A program made the position numbers and the translations under genes. 64,000 nucleotides of DNA from Escherichia coli (GTDB lineage: Bacteria > Pseudomonadota > Gammaproteobacteria > Enterobacterales > Enterobacteriaceae). Below are positions 1 through 64,000 of the stretch, piece by piece; within the stretch, counting starts at the first letter, position 1; every line of letters starts with the position of its first letter. Location: NCBI RefSeq assembly GCF_041886205.1, contig NZ_CP169029.1; one strand, 5' to 3'. The notes under the pieces were generated by a model. That model was not told where the DNA came from. It worked only from the letters and a program-made list of their open reading frames with translations, and did not search any database.

Positions 1-8
1 TTATTCCC

Positions 9-1232
9 TCAATGCGCATGGATAGCACTTTCAGAGCGCATCCGCTCCAGTGCGCCAGAAATATTGGCTTCGGAATCAATCAGGAACAGGCCGCTGGAAA
101 CCACCTTTTCACCTTCCGCCAGACCAGAGCGTAATGCGGTGACACCTTGCGATGCCTGGAAAACGGCAACGCGTTTCGGTACAAAGCGCCCGTCGGCATC
201 AACGGTAATCACCCGCTGTTCGCTGCCGGTATCAATCAGCGCTTGTGACGGAATGAGCAGCATCGGTTCGCTGGCGGTATTGAGTTGCAACCAGGCGTTC
301 ATGCCCGGTTTTAGCGCCTCGTCGGCGTTGTCGACTTCCAGACGCAGCTGCAGCGTGCGGGTCGCGGCATCCACGCCGGGTAGCAGCGTCCATTTGCGGA
401 TGGTGAGCGTTTTATCCGGTCGTGCCGGAACGGTGAGCGTAAACTGCGAGGCATCTTTCACCAGCCAGGCGATAGACTCCGGGATCGCAGCAGTGACCCA
501 CACCGGGTCCATACCCTGAATTTTCGCTACCACGTTATCTTTGGCGATATTCATTCCCGCGCGCAGATCAAACGCGATGATCACGCCATCAATGGGTGCT
601 TTGAGCGTAAAGCGAGTCTGGATTTTTTGCGTGGCGATCAGGCGGCGAATATCCGCCTCCGGCATTCCCGCCAGTCGCAGCCGCTCAAGAATGCCTTCAG
701 TCTGGGTCGCCGTACCGCCGGTTTCGCGCAGCAGTAAATACTCACTCTGCGCTTCCACCCAGTCGGGAATGGTCAGGTCGAGAAGCGGTGTGCCCTTTTG
801 TACTTTATCGCCCACGGTAAGCGGATACACCTTGTCGATAAACCCGGCAGCGCGAGCCTGCACAATGGCATACTGATACTCGTTGTAACTGACATTCGCC
901 GGGAAACTCTGGGCAAAAGTCAGCGGCCCGCGCGTGACGGTAGCCGTTTTCACCCCCAGATTCTGCGTCTGAGTCGGGTCAATGCGCACACCAGACGCAG
1001 AACTCTCTTCATCGGCATATTTCGGCACCAGATCCATATCCATAAACGGCGATTTACCTGGTTTATCGAACCGCGTATTGGGATACATCGGGTCGTACCA
1101 GAATAAAATTTTACGTTCTGCGGTCGGCGTTTTTTCTGCGTGCTGTTCCGCCTGGTCAAACCAGGTAAAACCTGCCGCAGAAATAATACCGCCCGCGATC
1201 ATGCTGCCGATAATAAGCGCGATTTTTTTCAT
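9..1232 (-). CDS. cusB: Cu(I)/Ag(I) efflux RND membrane fusion protein CusB
   Basis: 407-aa ORF with N-terminal signal-like hydrophobic segment; directly downstream of cusF and cusC on the same strand; length matches CusB. Confidence 0.9.
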   Translation of the reverse strand: MKKIALIIGSMIAGGIISAAGFTWFDQAEQHAEKTPTAERKILFWYDPMYPNTRFDKPGKSPFMDMDLVPKYADEESSASGVRIDPTQTQNLGVKTATVTRGPLTFAQSFPANVSYNEYQYAIVQARAAGFIDKVYPLTVGDKVQKGTPLLDLTIPDWVEAQSEYLLLRETGGTATQTEGILERLRLAGMPEADIRRLIATQKIQTRFTLKAPIDGVIIAFDLRAGMNIAKDNVVAKIQGMDPVWVTAAIPESIAWLVKDASQFTLTVPARPDKTLTIRKWTLLPGVDAATRTLQLRLEVDNADEALKPGMNAWLQLNTASEPMLLIPSQALIDTGSEQRVITVDADGRFVPKRVAVFQASQGVTALRSGLAEGEKVVSSGLFLIDSEANISGALERMRSESAIHAH

Positions 1233-1247
1233 CTCATTAAACCTGGG

Positions 1248-1580
1248 TTACTGGCTGACTTTAATATCCTGTAATAAAGAAAGGTTGCCCTGCTGGACAA
1301 AATTAAACGCCACTTTGTCGCCGGTTTTAATTTCACTCATTTTCGTCTGCGGGGTGATGGTAAAGCGCATAGTCATCTCCGGCCAGTTCACGGCAGCAAT
1401 CGGATCGTGATGGATGGTGATTTTTTTGCTTTCCAGATCAATACCCTTTACCACGCCAGTGGCGCTAATAACCTGCGGTTGTACTTCGCTCATGGTTTCA
1501 TGATGATGTTCGTTAGCCTGGGCATTAAAGCCAATAACGGTAAACAGACTGAACATTGCGACTTGCAGTGCTTTTTTCAT
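1248..1580 (-). CDS. cusF: Periplasmic copper/silver chaperone CusF
   Basis: 110-aa ORF with signal peptide and His/Met-rich region; sits between cusC and cusB. Confidence 0.9.
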   Translation of the reverse strand: MKKALQVAMFSLFTVIGFNAQANEHHHETMSEVQPQVISATGVVKGIDLESKKITIHHDPIAAVNWPEMTMRFTITPQTKMSEIKTGDKVAFNFVQQGNLSLLQDIKVSQ

Positions 1581-1603
1581 TTATTCTCTCCTGGAGTTAA
1601 AAA

Positions 1604-2986
1604 TTATTGCTGCCAACCGCCACCAAGTGCGGTATATAAAGAAATTTCGTTGACCTGACGGGCATAATTCAGGTCAAGTAAAGTTTGTCGGGTTGCAAAT
1701 AAAGAACGCTCGGCATCCAGCACTTCCAGATAACTTACCGCGCCGTGCTGATATAATGCCCGCGCCCGTTGCAGGGTAATTTGCAGCGACGCCAGATAAC
1801 GCTGTTGGGCGCTGATTTGATCGTCCAGGCTTTGACGTAATGCCAGCGCATCAGCCACTTCTTTAAAGGCGTTCTGGATTTTTTGTTCATAATTCACCAC
1901 CGACTGCTGCTGGCGAATTTCGGCGATATCCAGATTGGCCTGGTTGCGTCCAGCATTAAAAATGGGAATCTCAATTTTGGGTATAAAATTCCACATCCCG
2001 CTGCTGGCGTTAAATAATGACGATAGATCGCTACTGGCGGTTGATATTCCGCTGGTCAGGCTTATAGACGGGAAAAATGCCGCGCGTGCGGCCCCAATAT
2101 TGGCATTAGCCGCCATTAACGCGTGTTCAGCTTCCATAATATCCGGGCGCTGCAATAAGATTTGCGACGACAAGCCCGCCGGTAATTTAACGCTTTGCAG
2201 ACTGCCGCCGTTTACTGTCTGCGCTTGCGGCAGCTTGCCGTAGCTTCCCAATAACAGTTGCAATGCATTATTCGCCTGCGCCAGTTCCCCCTGACGTTTA
2301 GCGATGTCGCTGCGGGTACTTTCAATCACCCCGCGAGCCTGTTCCAGCGCCAGAACATTGCTGCTGCCGGTCAACAGTTGTTTTTCGACAAACGCATATG
2401 ACTGCTGATAATTACGCAGCGTTTCTTCGGCTATTTGCAATTGCGCATACGCCAGTTGCTGATTGAAATAGCTTTGCGCGACATTAGAAACCAGCAGAAT
2501 ATGCACCGCGCGCTGAGCTTCCTCAGTGGCTAAATAATTTTGTCGCTCGGCTTCGCTCATGTTCTTTAAGCGACCGAAAAAATCGAGGTCAAAGCTGGCG
2601 TTAAGGCCGGTCGAAAACTCCCGTGTCGTGGCGGTATTCCCTTTAAGATTACCGCTCCAGCTGCCGCTGCCCTCGCCATTGAGCTGTGGATAGCGGTCGG
2701 CATCGGTCAGACGATATTGCGCCCGTGCCTCCTGCACTTTCAGCGTCGCCATGCGCAAATCCCGGTTATTCACCAGCGCCTCGCTAATCAGCGTCTTCAC
2801 CTGATTATCAACAAAAAAGGTGCGCCAGCCCGCGTTCTGATAGTTATCTGCTGCGTTAACCAGGCCGTTCTGGTTGAGTGAGAACTGCTGCGGCACGGGC
2901 ATTGCCGGACGCTGATAATCCGGTGCCAGTGAACAACCGGTTAGCGCAAGGGCCACACAAAATGGCAGAAGTTTACAAGGAGACAT
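1604..2986 (-). CDS. cusC: Outer membrane factor CusC of the Cus efflux system
   Basis: 460-aa ORF with lipoprotein lipobox (LTGC) and OMF-family repeats; first gene of the cusCFB(A) operon. Annotated start may be a few codons different. Confidence 0.9.
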   Translation of the reverse strand: MSPCKLLPFCVALALTGCSLAPDYQRPAMPVPQQFSLNQNGLVNAADNYQNAGWRTFFVDNQVKTLISEALVNNRDLRMATLKVQEARAQYRLTDADRYPQLNGEGSGSWSGNLKGNTATTREFSTGLNASFDLDFFGRLKNMSEAERQNYLATEEAQRAVHILLVSNVAQSYFNQQLAYAQLQIAEETLRNYQQSYAFVEKQLLTGSSNVLALEQARGVIESTRSDIAKRQGELAQANNALQLLLGSYGKLPQAQTVNGGSLQSVKLPAGLSSQILLQRPDIMEAEHALMAANANIGAARAAFFPSISLTSGISTASSDLSSLFNASSGMWNFIPKIEIPIFNAGRNQANLDIAEIRQQQSVVNYEQKIQNAFKEVADALALRQSLDDQISAQQRYLASLQITLQRARALYQHGAVSYLEVLDAERSLFATRQTLLDLNYARQVNEISLYTALGGGWQQ

Positions 2987-3055
2987 AGGCTCATAATTTC
3001 TGGTGATTTTATGCCGCCAACTTTACTCGCCAGGCTCTGATTTTCCGGTGACAGA

Positions 3056-3077
3056 AAAATGACAAAATTGTCATTTT
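3056..3077. promoter_or_regulatory. Candidate CusR operator in the divergent cusC/cusR promoter region
   Basis: Palindrome AAAATGACAA-AA-TTGTCATTTT read directly in the sequence, centred between the divergent cusC and cusR starts. Confidence 0.6.
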
Positions 3078-3142
3078 GCCAATAAGCGATTGCCATCTGA
3101 TCCCGCTACTCTAGAATTGCCCGGGCAACATGCGGAGGAAAT

Positions 3143-3826
3143 ATGAAACTGTTGATTGTCGAAGATGAAAAGAAAACCGGAGAATACTTGACCAAAGGGT
3201 TAACCGAAGCCGGTTTTGTAGTCGATTTGGCCGACAACGGGCTGAATGGCTACCATCTGGCGATGACCAGTGATTATGATCTGATAATCCTCGATATTAT
3301 GCTGCCGGACGTGAACGGCTGGGATATCGTGCGCATGTTGCGTTCCGCCAATAAAGGGATGCCGATTCTGTTGCTTACCGCGCTTGGCACCATTGAACAT
3401 CGCGTCAAGGGGCTGGAGTTGGGGGCGGATGACTATCTGGTGAAGCCGTTCGCTTTTGCTGAACTGCTGGCGCGGGTGCGCACTCTCCTGCGGCGCGGAG
3501 CGGCGGTAATTATCGAAAGTCAGTTTCAGGTTGCCGATCTGATGGTCGATCTCGTCAGCCGCAAAGTCACCCGCAGCGGTACGCGCATCACGTTGACCAG
3601 TAAAGAATTTACTCTGCTGGAGTTTTTCCTTCGCCATCAGGGCGAAGTGCTGCCCCGCTCGCTTATCGCTTCGCAGGTATGGGACATGAATTTCGACAGC
3701 GACACTAACGCTATTGATGTGGCGGTGAAGCGGCTACGCGGCAAAATCGACAACGACTTTGAGCCAAAGCTGATTCAAACCGTGCGTGGCGTGGGTTACA
3801 TGCTTGAGGTGCCGGATGGTCAGTAA
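3143..3826 (+). CDS. cusR: Copper-responsive response regulator CusR (OmpR family)
   Basis: 227-aa ORF with receiver domain and winged-helix C-terminus; divergent from cusC. Confidence 0.9.
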
Positions 3827-5258
3827 GCCATTTCAGCGCCCGTTTTCGCTGGCAACCCGCCTGACCTTTTTTATCAGCCTGGCCACCATCGCGGCATTTT
3901 TCGCCTTTGCATGGATCATGATCCACTCAGTAAAAGTGCATTTTGCCGAGCAGGATATTAATGATTTAAAAGAGATTAGCGCCACCCTTGAACGGGTACT
4001 AAATCACCCTGACGAAACGCAAGCCCGACGCTTAATGACGCTGGAAGATATCGTCAGTGGTTATTCCAATGTGTTGATTTCCCTGGCAGATAGCCACGGC
4101 AAAACGGTGTATCACTCCCCCGGTGCGCCCGATATCCGCGAGTTTGCACGTGATGCCATACCCGATAAAGACGCGCGGGGTGGCGAGGTGTATCTCCTTT
4201 CCGGCCCGACGATTATGATGCCAGGGCACGGTCACGGGCATATGGAACACAGCAACTGGCGGATGATTAACTTACCGGTTGGCCCGTTGGTGGACGGCAA
4301 ACCGATTTATACGCTCTACATCGCGCTTTCGATCGATTTTCATCTTCATTACATAAATGATTTGATGAATAAACTTATTATGACCGCATCGGTAATCAGC
4401 ATCCTGATCGTCTTTATCGTGCTGTTGGCGGTACATAAAGGTCACGCGCCGATCCGCAGCGTCAGCCGTCAAATCCAGAATATCACCTCGAAAGATCTCG
4501 ACGTTCGCCTTGACCCGCAGACCGTGCCGATTGAGCTGGAACAGCTGGTACTGTCGTTCAACCATATGATCGAGCGTATTGAGGATGTCTTTACCCGCCA
4601 GTCCAATTTCTCAGCAGATATCGCTCACGAAATTCGTACACCGATTACGAATCTCATAACGCAAACGGAAATCGCCCTCAGTCAGTCGCGCAGCCAGAAG
4701 GAGCTGGAAGATGTGCTCTACTCTAATCTCGAAGAGCTGACGCGAATGGCGAAAATGGTCAGCGATATGTTGTTTCTCGCCCAGGCCGATAACAACCAGT
4801 TAATCCCCGAAAAGAAAATGCTCAACCTGGCGGATGAAGTCGGCAAAGTGTTCGATTTTTTCGAGGCATTAGCGGAAGATCGCGGCGTGGAGTTGCGGTT
4901 TGTTGGTGACGAGTGTCAGGTTGCGGGCGATCCGCTGATGCTGCGTCGGGCGTTAAGCAACCTGCTTTCGAACGCCCTGCGTTATACGCCACCCGGAGAG
5001 GCAATTGTTGTGCGCTGCCAGACGGTCGATCACCTGGTGCAAGTTTCCGTCGAAAACCCCGGGACGCCCATTGCGCCCGAACACTTACCGCGATTGTTTG
5101 ACCGTTTCTACCGCGTTGATCCTTCCCGCCAGCGAAAAGGCGAAGGTAGCGGCATTGGTCTGGCGATAGTGAAATCAATTGTTGTCGCGCATAAAGGCAC
5201 GGTTGCGGTAACGTCAGATGCGCGGGGGACAAGGTTTGTTATCACATTACCCGCTTAA
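3816..5258 (+). CDS. cusS: Copper sensor histidine kinase CusS
   Basis: ORF 3786..5258; internal ATG at 3816 gives the expected N-terminus [10 protein letters not shown] and a 480-aa product; two TM segments, HAMP and HisKA/HATPase motifs; 11-bp overlap with cusR. Confidence 0.85.
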
Positions 5259-5407
5259 TTATTCAGCAAACGGCAACTTTTATAACCAGTGTAAAAATAA
5301 CGTGCCGCAATAGTCATACCTATTAATGGTAAAAAGCTGTCACAATTCATAAAAAACCTTAATATACGCCACCCTAAACATAACCAGCGTTAATGTAAGG
5401 TTTTTGT

Positions 5408-7614
5408 GTGGACTGGCTTCTTGATGTTTTTGCTACCTGGCTCTACGGCTTAAAAGTAATCGCGATAACGTTAGCGGTCATCATGTTCATCAGTGGGCTG
5501 GACGATTTTTTTATTGATGTCGTCTACTGGGTACGCCGCATTAAACGCAAGTTGAGTGTTTATCGCCGCTACCCGCGAATGAGTTACCGCGAACTGTATA
5601 AACCAGATGAAAAACCGTTAGCGATTATGGTTCCGGCGTGGAATGAAACGGGCGTCATCGGCAATATGGCCGAGCTGGCGGCGACCACGCTCGACTATGA
5701 AAACTATCATATCTTTGTTGGCACCTACCCCAACGACCCCGATACTCACCAAACGTGCATAAGGTAGTCTGCGCGCGTCCTGGCCCCACCAGCAAAGCCG
5801 ACTGCCTGAACAACGTGCTGGACGCCATCACCCAGTTTGAGCGTAGCGCCAATTTCGCTTTTGCTGGTTTTATTCTGCATGACGCCGAAGACGTAATTTC
5901 ACCGATGGAATTGCGTCTGTTCAACTATCTGGTCGAGCGTAAAGATCTGATTCAAATCCCGGTATACCCATTCGAACGCGAATGGACGCACTTCACCAGC
6001 ATGACTTACATTGATGAGTTTTCAGAACTGCATGGCAAAGATGTTCCGGTGCGTGAAGCCCTCGCCGGACAGGTGCCCAGCGCAGGCGTCGGTACTTGTT
6101 TCAGCCGCCGCGCCGTGACCGCACTGTTAGCTGACGGTGACGGTATTGCTTTCGACGTGCAGAGTCTTACTGAAGATTACGACATTGGTTTCCGCCTGAA
6201 AGAAAAAGGTATGACGGAAATTTTTGTCCGTTTTCCGGTGGTGGACGAAGCCAAAGAACGCGAGCAGCGTAAATTTTTACAGCACGCGCGGACGTCAAAC
6301 ATGATCTGCGTGCGCGAATATTTCCCCGATACCTTTTCGACTGCGGTTCGACAAAAATCTCGCTGGATCATCGGCATTGTTTTCCAGGGCTTTAAAACCC
6401 ATAAATGGACCTCCAGCCTGACGCTGAACTACTTTCTCTGGCGCGACCGCAAAGGGGCAATCAGTAACTTTGTCAGCTTCCTCGCGATGCTGGTGATGAT
6501 CCAGCTTTTGCTGTTGCTGGCGTATGAAAGTTTGTGGCCCGATGCCTGGCATTTCCTTTCTATTTTTAGCGGCAGCGCATGGTTAATGACCCTGCTGTGG
6601 CTAAACTTTGGCTTGATGGTTAACCGCATCGTGCAGCGAGTGATTTTCGTCACTGGCTACTACGGCCTCACGCAGGGCCTGCTTTCCGTCCTGCGTCTTT
6701 TCTGGGGCAACCTGATTAACTTCATGGCCAACTGGCGCGCGCTAAAACAGGTACTCCAACACGGCGATCCACGTCGCGTCGCGTGGGATAAAACAACGCA
6801 TGACTTCCCCAGCGTGACTGGCGATACCCGCTCGTTGCGCCCGTTAGGCCAAATTCTGCTGGAAAATCAGGTCATCACTGAAGAACAACTCGATACAGCA
6901 CTGCGTAATCGCGTCGAAGGTCTACGCCTGGGCGGTTCAATGCTGATGCAGGGGCTGATTAGCGCCGAGCAGCTGGCACAGGCGCTGGCAGAGCAAAACG
7001 GCGTGGCGTGGGAATCCATCGATGCCTGGCAGATCCCTTCCTCGCTGATTGCCGAAATGCCGGCCTCCGTGGCGCTGCATTATGCGGTACTGCCGCTGCG
7101 TCTGGAAAATGATGAGTTAATTGTCGGCAGTGAAGATGGTATTGACCCGGTTTCGCTGGCGGCCCTTACGCGTAAAGTCGGACGCAAAGTGCGTTACGTC
7201 ATTGTTCTGCGGGGACAAATTGTCACAGGGTTACGTCACTGGTATGCACGCCGACGCGGTCACGATCCGCGGGCAATGTTGTACAATGCGGTTCAGCATC
7301 AGTGGCTCACGGAACAGCAGACCGGTGAAATCTGGCGGCAATATGTGCCGCATCAGTTCCTGTTCGCCGAAATACTGACCACGCTCGGTCATATTAATCG
7401 TTCAGCAATTAACGTGTTGTTATTGCGCCATGAACGCAGTTCTCTGCCGCTCGGCAAGTTTTTGGTCACCGAAGGCGTTATCAGCCAGGAAACGTTGGAT
7501 CGCGTCCTGACAATTCAACGCGAATTACAAGTTTCGATGCAATCACTATTACTCAAAGCAGGTTTAAACACAGAACAGGTTGCGCAACTGGAGTCCGAAA
7601 ATGAAGGAGAATAA
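5408..7614 (+). pseudogene. nfrB: nfrB (inner-membrane glycosyltransferase, phage N4 receptor component) disrupted by a frameshift
   Basis: Two overlapping ORFs in different frames (5408..5767, 119 aa; 5755..7614, 619 aa) together cover a GT2-type glycosyltransferase. Frame 2 stops at TAG 5765-5767 right after ...YPNDPDT; the protein resumes in frame 1 at ...NVHKVVCARPGPTSKADCLNNVL. Expected single product is about 745 aa (from memory). Confidence 0.75.
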
Positions 7615-10573
7615 CCTTAATCGCGTCATCGGATGGTCTGGTTTACTGCTGACGTCTTTATTGAGTACCAGCGCACTCGCAGACAATATCGGCACCAGCG
7701 CAGAAGAGCTGGGGCTGAGCGATTATCGCCATTTTGTTATTTATCCCCGTCTCGATAAGGCGCTGAAGGCACAGAAAAATAACGACGAAGCAACCGCCAT
7801 CCGCGAATTTGAATATATACACCAGCAGGTGCCGGATAATATTCTGCTGACTTTATACCTTGCGGAAGCCTATCGCCATTTTGGTCATGATGACCGGGCG
7901 AGGCTGTTGCTTGAGGATCAACTGAAACGTCACCCAGGAGATGCCCGACTTGAGCGCAGTCTGGCGGCTATTCCGGTTGAAGTGAAAAGCGTTACAACTG
8001 TTGAAGAACTGCTTGCCCAGCAAAAAGCGTGCGATGCTGCGCCGACCCTGCGTTGTCGCAGTGAAGTCGGGCAGAATGCCCTGCGGCTGGCACAGTTACC
8101 TGTCGCCAGAGCGCAACTGAACGATGCGACGTTTGCTGCATCGCCGGAAGGAAAAACGCTGCGAACCGATCTGCTGCAACGGGCAATCTACCTGAAACAA
8201 TGGTCACAGGCAGATACGCTATACAATGAAGCACGCCAGCAGAACACATTAAGCGCGGCAGAACGCCGTCAGTGGTTTGACGTGCTTCTTGCCGGGCAGC
8301 TGGACGATCGGATCCTGGCACTGCAATCACAGGGGATCTTCACCGATCCTCAGTCATATATTACTTACGCGACCGCGCTGGCTTATCGTGGCGAAAAAGC
8401 ACGCCTCCAGCATTATCTCATTGAAAATAAGCCGCTGTTTACCACGGACGCACAAGAGAAAAGTTGGCTCTATCTGTTATCTAAATACAGCGGCAACCCC
8501 GTTCAGGCATTGGCGAATTATACGGTGCAGTTTGCCGATAACCGCCAGTATGTTGTTGGCGCGACGCTACCGGTGCTGTTAAAAGAAGGTCAGTACGACG
8601 CAGCGCAAAAACTGCTCGCCACCCTCCCCGCCAATGAAATGCTTGAGGAGCGTTATGCTGTCAGCGTGGCGACCCATAACAAGGCTGAAGCTTTGCGTCT
8701 GGCACGATTGCTGTATCAGCAAGAACCGGCAAATCTTACCCGCCTGGATCAACTGACCTGGCAACTGATGCAGAACGAGCAGTCACGCGAAGCTGCCGAT
8801 TTATTGCTGCAACGCTATCCTTTCCAGGGCGATGCGCGTGTCAGCCAGACTTTAATGGCGCGACTGGCGTCTCTGCTGGAAAGTCATCCTTACCTGGCAA
8901 CGCCGGCGAAGGTGGCGATTTTATCGAAACCCTTACCGCTGGCGGAGCAACGTCAGTGGCAAAGTCAGTTGCCGGGTATTGCAGATAATTGCCCGGCAAT
9001 AGTTCGCTTGCTGGGCGATATGTCGCCTTCCTACGATGCTGCCGCCTGGAACCGTCTGGCAAAGTGTTATCGGGACACGCTACCCGGTGTGGCGTTGTAT
9101 ACATGGCTTCAGGCCGAACAACGACAACCGAGCGCCTGGCAACATCGTGCGGTAGCCTATCAGGCGTATCAGGTTGAGGACTACGCCACCGCACTGGCGG
9201 CCTGGCAGAAAATCAGTCTTCACGACATGAGCAATGAGGATCTGCTTGCTGCTGCCAATACCGCCCAGGCGGCAGGAAATGGTGCGGCTCGCGATCGCTG
9301 GCTACAACAGGCAGAACAACGTGGACTGGGAAGCAATGCCCTCTACTGGTGGCTGCATGCACAACGTTACATTCCTGGTCAGCCGGAACTCGCACTGAAC
9401 GATCTCACGCGCTCAATCAATATTGCGCCTTCTGCCAACGCTTACGTTGCGCGGGCGACAATTTATCGCCAACGTCATAATGTCCCGGCCGCGGTGAGTG
9501 ATTTGCGCGCCGCGCTGGAACTGGAACCGAATAATAGCAACATCCAGGCAGCGCTTGGTTACGCCTTGTGGGATAGCAGTGATATCGCACAGTCGCGGGA
9601 AATGCTCGAACAGGCGCATAAAGGGCTTCCGGACGATCCGGCACTGATCCGACAACTGGCCTACGTGAACCAGCGTCTGGATGACATGCCTGCGACGCAG
9701 CACTACGCCCGGCTAGTGATTGATGACATTGATAATCAGGCGCTGATAACCCCACTGACCCCAGAGCAAAATCAACAACGCTTCAATTTCCGCCGTTTGC
9801 ATGAGGAGGTCGGTCGCCGCTGGACGTTCAGTTTCGATTCTTCTATCGGCTTGCGTTCCGGGGCAATGAGTACCTCTAACAATAATGTTGGCGGCGCAGC
9901 GCCAGGGAAAAGCTATCGTAGCTACGGGCAACTGGAAGCCGAGTACCGCATCGGACGCAATATGCTGCTGGAAGGCGACCTGCTCTCAGTTTATAGCCGC
10001 GTCTTTACCGATACCGGAGAAAACGGGGTGATGATGCCGGTGAAAAATCCGATGTCCGGCACCGGTCTGCGCTGGAAGCCGCTGCGCGATCAGATCTTTT
10101 TCCTCGCCGTCGAACAGCAGTTGCCGCTGAACGGGCAAAATGGCGCATCCGATACCATGCTGCGCGCCAGCGCCTCATTCTTTAATGGCGGCAAATACAG
10201 CGACGAATGGCACCCGAACGGTTCAGGCTGGTTTGCCCAAAACCTGTACCTCGATGCGGCGCAATATATCCGCCAGGATATTCAGGCGTGGACGGCAGAT
10301 TATCGCGTCAGCTGGCATCAGAAGGTAGCTAACGGACAGACTATTGAGCCTTACGCTCACGTTCAGGACAACGGCTATCGTGATAAAGGCACTCAGGGCG
10401 CGCAGCTTGGCGGAGTCGGGGTCCGCTGGAATATCTGGACCGGCGAGACGCACTACGACGCCTGGCCGCACAAAGTCAGTCTCGGCGTCGAGTATCAACA
10501 TACCTTTAAGGCGATTAATCAACGTAACGGAGAGCGCAACAACGCGTTTCTCACCATTGGAGTGCACTGGTAA
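7601..10573 (+). CDS. nfrA: Outer membrane protein NfrA (phage N4 receptor, TPR-containing)
   Basis: ORF 7580..10573; internal start at 7601 gives MKENNLNRVIGWSGLLL with signal peptide and about 990 aa; overlaps the nfrB stop. Confidence 0.85.
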   Translation: MKENNLNRVIGWSGLLLTSLLSTSALADNIGTSAEELGLSDYRHFVIYPRLDKALKAQKNNDEATAIREFEYIHQQVPDNILLTLYLAEAYRHFGHDDRARLLLEDQLKRHPGDARLERSLAAIPVEVKSVTTVEELLAQQKACDAAPTLRCRSEVGQNALRLAQLPVARAQLNDATFAASPEGKTLRTDLLQRAIYLKQWSQADTLYNEARQQNTLSAAERRQWFDVLLAGQLDDRILALQSQGIFTDPQSYITYATALAYRGEKARLQHYLIENKPLFTTDAQEKSWLYLLSKYSGNPVQALANYTVQFADNRQYVVGATLPVLLKEGQYDAAQKLLATLPANEMLEERYAVSVATHNKAEALRLARLLYQQEPANLTRLDQLTWQLMQNEQSREAADLLLQRYPFQGDARVSQTLMARLASLLESHPYLATPAKVAILSKPLPLAEQRQWQSQLPGIADNCPAIVRLLGDMSPSYDAAAWNRLAKCYRDTLPGVALYTWLQAEQRQPSAWQHRAVAYQAYQVEDYATALAAWQKISLHDMSNEDLLAAANTAQAAGNGAARDRWLQQAEQRGLGSNALYWWLHAQRYIPGQPELALNDLTRSINIAPSANAYVARATIYRQRHNVPAAVSDLRAALELEPNNSNIQAALGYALWDSSDIAQSREMLEQAHKGLPDDPALIRQLAYVNQRLDDMPATQHYARLVIDDIDNQALITPLTPEQNQQRFNFRRLHEEVGRRWTFSFDSSIGLRSGAMSTSNNNVGGAAPGKSYRSYGQLEAEYRIGRNMLLEGDLLSVYSRVFTDTGENGVMMPVKNPMSGTGLRWKPLRDQIFFLAVEQQLPLNGQNGASDTMLRASASFFNGGKYSDEWHPNGSGWFAQNLYLDAAQYIRQDIQAWTADYRVSWHQKVANGQTIEPYAHVQDNGYRDKGTQGAQLGGVGVRWNIWTGETHYDAWPHKVSLGVEYQHTFKAINQRNGERNNAFLTIGVHW

Positions 10574-11464
10574 ATGCGTAAGTTCATTTTCGTATTGCTG
10601 ACACTGCTTTTGGTCAGCCCTTTTTCCTTTGCGATGAAAGGTATTATCTGGCAACCACAAAACCGAGATAGTCAGGTTACCGATACCCAGTGGCAGGGGC
10701 TGATGAGTCAGTTACGTTTGCAAGGCTTCGATACCCTGGTTTTGCAATGGACCCGTTACGGCGATGCATTTACCCAGCCAGAACAGCGCACGTTATTGTT
10801 TAAGCGTGCCGCAGCTGCGCAACAGGCTGGCCTGAAGCTGATTGTCGGGCTGAACGCCGATCCGGAATTTTTTATGCACCAGAAACAGTCGTCCGCAGCG
10901 CTGGAAAGCTATCTTAATCGCCTGCTGGCTGCCGATCTCCAGCAAGCCAGATTATGGAGCGCCGCGCCTGGCATAACGCCGGATGACTGGTACATCAGCG
11001 CGGAAATTGACGACCTGAACTGGCGCAGCGAAGCTGCCCGTCAGCCTTTGCTAACATGGTTAAACAACGCGCAGCGGCTGATTAGCGATGTTTCAGCAAA
11101 ACCGGTTTATATCAGTAGTTTTTTCGCCGGAAACATGTCGCCCGATGGCTATCGCCAACTGCTGGAACACGTTAAAGCAACCGGCGTTAATGTTTGGGTA
11201 CAGGATGGCAGCGGCGTGGATAAACTGACCGCTGAACAGCGTGAACGTTATCTACAGGCCAGCGCCGATTGCCAAAGTTCCGCCCCAGCAAGCGGCATTG
11301 TTTATGAACTGTTTGTCGCCGGCAAAGGCAAAACCTTTACAGCGAAACCGAAACCGGACGCAGAAATTGCCTCGCTGTTAGCGAAACGTTCCTCTTGCGG
11401 TAAAGACACGCTCTATTTCTCTCTGCGCTATTTGCCCGTCGCGCACGGCATTCTCGAGTATTAA
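10574..11464 (+). CDS. ybcH: Uncharacterised periplasmic protein YbcH
   Basis: 296-aa ORF with signal peptide; ATG immediately follows the nfrA stop. Confidence 0.7.
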   Translation: MRKFIFVLLTLLLVSPFSFAMKGIIWQPQNRDSQVTDTQWQGLMSQLRLQGFDTLVLQWTRYGDAFTQPEQRTLLFKRAAAAQQAGLKLIVGLNADPEFFMHQKQSSAALESYLNRLLAADLQQARLWSAAPGITPDDWYISAEIDDLNWRSEAARQPLLTWLNNAQRLISDVSAKPVYISSFFAGNMSPDGYRQLLEHVKATGVNVWVQDGSGVDKLTAEQRERYLQASADCQSSAPASGIVYELFVAGKGKTFTAKPKPDAEIASLLAKRSSCGKDTLYFSLRYLPVAHGILEY

Positions 11465-11646
11465 ATCTCCTTCAGGTAAGTCGGGTACGACCTGGCTTAC
11501 CTCTTTCGCTCTCGTCAGAATTCCATCAAGATTAATTGCTAAAAAGCATGCTAAAGAAAGAAGATCGTTATGGGCGAACGGGCCGATCACTCATGCAGGA
11601 AGCATAGATCCTTTGAGCGGAGTTTCTGATATCTGAGGAGTGCGAA

Positions 11647-12408
11647 ATGCAATTGAGCAGCAGTGAACCTTGCGTGGTGATCCTGACCGAAAAAGAGGTA
11701 GAGGTAAGCGTCAATAACCATGCTACGTTTACCCTTCCGAAAAACTACCTGGCCGCCTTCGCGTGCAACAATAACGTCATTGAACTCTCAACGTTAAATC
11801 ACGTATTAATCACCCACATCAACCGTAACATCATCAACGATTATCTGTTGTTTTTAAATAAGAACTTAACCTGTGTAAAGCCCTGGTCGCGGCTGGCTAC
11901 CCCGGTTATCGCTTGTCATAGCCGTACACCGGAAGTGTTCCGGCTAGCCGCCAACCACAGCAAGCAGCAACCCAGCAAACCCTGCGAAGCGGAGTTGACG
12001 CGCGCATTGCTTTTTACCGTATTGTCTAACTTTCTTGAGCAATCGCGGTTTATTGCCCTACTGATGTATATCTTACGCAGCAGCGTCCGCGACAGCGTCT
12101 GCCGCATTATTCAAAGCGATATTCAGCACTACTGGAATCTGCGAATTGTCGCCAGTTCGCTATGTTTAAGCCCCAGCCTGCTCAAAAAGAAATTAAAAAA
12201 CGAAAATACCAGCTATAGCCAGATTGTCACAGAGTGTCGTATGCGTTACGCCGTACAGATGTTATTGATGGATAACAAAAATATCACTCAGGTGGCGCAA
12301 TTATGTGGCTATAGCAGCACGTCGTACTTTATCTCTGTTTTTAAGGCGTTTTACGGCCTGACACCGTTGAATTATCTCGCCAAACAGCGACAAAAAGTGA
12401 TGTGGTGA
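11647..12408 (+). CDS. envY: AraC-family transcriptional regulator EnvY
   Basis: 253-aa ORF with C-terminal AraC-type HTH (…ITQVAQLCGYSSTSYFISVFKAFYGLTP…). Confidence 0.75.
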   Translation: MQLSSSEPCVVILTEKEVEVSVNNHATFTLPKNYLAAFACNNNVIELSTLNHVLITHINRNIINDYLLFLNKNLTCVKPWSRLATPVIACHSRTPEVFRLAANHSKQQPSKPCEAELTRALLFTVLSNFLEQSRFIALLMYILRSSVRDSVCRIIQSDIQHYWNLRIVASSLCLSPSLLKKKLKNENTSYSQIVTECRMRYAVQMLLMDNKNITQVAQLCGYSSTSYFISVFKAFYGLTPLNYLAKQRQKVMW

Positions 12409-12453
12409 AGGGCAAAGCGGAAACGGATAAGACGGGCATAAATGAAGAAGAAA

Positions 12454-12530
12454 TGGCGCGCCCTGCAGGATTCGAACCTGCGGCCCACGACTTAGAAGGT
12501 CGTTGCTCTATCCAACTGAGCTAAGGGCGC
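12454..12530 (-). tRNA. argU: tRNA-Arg (anticodon UCU)
   Basis: Minus-strand 77-nt sequence GCGCCCTTAGCTCAGTTGGATAGAGCAACGACCTTCTAAGTCGTGGGCCGCAGGTTCGAATCCTGCAGGGCGCGCCA with cloverleaf, UCU anticodon and encoded CCA. Confidence 0.9.
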
Positions 12531-12561
12531 GTTGATACCGCAATGCGGTGTAATCGCGTGA

Positions 12562-12589
12562 ATTATACGGTCAACCCTTGCTGAGTCAA
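12562..12589 (-). promoter_or_regulatory. Candidate sigma70 promoter for argU
   Basis: On the minus strand: TTGACT, 16-nt spacer, TATAAT, about 30 nt upstream of the tRNA 5' end. Confidence 0.45.
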
Positions 12590-12772
12590 TGGCTTTTGAT
12601 CTGGTTGCTGAACAAGTGAACGACCGCGTCTGATTTTCTGATTTATTTCGCTATAGCGGCAAACAAACACACACCGCTGCGCGTCTGAATCAAGAAAACC
12701 CGTATTTTCATGTATCAAAGTACAATTTACCGCCCTAACGGAAAATTGTCCGCTCCTATGAGACTGGTAACT

Positions 12773-13405
12773 ATGAAACCAACGTCGGTGATCATTATGG
12801 ATACTCATCCTATCATCAGAATGTCTATTGAAGTTCTGTTGCAAAAAAACAGTGAATTGCAGATTGTCCTGAAAACGGATGATTACCGCATAACCATCGA
12901 TTATCTCCGAACCCGTCCTGTTGATTTAATCATTATGGATATAGACTTGCCCGGAACAGACGGTTTTACCTTCCTGAAAAGGATCAAACAAATCCAGAGC
13001 ACAGTGAAAGTGTTATTTTTATCATCGAAATCAGAATGCTTTTATGCTGGCAGAGCGATACAAGCTGGTGCTAACGGTTTTGTCAGTAAATGCAATGATC
13101 AGAATGATATTTTTCATGCCGTTCAGATGATCCTCTCCGGATACACGTTTTTTCCCAGCGAAACGCTTAACTATATAAAAAGCAATAAATGTAGTACGAA
13201 TAGTTCAACGGTCACTGTGCTATCTAATCGTGAAGTGACCATATTACGTTATCTGGTTAGCGGATTATCTAATAAAGAAATTGCCGATAAGTTATTACTT
13301 AGCAATAAAACAGTTAGTGCGCATAAATCTAATATTTATGGCAAACTAGGTTTGCATTCAATTGTAGAGCTTATCGACTACGCCAAATTATACGAATTAA
13401 TATAA
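12773..13405 (+). CDS. fimZ: LuxR/NarL-family response regulator FimZ
   Basis: ORF 12710..13405; internal start at 12773 gives MKPTSVIIMDTHPII, 210 aa, receiver domain plus LuxR HTH. Confidence 0.8.
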   Translation: MKPTSVIIMDTHPIIRMSIEVLLQKNSELQIVLKTDDYRITIDYLRTRPVDLIIMDIDLPGTDGFTFLKRIKQIQSTVKVLFLSSKSECFYAGRAIQAGANGFVSKCNDQNDIFHAVQMILSGYTFFPSETLNYIKSNKCSTNSSTVTVLSNREVTILRYLVSGLSNKEIADKLLLSNKTVSAHKSNIYGKLGLHSIVELIDYAKLYELI

Positions 13406-13407
13406 TA

Positions 13408-13923
13408 TTAATTATAATTGATCATAAAAATCGCATCCGCTTTCGCCACACCTGGCTGAACACCGCTGGCTAACGCTCGATAATTGGCAAAAAAGTTTAG
13501 TGTGACATTGCCATTTGCATCTACTTCCTCAGTCGGGCTCGCCGCTCCCAGTGCGAGCCGGGAGCGATCGCTATTACGTAATTCGATGGCGACGGTTTGT
13601 GCCATTGCGGGATCATCCAGAGCCAGCAAGTTGGCATCGGATGCCGGCGTTCCCGTAAATAAAATCGCAACTGAACCCGGAGGACATCCCTCCAGCCGCA
13701 GGCTAAAAGGGACGAGTGCCGTGGTATCGCCAGCGTTCAGTAATTGTGTCGTAGGCCATCTGCCTAAATCTACCGTCTTATCAATATCCGCAGTGTTTAC
13801 GGTACAGGAGAAATCAACAACGTTACCGTGCAAATTGATATTAATCGTTCCCAAAGGGTCAGCTGCCCATCCACTGGAACTCCACAGTAACCCGCAGAAA
13901 CAGCTAAAGAGTACTCTTCTCAT
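13408..13923 (-). CDS. sfmF: Fimbrial minor subunit SfmF
   Basis: ORF 13408..14118; internal start at 13923 gives MRRVLFSCFCGLLWSSSGWA signal peptide and a 171-aa fimbrial-subunit fold; convergent with fimZ. Confidence 0.75.
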   Translation of the reverse strand: MRRVLFSCFCGLLWSSSGWAADPLGTININLHGNVVDFSCTVNTADIDKTVDLGRWPTTQLLNAGDTTALVPFSLRLEGCPPGSVAILFTGTPASDANLLALDDPAMAQTVAIELRNSDRSRLALGAASPTEEVDANGNVTLNFFANYRALASGVQPGVAKADAIFMINYN

Positions 13924-13933
13924 TTTCCGTACC

Positions 13934-14941
13934 TCATTGATAATCGACGCGTAAATACCCCAGCGCGCTAAACGGCCCTTCGGTCGGTTTTTGACCGGTA
14001 ATACTGATAGGCCAGGCGCGAAGTGTGACATTGGCTGCCGCAGCTGCATCCAGACGGAAAGGAATAACGCTATTGAGATCGTTAGGCGTGATCGGCGTAT
14101 CGTTCTGATCGGCGACAATAAAACCTAAATCCTGATTGTCCGACACCATCGCCTGACCAGAAACGGCACTGGCTTCCAGACGCATTGTTAAATAAGCCTG
14201 CGCAGCAACATTCGTACATTTGACCGCAATGCTCTTGGTTTGCGGCATGACACCAGCAGGCCGATTACCCGGCCCTGCCGCACTAAATAACGATGCGCCG
14301 ATATCACCAAAATCAAATTCAACAATCTGCCCGGCATTTAATTCGCAGTTTTGCGGTACTTCAACCCGGCCACCAAAACTAATGGTATAAACAGGTGTAA
14401 CCAACGGATCGTAAGGCGTTGATGTCACATACACGGTAAACATCACCTGTCTGGGGATCTCCACCATGTTAATAAAGGGACGAATAACCTTTAAACGAAA
14501 TATTAAACGAGAATCCATCACCCCGAATGGAAGGTTTTGTGAAACGTTAGGATCTGTTCCCATCCGAATATAATTTTGCGGGGGGAACTGAATATCCATC
14601 ACACTATCAACCAGACTCATCGCACCTAATAGATAATCATTTAATTGCATATATTTATAATTATCGATAGTTTCCTGAACAATAAAGTTGGTGACATAAC
14701 TACGGTATGTATAATTCACCAGCGTGCCGGGTGGACAAATTGCTGAGACACCTACCCAGCCGGATTTTTCCGGTAAAACAACAATCTGCCCTGGCTGGTT
14801 ATTGGTGCTATTAAAGATATTTGAAAGATCATAGTGTTCATCTTCTGCTACGCCAGTACTATTTGCACAAACAGTAGCCCAGGATATGTTTGCCAGACAC
14901 AAACATGCCATCGCCAATAATAATCTGCAGATTATCTTCAT
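13934..14941 (-). CDS. sfmH: Fimbrial adhesin-like subunit SfmH
   Basis: 335-aa ORF with signal peptide, FimH-like two-domain length; true start may lie a few codons downstream. Confidence 0.75.
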   Translation of the reverse strand: MKIICRLLLAMACLCLANISWATVCANSTGVAEDEHYDLSNIFNSTNNQPGQIVVLPEKSGWVGVSAICPPGTLVNYTYRSYVTNFIVQETIDNYKYMQLNDYLLGAMSLVDSVMDIQFPPQNYIRMGTDPNVSQNLPFGVMDSRLIFRLKVIRPFINMVEIPRQVMFTVYVTSTPYDPLVTPVYTISFGGRVEVPQNCELNAGQIVEFDFGDIGASLFSAAGPGNRPAGVMPQTKSIAVKCTNVAAQAYLTMRLEASAVSGQAMVSDNQDLGFIVADQNDTPITPNDLNSVIPFRLDAAAAANVTLRAWPISITGQKPTEGPFSALGYLRVDYQ

Positions 14942-14953
14942 TGATAATTTCCT

Positions 14954-17563
14954 TTATGAGCCAGGATGTGTGCAAACTGCCGAAATAACAGTGACGGCTT
15001 GCTGTAAGCTTTGCTTCGGCAATACATAGTGCGCAATGCAGCGTGAGTTCGCGCCGTCTCCCCACTGAACCAGTAATTCACCAGACAATGGCGCACCACT
15101 TAAATAAACTTGCCCGTCATCACCCACCATACTGGTTATTCCGGTACTGTTTTCCCGTACCAGTGATCCAAACGGCACCGGTTTTCCGCCCTGGGTAACG
15201 GTAATGAGCGCCCGCACGCCTATGCGGGTATCAAAATTGGCACGAACCAACGCGCCTTGCGTCGGCACAACGCTGCTAATATTTTTTTCAACATCGATGG
15301 AATTCCCCATCGTATTGGTATCAAGCGCGATACGGTTATACCGATAAACCGTGGCATACGGCATCACCGCATAGCCGCGCCAGTCAGTTAAAATGCCAGT
15401 TTGATTTTCAATGCGTACACCGCCTGCGCCAGGCGCTTTAATCAAAACATTGGTATCCCCTAAAGGCTGGCTCAGCGTTATGCCATTTTCGTGCCCGACC
15501 ACACCGCCAGACAGCTGCCAGTTAACGTCATGTTGATCACGGTCGTAGTTATACCCGACCCCCAGCGTACCGTAAGCGGCCTGCCAGTTTGCCGTGGCGC
15601 TGCCCGTATACCCATTATTCGAGGTATCACCCTGGCTTACGTGATAACTCAGGTTGTGGCCTTCCAGTAAGGTCCCACCTACACCTGCCAGCCAGCTATT
15701 TTGCCCGTTGCTGTTACGGTTGGCGTTAAAGGAGGCATAAGCGCGGTCGAGCGCATTTTCCCGGGTGTAGCGACGTTTGGTCAGAACATTGAAAGGCACT
15801 GAAACATTAAGTCCGACAATACGTTCGTTATCGGGGATCCCTACAGATTCATTCCACGAAAATGAGAGTGAATAACTGATGCCAACCCAGCTGCTGGTAT
15901 ACCCCACCTGATACCAGGTATCTGAATCCGAAGTATTCCAGTATTTTTGATGGGTACCAGAGATATAAAGCGAGCCAAAGTCATTAAGTGATTGTGAAAT
16001 ATTTAACTGCAAACGGTCTTTACGGCTAAAGCGTAAATTGTGGTAATTCACGATTATCGGTTCATCGCGATGCTCACCGTCGTAATCGTAATCATATTCG
16101 TACCCCTCCATTCGACGATACGCAACATCATCAAGGGTATAAAAACCTTGTGTCGAATAGCGGTAACCCATTAACTGAAAATTGGTGCCGAAGGTGTTCA
16201 TCGATTTCGCATAGAGGAAGCGAATGGAATCCCCCTCATGACGACTGTCGTCGGCTAACTGACTGCGCGCATGGGTCACATCCAGCGACACTGCGCCCCA
16301 GTTCCCGAGGTTGCGCCCCAGCCCTAATAAAAAGGCGGTGTAATTGGCAGATAATTGCGTCCCGCCGTAGGCAGTAAATTCCTGTGGTAAACCGCCGAGT
16401 GCCGTGCCCTGAAAAAAGAAAGGTGATGATTGCTGACTATTACCGCTACGAAAATCGCCCGCCGTCAGGTCAAATTTGAAACGCCCTTCGCGTTGTAAAA
16501 TCGGCACTGTTGAATACGGAATTGTGTAATTCTGCTGATTGCCATCGCGCTCGTCGATGGTGACATCCAGATCGCCATTTGAAGATGTCGGGTGCAAATC
16601 TGTAATTTCAAAAGCGCCGGGGGAAACATAGCTTTGATAGATAATAAAACCATTTTGCCGAATCGTTAGCTGGGCCGCCGTACGGGCAATCCCACGTACC
16701 GTTGGGGCAAATCCTTGCTGGCTATCAGGATACATATTATCGGAAGAATAAAGCCGTACACCACGAAATCCAACACCATCGAAAATATCACTTCCTGTAT
16801 TGCCGTCTCCCATTACCAGTTCACTTTTCAGCGGAATAATGGCGCGCTGTACCCAGGTGCCAATATTATTCCACTGTTCTGAATGATATCCATTTCCGCG
16901 AAAATAGTTCCAGGAACCATTGTTGCGTAAACGCCACGGGCCAATATTAATCCCGCTGAGTTCACTAAAAAAATAGCTATCGTTACCATTACCTCTGTTA
17001 CCGGTGAAATTATAATTCAGGAGTAAAGCAGGAATACCTTCATCCCACTCTTCAGGCGGAATGTAACCGTGAGCGCTACTCAACAACGCTATCTGAGGAA
17101 TAGTGATGTTCAGGCGCATCGCTGCAAAATCAAAGTTAATTGTGGCATCAGGTACAGCTTTCAGTAAATTGATGCATTTATTGTTTTGCTGCTGGGCTAA
17201 CTCGGGAAATGCACTGCTATTAAGGCCAATTCGTTCAAGGAGTACCTGGTTAAAACAGGGCATTAACCCACCTGATTTATCACCTGTATTTTCTGTTGTC
17301 GATTCAAATACGATATCCTGTGAACCAATGAACTCATCATTACGCCAGAGATCTACCCGATACACGCCCGCAGGTTGATGATTACCTCTCTCAAAGCGCG
17401 ATAAATCAGCAACGGATGTGCCATTCTCTAATAAAAATGCCGGGTTGAAATAACTTTCCGCATAGCTTAAAAAGGAGGGTAAAATGGCAAGAGATGAATA
17501 ACAAATTCCGGCCAGACACCAGGTATACCTCTGCGGAATATCCGTAGTAGTGGGTATTTTCAT
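14954..17563 (-). CDS. sfmD: Fimbrial outer-membrane usher SfmD
   Basis: 869-aa ORF of usher family size, located between chaperone and tip subunits. Confidence 0.85.
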
Positions 17564-17593
17564 AATTAGCTCTGATATTGTCAGATGATTCGG

Positions 17594-18286
17594 TTAGTTT
17601 AAGTTCACTTCTCTGACCGGGGTTACTGAACCATAATCATTAACGGTCTGAAATTTCAGCTTTCCCTGCACTCCTGAGGGTAAGGGAATTTGTGAATTAA
17701 CTCTGGGTGCAGCCATAGCATTCCCCAGTTTTTGGCTGCCCACTTGCAAGTTAACCAGGGTGACATAAAAAGGTGATGGATTATGAACATTGATATAGTT
17801 ACCGGATCGCGAAAACTTGAGTGTGTCCGGCGCTTCTGCGGGTAATTCTTGTAATTGAATTGGACGGAGAAATAACTTCATGCGCGATAAAATCGCCAGT
17901 TGCAAAACATTCCTGCCGTTCAATGCATTTTTATCTACCGAAGGGATCGTCTTAACATTCATCCAGAACAGAGACTCACGATCTGCCGCCAGCGGTGGAC
18001 CGGTGTAAATAATACGCAAAGTATTTTCGCTTTTGGGTTCACTAACAAACAGTGGCGGTGTAATGATGAATGACTTTTCTTTTACACCGCTGCTGTTTTC
18101 AATCCACGAATTGACCAGAAAGCGCTCATTGGTATGGCTATTTCTAATCCATACTGCAGTCTGTTTAGCATCAGCGGGATAAATAATACGCGTGGCACCT
18201 AATGCGATCCCTCCGGCAGCATGGGCGCTGGCCGAAATGATTAAATAAAATATAATGAGCATCAATAACTTTATTTTAGTCATCAT
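17594..18286 (-). CDS. sfmC: Periplasmic fimbrial chaperone SfmC
   Basis: 230-aa ORF with signal peptide and PapD-like chaperone motifs. Confidence 0.85.
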
Positions 18287-18505
18287 AGTTAATACGCCTT
18301 GTGTATTCCTGACGGCAAAAATAAGAAATATAAAGAAATGATTGCTTTGGTTTCTTACAACACATCATTCCCTTTTCATTTAATAAAGCGGCATGATACA
18401 AAGTGAACATGATTTCGATTTACATTGCCACCATACCGCTTCAGACAACCGGTACATTACTTTGTTATAAGACGTGATATATAATTCAAAACAACGTGGT
18501 TTTGA

Positions 18506-19048
18506 TTATTCGTATCTCATAATAAAAGTCGCGTCAGCATTTGCTTGCCCTGCTGATGCACTTGTACCGGTGCCTTTATAACGTGCAGAAAAATGAAGAA
18601 CGTTGGTCCCGGGGATCAAGTTCTGGTTGGTTGAGAAGCTATTCCCATCAGGTTTGAGAATTGCGGATGTATTATCAAGTATTTCAATACCGACACCCGT
18701 TGCTGTTGTTGTATTGGTACTGGATGCAATGGCCAATAAATTATCATTGATTGCATCAGCCTGACCAGAAAATGCAACGGCAGCATTAGCGGCAACAACA
18801 GGATCGCAGTCGTTCAACTGAATGGTGAATGGAATTAATGCAGAGGTATTACCAACAGCATTGAAAATATCGGTACGATATTGACCGAGTGTGACAACCT
18901 GGTCTACCGAGTCAGTATTCACTGAACAGGCAGCATTCACCAGTTCGCCTTCAAAGTGAATTGTACCGCCATCTACAACGGCAGCATAACTACCCGTAGC
19001 GGCGAATAGTGCGGCAGCCAGCGCAGACGAAATAAATCTTAATTTCAT
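18506..19048 (-). CDS. sfmA: Fimbrial major subunit SfmA
   Basis: ORF 18506..19081; internal start at 19048 gives [22 protein letters not shown] signal peptide and about 180 aa. Confidence 0.8.
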
Positions 19049-19519
19049 ATATATTCCTTCAATCTCATTTATCGACTCCACATCCGTATATAACCGATTA
19101 CTTTATTTAAGACACTGATAGTAGTAAAATTCCTTTTTATCCTCTAAGAATGTCTTAATTGAAAATATGCACTCTATTCTAAAAAATAGAGAGCCCCGTT
19201 AGATGAATACTTCCGCGCAAAATATATTCAACACAAATATAGACCTGAAGCGGTAAATTACCAGGCTGAAAATTCTTTTTATATTGTCAGGTATTTCTTA
19301 AATTATCTTAATCCTTAAACAAGGAAATAAATCAGTTCCAGATTTACAACGCCATCATGGACGAAAAATGAAGCTTTCAATCTCAGCGACGGTGCGCCTC
19401 ACCTTCGCAAGAGGTCGCTTCACGCGATAAATCTGAAACGAAACCTGACAGCGCGCCCCGCTTCTGACAAAATAGGCGCATCCCCTTCGACCTACGTAAC
19501 AGATGGAATCCTCTCTCTG

Positions 19520-20386
19520 ATGGCAGCAAAGATTATTGACGGTAAAACGATTGCGCAGCAGGTGCGCTCTGAAGTTGCTCAAAAAGTTCAGGCGCGTATT
19601 GCAGCCGGACTGCGGGCACCAGGACTGGCCGTTGTGCTGGTGGGTAGTAACCCTGCATCGCAAATTTATGTCGCAAGCAAACGCAAGGCTTGTGAAGAAG
19701 TCGGGTTCGTCTCCCGCTCTTATGACCTCCCGGAAACCACCAGCGAAGCGGAGCTGTTGGAGCTTATCGATGCGCTGAATGCCGACAACACCATCGATGG
19801 CATTCTGGTTCAACTGCCGTTACCGGCGGGTATTGATAACGTCAAAGTGCTGGAACGTATTCATCCGGACAAAGACGTGGACGGTTTCCATCCTTACAAC
19901 GTCGGTCGTCTGTGCCAGCGCGCGCCGCGTCTGCGTCCCTGCACCCCGCGCGGTATCGTCACGCTGCTTGAGCGTTACAACATTGATACCTTCGGCCTCA
20001 ACGCCGTGGTGATTGGCGCATCGAATATCGTTGGCCGCCCGATGAGCATGGAACTGCTGCTGGCAGGTTGCACCACTACCGTTACCCACCGTTTCACTAA
20101 AAATCTGCGTCACCACGTAGAAAATGCCGATCTACTGATCGTTGCCGTCGGCAAGCCGGGCTTTATTCCTGGTGACTGGATCAAAGAAGGCGCAATTGTG
20201 ATTGATGTTGGCATCAACCGTCTGGAAAATGGCAAAGTTGTGGGCGACGTCGTGTTTGAAGACGCGGCTAAACGCGCCTCATACATTACGCCTGTTCCCG
20301 GCGGCGTTGGCCCGATGACGGTTGCCACGCTGATTGAAAACACGCTACAGGCGTGCGTTGAATATCATGATCCACAGGATGAGTAA
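19520..20386 (+). CDS. folD: Bifunctional methylene-THF dehydrogenase/methenyl-THF cyclohydrolase FolD
   Basis: 288-aa ORF beginning [19 protein letters not shown] with conserved FolD motifs. Confidence 0.95.
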
Positions 20387-20387
20387 C

Positions 20388-20600
20388 ATGGCGACATTTT
20401 CTTTAGGTAAACATCCGCACGTTGAGCTGTGCGACTTGCTGAAACTGGAAGGCTGGAGCGAAAGCGGCGCGCAGGCGAAAATCGCGATTGCCGAAGGCCA
20501 GGTGAAAGTCGACGGCGCGGTTGAAACGCGCAAACGCTGCAAAATCGTCGCCGGTCAGACAGTGAGTTTTGCAGGTCACAGCGTACAGGTTGTTGCCTGA
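20388..20600 (+). CDS. ybcJ: S4-domain RNA-binding protein YbcJ
   Basis: ORF 20334..20600; internal start at 20388 gives the 70-aa MATFSLGKHPHVELCDLLKLEGW... product directly after folD. Confidence 0.75.
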   Translation: MATFSLGKHPHVELCDLLKLEGWSESGAQAKIAIAEGQVKVDGAVETRKRCKIVAGQTVSFAGHSVQVVA

Positions 20601-20603
20601 TCC

Positions 20604-20640
20604 CTTTCCCGGCCTGTATCAACAGGCCGGTTCTCTTTTC
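20604..20640 (+). terminator. Intrinsic terminator after ybcJ
   Basis: Hairpin CCGGCCTG-TATCAA-CAGGCCGG followed by a T-rich tract. Confidence 0.5.
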
Positions 20641-20707
20641 AGATTTTTGCCCTCTACGCCCCGTTCATCCATGCTGATAGCATCGACATTTTGCCGAAGC
20701 GACCATC

Positions 20708-21229
20708 ATGCCAACCGTTATTACGCACGCCGCCGTTCCCCTATGCATTGGTTTAGGGTTGGGTTCGAAAGTCATCCCTCCGCGTCTGTTATTTGCCGGA
20801 ATCATCCTGGCGATGCTGCCCGACGCCGACGTATTGTCGTTTAAATTTGGCGTTGCTTACGGCAATGTTTTTGGTCATCGCGGGTTTACCCATTCGCTGG
20901 TGTTTGCGTTTGTTGTCCCGCTGTTATGTGTGTTTATTGGACGCCGATGGTTCAGGGCTGGGCTGATTCGCTGCTGGCTGTTTTTAACCGTCTCGTTGCT
21001 ATCGCACAGCTTGCTGGATTCGGTAACCACTGGCGGTAAAGGCGTTGGCTGGCTGTGGCCGTGGTCAGATGAACGCTTTTTCGCTCCCTGGCAGGTGATA
21101 AAAGTCGCGCCGTTTGCATTGTCTCGTTACACCACGCCGTACGGGCATCAGGTGATTATTTCTGAATTGATGTGGGTGTGGTTGCCGGGGATGCTACTGA
21201 TGGGAATGTTGTGGTGGCGCAGACGATAA
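20708..21229 (+). CDS. ybcI: Inner membrane protein YbcI (DUF457 family)
   Basis: 173-aa hydrophobic ORF; convergent with cysS, with a hairpin between them. Confidence 0.7.
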   Translation: MPTVITHAAVPLCIGLGLGSKVIPPRLLFAGIILAMLPDADVLSFKFGVAYGNVFGHRGFTHSLVFAFVVPLLCVFIGRRWFRAGLIRCWLFLTVSLLSHSLLDSVTTGGKGVGWLWPWSDERFFAPWQVIKVAPFALSRYTTPYGHQVIISELMWVWLPGMLLMGMLWWRRR

Positions 21230-21264
21230 CCGGATGCGAAAACTCGCATCCGGCAATAGCGCAA

Positions 21265-22650
21265 TTACTTACGACGCCAGGTGGTCCCTTGCGGGCCATC
21301 TTCCAGCACGATCCCCATCTCGTTAAGACGATCACGCGCCGCATCCGCCGCCGCCCAGTCTTTCGCTTTACGGGCATCCAGACGCTGTTGAATTAACGCT
21401 TCAATCTCAGCCACTTCGCTGTCGTCTGCCTGCGCGCCGCTTTGCAGGAACGCTTCCGGTTCTTGCTCCAGCAGGCCCAATACAGCGGAAAGTTTACGCA
21501 GGTGAGATGCCATTGCATTCGCCGCTGCCATATCTTCTGCTTTCAGACGGTTTACTTCACGCGCCATATCAAACAGTACGGAATAGGCTTCCGGGGTGTT
21601 GAAATCGTCGTCCATCGCTTCAATAAAGCGCGCTTCAAACGCTTCGCCACCGGCAGGCGCAACGGTTTTATCTGTGCCGCGCAGCGCAGTGTAGAGACGC
21701 TCCAGCGCCGCACGCGCCTGCTTCAGGTTCTCTTCGCTGTAGTTCAACTGGCTGCGATAGTGGCCCGACATCAGGAAGTAACGCACGGTTTCCGCGTCGT
21801 AGTATTTCAGCACATCGCGCACGGTAAAGAAGTTACCCAGCGATTTGGACATCTTCTCGCGGTCAACCATCACCATTCCGGAGTGCATCCAGTAGTTCAC
21901 ATACTGACCATCATGGGCACAGGTGGACTGCGCGATTTCGTTCTCGTGGTGCGGGAACATCAGGTCTGAACCGCCGCCGTGGATATCAAAGTGGTTACCC
22001 AGCTGCTTGCAGTTCATGGCCGAACATTCAATGTGCCAGCCAGGACGACCCGCGCCCCACGGAGACGGCCAGCTCGGTTCGCCCTCTTTCGACATCTTCC
22101 ACAGAACGAAGTCCATCGGGTTGCGTTTGTCATCAACCACGTCAACGCGCGCGCCAGCCTGCAGCTGGTCGAGATCCTGACGCGACAGCACGCCATAAGT
22201 TGGATCGGTCGGGACGTCAAACATCACGTCGCCGTTGTCCGCCACATAAGCGTGACCTTTGGCGATCAGTTGTTCAGTGAGTTCAATAATTTCTGCGATA
22301 TGGTGCGTCGCGCGCGGCTCCATATCCGGGCGCAGAATGTTCAAAGCATCAAAATCTTTGTGCATTTCGGCGATCATGCGATCCACCAGCGCCACAAAGC
22401 TTTCGCCATTTTCATTGGCGCGTTTGATGATTTTGTCGTCGATATCGGTAATGTTGCGCACATACTTCAGTTTATAGCCGAGGAAACGCAGATAGCGCGC
22501 AACCACGTCAAAAGCAACAAAGGTACGCCCGTGACCGATATGACAGAGATCGTAAACGGTGATTCCACACACGTACATGCCGACTTCCCCGGCGTGAATA
22601 GGCTTAAATTCCTCTTTTTGGCGTGTCAGAGTATTGAAGATTTTTAGCAT
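21265..22650 (-). CDS. cysS: Cysteine--tRNA ligase
   Basis: 461-aa ORF with class I aaRS HIGH (HIGHGR) and KMSKS motifs. Confidence 0.95.
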
Positions 22651-22823
22651 CGAAGATTCCGTTTAGACATGTGTGGGTAATTGAGTTGCGTATAATACCC
22701 ATATTTCCCGCGCGAATCAGCATACATTGCGTGATGATCCGATCGTGCGGTTATGCTATAACACCACCCTATATATGACCCGAACTGGGTTGAAGCACCA
22801 ATCAAACGGAACAGGATGCAAAA

Positions 22824-23318
22824 ATGGTTACTTTCCACACCAATCACGGCGATATTGTCATCAAAACTTTTGACGATAAAGCACCTGAAACAGTTAAAAA
22901 CTTCCTGGACTACTGCCGCGAAGGTTTTTACAACAACACCATTTTCCACCGTGTTATCAACGGCTTTATGATTCAGGGCGGCGGTTTTGAACCGGGCATG
23001 AAACAAAAAGCCACCAAAGAACCGATCAAAAACGAAGCCAACAACGGCCTGAAAAATACCCGTGGTACGCTGGCAATGGCACGTACTCAGGCTCCGCACT
23101 CTGCAACTGCACAGTTCTTCATCAACGTGGTTGATAACGACTTCCTGAACTTCTCTGGCGAAAGCCTGCAAGGTTGGGGCTACTGCGTGTTTGCTGAAGT
23201 GGTTGACGGCATGGACGTGGTAGACAAAATCAAAGGTGTTGCAACCGGTCGTAGCGGTATGCACCAGGACGTGCCAAAAGAAGACGTTATCATTGAAAGC
23301 GTGACCGTTAGCGAGTAA
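22824..23318 (+). CDS. ppiB: Peptidyl-prolyl cis-trans isomerase B (cyclophilin)
   Basis: 164-aa [30 protein letters not shown]..., cyclophilin fold. Confidence 0.95.
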
Positions 23319-23320
23319 TC

Positions 23321-24043
23321 GTGGCGACACTCTTTATTGCAGATCTTCATCTCTGCGTGGAAGAACCGGCGATCACCGCCGGTTTTCTGCGTTTTTTAGC
23401 GGGGGAAGCCCGCAAGGCCGACGCGCTGTATATTCTTGGCGATCTGTTTGAAGCATGGATTGGCGACGACGATCCCAACCCACTCCATCGCAAGATGGCG
23501 GCGGCGATCAAAGCGGTGTCCGATTCCGGCGTTCCCTGTTATTTCATTCATGGCAACCGTGATTTTCTGCTCGGCAAACGCTTTGCCCGTGAAAGTGGCA
23601 TGACGTTATTGCCGGAAGAAAAGGTGCTCGAACTTTATGGTCGCCGGGTGTTGATTATGCATGGCGACACGCTGTGCACCGATGACGCGGGTTATCAGGC
23701 TTTTCGCGCCAAGGTCCACAAACCCTGGCTGCAGACGCTATTCCTCGCCCTGCCGTTGTTTGTGCGCAAACGCATTGCCGCGCGAATGCGCGCGAACAGC
23801 AAAGAAGCCAACAGCAGTAAATCGCTGGCGATCATGGACGTTAACCAAAACGCGGTGGTCAGTGCGATGGAAAAACATCAGGTGCAATGGCTGATCCACG
23901 GGCATACCCATCGCCCGGCGGTGCATGAACTTATCGCCAATCAGCAACCTGCTTTTCGCGTGGTACTGGGTGCCTGGCATACGGAAGGTTCAATGGTGAA
24001 AGTCACGGCGGATGACGTTGAGCTGATTCATTTTCCGTTTTAA
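23321..24043 (+). CDS. lpxH: UDP-2,3-diacylglucosamine hydrolase LpxH
   Basis: 240-aa ORF with GTG start and calcineurin-like metallophosphatase motifs (DLHL, GDLFE, GNRD). Confidence 0.9.
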
Positions 24044-24073
24044 AAAACCCGCAACTTTGCTGATTTCACAGCC

Positions 24074-24089
24074 ACGCAACCGTTTTCCT
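24074..24089. promoter_or_regulatory. Candidate PurR operator upstream of purE
   Basis: ACGCAACCGTTTTCCT closely matches the PurR box consensus ACGCAAACGTTTTCTT; about 70 bp upstream of the purE start. Confidence 0.5.
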
Positions 24090-24160
24090 TGCTCTCTTTC
24101 CGTGCTATTCTCTGTGCCCTCTAAAGCCGAGAGTTGTGCACCACAGGAGTTTTAAGACGC

Positions 24161-24670
24161 ATGTCTTCCCGCAATAATCCGGCGCGTGTCGCCATCGTGA
24201 TGGGGTCCAAAAGCGACTGGGCTACCATGCAGTTCGCCGCCGAAATCTTCGAAATCCTGAATGTCCCGCACCACGTTGAAGTGGTTTCTGCTCACCGCAC
24301 CCCCGATAAACTGTTCAGCTTCGCCGAAAGCGCCGAAGAGAACGGTTATCAGGTGATTATTGCGGGCGCAGGCGGCGCAGCGCATCTGCCAGGCATGATT
24401 GCCGCCAAAACGCTGGTGCCGGTGCTGGGCGTGCCAGTACAGAGCGCCGCACTGAGCGGTGTCGATAGCCTCTACTCCATCGTACAAATGCCGCGCGGCA
24501 TTCCGGTGGGTACGCTGGCGATTGGTAAAGCTGGCGCGGCAAACGCGGCGTTACTGGCAGCACAAATTCTTGCGACTCATGATAAAGAACTGCACCAGCG
24601 TCTGAATGACTGGCGCAAAGCCCAGACCGACGAAGTGCTGGAAAACCCGGACCCGCGAGGTGCGGCATGA
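24161..24670 (+). CDS. purE: N5-carboxyaminoimidazole ribonucleotide mutase PurE
   Basis: ORF 24134..24670; internal ATG at 24161 gives [20 protein letters not shown], 169 aa. Confidence 0.95.
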
Positions 24671-25734
24671 AACAGGTTTGCGTCCTCGGTAACGGGCAGT
24701 TAGGCCGTATGCTGCGTCAGGCAGGCGAACCGTTAGGCATTGCTGTCTGGCCAGTCGGGCTGGACGCTGAACCGGCGGCGGTGCCTTTTCAACAAAGCGT
24801 GATTACCGCTGAGATAGAACGCTGGCCGGAAACCGCATTAACCCGCGAGCTGGCGCGCCATCCGGCCTTTGTGAACCGCGATGTGTTCCCGATTATTGCT
24901 GACCGTCTGACTCAGAAGCAGCTTTTCGATAAGCTCCACCTGCCGACTGCACCGTGGCAGTTACTTGCCGAACGCAGCGAGTGGCCTGCGGTGTTTGATC
25001 GTTTAGGTGAGCTGGCGATTGTTAAGCGTCGCACTGGTGGTTATGACGGTCGCGGTCAATGGCGTTTACGCGCAAATGAAACCGAACAGTTACCGGCAGA
25101 GTGTTACGGCGAATGTATTGTCGAGCAGGGCATTAACTTCTCTGGTGAAGTGTCGCTGGTTGGCGCGCACGGCTTTGATGGCAGCACCGTGTTTTATCCG
25201 CTGACGCATAACCTGCATCAGGACGGTATTTTGCGCACCAGCGTCGCTTTTCCGCAGGCCAACGCACAGCAGCAGGCGCAAGCCGAAGAGATGCTGTCGG
25301 CGATTATGCAGGAGCTGGGCTATGTGGGCGTGATGGCGATGGAGTGTTTTGTCACCCCGCAAGGTCTGCTGATCAACGAACTGGCTCCGCGTGTGCATAA
25401 CAGCGGTCACTGGACACAAAACGGTGCCAGCATCAGCCAGTTTGAGCTGCATCTGCGGGCGATTACCGATCTGCCGTTACCGCAACCAGTGGTGAATAAT
25501 CCGTCGGTGATGATCAATCTGATTGGTAGCGATGTGAATTATGACTGGCTGAAACTGCCGCTGGTGCATCTGCACTGGTACGACAAAGAAGTCCGTCCGG
25601 GCCGTAAAGTGGGGCATCTGAATTTGACCGACAGCGACACATCGCGTCTGTCCGCGACGCTGGAAGCCTTAATCCCGCTGCTGCCGCCGGAATATGCCAG
25701 CGGCGTGATGTGGGCACAGAGTAAGTTCAGTTAA
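24667..25734 (+). CDS. purK: N5-carboxyaminoimidazole ribonucleotide synthase PurK
   Basis: 355-aa ATP-grasp ORF; start overlaps the purE stop (ATGA). Confidence 0.95.
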
Positions 25735-25750
25735 CCTGGTGCTCATTTGA

Positions 25751-25840
25751 TTGCCGGATGCGGCGTGAACGCCTTATCCGGCCTACACCGATCCGGTACC
25801 CATTGTAGGCCTGATAAGACGCGTCAAGCGTCGCATCAGG
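25751..25840. repeat. REP (repetitive extragenic palindromic) element pair
   Basis: GCCGGATGCGGCGTGAACGCCTTATCCGGCCTAC and inverted partner GTAGGCCTGATAAGACGCGTCAAGCGTCGCATCAGGC between convergent purK and ybcF. Confidence 0.7.
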
Positions 25841-25872
25841 CATGGTGCACCGATTGCTGGATGCTCTCATCA

Positions 25873-26766
25873 CTACAGCGAAATACAGGTCCCCGCTTCG
25901 CCCGCCAGCGTCTCTTCAATTCGCGATAACGCCCCAATCCACGCGGGTTTACCACGGCTTCTGACATAACCACTCACCGCCGTTACCTTCGGCCCCATCG
26001 AACCATCGGCTTTGGCAAATGGCGCTAACTCATCCGGTGTGGCATGGCGAATGGCGCGTTGCTGCGGCGTTCCCCAGTTTTCATATACCGCATCAGCATC
26101 AGTGAGGATCACCAGCCCATCGGCGTTAATCTGCTCAGCGAGCAACGCAGCAGCGAGATCTTTATCAATCACCGCTTCACTCCCTGCCCCATCTTCCGTC
26201 ACAGGCACACCGCCGCCGCCACTGCAAATCACCACATGCCCCTCTTTGAGCAACAACTCGATGGCTTCGCTGTCGAGAATTTTACGCGGTTGCGGAGACG
26301 CCACCACCCGGCGCAAATATTTACCATCACGTTTCATCTGCCAGCCGTAAGCTGCTTCCAGTGCCTCTTGTTCTTCTGGCTGATAGACCGGACCGATAAA
26401 CTTCTCTGGCTGCAAAAACGCCGGATCATCAGGCGAAACTTCAATGCGCGTCAGCACCGTCGTGACAGGCGGCATCTGCGGCTGTGCGCTCAAACTCTGC
26501 GCCAGCATATAGCCAATCATCCCCTGACTTTCTGCCACCAGCACATCCAGCGGATACGGTTCCACTTCTTTCCACGCCAGATTCTGTAACGCCAGCAGCC
26601 CCACCTGCGGCCCGTTGCCGTGAACAATCGCCAGCCGATAAGAACGGGCCAGGCGCGCCAGCGCAGGTACAGCACTGGCGATATTGCGATATTGATTTTC
26701 TGCCGTCAGCGCCTCACCGCGCTGAAGCAAGGCATTGCCCCCAAGAGCTACAACCAGTGTTTTCAT
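25873..26766 (-). CDS. ybcF: Carbamate kinase-like protein
   Basis: 297-aa ORF of the amino-acid kinase family ([14 protein letters not shown]...); terminal gene of the fdrA-ylbE-ylbF-ybcF cluster. Confidence 0.8.
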
Positions 26767-27578
26767 GGTTTTCCTTGTAATAATTGTTGACCAAGCCAGA
26801 ACCCCAGCAGTGTATCTGCCCCTGACGTATGCCCCAGCGCCAGCAGCGAATCAATCGCAACAGCGGTACGTTTCGGGCAACTCAGAGCATGGACAAAGTG
26901 CAGGAGTGGCGAGGCGAAATATCCTTGCGCGGCATAACGTAAATAACTGACGCTCACCGCTGTGGTAACGAGTTGAAGATTGTCGGAACAGGCAAAAAAC
27001 TGGCGACCGGAGCGCGCATCTAAAGCACCATAATACCAGGCCGCCAGCAGCATTCCGCTCAGCGTGTCATCATGACTTGGCGTTAATCCGGGGCCTTTAC
27101 CCAGCCAGTGCCGCCAGTCGGTCTTAACGCCATTGAGCGCGGCCTGAAAACAGTGACGAAACTGGCGTAACTCAGCAGGCAGCGGATCGCCTGCCGCCAA
27201 CGCCAGTGGCCCGAAAAGCCCGGTTTCCTCCGCGCGTTGCATCCATGCAGCTGCAAGCGGTTGAGGATGCGCAGGCGGCGTAATACGCAGCAAACAATAA
27301 CGCTGTGGCTGTTTAACCGTGAAACGCCCGAGGCGAATCCCTTGAGCCACAACCTGTGGTCGTTCATTGCCGCATAATCCACCGCATAACGCATCGAATT
27401 GCGCGCGGCGAAGCACCCATCCTCCGGGGCCGAAACCACTACCCTGACGATGCAGCGTTAACAGTTCGCCGCTTTCCGTCATCAGGTTAATCGCCCGCCG
27501 CCACACTCCCGCTAACCGCCAGGACTGGCGATAATTCGGTGCGCTACTACTGGCAAGCAGAGGATGGATGATCGTCAT
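26763..27578 (-). CDS. ylbF: Uncharacterised protein YlbF (DUF2877)
   Basis: ORF 26763..27671; internal start at 27578 gives MTIIHPLL..., about 271 aa; 4-bp overlap with ybcF. Confidence 0.65.
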
Positions 27579-27588
27579 TGCGCGTTCC

Positions 27589-28848
27589 TCAACCAATCCC
27601 CATGCTTTCAGCCAGTGCTTCCAGCGCCTGTTCAAAACACGCCAGCGGTGCCCGCACAGTGCCTGCGCCAATCTGCCCGATCCCCGCCTCTTTATGGGCG
27701 ATACCGGTATTGATGAGTGGCGTAATGCCGGTTTCTACCACGCGACGAATGTCCAGTCCCAGGCACGCGCCCTGAAAATCCCAGCCTGGGATCTGCAACT
27801 GCATATTGCGCTCAAGGTAAATTTCCGCCATCTCTTCAGATACCGCTCTGGCCGCTTCCATGCCACCCGCACCGACAAAGCGCGTTACGCCAGGCGCTGC
27901 GATCATTGCCGCACCTCCGATACCAAAGGTTTCGGTAATCGCGCTATCGCCCATATCCGGGTTCGCCTGCTCCTGCGAGAAGCCGGTGAAAAACAGACCT
28001 TGCGGAGTGTTTACAGGCGCAGTAAACCAGCGTTCGCCCAGCCCGCTTACCCGAATCCCGAACATATTGCCGTTGCGGGTCATTGCCGTGACGATGCTGC
28101 CTGCGCGGATCATCGCGCCAGCATCCATCGCCGCCTTGCAGTAAGCCATCGCGAGGTTGAGGAAGAACTGATCGGTCACGCTGAGGAAATCCATCACTTC
28201 GGCGATGTGCTGTTTATCATGATCGAGGCGAGCAATTTGTGGGGCCAGCGCACGCATTAACAGTGCAGAGGAAGCAATATTGCGTTGATGGAACTCATCG
28301 CCCATCGTAATGCCCTGCGCCATCATCGCCGTGAGATCGATACCGCGCTCCATGCGCCCCAGCGCCGCGCTTAATACTGGCATTAACACATCGCGCATCC
28401 AGCGATGGCGAGTCAGGACATCTTCGCCGTAAGCGCCAAAACGCATCACTTTGCCGATACCTTCGTTGAGGTTGCAGTACGCCCGGTTGCCGTCGGTCAC
28501 GTTCTCGACCACCAGCATCGGCATACTGGCAGAAGTAATACCGCCCATTGGACCGACGGCATTCACATGGTGACAAGGAATGAAGTTCACTTCCCCCTGC
28601 TCCAGTATTGCCAGCGCCTGCGCTTCATCTTTCACCCAGCCTTCGAACAGACATGCGCCCACGCACGCCCCTTTCATGGGTCCGGTCATCTCCTGCCAGC
28701 GCATTGGCGGCCCGGCGTGAAGCAGTGTTTTGCCCTCGTTTAGTTCGCTGATAAGTGAAGAAGCCGGTTGCACATCCAGCCAGTGTGGACGAGCGCGACG
28801 AATTTGTTCGATAACCGCAGCATTGGCTTGCGCTACTGATGTAAACAT
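27589..28848 (-). CDS. ylbE: Uncharacterised protein YlbE (DUF1116)
   Basis: Uninterrupted 419-aa ORF between fdrA and ylbF. Confidence 0.7.
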
Positions 28849-28857
28849 GGGAACCCC

Positions 28858-30525
28858 TTATTGCAAACGTTCTAATAAACGAGCCAGTTTTTTATTGCCG
28901 CCGGCGACTGGCGACCATTGGTAATGCACAACCGGTTTGCTGGCGCTTTGTAGCTCCAGCGCAAAGCTGCGTAATCCGATGTTAATCACGGCGACGTTTT
29001 CCAGTAATGACGGTGTGTGTTGCTGAGTGGCAGGCGAAAGCGGACGAATCAGTGCCGCCGCCAGCAAGGTGGCTTCCGGCAGCGAACTCACTACCGCGAT
29101 CCCTGCATCTTCCAGCGTGGCGATTTGCTGCGAGCGGCATTGCGGGTCACGTTCAGTGCCTGTCACCGTGGCAATGGCATACAGTGGTTGATTGTCTGAA
29201 CGCGCGGCACATGCTTTTTGCCAGGCGCTTACCAGCGAGGCGGCAGGATCGGCGGTCGCACCGAAGCCAATCACGACATCAAGCAGCAATACGCGCACTT
29301 GCGGTTTAGCGCCGAGATCGGCAATTAACTGGTTGCGTAAGGCTGGGTCGATCATCGGATGGGGACGCCCGACGGTGTAGAAATCATCGCCGAGGTCAAT
29401 AATCTGGTGACCATCGGCGTCGAGCATCATGCCGTGATGATGGGTATCGTCGGCTTCCACGCCAAGGTGTCCAGCAAGTAATCCCGCCGCTTCGGCAGCC
29501 AGCGTACCGCCGGTATACAAACCGCAAATAAATCCGCTGCTGACAGGCGCTATTGCGTTACGTCGCGCCGTGACACGTGAAAGCAGGCAAGCCAGGCGTG
29601 CGGCCTCATCCAGCGAGGAGGCAAACCAGACATTCTCGTCGCGGGCCACCGCCGGGGTATAACCTAAAAACAGCGCCACCGTCGGTTTGCCGGTTGCTTT
29701 CATGGCATTAACAATTTTCAGACGCACAGCTTCGGCAGGCGGTTTTGAAACAAATGCCAGCACTTCGCTTTTCTCGTCTGCACTGAGCATTTCCAGCGCC
29801 GTCAGCGCACTGATGCCGCCTACTTCACGGCTGAGGTCGCGCCCGCCAAGGCCAATCGCGTGAGTAATTCCCTCCCCTGCCAGCGCAATCTGCGAGCACA
29901 GCTCCTGAATCCCGGTACCGGAAGCGCCAATGACGCCAATGTTGCCTTCCGGCATCACGTTAGCAAAAGCCAGCGGCGTGCCGGCAATCATCGATGTACC
30001 GCAGTCCGGCCCCATCACCAGCAAGCCTTTTTCCCGCGCGCGGGTTTTAAGTTGGATTTCATCTTCCAGCGTGACGTTATCGGAGAACATCATCACGTTG
30101 AGGTTGCGATCCAGCGCCTGGTTCGCCAGCTCCGCCGCATACTCACCAGCCACTGAAATCAGCGCCAGACTGGCGTCGGGTAATTTCTGACAGGCACTGT
30201 CCCAGCGACGCACCTGCGTCAACGCCTGGCTGCTGCCTGCCCCCTGCGCCAGTTGTTTTAGCGCCTCTTCAAGCTGCTGCATAATCGCCTGCGCGATCCC
30301 CGCATCCGCCGCTTCGCTACGAATTGCCACGCAAATATCGTTCGGCGTGGCGTTATTAAAATCGTCATGCCAGAAACCTGTGGTATCTAATAACGCTTTA
30401 TTGGCGGGCGTACCCATCATTACGGAAACATCATCAACATTTTCTGATTCGCTGAGTTTTCGTGAAATAATCATTAAACTGACCGAATCCTGAAAACACC
30501 CTTTTTTAATAAAGGCGTGGATCAT
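28858..30525 (-). CDS. fdrA: FdrA (succinyl-CoA synthetase-like / CoA-binding family protein)
   Basis: 555-aa ORF with CoA-binding and ligase-CoA domains. Confidence 0.8.
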   Translation of the reverse strand: MIHAFIKKGCFQDSVSLMIISRKLSESENVDDVSVMMGTPANKALLDTTGFWHDDFNNATPNDICVAIRSEAADAGIAQAIMQQLEEALKQLAQGAGSSQALTQVRRWDSACQKLPDASLALISVAGEYAAELANQALDRNLNVMMFSDNVTLEDEIQLKTRAREKGLLVMGPDCGTSMIAGTPLAFANVMPEGNIGVIGASGTGIQELCSQIALAGEGITHAIGLGGRDLSREVGGISALTALEMLSADEKSEVLAFVSKPPAEAVRLKIVNAMKATGKPTVALFLGYTPAVARDENVWFASSLDEAARLACLLSRVTARRNAIAPVSSGFICGLYTGGTLAAEAAGLLAGHLGVEADDTHHHGMMLDADGHQIIDLGDDFYTVGRPHPMIDPALRNQLIADLGAKPQVRVLLLDVVIGFGATADPAASLVSAWQKACAARSDNQPLYAIATVTGTERDPQCRSQQIATLEDAGIAVVSSLPEATLLAAALIRPLSPATQQHTPSLLENVAVINIGLRSFALELQSASKPVVHYQWSPVAGGNKKLARLLERLQ

Positions 30526-30762
30526 AACAACTCCTTAAAAATTGCACCCATGGCAATTGCACGAGCAGTGTTAATGTGGCGATTACGGTATCGATGACAA
30601 CGGGTAAATAAGGTGATGAATATCACACAGGGATTATTAACAAAAGAATTCAAATAACCGCCATGCTATTACGTGTTATTTTTTAATAAGCGTGGTTGTT
30701 TTAAAAACCAGGTTAAAAGCGAGCGGATTATCAAATAAATTCTAACTATATTTTTTTGCCTG

Positions 30763-30782
30763 TCTGGATCACATAATCCAGA
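30763..30782. promoter_or_regulatory. Inverted repeat in the fdrA/allD divergent promoter region (possible regulator site)
   Basis: TCTGGAT-CACATA-ATCCAGA perfect 7-bp arms, about 60 bp upstream of the allD start. Confidence 0.3.
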
Positions 30783-30841
30783 TATTTTCCCTGTATGTTA
30801 ATTGCAGTCATGCTTCACACCGTCGTTAAAAAGGAAGACAG

Positions 30842-31891
30842 ATGAAAATCAGTCGGGAAACACTCCACCAGCTAATTGAGAATAAACTCTGCCAGGCTGG
30901 GTTAAAACGTGAGCACGCTGCAACCGTGGCTGAAGTATTGGTTTACGCCGATGCCAGAGGGATCCACTCTCATGGCGCGGTGCGCGTGGAATACTACGCG
31001 GAACGCATTTCAAAAGGCGGCACCAACCGCGAACCGGAGTTTCGTCTTGAGGAAACCGGGCCGTGCTCGGCAATTTTACATGCCGACAATGCCGCCGGAC
31101 AGGTCGCGGCGAAAATGGGTATGGAACATGCCATCAAAACCGCCCAGCAAAATGGCGTTGCGGTGGTCGGTATCAGCCGGATGGGTCACAGCGGCGCAAT
31201 CTCTTATTTTGTGCAGCAGGCAGCCCGCGCCGGATTAATTGGCATTTCGATGTGCCAGTCCGATCCAATGGTGGTGCCGTTTGGCGGCGCGGAAATTTAC
31301 TACGGTACTAACCCACTGGCCTTTGCCGCGCCGGGAGAAGGCGACGAGATCCTTACCTTTGATATGGCGACTACCGTACAGGCATGGGGAAAAGTGCTCG
31401 ACGCCCGCTCGCGTAATATGTCTATCCCGGATACCTGGGCGGTCGATAAAAACGGTGCACCAACAACCGATCCGTTCGCGGTACATGCTCTGCTCCCCGC
31501 CGCCGGGCCGAAAGGGTATGGCCTGATGATGATGATTGACGTCCTCTCAGGCGTCTTACTCGGCTTACCGTTCGGGCGACAGGTTAGTTCGATGTATGAC
31601 GATTTACACGCCGGGCGTAATTTGGGGCAATTACATTTAGTTATTAACCCGAACTTTTTCTCCTCCAGCGAATTATTCCGTCAACATCTTAGCCAGACCA
31701 TGCGCGAATTAAATGCCATTACCCCCGCGCCCGGTTTTAACCAAGTTTATTATCCCGGACAGGATCAGGATATTAAACAACGCAAAGCCGCCGTCGAAGG
31801 CATCGAAATTGTTGATGATATTTACCAGTATTTAATTTCCGACGCGCTTTATAACACGTCATACGAAACGAAAAATCCCTTTGCGCAATAA
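30842..31891 (+). CDS. allD: Ureidoglycolate dehydrogenase
   Basis: 349-aa ORF of the Ldh_2 (malate/L-lactate dehydrogenase-like) family within the allantoin cluster. Confidence 0.9.
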   Translation: MKISRETLHQLIENKLCQAGLKREHAATVAEVLVYADARGIHSHGAVRVEYYAERISKGGTNREPEFRLEETGPCSAILHADNAAGQVAAKMGMEHAIKTAQQNGVAVVGISRMGHSGAISYFVQQAARAGLIGISMCQSDPMVVPFGGAEIYYGTNPLAFAAPGEGDEILTFDMATTVQAWGKVLDARSRNMSIPDTWAVDKNGAPTTDPFAVHALLPAAGPKGYGLMMMIDVLSGVLLGLPFGRQVSSMYDDLHAGRNLGQLHLVINPNFFSSSELFRQHLSQTMRELNAITPAPGFNQVYYPGQDQDIKQRKAAVEGIEIVDDIYQYLISDALYNTSYETKNPFAQ

Positions 31892-31912
31892 TTATTGAGA
31901 CAGGACTTTCTT

Positions 31913-33148
31913 ATGATTACACATTTTCGTCAAGCCATAGAAGAAGCGCTGCCCTGGCTTTCCTCTTTTGGCGCTGACCCAACGGGTGGGATGACCCGTT
32001 TACTTTATTCGCCGGAATGGCTGGAAACCCAGCAGCAATTTAAAAAAAGAATGGCAGCAAGTGGGCTGGAAACACGTTTCGATGAAGTAGGGAATTTATA
32101 CGGTCGCCTGAATGGTACCGAATATCCACAGGAAGTGATTCTGAGCGGTTCGCATATCGATACCGTGGTTAACGGCGGTAACCTCGACGGGCAATTCGGC
32201 GCGCTGGCGGCGTGGCTGGCAATTGACTGGCTGAAAACGCAATACGGCGCACCGTTACGTACGGTCGAAGTGGTGGCGATGGCAGAAGAAGAAGGCAGCC
32301 GCTTCCCGTATGTCTTCTGGGGCAGTAAAAATATCTTTGGGCTGGCGAATCCTGACGACGTGCGGAATATCTGTGATGCCAAAGGAAATAGTTTTGTCGA
32401 TGCGATGAAGGCTTGCGGATTTACTCTGCCGGACGCCCCGCTAACTCCGCGTCAGGATATTAAAGCCTTTGTCGAACTGCATATCGAACAGGGCTGTGTG
32501 CTGGAAAGTAATGGGCAATCAATTGGCGTGGTGAATGCAATTGTCGGGCAACGTCGCTATACGGTGACGCTGAACGGCGAATCAAACCATGCAGGCACCA
32601 CGCCGATGGGTTATCGTCGTGATACGGTTTACGCTTTCAGTCGCATTTGCCATCAGTCGATCGAAAAAGCGAAAAAGATGGGCGATCCGCTGGTTCTGAC
32701 CTTTGGGAAAGTAGAGCCGCGCCCGAATACGGTGAATGTGGTGCCGGGTAAAACCACGTTCACCATTGATTGTCGTCATACCGACGCCGCCGTGCTGCGT
32801 GATTTCACCCAACAGTTAGAAAACGACATGCGGGCGATTTGCGATGAAATGGACATTGGTATTGATATCGATTTATGGATGGACGAAGAACCCGTGCCGA
32901 TGAATAAGGACCTGGTCGCCACCCTGACAGAATTGTGTGAAAGTGAAAAACTGAATTACCGGGTGATGCACAGTGGTGCCGGGCACGACGCGCAAATTTT
33001 CGCGCCTCGCGTGCCGACCTGCATGATTTTCATTCCCAGCATCAACGGGATCAGCCATAACCCGGCGGAACGCACCAATATTACCGACCTTGCCGAAGGG
33101 GTCAAAACGTTGGCACTCATGCTTTATCAACTTGCCTGGCAGAAATAA
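31913..33148 (+). CDS. allC: Allantoate amidohydrolase
   Basis: ORF 31895..33148; internal start at 31913 gives MITHFRQAIEEALPWL, 411 aa, M20 peptidase family. Confidence 0.9.
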   Translation: MITHFRQAIEEALPWLSSFGADPTGGMTRLLYSPEWLETQQQFKKRMAASGLETRFDEVGNLYGRLNGTEYPQEVILSGSHIDTVVNGGNLDGQFGALAAWLAIDWLKTQYGAPLRTVEVVAMAEEEGSRFPYVFWGSKNIFGLANPDDVRNICDAKGNSFVDAMKACGFTLPDAPLTPRQDIKAFVELHIEQGCVLESNGQSIGVVNAIVGQRRYTVTLNGESNHAGTTPMGYRRDTVYAFSRICHQSIEKAKKMGDPLVLTFGKVEPRPNTVNVVPGKTTFTIDCRHTDAAVLRDFTQQLENDMRAICDEMDIGIDIDLWMDEEPVPMNKDLVATLTELCESEKLNYRVMHSGAGHDAQIFAPRVPTCMIFIPSINGISHNPAERTNITDLAEGVKTLALMLYQLAWQK

Positions 33149-33158
33149 GGAGTCATAA

Positions 33159-33944
33159 ATGGGATATTTAAATAACGTCACCGGTTACCGCGATGATTTA
33201 CTGGCTAACCGTGCGATTGTGAAACACGGTAATTTCGCACTGTTAACCCCGGACGGTCTGGTAAAAAATATTATTCCGGGCTTTGAAAATTGTGACGCGA
33301 CAATCCTCTCCACGCCAAAGCTGGGTGCCTCTTTTGTTGATTATCTGGTCACACTGCATCAAAACGGCGGCAACCAACAGGGCTTCGGTGGCGAAGGCAT
33401 TGAAACGTTCCTGTATGTGATCACTGGAAATATCACTGCCAAAGCCGAAGGCAAAACATTTGCCTTAAGCGAAGGTGGCTATCTTTATTGCCCGCCAGGC
33501 TCCTTAATGACGTTTGTTAACGCCCAGGCCGAAGACAGCCAAATCTTTTTATATAAGCGCCGCTATGTTCCGGTAGAAGGCCATGCACCGTGGCTGGTTT
33601 CTGGCAATGCCAGCGAACTGGAACGCATTCACTATGAAGGTATGGATGATGTGATCCTGCTGGATTTTCTGCCCAAAGAGTTAGGTTTTGATATGAACAT
33701 GCATATCCTCTCTTTTGCACCAGGTGCCAGCCACGGTTATATCGAAACACATGTTCAGGAACACGGTGCCTATATTCTTTCCGGTCAGGGGGTTTATAAC
33801 CTCGACAATAACTGGATCCCGGTGAAAAAAGGCGATTACATCTTTATGGGCGCTTATTCTTTACAGGCTGGTTATGGTGTAGGGCGTGGTGAAGCGTTCA
33901 GCTATATTTACTCGAAAGATTGCAACCGCGACGTAGAGTTTTAA
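33159..33944 (+). CDS. allE: (S)-ureidoglycine aminohydrolase (cupin)
   Basis: 261-aa bicupin ORF immediately downstream of allC. Confidence 0.8.
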   Translation: MGYLNNVTGYRDDLLANRAIVKHGNFALLTPDGLVKNIIPGFENCDATILSTPKLGASFVDYLVTLHQNGGNQQGFGGEGIETFLYVITGNITAKAEGKTFALSEGGYLYCPPGSLMTFVNAQAEDSQIFLYKRRYVPVEGHAPWLVSGNASELERIHYEGMDDVILLDFLPKELGFDMNMHILSFAPGASHGYIETHVQEHGAYILSGQGVYNLDNNWIPVKKGDYIFMGAYSLQAGYGVGRGEAFSYIYSKDCNRDVEF

Positions 33945-33986
33945 GTCATACCACTCGCCTGATTATTTTTAGCTATGTTGGATTTT

Positions 33987-34013
33987 GCCACGGTTTATAC
34001 CGTGGCTTTTTTT
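33987..34013 (+). terminator. Intrinsic terminator after allE
   Basis: GCCACGG-TTTATA-CCGTGGC hairpin followed by a run of seven T. Confidence 0.55.
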
Positions 34014-34097
34014 GTAACATTGCCTGATGCGCTTCGCTTATCAGGCCTACATGATCTCTGCAATATATAGAATTTGCGCGATTTTCAGGAAGGATAT

Positions 34098-34127
34098 AGT
34101 ACTCATGCCGCATCCGGCATGAGTACT
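34098..34127. repeat. 30-bp perfect palindrome between convergent allE and glxK
   Basis: AGTACTCATGCCG-CATC-CGGCATGAGTACT with 13-bp arms; a REP-like element (GCCTGATGCGCTTCGCTTATCAGGCCTAC) lies just upstream at about 34022..34050. Confidence 0.5.
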
Positions 34128-34171
34128 GCGCTCTTATGCGATATACATCGCATCCACTTTAAAGGTAAGAG

Positions 34172-35317
34172 TCAGTTTTTAATTCCCTGACCTATTTTAA
34201 TGGCGCAGGCAATATTTCGCGCGCTGTTGAAGAGATTGGTTTCACCGCTGGCGAGCACTTCGGCTAAAGGTGCCAGACGTGGCAAAATGCTGAATACCGC
34301 ATCAATGCCGTACTGGTGCACCACTTCCACGCCATCACCCAATACGCCAGCAATCCCAATCACCGGTACATTAAACTGTTTCGCCACCGACGCCACACCC
34401 AGCGGCGCTTTACCGCCTGCCGTTTGCGAGTCGATGCGCCCTTCCCCGGTGATCACCAGTGCTGCCCCCTGCACCGCCTGCTCCAGGTTGACCGCCCGCA
34501 GTACAATCTCAATACCCGGTTTAATATCCGCATTGAGAAATACCGCCGCCGCAATACCCATACCGCCCGCAGCGCCGCCGCCCGCCATCTGGCAGACATT
34601 AATTTCAGTTTGCTGTTGTAAAACACGGGCGTAATTTTGCAGCCCCTGTTCCAGTTCTTCGACCATCTCCGGCGTTGCCCCTTTTTGCGGGCCAAACACC
34701 GCCGCCGCGCCGCGTGCCCCTACCAGCGGGTTATCAACGTCACATGCTACTTCAATATGGCAGTTCGCCAGACGCGGATCGCATTCCTCCATCTCAATGC
34801 TTGCCACGCGCGCTAAATTGCCGCCGTTAGCTGCCAGCACCTGACCGTCGGCATCAAGGAAACGCACACCGAGCGCCTGCGCCATGCCCATACCGCCGTC
34901 GACCGTCGCACTGCCGCCAATGCCGAGAATAATATGGCGAATGCCGTTATCCAGCGCATGACGAATTAACTCCCCCGTACCAAAACTGGAGGCCAGCAAC
35001 GGATTACGCTTTTCAGGCGCGACCAGCATCAGACCACTTGCTGCCGCCATCTCAATCACCGCTGTTTTCCCGTCGCCGTTAAGGCCATAAAAAGCATTCA
35101 CTTTTTCGCCCATCGGCCCGCAGACTTCAAGCGTCACGATGTTGCCGCCCGTCGCGGCGACCATCGCATCCACCGTTCCTTCGCCGCCATCCGCTATCGG
35201 CAAACAGATATAGTTCGCATCGGGAAAGAGGGCCGAAAACCCGGCTTTAATTGCCTGACAACATTTTTCTGCACTTAAGCTCTCTTTAAAAGAGTCTGGC
35301 GCAATGACAATCTTCAT
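34172..35317 (-). CDS. glxK: Glycerate 2-kinase
   Basis: ORF 34172..35323; start [16 protein letters not shown]..., 381 aa, glycerate kinase family. Confidence 0.85.
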
Positions 35318-35338
35318 TATCAATCCTTTTTCAACAAA

Positions 35339-36646
35339 TTATTCGATGCGTTCCCACGGAATAAGGTTATCCATAAGAACAGCCAGTAAAATCCCGACCA
35401 ATAAGCCGTTACTGAGCAGAGGACGAAGCGTTAATGGAAGGTCTTGCAGATACACAGGCGGTAATGCCATTAAAAATATACCGACAAATAACGGCAATGC
35501 GAGTCGATAAATATTGCGAGCGGTAAAGGTTATTTGCTGGCTAAACACCAGCGCGGAAAAGAGTAAAGGCAGATAAGAAACCAGCATGACCGCACTACTC
35601 ACGGGTAAAGGGATACTGCAAAACAGTCGCGTGAGTGCCGGAACCAGCGCCACCAGCAGGCAAATAACGCTGCCATAAATAAACGAACGCCGCGTGTAAT
35701 CGCCAGTCTGGGTTAATAAACCAATGGATGAAACAAACGGTGAAAATGGAATTACCGCCAGCGGTACGGTTATCAGCGTCATAAATCCGGTCGCCACAAA
35801 GCTACGACGATAACGCGTATTCCCCGCGCCCTGCTGCGGATAAAAAACATCCGTGCCCCGAATCGCACCGTAGGTATTGCTGATATTTACCAGACCTGTA
35901 ATCACCGCCGTCAGAATAATTCCCGGCGACAAAGCACCGCCACTGCCGAGCGGGAACCACTGCCAGTGCAACTCACCGGAGAGCGAATGCGAAGAAGGAA
36001 AGCAAAAGTACCACAACAACCAGCCGGTTATCGTGCCGACCAGCAGGCCATAACGGGCAAAACGTTGCGGCAGGAAAATAATCATCGCCAGTACCAGGCA
36101 CATCACCGCCACCGAAAGCGCGAACGGTGGTAACTGAATTTTAAAATTTGGGTCGGCTATGCCAAACGGCAGCCCGAGCATACCTTTGAAAAAGATAGTG
36201 GTCAGCTGCGCGCCCAACATCAACATAAACAAGACCATCACCGACGGCGTAAATAACCGCGCCAGGCGATGGCCTAATCCGCTAAAACCAATCAACATCG
36301 TTAGCACGCCGGAGAGTGCAATCCCCACCGCCAGACTGGTAGCGATATCGTTGATCGGTGTCCCGCGCGATGCTTCGCCAAGGGTGATAGTAAGGATGGT
36401 TCCCCACCACAGGCCACCCGGCCCTTCCATAATAGCGCGACGATGACCGCAGAACGCCTGAGCGAAGCAGGCCAGTGCGGTAGCAAGAAAAGCATATTGC
36501 GTGAGCGTAAGCAGGCTACTTTGCGGCAACTGAAAAGCAGAAAGTAGCGTAGGAGGAACCACAACAGTGTTGCAAAAAATAAAGAAAAACCACTGAAATC
36601 CTGATAACAGGCTTTCGCGGCTGACTGCAAAATTGAACATAAACAC
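35339..36646 (-). CDS. ybbY: Putative purine/xanthine-uracil family permease YbbY
   Basis: 435-aa polytopic membrane ORF between allB and glxK. Confidence 0.7.
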   Translation of the reverse strand: MFMFNFAVSRESLLSGFQWFFFIFCNTVVVPPTLLSAFQLPQSSLLTLTQYAFLATALACFAQAFCGHRRAIMEGPGGLWWGTILTITLGEASRGTPINDIATSLAVGIALSGVLTMLIGFSGLGHRLARLFTPSVMVLFMLMLGAQLTTIFFKGMLGLPFGIADPNFKIQLPPFALSVAVMCLVLAMIIFLPQRFARYGLLVGTITGWLLWYFCFPSSHSLSGELHWQWFPLGSGGALSPGIILTAVITGLVNISNTYGAIRGTDVFYPQQGAGNTRYRRSFVATGFMTLITVPLAVIPFSPFVSSIGLLTQTGDYTRRSFIYGSVICLLVALVPALTRLFCSIPLPVSSAVMLVSYLPLLFSALVFSQQITFTARNIYRLALPLFVGIFLMALPPVYLQDLPLTLRPLLSNGLLVGILLAVLMDNLIPWERIE

Positions 36647-36696
36647 ACCTTAACCGGAGAATGCCCGCCGCAAGGACGGGCATTGCAGGGGCCAGA

Positions 36697-38058
36697 TTAC
36701 TGCTGATGTTTAAGGATAAATTGACCTTTCGGCGCAACAGGGAAGCCCTGTTCAATGTCGTAAATCACATCACCACGTAAGATGGTTTTCGTGATACGCG
36801 CGCCAATGGTACGGCCAACATACGGGCTGACTTTGTGGCGATATTCCAGATCGTCATTGGTAAGAACATAGCTGCTATTCGGCTGAATGAAGACGAAGTC
36901 GGCATCTTTTCCTGGGGCGATACGGCCTTTTTGCTGCAGACCGAAAATATCTGCTGCGTTAGTCGCCATTAATTTGCCGAACATTGGCAGAGACATTCCG
37001 CGTTTCTGTACCGCTTCATCGAACATCACGTCCATACAGTTTTGCAGACCGGCAATACCGCCCCATGCTTCCATGATGTTGCCGGCTTTCATTTCCGGCG
37101 GGCATGGTGAGTGGTCGGAAACCAGGCAGTCGATTTCACCGTTAAACAGTTTTTCCCACATGCCTTTCTGGTTTTCCAGATCGCGGATCGGCGGTGAACA
37201 CTTCGCCAGAGTACCGATTTCTTCGAACTGATCGGTATCCAGTACAAAGTAATGCGGGCAGGATTCACAAGTAACGTCCTGACCTTCCTGACGTGCACGA
37301 GTCACTTCTTCAACGCCTTCCGGGCTGCTGATATGGCAAACGTGCAGACGGCAACCGGCAACTTTCGCCAGATACAGCACGCGGCGAATCGCTTCCACTT
37401 CGGTAAATACCGGACGCGAAGCCACATAGTCATGGGCAGTTACGCGACCTTCACGTTTCGCTTCTTCGCCCAGTGCGTCACAGATCAGCGCGTTTTCGCA
37501 GTGCACCAGCACCGGCTGCCCCAGTTCGCCCAGCTTCTGCGCACCTTTGAAGAACTGCCAGTCGTTTACATCACGGAAGTCGTTGTCGATACCGCGATCG
37601 CCACAGGTCGCAACGAAGCATTTGAAGCCGACAACGCCCACTTCATCCAGCTCATGCAGACGGTCGATGTTGTAAGACACCAGGCCACCGAGTTGTGCCG
37701 CATCGATAGTCAGCTTGCCTTTAGCGGCATCGAACTTCAGTTCAATTGAAGCGCGGTCAACCGTTGCAGGCAGCTGGTTGAGCGGCATTTCGATCATGGT
37801 GGTGATACCACCTTTTGCCGCTGCGCGAGTACCGTTTTCATAACCTTCCCAGTGGCTACGACCCGGTTCAGAAATATGGGTGTGCGCATCAACCATGCCC
37901 GGCGAAACCACCAGACCAGACGCATCCATAACTTCTTTTGCATCGCCCAGATCCTGACCGATAGCAGCAATTTTGCCGCCTTTAACGGCGATATCTACAA
38001 CGCGAGCTTCGTTTTCTAAAATAACGGTGCCGTTTTTAATGATTAAATCAAAAGACAT
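36697..38058 (-). CDS. allB: Allantoinase
   Basis: ORF 36697..38106; internal start at 38058 gives [25 protein letters not shown], 453 aa, amidohydrolase with HxH metal motif. Confidence 0.9.
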
Positions 38059-38118
38059 AACAAACTCCTTGTAAAATACAGATTGGTTTTTTAACTCAAT
38101 GTTCAATATCGGGATTAA

Positions 38119-39573
38119 TTAACCTGTGACTTTTTGTTCTCCTGTTTTTTCTGCTGCTGTACGTTTTTTTAATAACGCGTAGGCAGCGAATGCGACAATA
38201 ACGCCGACAAACCATGAAACGCGAGATAAAGGCTCCATGAACGGAATAAATTTACCACCGAGAGATAAAATAACGGCGACCAAAGTTACTGAGAACGCGG
38301 TAAGATTAAAGCCGTTATCGTAATATTTGAAATCACCTGCTGCGGTATACAGTTCATCAAGATTAATTTGTCCGCGCATTACCACAAAATAATGCGCCAT
38401 CATGACACCAATTACCGGACCAAGCATTCCGCCGATAATATCGAGGAACAGATAAATACTGTCCTGATTTTCCATTAATTTCCACGGGCAGATCAGCAGG
38501 CTGATAATACTGGCAATCAGTACGCCGTTTTTATAGGTCAGTTTTGTCGGTGCAATGGCGGCAATCTGATAACCGGCCGGAATAATATTACCGGTGGCGT
38601 TAGTGGAAATGGTCGTCATCAGAATAACCAGTACCGCAAAGAACGAGGCAAACAGGCTGTCCCAACGCTGAACAATATCCAGCACGTTCCAGGTATCAGC
38701 GCCGTAGTGAATACTGGCTCCGGCAATAATACATACCCCAGCGACCGCAAACAGAATATAGGCCACAACTAAACCCAGCGTTTGCCCCAGCGCTTGCTCA
38801 CGAAACGAGTGGGCGTTTTGCGTAAAGTCGGATGCGCTCACCGCCGGTGCCGCCCAGACCGCAACTACCGCGTTAATCACTACCAGGAACAAGAATCCAC
38901 TGTTTTCTGCTTTCTGAATACCGCTCGGAATGTAGTCAAAGATTGGACCGAGCCCGACCAGCGAAATCGCCCAAATCGCCATACCGCCGAAAACGATATA
39001 GATGCACGGGTTAAGAATGGCAGTGAATTTATTTAAAACTTTGCCACCGCCAAAACCTATACCAACGTTGACCAGCCAGAAGAGTAAGAAAGTAATTAAG
39101 CCCGGTAGAGAAAGGCCTAACAGAGTGAAATCACCACCGAGAGTCAAAAATCCCGGCCAGATTTTGCCAATCAGAATCAAGCAGGCCAGTGACCCCGCGT
39201 AACATTGCAGGCCAAACCACATAATGGCAGCAATACCGCCTCTTAATAATCCGGGAAACAGTGCGCCACGTACGCCATAAGAAGCACGCAGGATCATGGC
39301 AAACGGTACGCCGTATTTACTGCCCGCAGCGCCGTTTAATACCATTACCGCGGCAATGAAAAAGGCGCTGAGGATAATTGCCAGCATAATACTAAAGGTA
39401 GACAAGCCGAGAATAAAAAAGCCGCCGACCATCACATAATTGGGAACGTTATGAACCGAACCCATCCATAAGGTAAAATAGTTAAATGTTTTCCAGGTCC
39501 GCTGGCTTTGCGTTTTCGGCAATAGATCTTCGCTATAGCCGCGTTGCTGGAATAGTTTTCTCTGATGTTCCAT
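38119..39573 (-). CDS. ybbW: Putative allantoin permease (NCS1 family)
   Basis: 484-aa 12-TM ORF upstream of allB on the same strand. Confidence 0.8.
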   Translation of the reverse strand: MEHQRKLFQQRGYSEDLLPKTQSQRTWKTFNYFTLWMGSVHNVPNYVMVGGFFILGLSTFSIMLAIILSAFFIAAVMVLNGAAGSKYGVPFAMILRASYGVRGALFPGLLRGGIAAIMWFGLQCYAGSLACLILIGKIWPGFLTLGGDFTLLGLSLPGLITFLLFWLVNVGIGFGGGKVLNKFTAILNPCIYIVFGGMAIWAISLVGLGPIFDYIPSGIQKAENSGFLFLVVINAVVAVWAAPAVSASDFTQNAHSFREQALGQTLGLVVAYILFAVAGVCIIAGASIHYGADTWNVLDIVQRWDSLFASFFAVLVILMTTISTNATGNIIPAGYQIAAIAPTKLTYKNGVLIASIISLLICPWKLMENQDSIYLFLDIIGGMLGPVIGVMMAHYFVVMRGQINLDELYTAAGDFKYYDNGFNLTAFSVTLVAVILSLGGKFIPFMEPLSRVSWFVGVIVAFAAYALLKKRTAAEKTGEQKVTG

Positions 39574-39741
39574 AAATCCCTCTTAATTTCACGTATCGAA
39601 TAACGTTGTTTTAATCTAGCTATGAGGAACAAATAAAATAAAAATATTATTTTTAATACTGAAGCAACATCTTTGGCTGCTTTCTTTTTTAATATTGCTG
39701 GCCGATTCATTTTCTGATATCAGCCATTTTTATTGCGGGTA

Positions 39742-40620
39742 TCAGGCCAGTTTATGGTTAGCCATTAATTCCAGCGCCTGCACTAACGCAGAGTGATCCA
39801 ACTGGCTGCCACCGTTTGCCGCACAGGTATTAAATAACTCCTGGCAGGTCGCGGTGTTTGGCAGGTTCAGCGCCAGTGCCTTCGCACTTTGCAGTGCCAG
39901 GTTGAGATCTTTCTGGTGCAGAGCGATTTTGAAGCCCGGATTAAAGGTGCGTTTAATCATACGCTCGCCATGAACTTCCAGAATACGTGAGGAAGCAAAG
40001 CCGCCCATCAGCGCCTGGCGCACACGTACCGGGTCCGCACCGGCTTTTGAAGCAAATAGCAGGGCTTCAGAAACCGCTTCAATATTGAGCGCCACGATAA
40101 TCTGATTTGCCACTTTGCAGGTTTGACCATCGCCGTTACCGCCCACGAGGGTGATATTTTTACCGAGCAGTTCAAACAGCGGTTTAACACGTTCAAATAC
40201 CGCTTCATCACCGCCAACCATAATCGACAACGTCCCTTCACGCGCACCGATTTCACCGCCGGAGACTGGCGCATCGAGATAATCGCCGCCCAGTTCATTC
40301 ACCTGACGAGCGAAACGCTTAGTTTCAATCGGGGAAATGGAGCTCATATCAACAATGGTTTTGCCCTTCAGCGAGGCTTTGGTACAACCATTTTCACCGA
40401 ACAGAACTTCTTCAACCTGAGGTGTGTCCGGCACCATAATAAAAATGATGTCCGATGCTTCCGTTACCTGGCGAGCAGTTTCAACACTGACGGCACCCAG
40501 TGACAGTAATTCATCAGCAACCGGTCCAATGGTCGTGACATGTAATTGATGACCGGCACGCGCCAGATTAATGGCCATCGGTGTACCCATAATGCCTAAG
40601 CCAATAAATCCCAGTTTCAT
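39742..40620 (-). CDS. glxR: Tartronate semialdehyde reductase (2-hydroxy-3-oxopropionate reductase)
   Basis: 292-aa ORF with N-terminal Rossmann GxGxxG (MKLGFIGLGIMGTPMA). Confidence 0.9.
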   Translation of the reverse strand: MKLGFIGLGIMGTPMAINLARAGHQLHVTTIGPVADELLSLGAVSVETARQVTEASDIIFIMVPDTPQVEEVLFGENGCTKASLKGKTIVDMSSISPIETKRFARQVNELGGDYLDAPVSGGEIGAREGTLSIMVGGDEAVFERVKPLFELLGKNITLVGGNGDGQTCKVANQIIVALNIEAVSEALLFASKAGADPVRVRQALMGGFASSRILEVHGERMIKRTFNPGFKIALHQKDLNLALQSAKALALNLPNTATCQELFNTCAANGGSQLDHSALVQALELMANHKLA

Positions 40621-40719
40621 AATTAACCTCTTTTAAATTTCGCTTTTCCTGAATTCAGACAACACGATCCCCTGCCAACTTAGCGGCCTAAAAAAGCATT
40701 GTCTGAATAGCGTTACGTT

Positions 40720-41496
40720 TTAACGGTACGGATCCATCCAGCGTAAACCGGCTTCCGTGGTGGTTTGGGGTTTATATTCACACCCAACCCAACCGTTGTA
40801 GTCAGAATTTTCGATTACCTTAAAGAGATAATCATAATTAATTTCTCCGGTTCCCGGTTCGCCGCGATGCGGATTATCGGCAATTTGCAGGTGACCAATT
40901 TTATCAGCCCACTGAGTCATGGTGTTGGTTAATTCACCTTCCATCCGCTGCATGTGATAAATGTCATACTGAATTTTCAAATTGCAGCAACCAACATCAT
41001 CAATCAATTTCAGCGCCTGCCGAGTTCCGGTGAGATGGAAACCAGGAATATCAAAATGGTTAATAGGTTCAATCAGTAATAAAATATCTTCTTTCATCAG
41101 CATATTCGCGGCATAACGCAGGTTTTCTACAAGCGTTGCGTGAATCTGTTCACTGCTGAAACCAGCCGGCGTTTTACCGACCAGACAGTTAATTTTTTTA
41201 TTACCCAGCGCACGGGCATAACGAATCGCTGCTGCTACGCCATCCCGAAACTCTTCTTCACGGCCAGGAATACAGGCAATACCGCGCTCCCCCGCCGCCC
41301 AGTCACCCGCCGGTAAATTGTGCAGCGTATGTTCGAGTTTATTACTCGCCAGCACCTGTTTTAATTCTTCAATGTCGTAGTCATAAGGAAACATAAATTC
41401 AACGCCGCGAAAACCACACTGCGCAGCTTTCTCAAAACGGGCGAGAAAATCATATTCTCCAAATAACATCGATAAATTAGCAGAGAAACGTAACAT
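40720..41496 (-). CDS. hyi: Hydroxypyruvate isomerase
   Basis: 258-aa TIM-barrel xylose-isomerase-like ORF between gcl and glxR. Confidence 0.9.
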   Translation of the reverse strand: MLRFSANLSMLFGEYDFLARFEKAAQCGFRGVEFMFPYDYDIEELKQVLASNKLEHTLHNLPAGDWAAGERGIACIPGREEEFRDGVAAAIRYARALGNKKINCLVGKTPAGFSSEQIHATLVENLRYAANMLMKEDILLLIEPINHFDIPGFHLTGTRQALKLIDDVGCCNLKIQYDIYHMQRMEGELTNTMTQWADKIGHLQIADNPHRGEPGTGEINYDYLFKVIENSDYNGWVGCEYKPQTTTEAGLRWMDPYR

Positions 41497-41508
41497 TATT
41501 TATCTCCC

Positions 41509-43290
41509 TTATTCATAGTGCATGAAGCAGGTTTCAGTCGGTGCATCCGCTGCGTTATCGGCGATATCTTCAAATTCCATGACGTTATCCAGTTCGCTGC
41601 CCATCGAAATATTGGTCACACGCTCGAGAATAACTTCCACGACTACCGGTACCCGATATTGCGCCATTAAGGCTTTCGCCTGTTCAAAGGCTGGCGCAAT
41701 ATCTTCCGGTTTGAAGACGCGAATCGCTTTACAACCTAAACCTTCCGCTACTTTTACGTGGTCGACGCCGTAACCGTTCACTTCGCTGGAGTTGATATTC
41801 TCGAAAGCGAGTTGCACGCAGTAGTCCATATCAAACGCGCGCTGCGACTGGCGAATCAGCCCCAGATAAGCGTTGTTGACCAGCACATGGATGTACGGAA
41901 TGTTGAACTGCGCGCCAACAGCTAACTCTTCAATCAGGAACTGGAAGTCAAAGTCGCCAGAAATCGCCACCACATTGCGTTTCGGATCAGCGGCACAAAC
42001 CCCCAGCGCAGCCGGAATCGTCCAGCCTAACGGACCAGCCTGACCACAGTTGATCCAGTGGCGGTCTTTAAAGACATGCAGCATTTGTGCCGCAGCGATT
42101 TGTGACAGACCAATGGTGGTGACATAACAAACATCGCGACCAAAGGCTTTGTTCATCTCTTCATACACACGCTGCGGTTTCACCGGCACGTTGTCGAAGT
42201 GGGTTTTGCGCAGCAAAGTGCGTTTACGCTGCTGGCAGTCGGCGACCCATTCTTTACGACACGGCAGACGACCCGCTTTTTGCATCTCCTGCGCCACTTC
42301 AACCAGCAGTGTCAGCGCCGCTTTAGCATCAGAGACAATGCCGAGATCCGGACACAGCACGCGACCAATTTGCGTCGGCTCAATATCGATATGAACGATT
42401 TTGCGCCCTTCGGTGTATTTCTCTACCGAACCGGTATGACGGTTAGCAAAACGGTTACCGATACCAAACACCATGTCGGACGCCAGCAACGTTGCGTTAC
42501 CGTAACGATGCGCGGTTTGCAGACCGACCATCCCGGCCATCAGTTCATGATCGTCCGGGATACAGCCCCAGCCCATTAGCGTTGGGATCACCGGAACGCT
42601 GGTCAGTTCAGCAAACTGTTGTAACAGTGCAGCTGCGTCAGCATTAATTACCCCGCCCCCGGCAACAATCACCGGACGTTCGGCCTGGATTAACATTTCT
42701 ACAGCTTTTTCGATCTGCATACGGCTGGCAGCAGGTTTGTAGACCGGCAGCGGTTCGTACATGTCAGGATCAAACTCGATTTCCGCAACCTGAACGTCGA
42801 ACGGTAAATCCACCAGTACCGGACCCGGACGACCAGAACGCATCAGGTGAAATGCCTGTTGCAGCACGCGAGGCACCAGCGCCGCTTCACGAACTGTAAC
42901 CGCCATTTTGCTGACCGGTTTAGCAATTGCTTCAATATCTACGGCCTGAAAATCTTCTTTATGCAGACGGGCGCGCGGTGCCTGGCCGGTAATGCACAGA
43001 ATAGGAATGGAATCAGCAGAAGCGGAATAGAGCGCGGTGATCATGTCCGTGCCCGCAGGACCGGAAGTCCCCAGACATACGCCGATATTTCCTGCCGTTG
43101 CGCGGGTATAACCTTCCGCCATGTGCGAAGCACCTTCCACATGACGCGCCAGAATGTGACGAATACCGCCGTGCTTACGCATCGCTGAGTAGAACGGATT
43201 GATTGCAGCTCCCGGAACACCGAAGGCGGTGGTGATACCTTCTTTCTCCAGCACATACATTGCCGCGTCAACGGCTCTCATTTTTGCCAT
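41509..43290 (-). CDS. gcl: Glyoxylate carboligase (tartronate-semialdehyde synthase)
   Basis: ORF 41509..43380; internal start at 43290 gives [34 protein letters not shown], 593 aa, ThDP enzyme. Confidence 0.9.
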
Positions 43291-43310
43291 TTTATTCCTA
43301 CCTCTATTTA

Positions 43311-43327
43311 TTGGAAAATTTTTCCAA
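43311..43327. promoter_or_regulatory. Candidate AllR operator in the gcl promoter
   Basis: Perfect palindrome TTGGAAAATTTTTCCAA about 20 bp upstream of the gcl start on the minus strand. Confidence 0.55.
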
Positions 43328-43342
43328 CTTTCAAATTTTGTC

Positions 43343-43367
43343 AAAAAAACCCGCTCCGCAGAGCGGG
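43343..43367 (-). terminator. Intrinsic terminator after allR
   Basis: On the minus strand: CCCGCTC-TGCGG-AGCGGG hairpin followed by a U7 run, immediately downstream of the allR stop. Confidence 0.5.
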
Positions 43368-43379
43368 ATGCGACAGACA

Positions 43380-44195
43380 TTATGGATGTGCTTTCAGTCC
43401 CAACGCCGTGCTGATATCGCGGGCGGTGTCTCTTACCAGCTCACCCTGACTGACAAAACGATCTTCTGTCAGTCTTGATGAAGGCCCGGAGATGGAGATA
43501 GCGGCAACAACACTACCGACATCATCGTAAATTGCTGAAGCTATGCAATTCAGACCTACAACATGCTCTTCTTTATCTACGGTATAGCCCAGTTCACGCG
43601 CTTGTTCCAGGTCCTTCAGCAAGGTGGGCATATCCACAAGCGTAGTTGGCGTAAACTGCTGCAAACCGGTTTGCAGAATGATGCTCATCAACTCCTCTTC
43701 CGCCAGCGGATAAAGCAGCGCTTTGCCCGCACCGGAAGCATGCAGTGGCAGACGACTGCCCAGTGGCGCACACATCCTGACCATCGATTTACACTCTAAC
43801 TGACCAATTAATACCGCTTCATTGCCGTTACGGATCGCGACATTGACCGTTTCGCCGGAAAGTAACATCAGGCGGCGCATAAACGGCCCGGCGACGGAGA
43901 GGACATCGCGGTTATGGATGTACGCCGCACCGACGTTAAAGACACCTAATCCTATATGCCACCAGCCTAATTGACTGTCCTGATAGACAAAATCCGCTGC
44001 CTGTAAAACCTTCAGCAAGCGAAAGGTCGTGGAGAGCGGCAAATCCAGATTGAGAGAAATATCGCTAACCGACGAACTTCCCCCACTTTTTTCCAAATAT
44101 TGCAGAATCGCAATTCCCCGCTCTAACGCCTGTGCGCCCTTCTGTACCACAGGCTCCGCCTGTCCTGGCCTGCCGCGCCGTCTAACTTCCGTCAT
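43380..44195 (-). CDS. allR: IclR-family repressor of the allantoin regulon, AllR
   Basis: 271-aa ORF with N-terminal HTH and IclR effector domain. Confidence 0.9.
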
Positions 44196-44272
44196 ACCTA
44201 CGTTAACTCCGACCTACAAGTGAGCATAAACAATGAACAATTAGTTTATCTTATGCAAGTCGGTTGCAGGCG

Positions 44273-44755
44273 TCACGCAAAACAGAGTTCCTGTTCAGGA
44301 ATACTTTCAACATCACAGTTGTCACTGCCGCCGCGATCGATGGTCAGAAAATCGGTGACGCGCTGCCAGGCGAAAAGTGGGTGATGCCAGACGTTACGAT
44401 GGTAATTCACTCCCTGTTCGCCGTTGGTGATAAACGCCCGCAGCGTTGACAGGTCTGGTTTGTCGTCACCTAACGCCACGACCACCACAAACACCTCACC
44501 TTTCATCGGGATAAAGGCCTGAGTACCCAGCGGATGACGTTCGAGTTCGTGAATGGTCAGCGGCAGATTCGCCGGTTGCGCGCGGTTAATGCTGATAAGC
44601 GTACGGTCTTGCTCAAGAATCTCAACCAGCGCCAAATCGTGGTAACGCTCCACCAGGCCATTGTTAATATGGAAAAAATCCCGTTGCTGCGTTTCGATTA
44701 CGTCGCCATAAGCACTAAAGGCTTCCTGACTTAACGGTAATACCTGAAGTTTCAT
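44273..44755 (-). CDS. allA: Ureidoglycolate lyase
   Basis: 160-aa [24 protein letters not shown]..., divergent from allS. Confidence 0.85.
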
Positions 44756-44860
44756 CTTTTTGTCCTTGTAACATAATTCCGTTCAACCACCGCCGACCGG
44801 TCAGCTTGGTTTCAATAACAGGCAATCTAAAACCTTAAGAGAACAACATCAATACAAAAG

Positions 44861-44877
44861 TTGGAATATTTTTCCAA
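44861..44877. promoter_or_regulatory. Candidate AllR operator in the allA/allS divergent region
   Basis: Near-perfect palindrome TTGGAATATTTTTCCAA, matching the gcl-promoter box apart from the spacer. Confidence 0.55.
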
Positions 44878-44984
44878 AACTAGATTTAGTCCACAAATTG
44901 AACAGGGTTATCATGTAAAAATACTGATAAATCAGAGGATAAGAAAATCACGCAACTTGCGGATTTAAAAGGGGATACCTGAAG

Positions 44985-45911
44985 ATGTTCGATCCAGAAA
45001 CCTTGCGGACTTTCATTGCGGTTGCTGAAACAGGAAGTTTTTCAAAAGCGGCAGAACGATTATGTAAAACCACGGCGACGATCAGTTATCGCATTAAACT
45101 TCTGGAAGAGAATACCGGAGTAGCGCTGTTTTTCCGTACGACTCGCAGCGTGACGTTGACAGCGGCTGGCGAGCATCTACTTTCCCAGGCCAGAGACTGG
45201 CTGAGCTGGCTGGAAAGTATGCCAAGCGAGCTGCAACAGGTGAATGATGGCGTGGAACGCCAGGTGAATATTGTCATCAACAACCTGCTCTACAACCCCC
45301 AGGCCGTCGCCCAGTTGCTGGCGTGGCTGAATGAGCGTTACCCCTTTACCCAGTTTCACATCTCCCGACAAATCTATATGGGCGTCTGGGACTCGCTATT
45401 GTACGAAGGTTTTTCGCTGGCTATCGGCGTCACGGGAACTGAGGCGCTGGCAAATACCTTTAGTCTTGATCCCTTAGGATCGGTGCAATGGCGCTTTGTC
45501 ATGGCGGCGGATCATCCGCTGGCGAACGTTGAAGAGCCGCTAACAGAAGCGCAGTTGCGGCGCTTTCCGGCGGTCAATATTGAAGACAGCGCCCGCACCT
45601 TAACCAAACGCGTCGCCTGGCGATTGCCAGGGCAAAAAGAGATTATTGTTCCCGATATGGAAACGAAAATCGCCGCCCATCTGGCGGGCGTTGGCATTGG
45701 TTTTTTGCCAAAATCGCTTTGCCAGTCAATGATCGATAATCAACAACTGGTCAGCCGGGTAATCCCAACGATGCGCCCTCCTTCGCCATTGAGTCTGGCA
45801 TGGCGCAAATTTGGCAGCGGCAAAGCGGTAGAAGATATTGTGACCTTGTTTACCCAGCGCAGGCCGGAAATCAGCGGATTTTTAGAAATTTTCGGCAACC
45901 CACGCAGTTAA
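44985..45911 (+). CDS. allS: LysR-family activator AllS
   Basis: 308-aa ORF with LysR HTH and substrate-binding domain; divergent from allA. Confidence 0.85.
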
Positions 45912-45964
45912 AAATCAAGTTTCCTTGCGCGTTGGCGCGTAAAATAGCGCGCAAGCTGATTTGA

Positions 45965-47074
<1,110 letters not shown>

Positions 47075-47137
47075 TGGGCGGTATTCTGAAACGGCGATTG
47101 TCGTGAGAACAGAATGGTTGCACCAGAATACAGATAT

Positions 47138-47167
47138 AAAAAAACCGACATGACAGTCGGTTTTTTT
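47138..47167. terminator. Bidirectional intrinsic terminator (selU on plus, candidate sRNA on minus)
   Basis: A7-CCGAC-ATGACA-GTCGG-T7: hairpin flanked by an A-run and a T-run, so it works on either strand. Confidence 0.6.
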
Positions 47168-47225
47168 ATTTTTTCCGCCCAAGACTTGGTGGTTCCGGGC
47201 AGAAATGAAACAGTCCTCATCTAGC
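47140..47225 (-). ncRNA. Candidate antisense antitoxin sRNA (about 86 nt) of a type I toxin-antitoxin pair
   Basis: Transcript inferred from the promoter at 47232..47260 to the terminator at 47138..47167. Its 5' end (reverse complement of 47207..47225) is complementary to 47393..47411 upstream of the toxin ORF, about 19 bp including 2 G-U pairs. Confidence 0.5.
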
Positions 47226-47231
47226 AAGTGA

Positions 47232-47260
47232 ATTATAAGTCAGGATGCCTCCATATTCAA
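47232..47260 (-). promoter_or_regulatory. Near-consensus sigma70 promoter driving the candidate sRNA
   Basis: On the minus strand: TTGAAT, 17-nt spacer, TATAAT (perfect -10), oriented away from the toxin ORF. Confidence 0.6.
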
Positions 47261-47485
47261 ACAGCTATGTTGGCGATACAATCCCGACGCTAGTAGTGAT
47301 ACTGCCTCAAGGGATTACCGCAGTGCGGAAAAGTACTTTTAAGTCCTGGTCAGGATACAGGTGGTGCTGATTCTGGTGCTCTAATTTGGAGAGAGGCAGT
47401 CCTCATCTAGCACATGAAGAAAATCATAGTTACAGGCAACGTAAGGGTAAGCTGTGATTGTCTTTCTCCCTTAAGGGAGCAACGG

Positions 47486-47569
47486 ATGAAAACTTTTCTC
47501 GATAAAGTTCTCATCGTTCTTAAGGCGCTAATCGCGCTGCTGGAACTGATCCGTCAGTTTATTGAATAA
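47486..47569 (+). CDS. Candidate type I toxin, 27-aa hydrophobic peptide (DinQ/ZorO/TisB-like)
   Basis: ATG preceded by AAGGGAG with 7-nt spacing; product MKTFLDKVLIVLKALIALLELIRQFIE is a single amphipathic helix closely resembling DinQ as I remember it (shared ALIALLELIR); followed by a hairpin terminator. Below the ORF-track size cutoff. Confidence 0.6.
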   Translation: MKTFLDKVLIVLKALIALLELIRQFIE

Positions 47570-47589
47570 CTGAGGAAACGTAGCTAAGG

Positions 47590-47615
47590 CCGAAGGTTTA
47601 CCACCTTCGGTCTTT
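47590..47615 (+). terminator. Intrinsic terminator after the toxin ORF
   Basis: CCGAAGGT-TTACC-ACCTTCGG 8-bp stem followed by TCTTT. Confidence 0.5.
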
Positions 47616-47641
47616 AAAAAAACCGACATGACAGTTGGTTT
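47616..47641. repeat. Second copy of the A7-CCGACATGACAGTYGG hairpin (direct repeat of 47138..47163)
   Basis: AAAAAAACCGACATGACAGTTGGTTT matches 47138..47163 at 25 of 26 positions; the two copies bracket the toxin/sRNA module. Confidence 0.5.
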
Positions 47642-47672
47642 CATATTTATTGCCAAAATGCACACTGTTCAT

Positions 47673-47770
<98 letters not shown>

Positions 47771-47786
47771 AATCTAACACCTGTCA

Positions 47787-50201
47787 TCACCCCGCAAACT
47801 GCCTGAACAGCGCCTTACCCTTAACCAGTCTCGCGCCCAGCCAGCCGCCGAAAAGCGACAGCAGCAGCGCACCGCTGCACGGCAGAACAATCCACAATCG
47901 CCAGTCTGGCTCCCACGGGAAATCAAACACTTTCGCCTGCAACACTGCCAGTGCCGTTTCCGCACCAATTGCGGCCACCAGGCCGGAAACAAACCCAAGC
48001 ATGGCGAACTCACACCACAATGTCGTGCGCAGCAGTTTTTTCCCCGCACCGAGTGTGCGCCATACCACCAGCTCCTGATGACGCTGGCGCATTCCCACCT
48101 GCACCTGTGCCAGCAACAGCAACATACCGCAGGCGGTGACCAGCACCACCATCACCTCCAGCGCCCGACTTACCTGCTCCAGCACCTGACCGACCTGTTT
48201 TAAAATCGCGCCAATATCTAACAGGCTAATGGTCGGGAACTGGCGGTTGAGTTGCGTCAACATGCCGTTGCCATTCTCCCAGCGGAAACTGGTAAGCCAG
48301 CTCTGCGGTTGCCCGTCTAATGCCCCTTCCGGGAAAATAAAATAGAAATTAGGCCGCAGACTTTCCCAGTCCACTTTGCGCAGGCTGGTCACTTTAGCGC
48401 GGAACTCCTGGGTATCGCCCATAAAAGTCACGGTATCACCGAGGGCAACGTTTAAGCGTTTCGCCAGCCCCTCTTCCATCGACACTTCATCGGCTTTTGG
48501 CGGCCAGTTACCGGCGACAATCGGATTATGATCGGGCCGCGTATTTTGCCAGGTAAGATTGAGTTCGCGATTAAGCGCCTCATCTTCATTACCTTCTGTC
48601 GGCTTATCGTTAATCGCCGTCAGCCGCGCCCGCACTACCGGATAAAATGATTCCGGGACTATATGATGTTCCGCGAGGAACGCTTTTAGCGGTGCTACCT
48701 GTTCTGTGGCGATGTTAATTAAAAAGTAGTTCGGGCTTTCTGGCGGTAGCTGCTGCTGCCAGCGGTCGAGCAGATCGCCACGCAATACCAGCAACAGCGC
48801 CAGCAGCATAAAGGAGAGCGAAAATGCCGAAAGCTGACTTAACGTTGACCACGGCTGACGTAACAGGCGGCTAACCGCCAGGCGCAGAGGCAGCGATTTC
48901 AGCGTCATGCGGCGAAGTACATTCAGCAGCATCCAGCCCAGCACACCGCACAGCAAAGCCAGTACTACCGCGCCAGCCAGCACCGCCCAAAGCAGCATGC
49001 TGCCACCCATTAATCCGGCGAGCAGCAGCACAACCACCACACTGACAATCGGCAGATAAAACTTCAGCGGCCAGACGTTCGCTACCACATCATTACGTAA
49101 TACGCGTAAAGGCTGCGTTGCCAGCAACAAGCGATATGGTCGTAGCCCCACCAGCAGCGAGATGACCGTCATGGTGCCCAGCGCCCACAACCACGGCCAG
49201 AGGCTGGCTGGCGGTAGTGCAGCAGGCAGAACGGGCTTGAGCAGCACCATCAACACGTTTTCGAACAACAGGCCTATGGCCCCACCGGTAACGGCTGAAA
49301 GCGCCAGCACCATCAACCACTGACCGACGATTAGCTTACGCAGTTGCGCTCGCCCTGCCCCCAGCGTTTTGAGGATCGCCACCAGATCGTAGCGACTGCG
49401 ACAGTAATGATTCATCGCCACCGCCACCGCTGCCACTGCCAGCAGCAAGGTCAGAAGCGCCGAAAGCAGCAGGAACTGCTGCGAGCGTTCCATCGATCGC
49501 CCCAGCGCGCCTTCGTCCTGTTCCAGACCGTACCAGCGTTGTTCGGGTTTAAGCTGGGGTAACAACCATTTCTCATAGCCGTCGAGCTGGTTCTCGTTGC
49601 CGCCGAATTTATAACGCCAGGTGACCCGACTCCCCGGCTGCACGGCTCCGGTTTTATCGACATCCGCCAGATTCATCATCAGACGCGGAGCCATCTGGAA
49701 GGGGTTAAAACCAGAATCCGGTTCCTGAATCACTTCTCCGGCAATCCGCAAGGTGGCATCGCCCACGTCGATGGTGTCGCCTGTTTTCAGGTTAAGCAGC
49801 GCCATCAGGCGTGGGGCCAGCAATACGCTGCCCGCCTGCGGTTTCAGGCCAGGGGGATTAGTTTGCAGATCGCCATACATCGGGTAGATATCATCCACCG
49901 CTTTGACGTTCGCCAGCTGCGGTGTGTCGCCTGCAAATGTCATGGTGGCGAAAGTCAGCTGCTTGCCGACTTTCAGGCCGCGCTTTTGCGCTTCCTCCAG
50001 CCACGCTTGCGGCACTTCGCGCGAACTGCGCAACGCCCGATCGCCCGCCATAAACTCACGGCTTTGCTGGCTTAAGCCCTTCTCCATGCGATCGCTGATA
50101 TTGCCCAGCGCCAGCACGCAGGCCACCGCCAGGCTTAGCGCCAGCCAGACAATTAATAGCGACGGCGAACGCCATTCGCGCCAGAACCAACGTGCAATCA
50201 T
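47787..50201 (-). CDS. ybbP: ABC transporter permease YbbP (FtsX-like, LolE family)
   Basis: 804-aa ORF with duplicated FtsX-like permease architecture; 4-bp overlap with upstream ybbA. Confidence 0.85.
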   Translation of the reverse strand: MIARWFWREWRSPSLLIVWLALSLAVACVLALGNISDRMEKGLSQQSREFMAGDRALRSSREVPQAWLEEAQKRGLKVGKQLTFATMTFAGDTPQLANVKAVDDIYPMYGDLQTNPPGLKPQAGSVLLAPRLMALLNLKTGDTIDVGDATLRIAGEVIQEPDSGFNPFQMAPRLMMNLADVDKTGAVQPGSRVTWRYKFGGNENQLDGYEKWLLPQLKPEQRWYGLEQDEGALGRSMERSQQFLLLSALLTLLLAVAAVAVAMNHYCRSRYDLVAILKTLGAGRAQLRKLIVGQWLMVLALSAVTGGAIGLLFENVLMVLLKPVLPAALPPASLWPWLWALGTMTVISLLVGLRPYRLLLATQPLRVLRNDVVANVWPLKFYLPIVSVVVVLLLAGLMGGSMLLWAVLAGAVVLALLCGVLGWMLLNVLRRMTLKSLPLRLAVSRLLRQPWSTLSQLSAFSLSFMLLALLLVLRGDLLDRWQQQLPPESPNYFLINIATEQVAPLKAFLAEHHIVPESFYPVVRARLTAINDKPTEGNEDEALNRELNLTWQNTRPDHNPIVAGNWPPKADEVSMEEGLAKRLNVALGDTVTFMGDTQEFRAKVTSLRKVDWESLRPNFYFIFPEGALDGQPQSWLTSFRWENGNGMLTQLNRQFPTISLLDIGAILKQVGQVLEQVSRALEVMVVLVTACGMLLLLAQVQVGMRQRHQELVVWRTLGAGKKLLRTTLWCEFAMLGFVSGLVAAIGAETALAVLQAKVFDFPWEPDWRLWIVLPCSGALLLSLFGGWLGARLVKGKALFRQFAG

Positions 50202-50884
50202 GCTTCCTCCTGCAACTGCCCGTTCACCAGCCGTAAGCAGCGGTCGCAGCGTGCCGCCAGTTGCAGGTCGTGGGTCACCATAATCAACGTGGTGCCATGT
50301 TCACGGTTGAGGGAAAACAGCAGGTCGGCAATTTTATCGCCCGTCTGGCGGTCAAGGTTGCCGGTGGGTTCGTCGGCAAACAGCACATCAGGTCGACCAT
50401 TAAAGGCTCGTGCCAGCGCCACTCGTTGCTGTTCACCGCCGGAAAGCTGTGCCGGAAGATGATCCAGACGTTTACCCAGCCCTAACTGTTCGAGCAACGC
50501 TTTCGCCCCGTTACGACTTTCCGCGCTACTCTCACCGCGCAGCAGAGCCGGAAGCTCGACGTTTTCCAGCGCGTTAAGGGTAGGAATTAACATAAATGAC
50601 TGAAAAACAAAGCCGACGTGCTTCGCGCGCAACTTTGCCCGCGCTTCTTCGTCCATATTATGTAGCGGTTGTCCCACCAGACTCACTTCGCCACTGCTGC
50701 CGTCATCAAGCCCGGCGAGGATCGCCAGCAAGGTTGACTTACCCGATCCCGACTCGCCCACCAGTGCGATGGTCTCGCCACGTTTGACAACCAGCTCAAC
50801 TCCGGTGAGGATGGAGAGTTCATGCTCCCCCTGACCGACGGACTTCTTAAGATGATGAACTTCAACAATGTTTTCCGCTGGCAT
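50198..50884 (-). CDS. ybbA: ABC transporter ATP-binding protein YbbA
   Basis: 228-aa ORF with Walker A (GESGSGKST), ABC signature (LSGGEQQR) and Walker B. Confidence 0.85.
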   Translation of the reverse strand: MPAENIVEVHHLKKSVGQGEHELSILTGVELVVKRGETIALVGESGSGKSTLLAILAGLDDGSSGEVSLVGQPLHNMDEEARAKLRAKHVGFVFQSFMLIPTLNALENVELPALLRGESSAESRNGAKALLEQLGLGKRLDHLPAQLSGGEQQRVALARAFNGRPDVLFADEPTGNLDRQTGDKIADLLFSLNREHGTTLIMVTHDLQLAARCDRCLRLVNGQLQEEA

Positions 50885-51478
50885 TTGCCCTTCCTGTTCC
50901 TGGTCCTGTTAACCTTCCGTGCCGCCGCAGCGGACACGTTATTGATTCTGGGTGATAGCCTGAGCGCCGGGTATCGAATGTCTGCCAGCGCGGCCTGGCC
51001 TGCCTTGTTGAATGATAAGTGGCAGAGTAAAACGTCGGTAGTTAATGCCAGCATCAGCGGCGACACCTCGCAACAAGGACTGGCGCGCCTTCCGGCTCTG
51101 CTGAAACAGCATCAGCCGCGTTGGGTGCTGGTTGAACTGGGCGGCAATGACGGTTTGCGTGGTTTTCAGCCACAGCAAACCGAGCAAACGCTGCGCCAGA
51201 TTTTGCAGGATGTCAAAGCCGCCAACGCTGAACCATTGTTAATGCAAATACGTCTGCCTGCAAACTATGGTCGCCGTTATAATGAAGCCTTTAGCGCCAT
51301 TTACCCCAAACTCGCCAAAGAGTTTGATGTTCCGCTGCTGCCCTTTTTTATGGAAGAGGTCTACCTCAAGCCACAATGGATGCAGGATGACGGTATTCAT
51401 CCCAACCGCGACGCCCAGCCGTTTATTGCCGACTGGATGGCGAAGCAGTTGCAGCCTTTAGTAAATCATGACTCATAA
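50852..51478 (+). CDS. tesA: Acyl-CoA thioesterase I / lysophospholipase L1 (SGNH hydrolase)
   Basis: ORF 50822..51478; internal start at 50852 gives MMNFNNVFRW..., 208 aa with signal peptide and GDSLS motif; 5' end overlaps the divergent ybbA start. Confidence 0.85.
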   Translation: MMNFNNVFRWHLPFLFLVLLTFRAAAADTLLILGDSLSAGYRMSASAAWPALLNDKWQSKTSVVNASISGDTSQQGLARLPALLKQHQPRWVLVELGGNDGLRGFQPQQTEQTLRQILQDVKAANAEPLLMQIRLPANYGRRYNEAFSAIYPKLAKEFDVPLLPFFMEEVYLKPQWMQDDGIHPNRDAQPFIADWMAKQLQPLVNHDS

Positions 51479-52277
51479 AGCAACGGAGATCCTGACAGGT
51501 AAAGTTATGCAAAAATCGGTCTTAATTACCGGATGTTCCAGTGGAATTGGCCTGGAAAGCGCGCTCGAATTAAAACGCCAGGGTTTTCATGTGCTGGCAG
51601 GTTGCCGAAAACCGGATGATGTTGAGCGTATGAACAACATGGGATTTACCGGCGTGTTGATCGATCTGGATTCACCAGAAAGTGTTGATCGCGCAGCAGA
51701 CGAGGTGATCGCCCTGACCGATAATTGTCTGTATGGGATCTTTAACAATGCCGGATTCGGCATGTATGGCCCCCTTTCCACCATCAGCCGTGCGCAGATG
51801 GAACAGCAGTTTTCCGCCAACTTTTTCGGCGCACACCAGCTCACCATGCGCCTGTTACCCGCGATGTTACCGCACGGTGAAGGGCGTATTGTGATGACAT
51901 CATCGGTGATGGGATTAATCTCCACGCCGGGTCGTGGCGCTTACGCGGCCAGTAAATATGCGCTGGAGGCGTGGTCAGACGCGCTGCGCATGGAGCTACG
52001 CCACAGCGGAATTAAAGTCAGCCTGATCGAACCCGGTCCCATTCGTACTCGCTTCACCGACAACGTCAACCAGACGCAAAGTGATAAACCAGTCGAAAAT
52101 CCCGGCATCGCCGCCCGCTTTACGTTGGGACCGGAAGCGGTGGTGGACAAAGTACGCCATGCTTTTATTAGCGAGAAGCCGAAGATGCGCTATCCGGTAA
52201 CGCTGGTGACCTGGGCAGTAATGGTGCTTAAGCGCCTGCTGCCGGGGCGCGCGATGGACAAAATATTGCAGGGGTGA
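51468..52277 (+). CDS. ybbO: Short-chain dehydrogenase/reductase YbbO
   Basis: 269-aa ORF with TGCSSGIG cofactor motif and YxxxK catalytic motif. Confidence 0.8.
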   Translation: MTHKATEILTGKVMQKSVLITGCSSGIGLESALELKRQGFHVLAGCRKPDDVERMNNMGFTGVLIDLDSPESVDRAADEVIALTDNCLYGIFNNAGFGMYGPLSTISRAQMEQQFSANFFGAHQLTMRLLPAMLPHGEGRIVMTSSVMGLISTPGRGAYAASKYALEAWSDALRMELRHSGIKVSLIEPGPIRTRFTDNVNQTQSDKPVENPGIAARFTLGPEAVVDKVRHAFISEKPKMRYPVTLVTWAVMVLKRLLPGRAMDKILQG

Positions 52278-52295
52278 GTTGAAGCGCGCGCTTAA

Positions 52296-53192
<897 letters not shown>

Positions 53193-53254
53193 TATTCCGT
53201 TGATCGGCACATGAACCACAACGCCGGATGCGATGCTGCGCATCCGGCATCGCA

Positions 53255-54034
53255 TCATTTCTTCTTCAATTGCGTCACCACCAACTGGTGGCGCGAATTA
53301 TAAAACTTACGATAGGTTAAATAGCAGGCAATAATGGTCGACAAGCTGGCGGTTGAGAGCAGCATAAAGGTCACCATAATCTGATATTTAATCGCCTTCA
53401 CCGGATCAATCCCGGCAAATATCAGCCCGGACATCATTCCTGGTAAACTCACTAAGCCAACCGTTTTTGCTGAATCGACCGTCGGAATTAAAGCCGCGCG
53501 AATACTGTCGCGAATCAATATCGCTGAAGCCTGCTTCGGCGTCGCACCAAGACTCAGTTTCTCCTGAATCTGTTGCTGTTCGCTAATGACCCGTTGCCCT
53601 AAATTGTTGTAACACAACCCCACCGCTACCATGGCGTTACCGGCAATCATCCCGGCGATAGGGATCACCTGCATCGGGATAAATTCAATCGACCCTGAGA
53701 GAATCAGCACCGCCAGGGTAATTCCCGCCCCGACCGTAATGGCAACAAACGATGAGATAAAAGCTTTAGCAATATATTTACTGCGTTTTTGCGCGTTCCA
53801 CGCCGCATTAAAGCAGATAAATAACACCATCAATAATGTCAGGCTGGCATCATCCACGCTGAAAATATACTTCAGCACATAGCCGACAATAATCAGCTGA
53901 ATTATCGCTCGCCCGACGCTCCAGAGAATATCTTTCTCCAGCGCCAGTTTTTCTTTATGGCTAATTAAGATTGCCACCACCACCAGCATTAATGCCAGTG
54001 CTAATGATTCGTTAGTAATATTATGCGAGTTCAT
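53255..54034 (-). CDS. fetB: Iron export ABC transporter permease FetB
   Basis: ORF 53255..54061; internal start at 54034 gives MNSHNITNESLALA, about 259 aa, polytopic membrane protein; overlaps the fetA stop. Confidence 0.8.
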   Translation of the reverse strand: MNSHNITNESLALALMLVVVAILISHKEKLALEKDILWSVGRAIIQLIIVGYVLKYIFSVDDASLTLLMVLFICFNAAWNAQKRSKYIAKAFISSFVAITVGAGITLAVLILSGSIEFIPMQVIPIAGMIAGNAMVAVGLCYNNLGQRVISEQQQIQEKLSLGATPKQASAILIRDSIRAALIPTVDSAKTVGLVSLPGMMSGLIFAGIDPVKAIKYQIMVTFMLLSTASLSTIIACYLTYRKFYNSRHQLVVTQLKKK

Positions 54035-54698
54035 AGCGTGCTTCCTGCATTTCTCCGGCATGCGGTTGCAGTGTAATCACTTTATCCGCATGATTAATTT
54101 CGTCTTTATCGTGTGTCACCCACAGCACGGCAATATTTTGCTCGCGCACATAACGATGGATCATCTCATTGACGTTATGTTTATTACTTTCATCCAGCGC
54201 ACTGGTTATTTCATCCAGCAATAAAACCTTCGGCATAAATTGCAGGTTACGAATCAATGAGATGCGTTGTTTTTCACCACCAGATAGCTCGGCGATATTC
54301 TTCGTCAAAATGCTGTCCGGCAAAGCGAAGCGTTCGAGAAAATCGAGAAAAATGGCCGGGTCAGGCTGCCGGTTACGGATCTGCCAGGGAAAGATCAGAT
54401 TATCGTATACCGTATCGCCAAACAGCGTCGGCGTCTGGGCGCAGTAAGAGACTTGTTGGCGGTAGATTTCTGGCTTTAGTGTGCTGACATCCTCACCTTC
54501 AAACAGTAACGTTCCGCTGGTTGGGCTGATCAATGAAGCAACTATTTTTAGCAGCGTACTTTTGCCACAACCAGAAGGACCGGTAATTAACTTAAATTCG
54601 CCAGCACGCAGCGAAAAATTGATGTTATTAAGAATCTTCGCATCACCCGCCAGATATCCTACGTTTTGTAGCTGAAGCAAAGGACTATTTTCCTGCAT
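54021..54698 (-). CDS. fetA: Iron export ABC transporter ATP-binding protein FetA
   Basis: 225-aa ORF with Walker A (GPSGCGKST) and ABC signature (LSGGEKQR). Confidence 0.85.
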   Translation of the reverse strand: MQENSPLLQLQNVGYLAGDAKILNNINFSLRAGEFKLITGPSGCGKSTLLKIVASLISPTSGTLLFEGEDVSTLKPEIYRQQVSYCAQTPTLFGDTVYDNLIFPWQIRNRQPDPAIFLDFLERFALPDSILTKNIAELSGGEKQRISLIRNLQFMPKVLLLDEITSALDESNKHNVNEMIHRYVREQNIAVLWVTHDKDEINHADKVITLQPHAGEMQEARYELA

Positions 54699-54843
54699 CG
54701 CTGTTCCCTTTTTCTGATTTTTACTAAAAACAGTTTATCCTTCGCAGGAATAAGGGGGAACTCTCTTTCAGTAATCAGGTATAATTTGTTTAATCAAGCA
54801 GCAATTTTGCTGATTATGGACGGTACAACAGGAGGTTTTTCCG

Positions 54844-55761
54844 ATGCTTATCTTTATCCCGATTCTCATTTTTGTCGCGCTGGTCATTGTCGGCGCGGGT
54901 GTCAAAATCGTACCGCAGGGCTATCAGTGGACAGTAGAACGCTTTGGTCGCTATACCAAAACGTTACAGCCGGGGCTCAGTCTGGTGGTGCCGTTTATGG
55001 ATCGCATTGGTCGCAAGATCAATATGATGGAGCAAGTGCTCGATATCCCTTCCCAGGAAGTTATCTCGAAAGATAACGCCAACGTTACCATCGACGCCGT
55101 GTGCTTTATTCAGGTGATTGACGCGCCGCGCGCGGCTTATGAAGTCAGCAATCTGGAGCTGGCGATCATCAACCTGACCATGACTAACATCCGTACCGTG
55201 CTGGGTTCAATGGAACTTGACGAAATGCTCTCTCAGCGCGACAGCATCAACTCACGCCTGCTGCGTATTGTCGATGAAGCCACCAACCCGTGGGGGATTA
55301 AAGTCACCCGTATTGAAATTCGCGACGTGCGCCCACCGGCAGAGCTTATCTCTTCAATGAACGCGCAGATGAAAGCGGAACGTACCAAACGCGCTTACAT
55401 TCTTGAAGCGGAAGGGATCCGTCAGGCGGAAATCCTCAAAGCCGAAGGTGAAAAACAGTCGCAAATCCTGAAAGCGGAAGGCGAACGTCAGTCGGCGTTT
55501 TTACAGGCTGAAGCGCGTGAACGTTCCGCCGAAGCAGAAGCCCGCGCCACCAAAATGGTGTCTGAAGCCATCGCCTCCGGTGATATTCAGGCGGTGAACT
55601 ACTTCGTAGCGCAGAAATACACCGAAGCGTTACAGCAGATCGGTTCCTCCAGTAACAGCAAAGTAGTGATGATGCCATTAGAGGCCAGCAGCCTGATGGG
55701 GTCGATTGCCGGGATTGCCGAGCTGGTGAAAGACAGCGCCAACAAGCGGACTCAGCCATGA
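54844..55761 (+). CDS. qmcA: SPFH/stomatin-family membrane protein QmcA
   Basis: 305-aa ORF with N-terminal TM segment and band-7 domain. Confidence 0.85.
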
Positions 55762-56216
55762 TGGAGTTAATGGTCGTTCATCCACATATTTTCTGGCTCA
55801 GTCTCGGCGGTTTGCTGCTGGCAGCCGAGATGCTGGGCGGAAATGGTTATTTGTTGTGGAGCGGCGTGGCAGCGGTGATTACCGGCCTGGTGGTCTGGCT
55901 GGTGCCGCTGGGTTGGGAGTGGCAAGGGGTAATGTTTGCCATCCTGACGCTGCTCGCCGCCTGGCTGTGGTGGAAATGGTTGTCGCGGCGGGTGCGCGAA
56001 CAAAAGCACAGCGATAGTCATTTAAACCAGCGCGGGCAGCAGCTGATTGGCCGACGTTTTGTGCTGGAATCTCCGCTGGTCAACGGGCGCGGTCATATGC
56101 GCGTCGGTGACAGTTCATGGCCTGTCAGCGCCAGCGAGGATCTCGGTGCAGGTACGCATGTTGAAGTCATTGCGATAGAAGGGATAACCCTACATATCCG
56201 AGCCGTCTCGTCTTAA
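55758..56216 (+). CDS. ybbJ: NfeD-family membrane protein YbbJ
   Basis: 152-aa ORF; 4-bp overlap with qmcA, the usual stomatin/NfeD pairing. Confidence 0.75.
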
Positions 56217-56624
56217 TCACCCTGCCCGATGATGACAGCAGCCGGAGAGATTTTCGATAATCGGGCAGTCGGCGCTGTCATCGCCAGGGCAGGCATTCGC
56301 CAGTGCCAGCAGCTGGTCGCGCATGGATTGCAGCTCCTCAATGTGTCGTTCGATCTCCGCCACCTTCTCCAGCGTGCGCCGTTTGACGTCGGCGCTGTGC
56401 CGCTGCGGGTCGTTAAACAGATTCACCAGCTCGCCGCTCTCTTCCAGGTTAAAGCCCACCTGCCGTGCCTGGCGCAGTAAGGTCAGTTCGTTGAGATGCT
56501 GCTGCGTGTAGGTGCGATAACCGTTTTCGCTGCGCATCGGCGGCGTCACCAGCCCCTTCTCTTCATAGAAGCGAATGGCTTTGCTGGTCAGGCCGGTAAT
56601 TTTTGCTACATCGCTGATGTTCAT
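56217..56624 (-). CDS. cueR: MerR-family copper-responsive regulator CueR
   Basis: 135-aa [28 protein letters not shown]... with C-terminal Cys metal site. Confidence 0.9.
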
Positions 56625-56748
56625 CGTTCGCGCAACGCCTCCTGTGCTTTGTTAAAGGGTTTCAACAGATATTCAAGCACGTTTTTTTGCCAGTGCGAAT
56701 ATCGACCGCCACCACAATAATACAGGAAGTACTGCGCACAGAGAGATG

Positions 56749-58041
56749 TTATACGGTTTTATTGCGCTTCATGACCATTGCCACAATAAGGCTGAGTAAG
56801 AGTGAGCCAATAATCCATATCAACGCACGGCTACCCTGGGACCACAGACTGTAGATAAAGCCAACGATCACCAACAACATCACCAACGTACCAACGATAA
56901 GAATCGGCAACGAGGCGTGAATATCATGACGCAGGCGGATCGCCACCACAAACACCGCCAGGTAGCAAATCAAAAAGGTGGCGCTGGCAACGCTGGCGAG
57001 TGAGCCTAAATTCAGTGCCGCCGTCATCAGCATAATCAACACCACGACAATAATGTTGCCCCAGGTACTCTGCCGCCACAGGGATTTATTCATTAGCTTC
57101 GGCAGTTCGCGTTCGCTGCCCATGTTGTCCATGATGTTAAACACGGCGAACAGGTTCGCGTTAATGGCTGAAGCCGTCGCCAGTAAAGCGCCGATGACGA
57201 CGATCACATAACCCACATGCCCGAGCAGCGGAGAAGCAGCCTGCGCTACGGCGGTATCGGCATATTTTTCTAACTCTAATGCCGATACATCGCTAAGCAA
57301 AACCAGTGCCAGCGAGATATAAAGCAACGTGGTAACGCCAATCGCCACCAGAAACGCCCGCGGCATAATGACCTGCGGATCTTTCACTTTATCCGCCGCG
57401 TTCGCCATCATGCCAAAGCCCGCATAGGCAAGGAAAGTTATCCCAATACAGGAGAAGAACGCACCGGAGCTGGGGGGCGCAGAGACGGAAATATGCGCCG
57501 GTTGCAGCGACCAGACACCGGCAATAATCAGCAATAACAGGATCATCATTTTAATGCCGACGAGGATCACTTCCAGCCGCCCTACCGCATGGTTGCTTAA
57601 GGAGTTGAAAAGCGTCATCACCGCAATGATCCCCAACGCGTAGAGCAAAATAAGGTGCTCCTCCTGGCTGCCTTCATGCAAAAACTGCACGGCATAAGCG
57701 CCAAAAGCACGGGCGACCATGGCGATGCTCACCGCCAGCGTCAACAGGTACAGTAACGAGAGCGCCAGCGAAAAGACGCCGTTACCTAATCCGCGACGAA
57801 AGAAGTCGATAATGCCGCCATTGCTGGGATAGCTCGCCCCCAGGCGCGCATAGGCATAACCGGAAAACATCGCCACAATACCGCCAAAAGCAAAGGCGAC
57901 CCAGGTCGAGGCTTCCATTAGCAATGCAGCCTGCCCCAGCAGCGCGAAGATCCCCGCCCCCACCATTGCCCCAATGCCGATGGAAACGACGTTCCATAGA
58001 CCGAGAGGTTTGTTACCGTTATTACCTTCCGTGTTCATCAT
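56749..58041 (-). CDS. ybaT: Putative amino acid transporter YbaT (APC family)
   Basis: 430-aa 12-TM ORF directly downstream of glsA. Confidence 0.8.
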   Translation of the reverse strand: MMNTEGNNGNKPLGLWNVVSIGIGAMVGAGIFALLGQAALLMEASTWVAFAFGGIVAMFSGYAYARLGASYPSNGGIIDFFRRGLGNGVFSLALSLLYLLTLAVSIAMVARAFGAYAVQFLHEGSQEEHLILLYALGIIAVMTLFNSLSNHAVGRLEVILVGIKMMILLLLIIAGVWSLQPAHISVSAPPSSGAFFSCIGITFLAYAGFGMMANAADKVKDPQVIMPRAFLVAIGVTTLLYISLALVLLSDVSALELEKYADTAVAQAASPLLGHVGYVIVVIGALLATASAINANLFAVFNIMDNMGSERELPKLMNKSLWRQSTWGNIIVVVLIMLMTAALNLGSLASVASATFLICYLAVFVVAIRLRHDIHASLPILIVGTLVMLLVIVGFIYSLWSQGSRALIWIIGSLLLSLIVAMVMKRNKTV

Positions 58042-58043
58042 GA

Positions 58044-58976
58044 TCAGCCCTTAAACACGTTATAGCCGAGTTGCTTAGCGACCGATGCCACCATTTTTTG
58101 ACCGCGAACACTGTTGCCTTCTTCGTCCAGCGGTGGTGAGAACGCGGCAATTCCCATCACGCCAGGGACGACCGCCAGAATACCGCCACCTACACCGCTT
58201 TTGCCCGGTAAACCAACGCGATACGCCCAGTCACCGGAGCGACCATACAGCCCTTCCATCATCATTTCGGCCAGAATATACGGCACGTTGTCGGCCTGAA
58301 GAACGCGTTCATGCGTCAGCGGATTCACCCCCCCCGCCGCCAGCGTCGCGCCAAGCGTTGCTAGTTCAACAGTATTGATGAGCGTGGAGCACTGACGGGT
58401 ATACACGTCACAGGCTTCCATTGCATCACAATAGAGATATCCGGCGGAGTACAGCAGCCAGGCAATGGCCCGGTTATGGAAGTTGGTTGTTTGTTCCGAC
58501 AGGTTGACTTCGTCAGAGAGCGCTACCAGCTCACCAGCCAGTTGCTGTTGGATATGTAAAATTCGCTGCCAGCGTTGTTCGGCATTTTCAGCGTTAATCA
58601 GGCTGGTGGTGGCAATAGCGCCAGCATTTACCAGTGGCGAAAGCGGTTTGCCGCCATGCAACTCTAAGGCGATAACTGAGTTAAAGGGCAATCCGGTCGG
58701 GTCAGCGCCAATTTTGTCCTGTACCGCCTGCGGGCCGACATCTTCTAACGCGAGGGCTAACGTACAGACTTTCGAGATGGATTCCAGCGCAAAGCGGTAA
58801 TCACTGTCACCCGCACTATAGACGTTGCCATCGCTGGTCACGATAGCCACTGCTGCCAGTTGACCAGGCACATTCGCCAGAAAGGGAATGTAATCGGCAT
58901 TTTGTCCGCCGTTAAGTGAGTGAAATTGGGTGTGAGCCTGATCCACTGCCTGCTGTAATTTGTTTGCATCTAACAT
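58044..58976 (-). CDS. glsA: Glutaminase 1
   Basis: 310-aa ORF of the serine-dependent glutaminase family. Confidence 0.85.
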   Translation of the reverse strand: MLDANKLQQAVDQAHTQFHSLNGGQNADYIPFLANVPGQLAAVAIVTSDGNVYSAGDSDYRFALESISKVCTLALALEDVGPQAVQDKIGADPTGLPFNSVIALELHGGKPLSPLVNAGAIATTSLINAENAEQRWQRILHIQQQLAGELVALSDEVNLSEQTTNFHNRAIAWLLYSAGYLYCDAMEACDVYTRQCSTLINTVELATLGATLAAGGVNPLTHERVLQADNVPYILAEMMMEGLYGRSGDWAYRVGLPGKSGVGGGILAVVPGVMGIAAFSPPLDEEGNSVRGQKMVASVAKQLGYNVFKG

Positions 58977-59167
58977 CTTTTGTTAACTCCTTTTTATAGA
59001 TGCGGGAGGTAATTCCTCACCCCGGTGCCGATTTTCAGGCATCCTGATTTAACTTAGCACCCGCAACTTAACTACAGGAAAACAAAGAGATAAATGTCTA
59101 ATCCTGATGCAAATCGAGCCGATTTTTTAATCTTTACGGACTTTTACCCGCCTGGTTTATTAATTTC

Positions 59168-59198
59168 TTGACCTTCCCCTTGCTGGAAGGTTTAACCT
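59168..59198 (+). promoter_or_regulatory. copA promoter with CueR operator
   Basis: TTGACC followed by a 19-bp spacer containing the dyad ACCTTCC-N7-GGAAGGT, then a -10-like hexamer; this is the MerR-type long-spacer promoter architecture. Confidence 0.65.
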
Positions 59199-59237
59199 TT
59201 ATCACAGCCAGTCAAAACTGTCTTAAAGGAGTGTTTT

Positions 59238-61742
59238 ATGTCACAAACTATCGACCTGACCCTGGACGGCCTGTCCTGCGGTCACTGCGTTAAACGCGTG
59301 AAAGAAAGTCTTGAACAGCGTCCGGATGTTGAGCAGGCGGATGTGTCTATCACTGAAGCGCACGTTACCGGGACTGCCAGTGCAGAACAGCTGATCGAAA
59401 CCATCAAACAAGCGGGTTATGACGCATCTGTAAGCCACCCAAAGGCTAAACCGCTGGCGGAGTCATCAATCCCGTCGGAAGCACTGACAGCGGTTTCTGA
59501 GGCGCTTCCGGCAGCGACCGCCGATGACGATGACAGCCAGCAGTTGCTGCTGAGCGGCATGAGCTGCGCCAGCTGTGTCACCCGCGTACAAAATGCGTTG
59601 CAAAGCGTACCGGGCGTCACTCAGGCACGGGTAAACCTGGCGGAGCGTACTGCGCTGGTGATGGGCAGTGCCTCCCCACAAGATTTAGTGCAGGCGGTGG
59701 AAAAAGCGGGCTACGGTGCGGAAGCGATTGAAGATGACGCTAAACGCCGCGAGCGCCAGCAAGAAACCGCCGTAGCTACGATGAAGCGCTTCCGCTGGCA
59801 GGCAATTGTTGCACTGGCTGTGGGTATCCCGGTAATGGTCTGGGGGATGATCGGCGATAACATGATGGTCACCGCTGACAACCGCAGCTTGTGGTTAGTT
59901 ATCGGCCTGATAACCCTGGCAGTGATGGTTTTCGCCGGCGGCCATTTTTACCGCAGTGCATGGAAAAGCCTGCTGAACGGTGCAGCGACGATGGATACGC
60001 TGGTGGCGCTGGGAACGGGTGTGGCGTGGCTCTATTCGATGAGCGTCAACCTGTGGCCGCAGTGGTTCCCGATGGAAGCGCGGCATCTTTACTATGAAGC
60101 CAGTGCGATGATTATCGGTCTGATTAATCTCGGCCATATGCTGGAAGCGCGCGCACGTCAGCGTTCTTCTAAGGCGCTGGAGAAATTACTCGATTTAACC
60201 CCACCGACGGCGCGAGTGGTCACCGCAGAGGGTGAAAAAAGCGTGCCGCTGGCGGAAGTTCAGCCAGGGATGTTACTGCGCCTGACGACCGGCGATCGCG
60301 TGCCGGTAGATGGCGAGATTACCCAGGGCGAAGCATGGCTGGATGAAGCGATGCTGACGGGCGAACCAATCCCACAGCAAAAAGGCGAAGGCGAAAGCGT
60401 CCATGCCGGGACAGTGGTACAGGACGGCAGTGTGCTGTTTCGTGCCAGTGCGGTTGGCAGCCATACCACGCTGTCACGGATCATTCGCATGGTGCGCCAG
60501 GCCCAGAGCAGCAAGCCAGAAATCGGTCAGCTGGCGGATAAAATCTCAGCCGTATTTGTACCTGTGGTGGTGGTGATTGCGCTGGTCAGTGCGGCAATCT
60601 GGTACTTCTTTGGTCCGGCACCGCAAATTGTTTATACCCTGGTGATTGCCACCACGGTACTGATTATCGCCTGTCCGTGTGCGCTGGGGCTGGCGACGCC
60701 GATGTCGATTATTTCCGGCGTCGGGCGGGCGGCTGAGTTTGGCGTGCTGGTGCGGGACGCCGACGCGCTGCAACGCGCCAGTACACTCGATACCGTCGTG
60801 TTCGATAAAACCGGGACGCTGACCGAAGGGAAGCCGCAGGTTGTCGCAGTGAAAACGTTTGCTGATGTTGATGAAGCGCAGGCATTGCGTCTGGCGGCGG
60901 CACTGGAGCAAGGTTCCAGCCATCCGCTGGCACGGGCGATCCTCGATAAAGCAGGTGATATGCAGCTGCCGCAGGTCAACGGTTTCCGCACATTGCGCGG
61001 GCTGGGCGTGAGCGGTGAAGCTGAAGGTCATGCGTTATTGCTGGGCAATCAGGCGCTGTTAAATGAGCAACAGGTTGGTACCAAAGCTATCGAAGCGGAG
61101 ATTACTGCTCAGGCATCGCAAGGAGCAACGCCTGTGCTGCTGGCGATTGACGGGAAAGCAATAGCCCTGCTGGCTGTACGCGATCCGTTGCGTAGTGATA
61201 GCGTGGCGGCGCTGCAACGCCTGCATAAAGCGGGATATCGTCTGGTGATGTTGACCGGGGATAACCCAACCACCGCCAATGCGATCGCCAAAGAAGCCGG
61301 GATTGATGAGGTGATAGCCGGGGTGCTGCCGGACGGTAAAGCCGAAGCGATCAAACGTCTGCAAAGTGAAGGACGTCAGGTGGCAATGGTGGGCGACGGC
61401 ATTAACGATGCGCCAGCGCTGGCCCAGGCAGATGTCGGCATTGCAATGGGCGGCGGCAGTGATGTTGCCATTGAAACCGCGGCGATTACCCTGATGCGCC
61501 ATAGCCTGATGGGCGTTGCGGATGCGCTCGCTATTTCCCGCGCAACGCTGCGCAACATGAAGCAGAACCTGCTCGGCGCGTTTATCTACAACAGTATCGG
61601 TATTCCGGTCGCCGCCGGTATTTTGTGGCCGTTTACTGGAACACTGCTTAACCCGGTGGTTGCCGGAGCGGCAATGGCGCTCTCGTCGATTACCGTAGTG
61701 AGTAACGCCAACCGGTTGCTGCGGTTTAAACCGAAGGAATAA
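59238..61742 (+). CDS. copA: Cu(I)-translocating P1B-type ATPase CopA
   Basis: 834-aa ORF with two N-terminal CxxC metal-binding domains, CPC membrane motif, DKTGT phosphorylation site and GDGxND. Confidence 0.95.
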
Positions 61743-61799
61743 GTACGTCATTGCGGATGCGCTGCTTTAGAGCGGCGCATTTGGCATCGACGCATGACT

Positions 61800-62035
<236 letters not shown>

Positions 62036-62057
62036 GAGATGAAGCGATGTTTTGGCC

Positions 62058-62399
62058 TTACGCGACCTTTTTTGCACGCTCTTCACGGCGTGCCAAATAT
62101 TCAGCCACTGTTTCAATCCGTCCCAATTCTTCCTGGGTGCGCATGTTGTTTTCAACTTCCCAAAGATCAACTGCCGCCTGGAGGTTTAGCCTAAAATCGA
62201 CTGTGGTATCAAAAACTTTCGCCAGACGGAATGCCATCTCAGTGGTGAGTTTACGATTGTTATTGATCAGTGCACTGACGCTATTACGATGAACATGCAG
62301 CAACTCTGCTAACTCATTGATTTTCAAATCGAGCGGTTCCAGATATTCATAGAGAAGAATATCTCCGGGTGTCGTCGGTTTTCTTGTTGCCTGTTTCAT
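62058..62399 (-). CDS. ybaQ: XRE-family HTH DNA-binding protein YbaQ (HigA-like)
   Basis: ORF 62058..62453; internal start at 62399 gives MKQATRKPTTPGDILLYEYLEPL..., about 113 aa with HTH. Confidence 0.7.
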   Translation of the reverse strand: MKQATRKPTTPGDILLYEYLEPLDLKINELAELLHVHRNSVSALINNNRKLTTEMAFRLAKVFDTTVDFRLNLQAAVDLWEVENNMRTQEELGRIETVAEYLARREERAKKVA

Positions 62400-62536
62400 G
62401 GTTTTTAACTGTTGCTTCCTTGTGAATAGCGATGCAAGAACATACTGAATCATACAAACACATTAAACAAGTCCCCAACTCCATTTGCGCCATCCCTCAC
62501 CGCGCGCTAGCATGATATTTCACAAAGGGAGGTCGT

Positions 62537-63331
62537 ATGGATCTGTTGTACCGGGTAAAAACGCTTTGGGCCGCGCTGCGCGGTAATCATTACACCTGGC
62601 CTGCCATCGATATCACCCTCCCCGGCAATCGCCATTTTCATCTGATTGGCAGTATTCATATGGGTAGCCACGATATGGCTCCCCTGCCCACCCGTTTGCT
62701 CAAAAAGCTCAAAAACGCCGATGCGCTGATCGTCGAGGCGGATGTTTCCACCAGTGATACGCCTTTTGCTAATTTGCCTGCCTGCGAGGCGCTGGAAGAG
62801 CGCATTAGCGAGGAGCAACTCCAAAACCTGCAGCACATTAGCCAGGAGATGGGCATTTCTCCCTCGCTCTTTTCTACCCAACCGCTGTGGCAAATCGCGA
62901 TGGTTCTTCAGGCGACGCAGGCACAAAAACTGGGGCTGCGGGCAGAATACGGTATCGATTACCAGCTATTGCAGGCGGCGAAGCAACAACATAAACCCGT
63001 GATTGAACTGGAAGGGGCTGAAAACCAGATTGCCATGTTGCTCCAGCTCCCTGACAAAGGACTGGCGCTGCTGGACGATACGCTGACCCACTGGCATACC
63101 AACGCACGGTTGCTGCAACAAATGATGAGCTGGTGGCTGAATGCACCGCCGCAAAATAATGATATAACGCTGCCCAATACGTTCAGTCAGTCGCTGTACG
63201 ATGTGCTGATGCATCAGCGAAATCTCGCCTGGCGGGATAAATTACGCGCCATGCCGCCGGGGCGATATGTGGTCGCGGTCGGTGCACTACACCTGTATGG
63301 AGAAGGGAATTTGCCGCAAATGTTGCGCTAA
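62537..63331 (+). CDS. ybaP: TraB/GumN-family protein YbaP
   Basis: 264-aa ORF. Confidence 0.75.
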   Translation: MDLLYRVKTLWAALRGNHYTWPAIDITLPGNRHFHLIGSIHMGSHDMAPLPTRLLKKLKNADALIVEADVSTSDTPFANLPACEALEERISEEQLQNLQHISQEMGISPSLFSTQPLWQIAMVLQATQAQKLGLRAEYGIDYQLLQAAKQQHKPVIELEGAENQIAMLLQLPDKGLALLDDTLTHWHTNARLLQQMMSWWLNAPPQNNDITLPNTFSQSLYDVLMHQRNLAWRDKLRAMPPGRYVVAVGALHLYGEGNLPQMLR

Positions 63332-63533
63332 AAAAATGGCCAATATCGCTATTGGCCCGTCAAAGAGGAATTTCATTTTTTTATTATTATGCCGTCACTT
63401 TAAGCGACGGTGTAACTCGATTGTCGCTCAATCTCACCATCCTGCCAATACTCTTAGGCAAGATGACTCTTTTTTTGGACCGCCATCAGGCGTATGCTTG
63501 CTTCGTTTTTTTGTTTAAGGCAGGAAAATTACC

Positions 63534-64000
63534 ATGACACCCGCAGTTAAATTACTCGAAAAAAACAAGATTTCGTTTCAAATCCATACCTACGAGCACG
63601 ATCCGGCTGAAATCAATTTTGGCGATGAAGTCGTCAAAAAATTAGGTTTGAATCCGGATCAGGTCTACAAAACGCTGCTGGTGGCAGTGAACGGTGATAT
63701 GAAACACCTTGCCGTGGCCGTTACGCCGGTCGCAGGTCAACTGGATCTTAAAAAAGTAGCAAAAGCGCTGGGTGCCAAGAAAGTTGAGATGGCCGATCCG
63801 ATGGTCGCGCAGCGTTCGACGGGATACCTGGTTGGAGGGATTAGCCCACTGGGGCAGAAAAAACGTCTGCCAACGATTATCGACGCCCCCGCACAAGAAT
63901 TTGCCACTATTTATGTTTCCGGCGGCAAGCGCGGACTGGATATCGAACTGGCGGCAGGCGATCTGGCAAAGATCCTCGATGCCAAATTTGCTGATATCGC
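63534..64000 (+). CDS. ybaK: Cys-tRNA(Pro)/Cys-tRNA(Cys) deacylase YbaK (3'-truncated by window end)
   Basis: ATG at 63534 with upstream AGGAAAA; product [24 protein letters not shown]... runs to the window edge. Confidence 0.8.

Follow-up and report, generated by a model that had tools for sequence, protein, structure and literature searches.

Two copies of an AgrB-type terminator hairpin lie within a DinQ/Dql-family toxin–antisense RNA cassette at the variable selU–ybbP interval of Escherichia coli

The interval between selU (45980–47074) and ybbP (47787–50201) in the window—the whole 64-kb stretch of E. coli DNA that was analysed—holds a small cassette in which a plus-strand peptide gene and a minus-strand small RNA (sRNA) gene are accompanied by two copies of one hairpin sequence, here called L (left) and R (right). 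The features of the interval, in order of their left ends, are as follows.

47089–47658, no strand: the block that separates cassette-bearing from empty sites, 570 bp, with both hairpins and all cassette parts inside and the REP units outside
47136–47169, no strand: left hairpin L, loop ATGACA on a perfect 14-bp stem (inverted repeat I3), including the first 26-mer at 47138–47163
47136–47224, minus strand: AgrB-family putative antitoxin sRNA gene, 89 nt, three hairpins (Rfam RF02891)
47232–47260, minus strand: predicted sigma-70-like promoter of the sRNA, TTGAAT, 17-nt spacer, TATAAT (10/12 consensus matches)
47397–47418, plus strand: predicted sRNA target in the toxin mRNA 5′ UTR, a direct repeat of 47211–47232 (family D2, 20/22 identical)
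47463–47482, plus strand: predicted anti-SD/SD stem, CTCCCTT / AAGGGAG (palindrome I8), with the Shine-Dalgarno sequence (SD) AAGGGAG at 47473–47479
47486–47569, plus strand: putative toxin ORF, 27 aa, MKTFLDKVLIVLKALIALLELIRQFIE, and stop
47586–47614, plus strand: the toxin gene's own terminator hairpin, T1 (fold −17.6 kcal/mol), homologous to dinQ/dql terminators
47616–47641, plus strand: right hairpin R, matching L at 25/26 positions and running in the same direction, directly after T1 with one T (47615) between
47667–47749, no strand: palindromic REP/BIME units, lying between the end of the block and the stop codon of ybbP, with partial Rfam matches to naRNA4 and ES036

The preliminary description had spoken of a toxin/sRNA cassette, and profile matches to AgrB and to DinQ bear this out. 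The Rfam AgrB model matches the minus strand at 47136–47224 over its full length (53.6 bits, gathering score 40), the predicted fold has a z-score of −4.9, and the gene is colinear with K-12 agrA and agrB. Its promoter-like site puts the start at ~47224–47225, which agrees with where the Rfam match begins. The sRNA and the toxin mRNA are divergently transcribed, the 5′ end of the former being antisense to the 5′ UTR of the latter, and an sRNA ortholog with its 5′ 20 nt identical is retained in a divergent lineage (L137). L corresponds to the terminal stem of the Rfam AgrB alignment. It folds at −16.5 to −16.9 kcal/mol and scores as terminator-like on both strands, the plus-strand reading lying downstream of selU. 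K-12 agrA and K-12 agrB have this very stem, AAAAAAACCGAC/GTCGGTTTTTT; it is found also in the Rfam AgrB consensus, and is retained with another loop in lineage L137, which is ~17% diverged. These likenesses identify L as the predicted Rho-independent 3′ terminator of the minus-strand antitoxin sRNA; as an sRNA terminator whose stem is common to K-12 AgrA and AgrB, L is no neutral boundary element.

On the plus strand, the 27-aa peptide scores 40.9 bits against the NCBIfam toxin_DinQ profile (NF041472, cut-off 30) and is identical to K-12 DinQ at 15/19 positions, and its homologues match Pfam PF28061 (DinQ). The gene call made by PGAP is a longer ORF of 51 aa with its start at 47414; the ATG of the 27-aa frame follows the SD at a distance of 6 nt. 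Positions 47397–47410 are perfectly complementary to sRNA nt 1–14, RNAduplex predicts an imperfect sRNA/mRNA duplex over 47359–47411 (−50.8 kcal/mol), and the layout of sRNA and target matches that of AgrB/dinQ (alignment; PMC5066626). Blocks of the 5′ UTR align with dinQ, as does the anti-SD/SD stem, which falls on the dinQ SD stem-loop region; the predicted stem at 47463–47482 can sequester the toxin SD, a mechanism reported for dinQ (PMC5066626). By homology with DinQ/AgrB and DqlB/AgrB, the sRNA would pair ahead of the ribosome-binding site and so prevent translation of the toxin, with the SD additionally held in the local stem. No convincing sigma-70 promoter for the toxin gene emerged from a consensus scan and from inspection of the K-12 agrA–dinQ alignment. 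A search of 47089–47658 for the LexA box CTGT-N8-ACAG, with one mismatch allowed, likewise found none, and the PGAP label ‘damage-inducible’ is therefore probably a misnomer for this selU–ybbP paralogue. T1, in which the stem is followed by UUU only, aligns with its counterparts in six other dinQ/dql modules.

Given an AgrB match above threshold, a DinQ match above cut-off and colinearity with K-12 agrA–dinQ from the sRNA trailer through the toxin terminator, the cassette can be assigned to the published DinQ/Dql–AgrB type I toxin–antitoxin family, in which it is ordinary in kind; the 27-aa peptide is accordingly named a putative membrane toxin and the sRNA a putative antitoxin. The dql family and its mechanism have been published (PMC5066626, PMC12365149): 14 dql sequences were given in 2016 (Kristiansen 2016, PMC5066626), and peptide toxicity and rescue by the sRNA have been assayed for DqlB/agrB (PMC12365149). 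As in K-12 dinQ-agrA/agrB (arsR–gor spacer), the toxin of the cassette is a single helix of ~27 aa whose core is LIALLELIR; a divergent sRNA of the AgrB family pairs through its 5′ end with the toxin 5′ UTR, ahead of the SD, and a stem sequesters the SD; the sRNA terminator has the same stem, and the two loci are colinear from agr trailer to toxin terminator. It differs from K-12 dinQ in lying between selU and ybbP rather than between gor and arsR, in having one agr copy instead of two, in its C-terminus (RQFIE versus RFLLQLLN), in lacking a LexA box, so that it is probably not SOS-induced, in its antisense sequence, which makes cross-talk unlikely, and in the extra agr terminator hairpin behind the toxin terminator.

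The dql genes, including DqlB–agrB of pOXA-48 and other plasmids, belong to the same family, with the same presumed mechanism and no SOS control (PMC5066626, PMC12365149). Both the chromosomes and the mobile elements of Enterobacteriaceae carry them. The peptides nearest in sequence (...LIVLKALVALLELIRQFID) are encoded on Salmonella conjugative/integrative elements and on Yersiniaceae chromosomes. In contrast to these genes, the cassette encodes a peptide that falls below the NCBIfam DqlB cut-off (NF041473, 24.5 bits against 35), and it carries R, a hairpin present in none of the relatives examined. A plasmid origin was considered and rejected, plasmid dql modules being 66–77% identical to the cassette over the 5′ UTR and ORF only; the lone plasmid match at 99.5% is a 1.2-Mb record labelled plasmid.

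The 26-mer noted in the preliminary description, AAAAAAACCGACATGACAGTCGGTTT, is matched exactly at 47138–47163 and recurs at 47616–47641 with 25/26 identity, at the coordinates first given; the sole mismatch in R is C→T at 47636. No 26-mer match arose in 100 dinucleotide-preserving shuffles of the window. In a repeat search the two copies could be extended to 40 nt (83% identity; 47137–47176 and 47615–47654, spacing 478 bp), the likeness beyond the 26-mer being T-rich only (10/16, own count). The window holds two copies of the hairpin. Across 5,426 complete E. coli genomes, the exact hairpin is confined to the 1,330 cassette genomes, with a per-genome median and maximum of 2 places alike, and the exact hairpin with its loop was found in 0 of the remaining 4,096. 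The pairing of C in L with T in R recurred in 9/9 cassette sequences from other strains, Shigella flexneri and metagenome contigs included.

Variability—the number of different occupants that the selU–ybbP interval can hold—is the setting in which the repeats have to be read. K-12 carries rhsD, ybbC, ylbH, ybbD, ylbI and ylbG between ybbP and selU, just as the preliminary description stated, and its observation that no Rhs sequence is present at this site holds for the selU–ybbP interval of the window; its view of the locus as a variable hot spot also stands, with at least four kinds of occupant. Strain ATCC 8739 is one carrier of the cassette, which is present in 1,332/5,426 complete genomes (~24.5%), always with both hairpin copies; a short selU–ybbP distance was found in 1,898/5,426, leaving ~570 empty sites (~10%, short spacer, no hairpin), and ~3,528/5,426 (~65%) have larger inserts, all of these allele counts being BLAST coverage summaries rather than a genome-by-genome reading. 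The inserts comprise rhsD/ylbG in K-12, O157 and O104:H4, and an Hcp-effector island in ST131. The Rhs/T6SS-effector islands, such as the K-12 rhsD element, resemble the cassette in being alternative alleles of the same interval; they are unrelated to it in sequence and function, their junctions lie away from the hairpins, and they hold no hairpin copy. Whole intergenic segments are swapped here—empty, dql cassette, rhsD/ylbG or Hcp-effector island—most likely via recombination in the flanking core genes. REP units are present in empty sites too (L004 and L005) and lie outside the cassette; they number one to three copies according to strain and are expanded in two alleles (L007 and L136).

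Decay of the cassette could also be seen. A 108-bp deletion in ~190 genomes is an intermediate in which the toxin was lost first and the antitoxin kept, and an sRNA-only remnant is found in a distant lineage; loss of the toxin first fits the addiction logic of such modules. Lineage L137 suggests that the cassette is old. Since the neighbour of selU in Salmonella and Citrobacter is a different gene (methionine-type ABC transporter), these outgroups do not polarise the selU–ybbP indel. The 51 nt that follow selU in K-12 show marginal homology to the cassette trailer (p ~0.02), too little to count them as a diverged form of it. One strain, BS-01 (L135), has the left part of the cassette beside rhs; its assembly is visibly noisy and it was left out of the evidence. 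Candidates for more diverged cassettes (P0004/L145, H311/L152, P0032/L148 and P0031/L149-150) proved without exception to be E. coli alleles of the usual kind.

The preliminary description suggested that the module was gained or lost by recombination at the hairpin, which would then be a bidirectional terminator resident in the spacer, its two copies being scars of integration. Direct repeats of 25/26 identity do bracket most of the module, and the locus is indeed highly polymorphic, but the empty sites contradict this history. The four that were read (Nissle-type PBP8, AST216, CUVET19-1396 and AH20K059; L004, L005, L008 and L009) contain no copy of the hairpin and join ...ATTCTG|TGCAC..., where in the window ATTCTG ends at 47088 and TGCAC starts at 47659. 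The 570-bp indel, for which a 2-bp TG ambiguity makes 47087–47656 equally possible, thus spans both copies, starting 47 bp to the left of the L stem (49 bp to the left of the 26-mer) and ending 17 bp beyond R. Empty sites with a single hairpin, which the preliminary description proposed to look for, were not seen: ≤6/5,426 genomes could hold such an allele, showing the flank or the hairpin but not the cassette interior, a bound taken from the counts of cassette genomes versus flank/hairpin genomes, and one of these is a different junction. A synthetic single-hairpin query returned no perfect one-piece match at the top of the ranking, the tool having joined L and R pieces. Nor does the repeat mark the boundaries of rhs elements, a point that the preliminary description proposed to check. 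The hairpin is absent from K-12, O157:H7 TR01, O104:H4 and two further rhs alleles, as from the Hcp alleles read, and the Rhs/ylbG and Hcp-island junctions are placed elsewhere: at 47123/47124, or else at, or within, the stop codons of selU and ybbP. The hairpins are break points of no allele at selU–ybbP. Furthermore, the stem of the hairpin descends from the agr sRNA family rather than from the site, and no recombinase or integrase gene was found near the block, whose flanks are selU and ybbP only and which contains no long ORF; repeats left by integration are highly improbable. That the repeat belongs to a dispersed family of terminators or REP-like palindromes, and flanks the module by coincidence, can practically be dismissed. 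The bare stem AAAAACCGAC...GTCGGTTT is admittedly commonplace, with Pseudomonas, Colwellia and Streptococcus among the matches listed, and REP units adjoin R, but the hairpin with its loop occurs only in cassette-bearing E. coli, at ≤2 per genome, and twice in the 64-kb window. Wider scans for the hairpin yielded candidates that were set aside: the pattern AAAAACCGACN{5,6}GTYGGTTT proved too generic in species genomes, with unrelated terminators among the matches listed; its E. albertii match (L039) is a prophage-region terminator; and the L137-type hairpin gave a single chance match in metagenomes, in a high-GC coding region.

Both hairpin copies are internal to a small toxin/antisense-RNA cassette of known kind, and it remains to account for R. 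An agr hairpin copy downstream of the toxin was found in 0/6 other dinQ/dql modules examined (K-12 dinQ, two from Salmonella mobile elements, one from a plasmid and two from Yersiniaceae chromosomes), and compared with all six the T1 tail of the window contains additional sequence. R, fixed among the carriers examined, is missing from the other family members examined; it is lineage-specific. An alignment of short T-rich tails suggests that R arose through a small local duplication of L (~26 nt) into the T1 tail, where the copy would have replaced the distal U-rich stretch that reads CTTTAAYATTT in relatives. We consider it very probable, overall, that the repeats are two copies of the AgrB-sRNA terminator, both within the 570-bp dql block, and that R is a local copy of L.

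Two other accounts of R were weighed. R could be the functionless remnant of another agr-like sRNA gene, or of another module in tandem; tandem duplication is frequent among type I modules, agrA and agrB stand in tandem at the K-12 dinQ locus and end in identical terminators, and the likeness of L and R reaches 40 nt at 83%. It is nonetheless unlikely, for no minus-strand AgrB match is found at R even at E≤1, and T1 and R adjoin, with nothing between them of the ~45-nt trailer associated with agr terminators in the cassette and in K-12. The sequence after R is closer to the family T1 tail than to the agr body (alignment and own comparison), the similarity stops 4 nt before the block boundary, so that a deletion must end exactly there, and the fixed substitution weakens the minus-strand hairpin. 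Alternatively, R might serve as a second contact for the antitoxin in the toxin mRNA, with kissing loops AUGACA/UGUCAU extending to a 26–27-bp duplex and RNase III cleaving the mRNA at its 3′ end. The 6-nt loops of R in the mRNA and of the sRNA terminator are perfectly complementary, the predicted duplex is of −42 to −48 kcal/mol with a co-folding gain of ~17 kcal/mol over separate folds, R is fixed in all carriers, and the tail of only 3 U behind T1 makes read-through into R plausible. Against this, complementarity is automatic for any direct repeat read in opposite directions, transcription of R is putative, no such site occurs in the other dinQ/dql modules examined, and in strain PapRG-06-5 the L loop is altered to ATGACT with no compensating change in R. 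A second contact is accordingly given only a slim chance.

If R, as a local copy of L, is functional, it would be a second intrinsic terminator or a 3′ stabiliser of the toxin transcript, most plausibly a second terminator. R scores as terminator-like on the plus strand only; its C→T change retains a G·U pair in plus-strand RNA and leaves an A·C mismatch in minus-strand RNA, and the folds are −8.5 kcal/mol (plus) and −6.3 kcal/mol (minus), an argument for a plus-strand role that draws on one fixed substitution. A hairpin in this place would also shield the toxin gene from the REP cluster and from the convergent ybbP.

In the par (Fst) system of Enterococcus plasmid pAD1, RNA I and RNA II are complementary in their terminator hairpins as well as in repeats at their 5′ ends. 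The cassette would share this arrangement only with a transcribed R, the mRNA of the toxin and the RNA of the antitoxin then being complementary in their terminator hairpins too. The par RNAs, however, are convergent, with one bidirectional terminator physically common to both, whereas those of the cassette are divergent and owe their complementarity to a duplicated copy; there is no sequence relationship between the two systems, and the contact in the cassette is putative.

For general biology the weight of these observations is limited, the family being published and PGAP already naming the gene dinQ in ~1,300 complete E. coli genomes. The selU–ybbP interval does offer a clean natural series of empty site, type I toxin–antitoxin module, Rhs element and Hcp-effector island, together with intermediates of decay. 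The second copy of the antitoxin terminator, lying behind the toxin gene, is a minor trait, fixed and particular to this lineage, which might reveal a second antisense contact. Were such a contact real, it would turn a one-site module of the DinQ/AgrB type into a two-site, par/Fst-like one, and it may account for the fixation of R in all ~1,330 carriers.

In the E. coli window a 26-nt sequence, AAAAAAACCGACATGACAGTCGGTTT, lies at 47138-47163 and, as the preliminary description had reported, recurs as a direct repeat at 47616-47641 with a single C-to-T change; no such match was found in any of 100 shuffles of the window, and a repeat search gave a longer pair of 40 nt with 83% identity, spaced 478 bp apart. 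As a perfect hairpin with a 14-bp stem (47136-47169), the left copy (L) resembles a terminator whichever strand is read; for the right copy (R) this holds on the + strand alone. Both lie in the selU-ybbP spacer, the features of which are as follows.

Features of the selU-ybbP spacer
47074, + strand: end of selU/mnmH
47136-47224, - strand: AgrB-family antisense RNA (Rfam 53.6 bits, gathering score 40, full model covered)
47260-47232, - strand: promoter of this sRNA, TTGAAT-17-TATAAT, start placed at ~47224
47463-47482: palindrome of the Shine-Dalgarno sequence (SD) and an anti-SD, downstream of the sRNA target
47486: ATG of the toxin ORF, encoding a 27-aa peptide, MKTFLDKVLIVLKALIALLELIRQFIE
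47586-47614: strong hairpin (T1, -17.6 kcal/mol) 3' of the toxin ORF, directly followed by R
47787, - strand: end of ybbP

In the Rfam scan, L is the terminal stem of the AgrB-family sRNA. A second repeat within the cassette (47211-47232 and 47397-47418) gives the first 14 nt of this RNA uninterrupted complementarity to + strand 47397-47410, and the predicted duplex with the toxin mRNA spans 47359-47411 (-50.8 kcal/mol). The 27-aa peptide passes the NCBIfam DinQ model (40.9 vs 30), does not pass the DqlB model (24.5 vs 35), and is identical to K-12 DinQ at 15 of 19 residues; colinearity with K-12 agrA-dinQ extends over the whole stretch, from immediately past the terminator of the sRNA as far as that of the toxin gene. 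With its sRNA, antisense target, SD palindrome, DinQ peptide and K-12 colinearity, the cassette is, on sequence grounds, a dinQ-like (dql) type I toxin-antitoxin module, of the family of Kristiansen et al. 2016 (PMC5066626), a plasmid member of which was validated in 2025 (PMC12365149). The PGAP name for the gene in carriers is already dinQ, and the PGAP model in the window is a 51-aa ‘damage-inducible toxin DinQ’ from 47414 (47414-47569); judged by homology and SD position, translation probably starts at ATG 47486 and yields the 27-aa peptide. No LexA box was found in the cassette, and because the promoter is without one the label ‘damage-inducible’ is probably inaccurate here. At 47611, in the 3' arm of T1, the window has T; C or another base occupies this position in eight other cassettes. 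The T (GGTC vs GGCC) turns a G-C pair into G.U.

K-12 agrA and agrB have exactly the stem of L, AAAAAAACCGAC/GTCGGTTTTTT, which also occurs within the Rfam AgrB consensus; L was therefore inherited with the sRNA gene and does not belong to the selU-ybbP site as such. Taken without its loop, the stem is a terminator motif widespread among bacteria. Among 5,426 complete E. coli genomes the hairpin including its loop was found at 2,611 places in 1,330 genomes, two being both the median and the highest number per genome; it was confined to cassette-bearing E. coli and did not occur in the remaining 4,096 genomes. Direct repeats also flank a dql/agr module on a Salmonella contig that carries integrase and SprT-like genes; these are of another sequence, AT-rich and 23 bp long (AAAAGATATATAACAATATATAA at 2683-2705, AAATGATATATAACATTATATAA at 3285-3307), and may be coincidental or iteron-like.

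In the same 5,426 genomes, the spacer/cassette query (47075-47660) matched, at least in part, in 1,332, and 1,326 held the cassette interior; selU and ybbP ends lay near each other in 1,898, which by subtraction gives about 570 short ‘empty’ spacers, and about 3,528 genomes had larger inserts. K-12, O157:H7 TR01 and O104:H4 carry rhsD plus ylbG at the site, and ST131 carries an Hcp-family T6SS effector gene and three DUF2931 genes (L146, 9780-14003); both the statement that K-12 holds rhsD here and the view of the locus as a variable hot spot were thus borne out. The left junction of the ST131 island falls within the final codons of selU, so that the product has 368 aa, and the short spacer of AH20K059 retains only the island's right-end terminator. 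From the cassette or empty junction to ybbP, REP/BIME units (window 47667-47780) occur as one to three pairs depending on the strain (loci L005, L007 and L136), adding 100-200 bp. In an ENA metagenome contig, a full cassette is accompanied by a hybrid selU (82% identical overall, its 3' end identical to the window) with purE-purK directly upstream, a gene order from which the ~20-kb allantoin region is judged to be missing in that strain.

The empty sites of PBP8 (Nissle-type), AST216, CUVET19-1396 and AH20K059 all join ATTCTG directly to TGCAC, with REP units as sole content and no hairpin. By this junction, a single 570-bp block (47089-47658) separates cassette and empty alleles; both hairpins lie inside it, and its ends show 2-bp microhomology and no terminal repeats. 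A flank or hairpin match without the cassette interior was found in only six genomes, and a synthetic single-hairpin query gave no perfect one-piece match. One of the six, O157:H7 TR01, has an rhs/ylbG allele (L003, 9001-9060) that keeps window 47075-47123, including the first 35 bp of the block, with the ylbG IS remnant abutting 47123, 12 bp short of the stem of L; this junction type is rare (at most six genomes) and suggests that a cassette allele was replaced there by the rhs/ylbG allele or recombined with it. The rhs and Hcp alleles break at the selU and ybbP stop codons and lack the hairpin. Neither acquisition or loss by recombination at the hairpin, nor its marking of rhs boundaries, is therefore supported: the repeat is real and locus-specific, but it lies inside a toxin-antitoxin cassette of a known kind and marks neither a scar of recombination nor the boundary of an allele.

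In an Escherichia-like lineage ~17% diverged (Logan SRR31919996; selU and ybbP only ~83% identical to the window), selU still adjoins ybbP and the sRNA gene alone of the cassette is present (1222-1404), which suggests that the cassette is old at this site. In this sRNA the terminator stem is unchanged but has another 9-nt loop (AAAGTGAAT), the first 20 nt at the 5' end and the -10 box are identical, and the middle stem is altered in shape yet stable. The ybbP 3' end takes the place of its -35 region, the sequence past the sRNA leads directly to the ybbP stop, and there is no toxin, R or REP. A 108-bp deletion (47398-47505; e.g. CFSAN061770) between imperfect repeats AGTCCTCATC and AGTTCTCATC is present in about 190 of the ~1,326 cassette genomes, ST69-type strains among them; it removes the antisense target, the SD and, from the toxin ORF, the first six codons plus the first two bases of codon 7. 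Keeping the sRNA and both hairpins, this allele looks like a toxin-null with orphan antitoxin. Both decay forms have lost the toxin and kept the antitoxin, as would be expected of an addiction-type module.

None of six other dinQ/dql modules compared (K-12 dinQ, two from Salmonella conjugative/integrative elements, one plasmid, two Yersiniaceae chromosomal loci) has an agr hairpin copy downstream of the toxin. In the toxin-terminator alignment, ~20 additional bases follow CTTT in the window, interrupting the family tail CTTTAAYATTT. R is unlikely to be the stump of a second agr gene; the bases 3' of it, TTTCATATTTATTGCC, are by our own comparison closer to the family tail than to the agr body, and no AgrB match was found at R on the minus strand. 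In all nine cassettes read, Shigella flexneri included, L carries the C and R the T. R is thus best read as a short duplicate of L, old and fixed, within the tail of the toxin terminator.

Transcription would cross L in one direction and R in the other, so R in the mRNA would be complementary to the sRNA terminator (loops AUGACA and UGUCAU; predicted duplex 26-27 bp), and co-folding the two gains ~17 kcal/mol over separate folds. A second antisense contact between them is conceivable on this modelling, but the complementarity is an automatic consequence of the repeat, and one strain has a loop change in L without compensation. In + strand RNA the C-to-T change in R retains a G.U pair (-8.5 kcal/mol); in - strand RNA it gives an A.C mismatch (-6.3 kcal/mol). 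The duplicated hairpin would most likely act as an additional terminator or 3' stabiliser of the toxin transcript.

Follow-up and report, generated by a model that had tools for sequence, protein, structure and literature searches.

The 51-codon reading frame of a dinQ-like toxin locus in Escherichia coli is very probably a fortuitous extension within the 5′ leader

The locus between mnmH and ybbP

The window analysed here is a stretch of 64,000 nucleotides of Escherichia coli DNA (GCF_041886205.1, NZ_CP169029.1), and the locus of interest lies in it between mnmH (selU/ybbB, which ends at 47074) and ybbP (47787-50201, minus strand). RefSeq annotates only a 27-residue peptide at this site (47486-47569, WP_349808740.1), under the name 'damage-inducible type I toxin DinQ', and the entry is found in approximately 1,300 complete E. 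coli genomes. With the 711-nt intergenic sequence as a query and a coverage of at least 80%, matches were obtained in 1,314 of 5,426 complete E. coli genomes. The same query also gave hundreds of thousands of partial BLAST hits, which are accounted for by REP/BIME-like palindromes at 47667-47750, in the gap from the toxin terminator to ybbP; the matches of these palindromes to the Rfam models naRNA4 and ES036 fell below the gathering score.

A preliminary description of this DNA had drawn attention to an ATG upstream of the RefSeq start, and had proposed that it opens an alternative toxin frame whose start abuts the target of an sRNA. The frame itself is as described: ATG 47414-47416 and ATG 47486-47488 are in frame, 72 nt apart, and no stop occurs until TAA 47567-47569. 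The ORF 47414..47569 encodes 51 amino acids plus a stop (MKKIIVTGNVRVSCDCLSPLREQRMKTFLDKVLIVLKALIALLELIRQFIE, composed of MKKIIVTGNVRVSCDCLSPLREQR-MKTFLDKVLIVLKALIALLELIRQFIE), and above ATG 47414 the frame is closed two codons up by an in-frame TAG (47408-47410). The features of the locus, each with the evidence on which it rests, are as follows.

47136..47225, minus strand: AgrB-like antitoxin sRNA gene, putative, 5′ end complementary to 47393-47411 (Rfam RF02891 AgrB, terminator scan, direct repeat)
47232..47260, minus strand: predicted sigma-70 promoter of the sRNA, TTGAAT-17-TATAAT (10/12 matches, promoter scan)
47277..47289, plus strand: predicted toxin promoter -10, TACAAT (47277-47282), and start G47289 (aligned to K-12 dinQ)
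47289..47308, plus strand: predicted 5′ arm of the S1 'lock' stem, sequence 1 equivalent (MFE fold of 47289-47616, a/a′ covariation, model of PMC5066626)
47337, plus strand: position aligned to the K-12 dinQ +44 processing site, U44 (alignment inference only)
47347..47376, plus strand: SL2 equivalent with the AAGTCCTGG...GGTGGTGC block (folds; conserved in all family members and the tisB leader)
47388..47412, plus strand: sequence 2 (GGAGAGAGG...) and predicted sRNA target, 47393-47412 (direct repeat, duplex)
47414..47485, plus strand: upstream AUG (47414-47416) and 24-codon in-frame 'extension', judged to be non-coding leader
47423..47458, plus strand: SL4 stem-loop within the 'extension', arms 47423-47430 and 47451-47458 (RNAalifold, pair counts)
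47456..47479, plus strand: sequence 3 (47456-47469) and SD-sequestering hairpin CUCCC-UUAA-GGGAG, 47466-47479 (palindrome, folds, covariation)
47486..47569, plus strand: 27-residue DinQ-family toxin ORF MKTFLDKVLIVLKALIALLELIRQFIE (NF041472, RefSeq WP_349808740.1, codon-position variation)
47586..47614, plus strand: terminator hairpin of the toxin mRNA (fold; conserved GGCC...GGCCTTTAA block)

The 27-residue peptide matched the NCBIfam model NF041472 (toxin_DinQ) over residues 5-26 with 40.9 bits (cut-off 30), and its score against the NCBIfam DqlB model, 24.5, was under the cut-off of 35; the same NCBIfam scan matched the 24-residue extension to no family. Neither peptide matched in a local copy of Pfam-A, database relatives of the toxin carry a precomputed PF28061 (DinQ) match, and a full-text literature search with the peptide strings found nothing. 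The leader matched the family profile with E = 8e-92 in nhmmer, a value obtained with the window sequence among the seven used to build that profile. K-12 has the rhsD island at the mnmH-ybbP site, with no trace of the module, and its own dinQ/agrAB sits between arsR and gor (PMC3567139; PMC5066626). Taken together, the different site, the DinQ and AgrB matches and the presence of dinQ/agrAB elsewhere in K-12 identify the locus, at the level of sequence, as accessory and as the second representative of the dinQ/agrB family known from E. coli, a 'dql' in the sense of Kristiansen et al. 2016 (PMC5066626), and every feature of the DinQ/Dql-AgrB family that was tested was found here.

The LexA box of K-12 dinQ (TACTGTATGATTATCCAGT) has no counterpart in the family alignment, and no LexA operator of the form CTG-N10-CAG is present in 47150-47420, so that SOS control of the locus was considered and rejected. 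For this reason the locus is better named dql than dinQ; it is probably not SOS-induced, and the 'damage-inducible' of the RefSeq label, taken over from the model, is probably wrong for the paralogue.

The sRNA gene was matched by RF02891 at 47224..47136 on the minus strand with 53.6 bits (gathering score 40, E = 5.9e-8), an intrinsic terminator was found at 47136-47169 by the terminator scan, and the -35 block of the predicted promoter is conserved across the family alignment. The 16 nt of CAGTCCTCATCTAGCA are found twice without a mismatch and in the same orientation, at 47211-47226 and 47397-47412, and with G-U pairs the complementarity of the sRNA reaches 47393 and, past one mismatch, approximately 47388 (20-25 nt in total). 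The pairing site that had been predicted at 47393..47411 is confirmed by this repeat, the upstream copy of which lies inside the AgrB-matching minus-strand gene; the duplex, as had also been claimed, ends at C47411, 2 nt before AUG 47414, when judged by homology with K-12 agrB. Among the 20 aligned family sequences, 17 repeat their own version of the target 180-245 nt further upstream (430 nt in the case of K-12 agrB), and in the alignment the CUA(A/G)C(A) column is invariably where the target stops. By this comparison the abutment of the sRNA site on the AUG is a boundary common to the family, fixed by the 5′ end of the sRNA and by the base of S1, and it does not depend on the presence of an AUG behind it.

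A further stretch of the toxin ORF, AGTTCTCATC (47506-47515), matches the sRNA target core AGTCCTCATC at 9 of 10 positions and could form 10 bp with one G-U; the surrounding block, ATCATCGTTCT, is invariant in DinQ-type family members and may represent either a second sRNA contact or merely coding conservation. Between the near-identical decamers AGTCCTCATC (47398) and AGTTCTCATC (47506), a 108-nt deletion (window 47398-47505) has occurred in another copy (L132, NZ_OZ392464.1), which takes out the sRNA target, the upstream AUG, SL4, the SD and the first 6-7 toxin codons and leaves the sRNA gene intact. The exact junction is found in 138 of 1,325 locus-bearing complete E. coli genomes (approximately 10%), in which the toxin has consequently been inactivated and the antitoxin sRNA orphaned; RefSeq still annotates a 25-aa 'DinQ' on this allele. 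The peptides closest to the window toxin, MKAFID(T/I)AIIVLKALIALLELIRAFLK, are encoded by two tandem dql copies in Photorhabdus caribbeanensis (L017, 4744-5107 and 5653-6010, reverse-strand coordinates). No AgrB-type target repeat was found within 520 nt upstream of either copy, and their antitoxin may be located elsewhere or be of a different kind. Finally, a 40-nt direct repeat with 83% identity (47137-47176 and 47615-47654), which includes the terminator hairpin AAAAAAACCGACATGACAG(T/C)..., flanks the 478-bp sRNA and toxin module in the window and looks like the footprint of a cassette insertion or duplication.

Leader architecture and related systems

The leader was compared in an alignment of 20 sequences, which comprised the window locus and an E. 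coli variant, two K-12-type dinQ genes, plasmid dinQ and dqlB, and loci from Salmonella, Yersiniaceae, Enterobacter, Klebsiella, Pantoea, Photorhabdus, Haemophilus and a metagenome. Family members were picked by nhmmer. The contig pattern AAGTCCTGGN{8,14}GGTGGTGC proved too loose, as it matched at least 120 stretches, mostly by chance and in unrelated phyla, with approximately 12 Enterobacterales loci among the matches listed. Our indexing of the K-12 sequence reproduced all published coordinates. The conserved blocks of the leader are the -10, GTTAG at +1, AAGTCCTGG...GGTGGTGC, GTGCTCT, GGAG, CTAAC, GACAGGCAGTGTAAGAGTAAG, CTCC...GGAG and ACGG-ATG/GTG, and the leader could be aligned block by block with K-12 dinQ and plasmid dqlB. 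The predicted -10 and G47289 align with the -10 and mapped +1 of K-12 dinQ, and the 5′ ends of the mRNA are probably at approximately 47289 and 47337, both upstream of 47414; by this homology AUG 47414 would be on the mRNA but most likely unused. The toxin promoter has a poor -35, which overlaps the -35 of the sRNA promoter on the opposite strand (TTGAAT/ATTCAA).

A structural model is available for K-12 dinQ, in which sequence 1 pairs with sequence 2 (S1) in the +1 RNA while sequences 3 and 4 shut the SD; once 44 nt have been removed, sequence 3 becomes the partner of sequence 2, which leaves the SD open; and agrB, on binding G88-A119, recaptures sequence 2, recloses the SD and directs RNase III cleavage (PMC5066626). 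SHAPE and compensatory mutants support this switch, and a standby mechanism was left possible (PMC5066626). At the window locus, a fold of the predicted +1 RNA (47289-47616) forms S1 from 47289-47308 and 47393-47411 and closes the 3:4 hairpin over the SD (AAGGGAG, 47473-47479), and a fold begun at approximately 47337 forms a 2:3 duplex of 47388-47401 with 47456-47469. According to these folds the four elements can form mutually exclusive 1:2, 2:3 and 3:4 pairings, with small energy differences. The a/a′ helix, in which the first five nucleotides pair with 47407-47411, is complete (5 of 5 pairs) in each of the 19 sequences that extend to the 5′ end, and compensatory changes are seen, from U-A to C-G at the window locus and from A-U to G-C in two others.

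The likeness to dinQ that the preliminary description had noted stands insofar as the locus is a dinQ/agrB paralogue with the layout and sRNA-site position described, but not in the toxin role given to the alternative start. Both genes encode a 27-aa toxin with an ALIALLELIR core, behind a 5′ UTR of approximately 195 nt that can be aligned by blocks (SL2, sequence 2, SL4, sequences 3 and 4, ACGG-start), and in both a divergent AgrB-type sRNA uses its 5′ end to pair with a target that stops at the CUA(A/G)C base of S1. They also share a longer in-frame ORF with upstream ATG(s), regarded as a start by the annotation or by the preliminary description. However, the window locus has one sRNA gene where K-12 has two (agrA and agrB), an ATG in place of the GTG start, no LexA box, unlike K-12 dinQ, a different chromosomal site, and 16 nt of exact complementarity with G-U extensions as opposed to approximately 32-34 nt. 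Moreover, the K-12 homologue of AUG 47414 (AUG122) is out of frame, and the in-frame ATGs of K-12 (129, 150 and 162) are at other positions. The dql genes dqlA and dqlB, including the DqlB-agrB pair of pOXA-48, have the same leader architecture and cognate sRNA arrangement (PMC5066626; PMC12365149), and for pOXA-48 DqlB both toxicity and base-pairing-dependent repression by agrB were demonstrated with compensatory mutations (PMC12365149). DqlB peptides, however, have 31 aa with a 4-residue insertion, whereas the window toxin has 27 and falls below the DqlB cut-off, and DqlB leaders have an in-frame stop 10-13 codons upstream, whereas the window leader is open to ATG 47414.

A likeness to tisAB had also been suggested, and it is borne out for the leader, which shares sequence blocks with tisB, though not for an alternative-toxin function. 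In tisB/istR-1, as would be the case at the window locus, the upstream ORF of the leader (tisA) is untranslated, an inert primary transcript is activated by 5′ processing (near +42 in tisB) and the sRNA binds far upstream of the SD. The systems differ in that TisB belongs to another family (29 aa), in that tisA is not an in-frame extension of tisB, unlike the window ORF, and in that tisB relies on a ribosome standby site, whereas SHAPE evidence for dinQ indicates an SD-opening switch. Both leaders carry the blocks AAGTCCTGG...GGTGGTGC and ACAGGCAG.

In tisB leaders, too, AAGTCCTGG-N-GGTGGTGC is followed by ACAGGCAG, both upstream of the SD (683-707 and 798-805 in K-12 tisB, L144), and TisB-type leaders with these blocks were seen at four further loci (L029, L100, L091 and L052); the peptides of L029 and L100 pass the NCBIfam TisB cut-off and that of L091 is just below it. 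The same blocks precede a 29-aa toxin at L021, MDTLTQKLIVLIAVLELLLALLRLIDLLK, which we take to be ZorO-like and for which NCBIfam has no model. The dinQ-family nucleotide profile finds the tisB- and ZorO-like leaders at E = 1e-19 to 3e-6, which suggests that the leader scaffold of dinQ, tisB and zorO is of common ancestry. According to a 2024 paper, no relationship of zor to dinQ had been proposed so far (PMC11264685).

The upstream AUG and the 51-codon frame

The two starts differ in their translation signals, as had been stated. ATG 47486 has a strong SD, AAGGGAG, at a spacing of 5-6 nt and with an anti-SD pairing of -7.6 kcal/mol, and ATG 47414 has no usable one, the best anti-SD pairing upstream of it being GAGG (-5.8 kcal/mol) at a spacing of 16 nt, where it is non-functional as an SD. 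The nested layout is itself no rarer than chance predicts. In 20,000 dinucleotide-preserving shuffles of the 197-nt leader, an in-frame ATG ahead of the first in-frame stop was found in 19.6%, and one at least 20 codons upstream in 4.5%.

Of the 20 family sequences, 12 have an AUG directly behind the sRNA site, at a distance of 71-77 nt from the toxin start, but its frame varies. The distance of 72 nt, which places it in frame 0 with an open frame, occurs in this E. coli lineage only; nine sequences are in frame +2 (74, 71 or 77 nt), including the nearest relative (L135), which shares the exact CUAGCACAUGAAG motif at a distance of 74 nt; K-12 dinQ is in frame +1 (73 nt, AUG122, a 5-codon ORF); and in two dqlB plasmids the AUG is in frame 0 (75 nt) with a stop after 15 codons. 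Across the family the ORFs opened by this AUG span 1-25 codons. Further members lack the ATG, and their frame is closed by a stop 5-13 codons before the toxin start. In two relatives (L133 and L134), on the other hand, the toxin frame stays open over the preceding 82 and 32 codons, although their leaders contain no AUG. As the spacing is divisible by three and free of stops in one lineage only, the 51-codon ORF appears to be fortuitous.

The pattern of substitution points in the same direction. SL4, which lies in the extension, has changed on both sides at 7 of its 8 stem pairs. When the 15 pairs of SL4 and of the SD hairpin are counted together, pairing is preserved in 91.9% of cells (31-52% if the partners are slid), and 36 cells are compensatory where shuffles give 8.9; none of 500 shuffles was as high. 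Counts of minority bases at codon positions 1, 2 and 3 are 71, 77 and 73 in the extension and 65, 23 and 111 in the toxin ORF, and in the closest subfamily 24, 27 and 27 as opposed to 8, 0 and 29. At the protein level the extension does resemble that of Salmonella-type relatives (VTGNVRV...PLREQR compared with VTGNVRV...PIREKR), but the similarity falls on the invariant SL4 loop and the SD region and is thus nucleotide conservation. On this comparative evidence the extension has the evolutionary pattern of paired RNA, and not that of codons.

Within E. coli, the extension is identical over 91 nt in 1,080 of 1,135 copies, and of the 55 genomes in which it varies, 3 were read. The variants are S18A, S18G, the combination R11G+V12G+C16W+S18A, and one synonymous change that also weakens the SD; the toxin peptide is unaltered in those three genomes, as well as in S18G and in the variant with four changes. 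There are too few sites for a formal test of the dN/dS type, so that this polymorphism serves as supporting evidence only. AUG 47414 and the open frame are intact in every intact E. coli copy read.

Experiments on K-12 dinQ bear on the same question. Its 49-aa ORF has three in-frame ATGs, yet the product is the 27-aa DinQ V, made from a GTG start behind an SD (PMC3567139), and among its +1, +44 and +125 transcripts +44 alone was translated in vitro, to a product of DinQ V size (PMC3567139). The proposal of an alternative 51-residue toxin with an sRNA-controlled start is therefore unsupported: its frame is unconserved, SL4 covaries, no codon signal is seen, and K-12 dinQ leaves its in-frame upstream ATGs unused, the +44 transcript yielding the 27-aa peptide alone (PMC3567139). 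There is a likeness to hok/mok/sok, in that the sRNA target adjoins the start of an upstream frame running into the toxin gene, but translation of hok depends on mok, which is conserved and has a ribosome-binding site of its own, whereas the window AUG has no SD and its frame and extent are unconserved. A conserved mok-like leader ORF was accordingly rejected, its frame and length being unconserved and an SD lacking, and an upstream start with its own ribosome-binding site and a conserved frame, of the hok/mok or N-extended type, was not found at the locus.

Proposed regulation and alternative readings

The homology of the locus, its anatomy, the covariation in its leader and the lack of a coding signal in the extension are direct observations, and they lead us to consider it very probable that the 51-residue frame is a fortuitous extension in a known dql 5′ UTR and that the toxin is the 27-aa peptide made from AUG 47486. 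Under this interpretation, the mRNA of the DinQ-like (dql) type I toxin would span 47289-47614, and its AgrB-like antitoxin sRNA would be encoded by 47136-47225 of the minus strand. AUG 47414 would be part of the 5′ UTR, 2 nt past the closing helix of S1, which coincides with the 3′ edge of the sRNA target, and would be followed by the conserved SL4 and then by the SD-sequestering hairpin. In the primary transcript, S1 (47289-47308 with 47393-47411) would mask the sRNA site and the SD would be shut in its hairpin. Processing of the 5′ end near 47337 would then free sequence 2 (47388-47401) to pair with sequence 3 (47456-47469), by which the SD opens, and the sRNA, on binding 47393-47412, would recapture sequence 2, allow the SD hairpin to shut again and probably trigger cleavage by RNase III. 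Regulation most likely follows the dinQ model, by analogy with the paralogue, from which the 5′ ends, the processing, the structural switch, the RNase III cleavage and the non-use of the upstream AUG are all carried over.

One alternative is that the single-stranded stretch at and behind the sRNA site, with the frequent AUG in it, serves ribosomes for standby or docking, or begins a short leader ORF whose translation aids the opening of the SD hairpin, on the model of the tisB standby site or of hok/mok coupling. The sRNA would compete for this stretch, and the frame would be incidental. Such a role could account for the recurrence of an AUG within a few nucleotides of the sRNA-site edge in 12 of 20 sequences, despite the variability of the next 10-15 nt, and may be consistent with the predicted effect of processing, which lowers the opening energy of the 28 nt around 47414 from 9.6 (+1 RNA) to 5.1 kcal/mol and barely shifts that of the 47486/SD region (17.3 to 16.6 kcal/mol). 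The dinQ authors leave a standby mechanism possible (PMC5066626), and the leader has blocks in common with tisB, whose mRNA uses such a site. However, the AUG is missing in 8 of the 20 sequences and has no SD here, and the leader ORFs of 1-25 codons vary in length and end point, which argues that coupling to the SD is not conserved. Moreover, in the same ensemble calculation K-12 dinQ, whose switch is established by SHAPE and compensatory mutants, changes only from 14.3 to 12.7 kcal/mol, and as this change is equally small, opening energies do not discriminate between a switch and a standby site. We regard this reading as very improbable. The claim that the recurrent AUG is a 30S docking or standby triplet, or a leader-ORF start, occluded by the sRNA, and that at this locus it additionally gives a 51-residue isoform, we likewise consider very improbable.

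Very unlikely too, in our view, is that AUG 47414 is a genuine weak start, used without an SD on processed, sRNA-free mRNA to give an N-extended isoform of 51 residues; the sRNA would block initiation directly, because its duplex stops 2 nt short of this start. The AUG does lie in an A-rich context of predicted accessibility, AUG-AAG-AAA-AUC, and with opening cheaper at 47414 than at 47486, SD-independent initiation stays conceivable there. The AUG and open ORF are present in all intact E. coli copies read, a natural variant (P0002) that has lost ATG 47486 by a 3-nt deletion retains the long ORF alone, and the N-extended peptides DinQ II-IV are toxic if artificially expressed, so that an extension need not inactivate the toxin. 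These points are set against an open frame that is conserved in no other lineage, an extension with no codon-position signal and mostly non-synonymous polymorphism, an ATG with no SD, the non-use in vitro of the in-frame upstream ATGs on native K-12 transcripts, and a layout within chance expectation.

The preferred reading, that of a fortuitous extension, bears chiefly on annotation. A nested in-frame start is a known property of dinQ, and over-long annotation of dql genes has already been stated in the literature, where 14 dql genes were published with a remark on over-long N-termini (PMC5066626). At the present locus, a database cluster of 51 sequences carries the 51-aa call, and the comparative evidence supports the 27-aa call of RefSeq over it. 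For Salmonella, Yersiniaceae and Enterobacter loci (P0014, P0017 and P0022), RefSeq gives 31 aa from an ATGGAG start that overlaps the SD (MEKR followed by V/MK...); homology with the K-12 GTG start, which was established by experiment, places the true start probably 4 codons downstream, so that over-extension would also be present in curated annotation.

If the upstream AUG were used, there would be a second toxic product and a direct mechanism in which the sRNA blocks a start, although nothing found favours this, and a functional recurrent AUG would add a tisB- or mok-like layer to the published structural-switch model of dinQ. The main value of the finding is nevertheless a caution, namely that gene callers and human readers alike tend to stretch the ORFs of type I toxins to the first in-frame ATG. 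In addition, the locus could be used as a natural, non-SOS paralogue in which to test the dinQ switch model.
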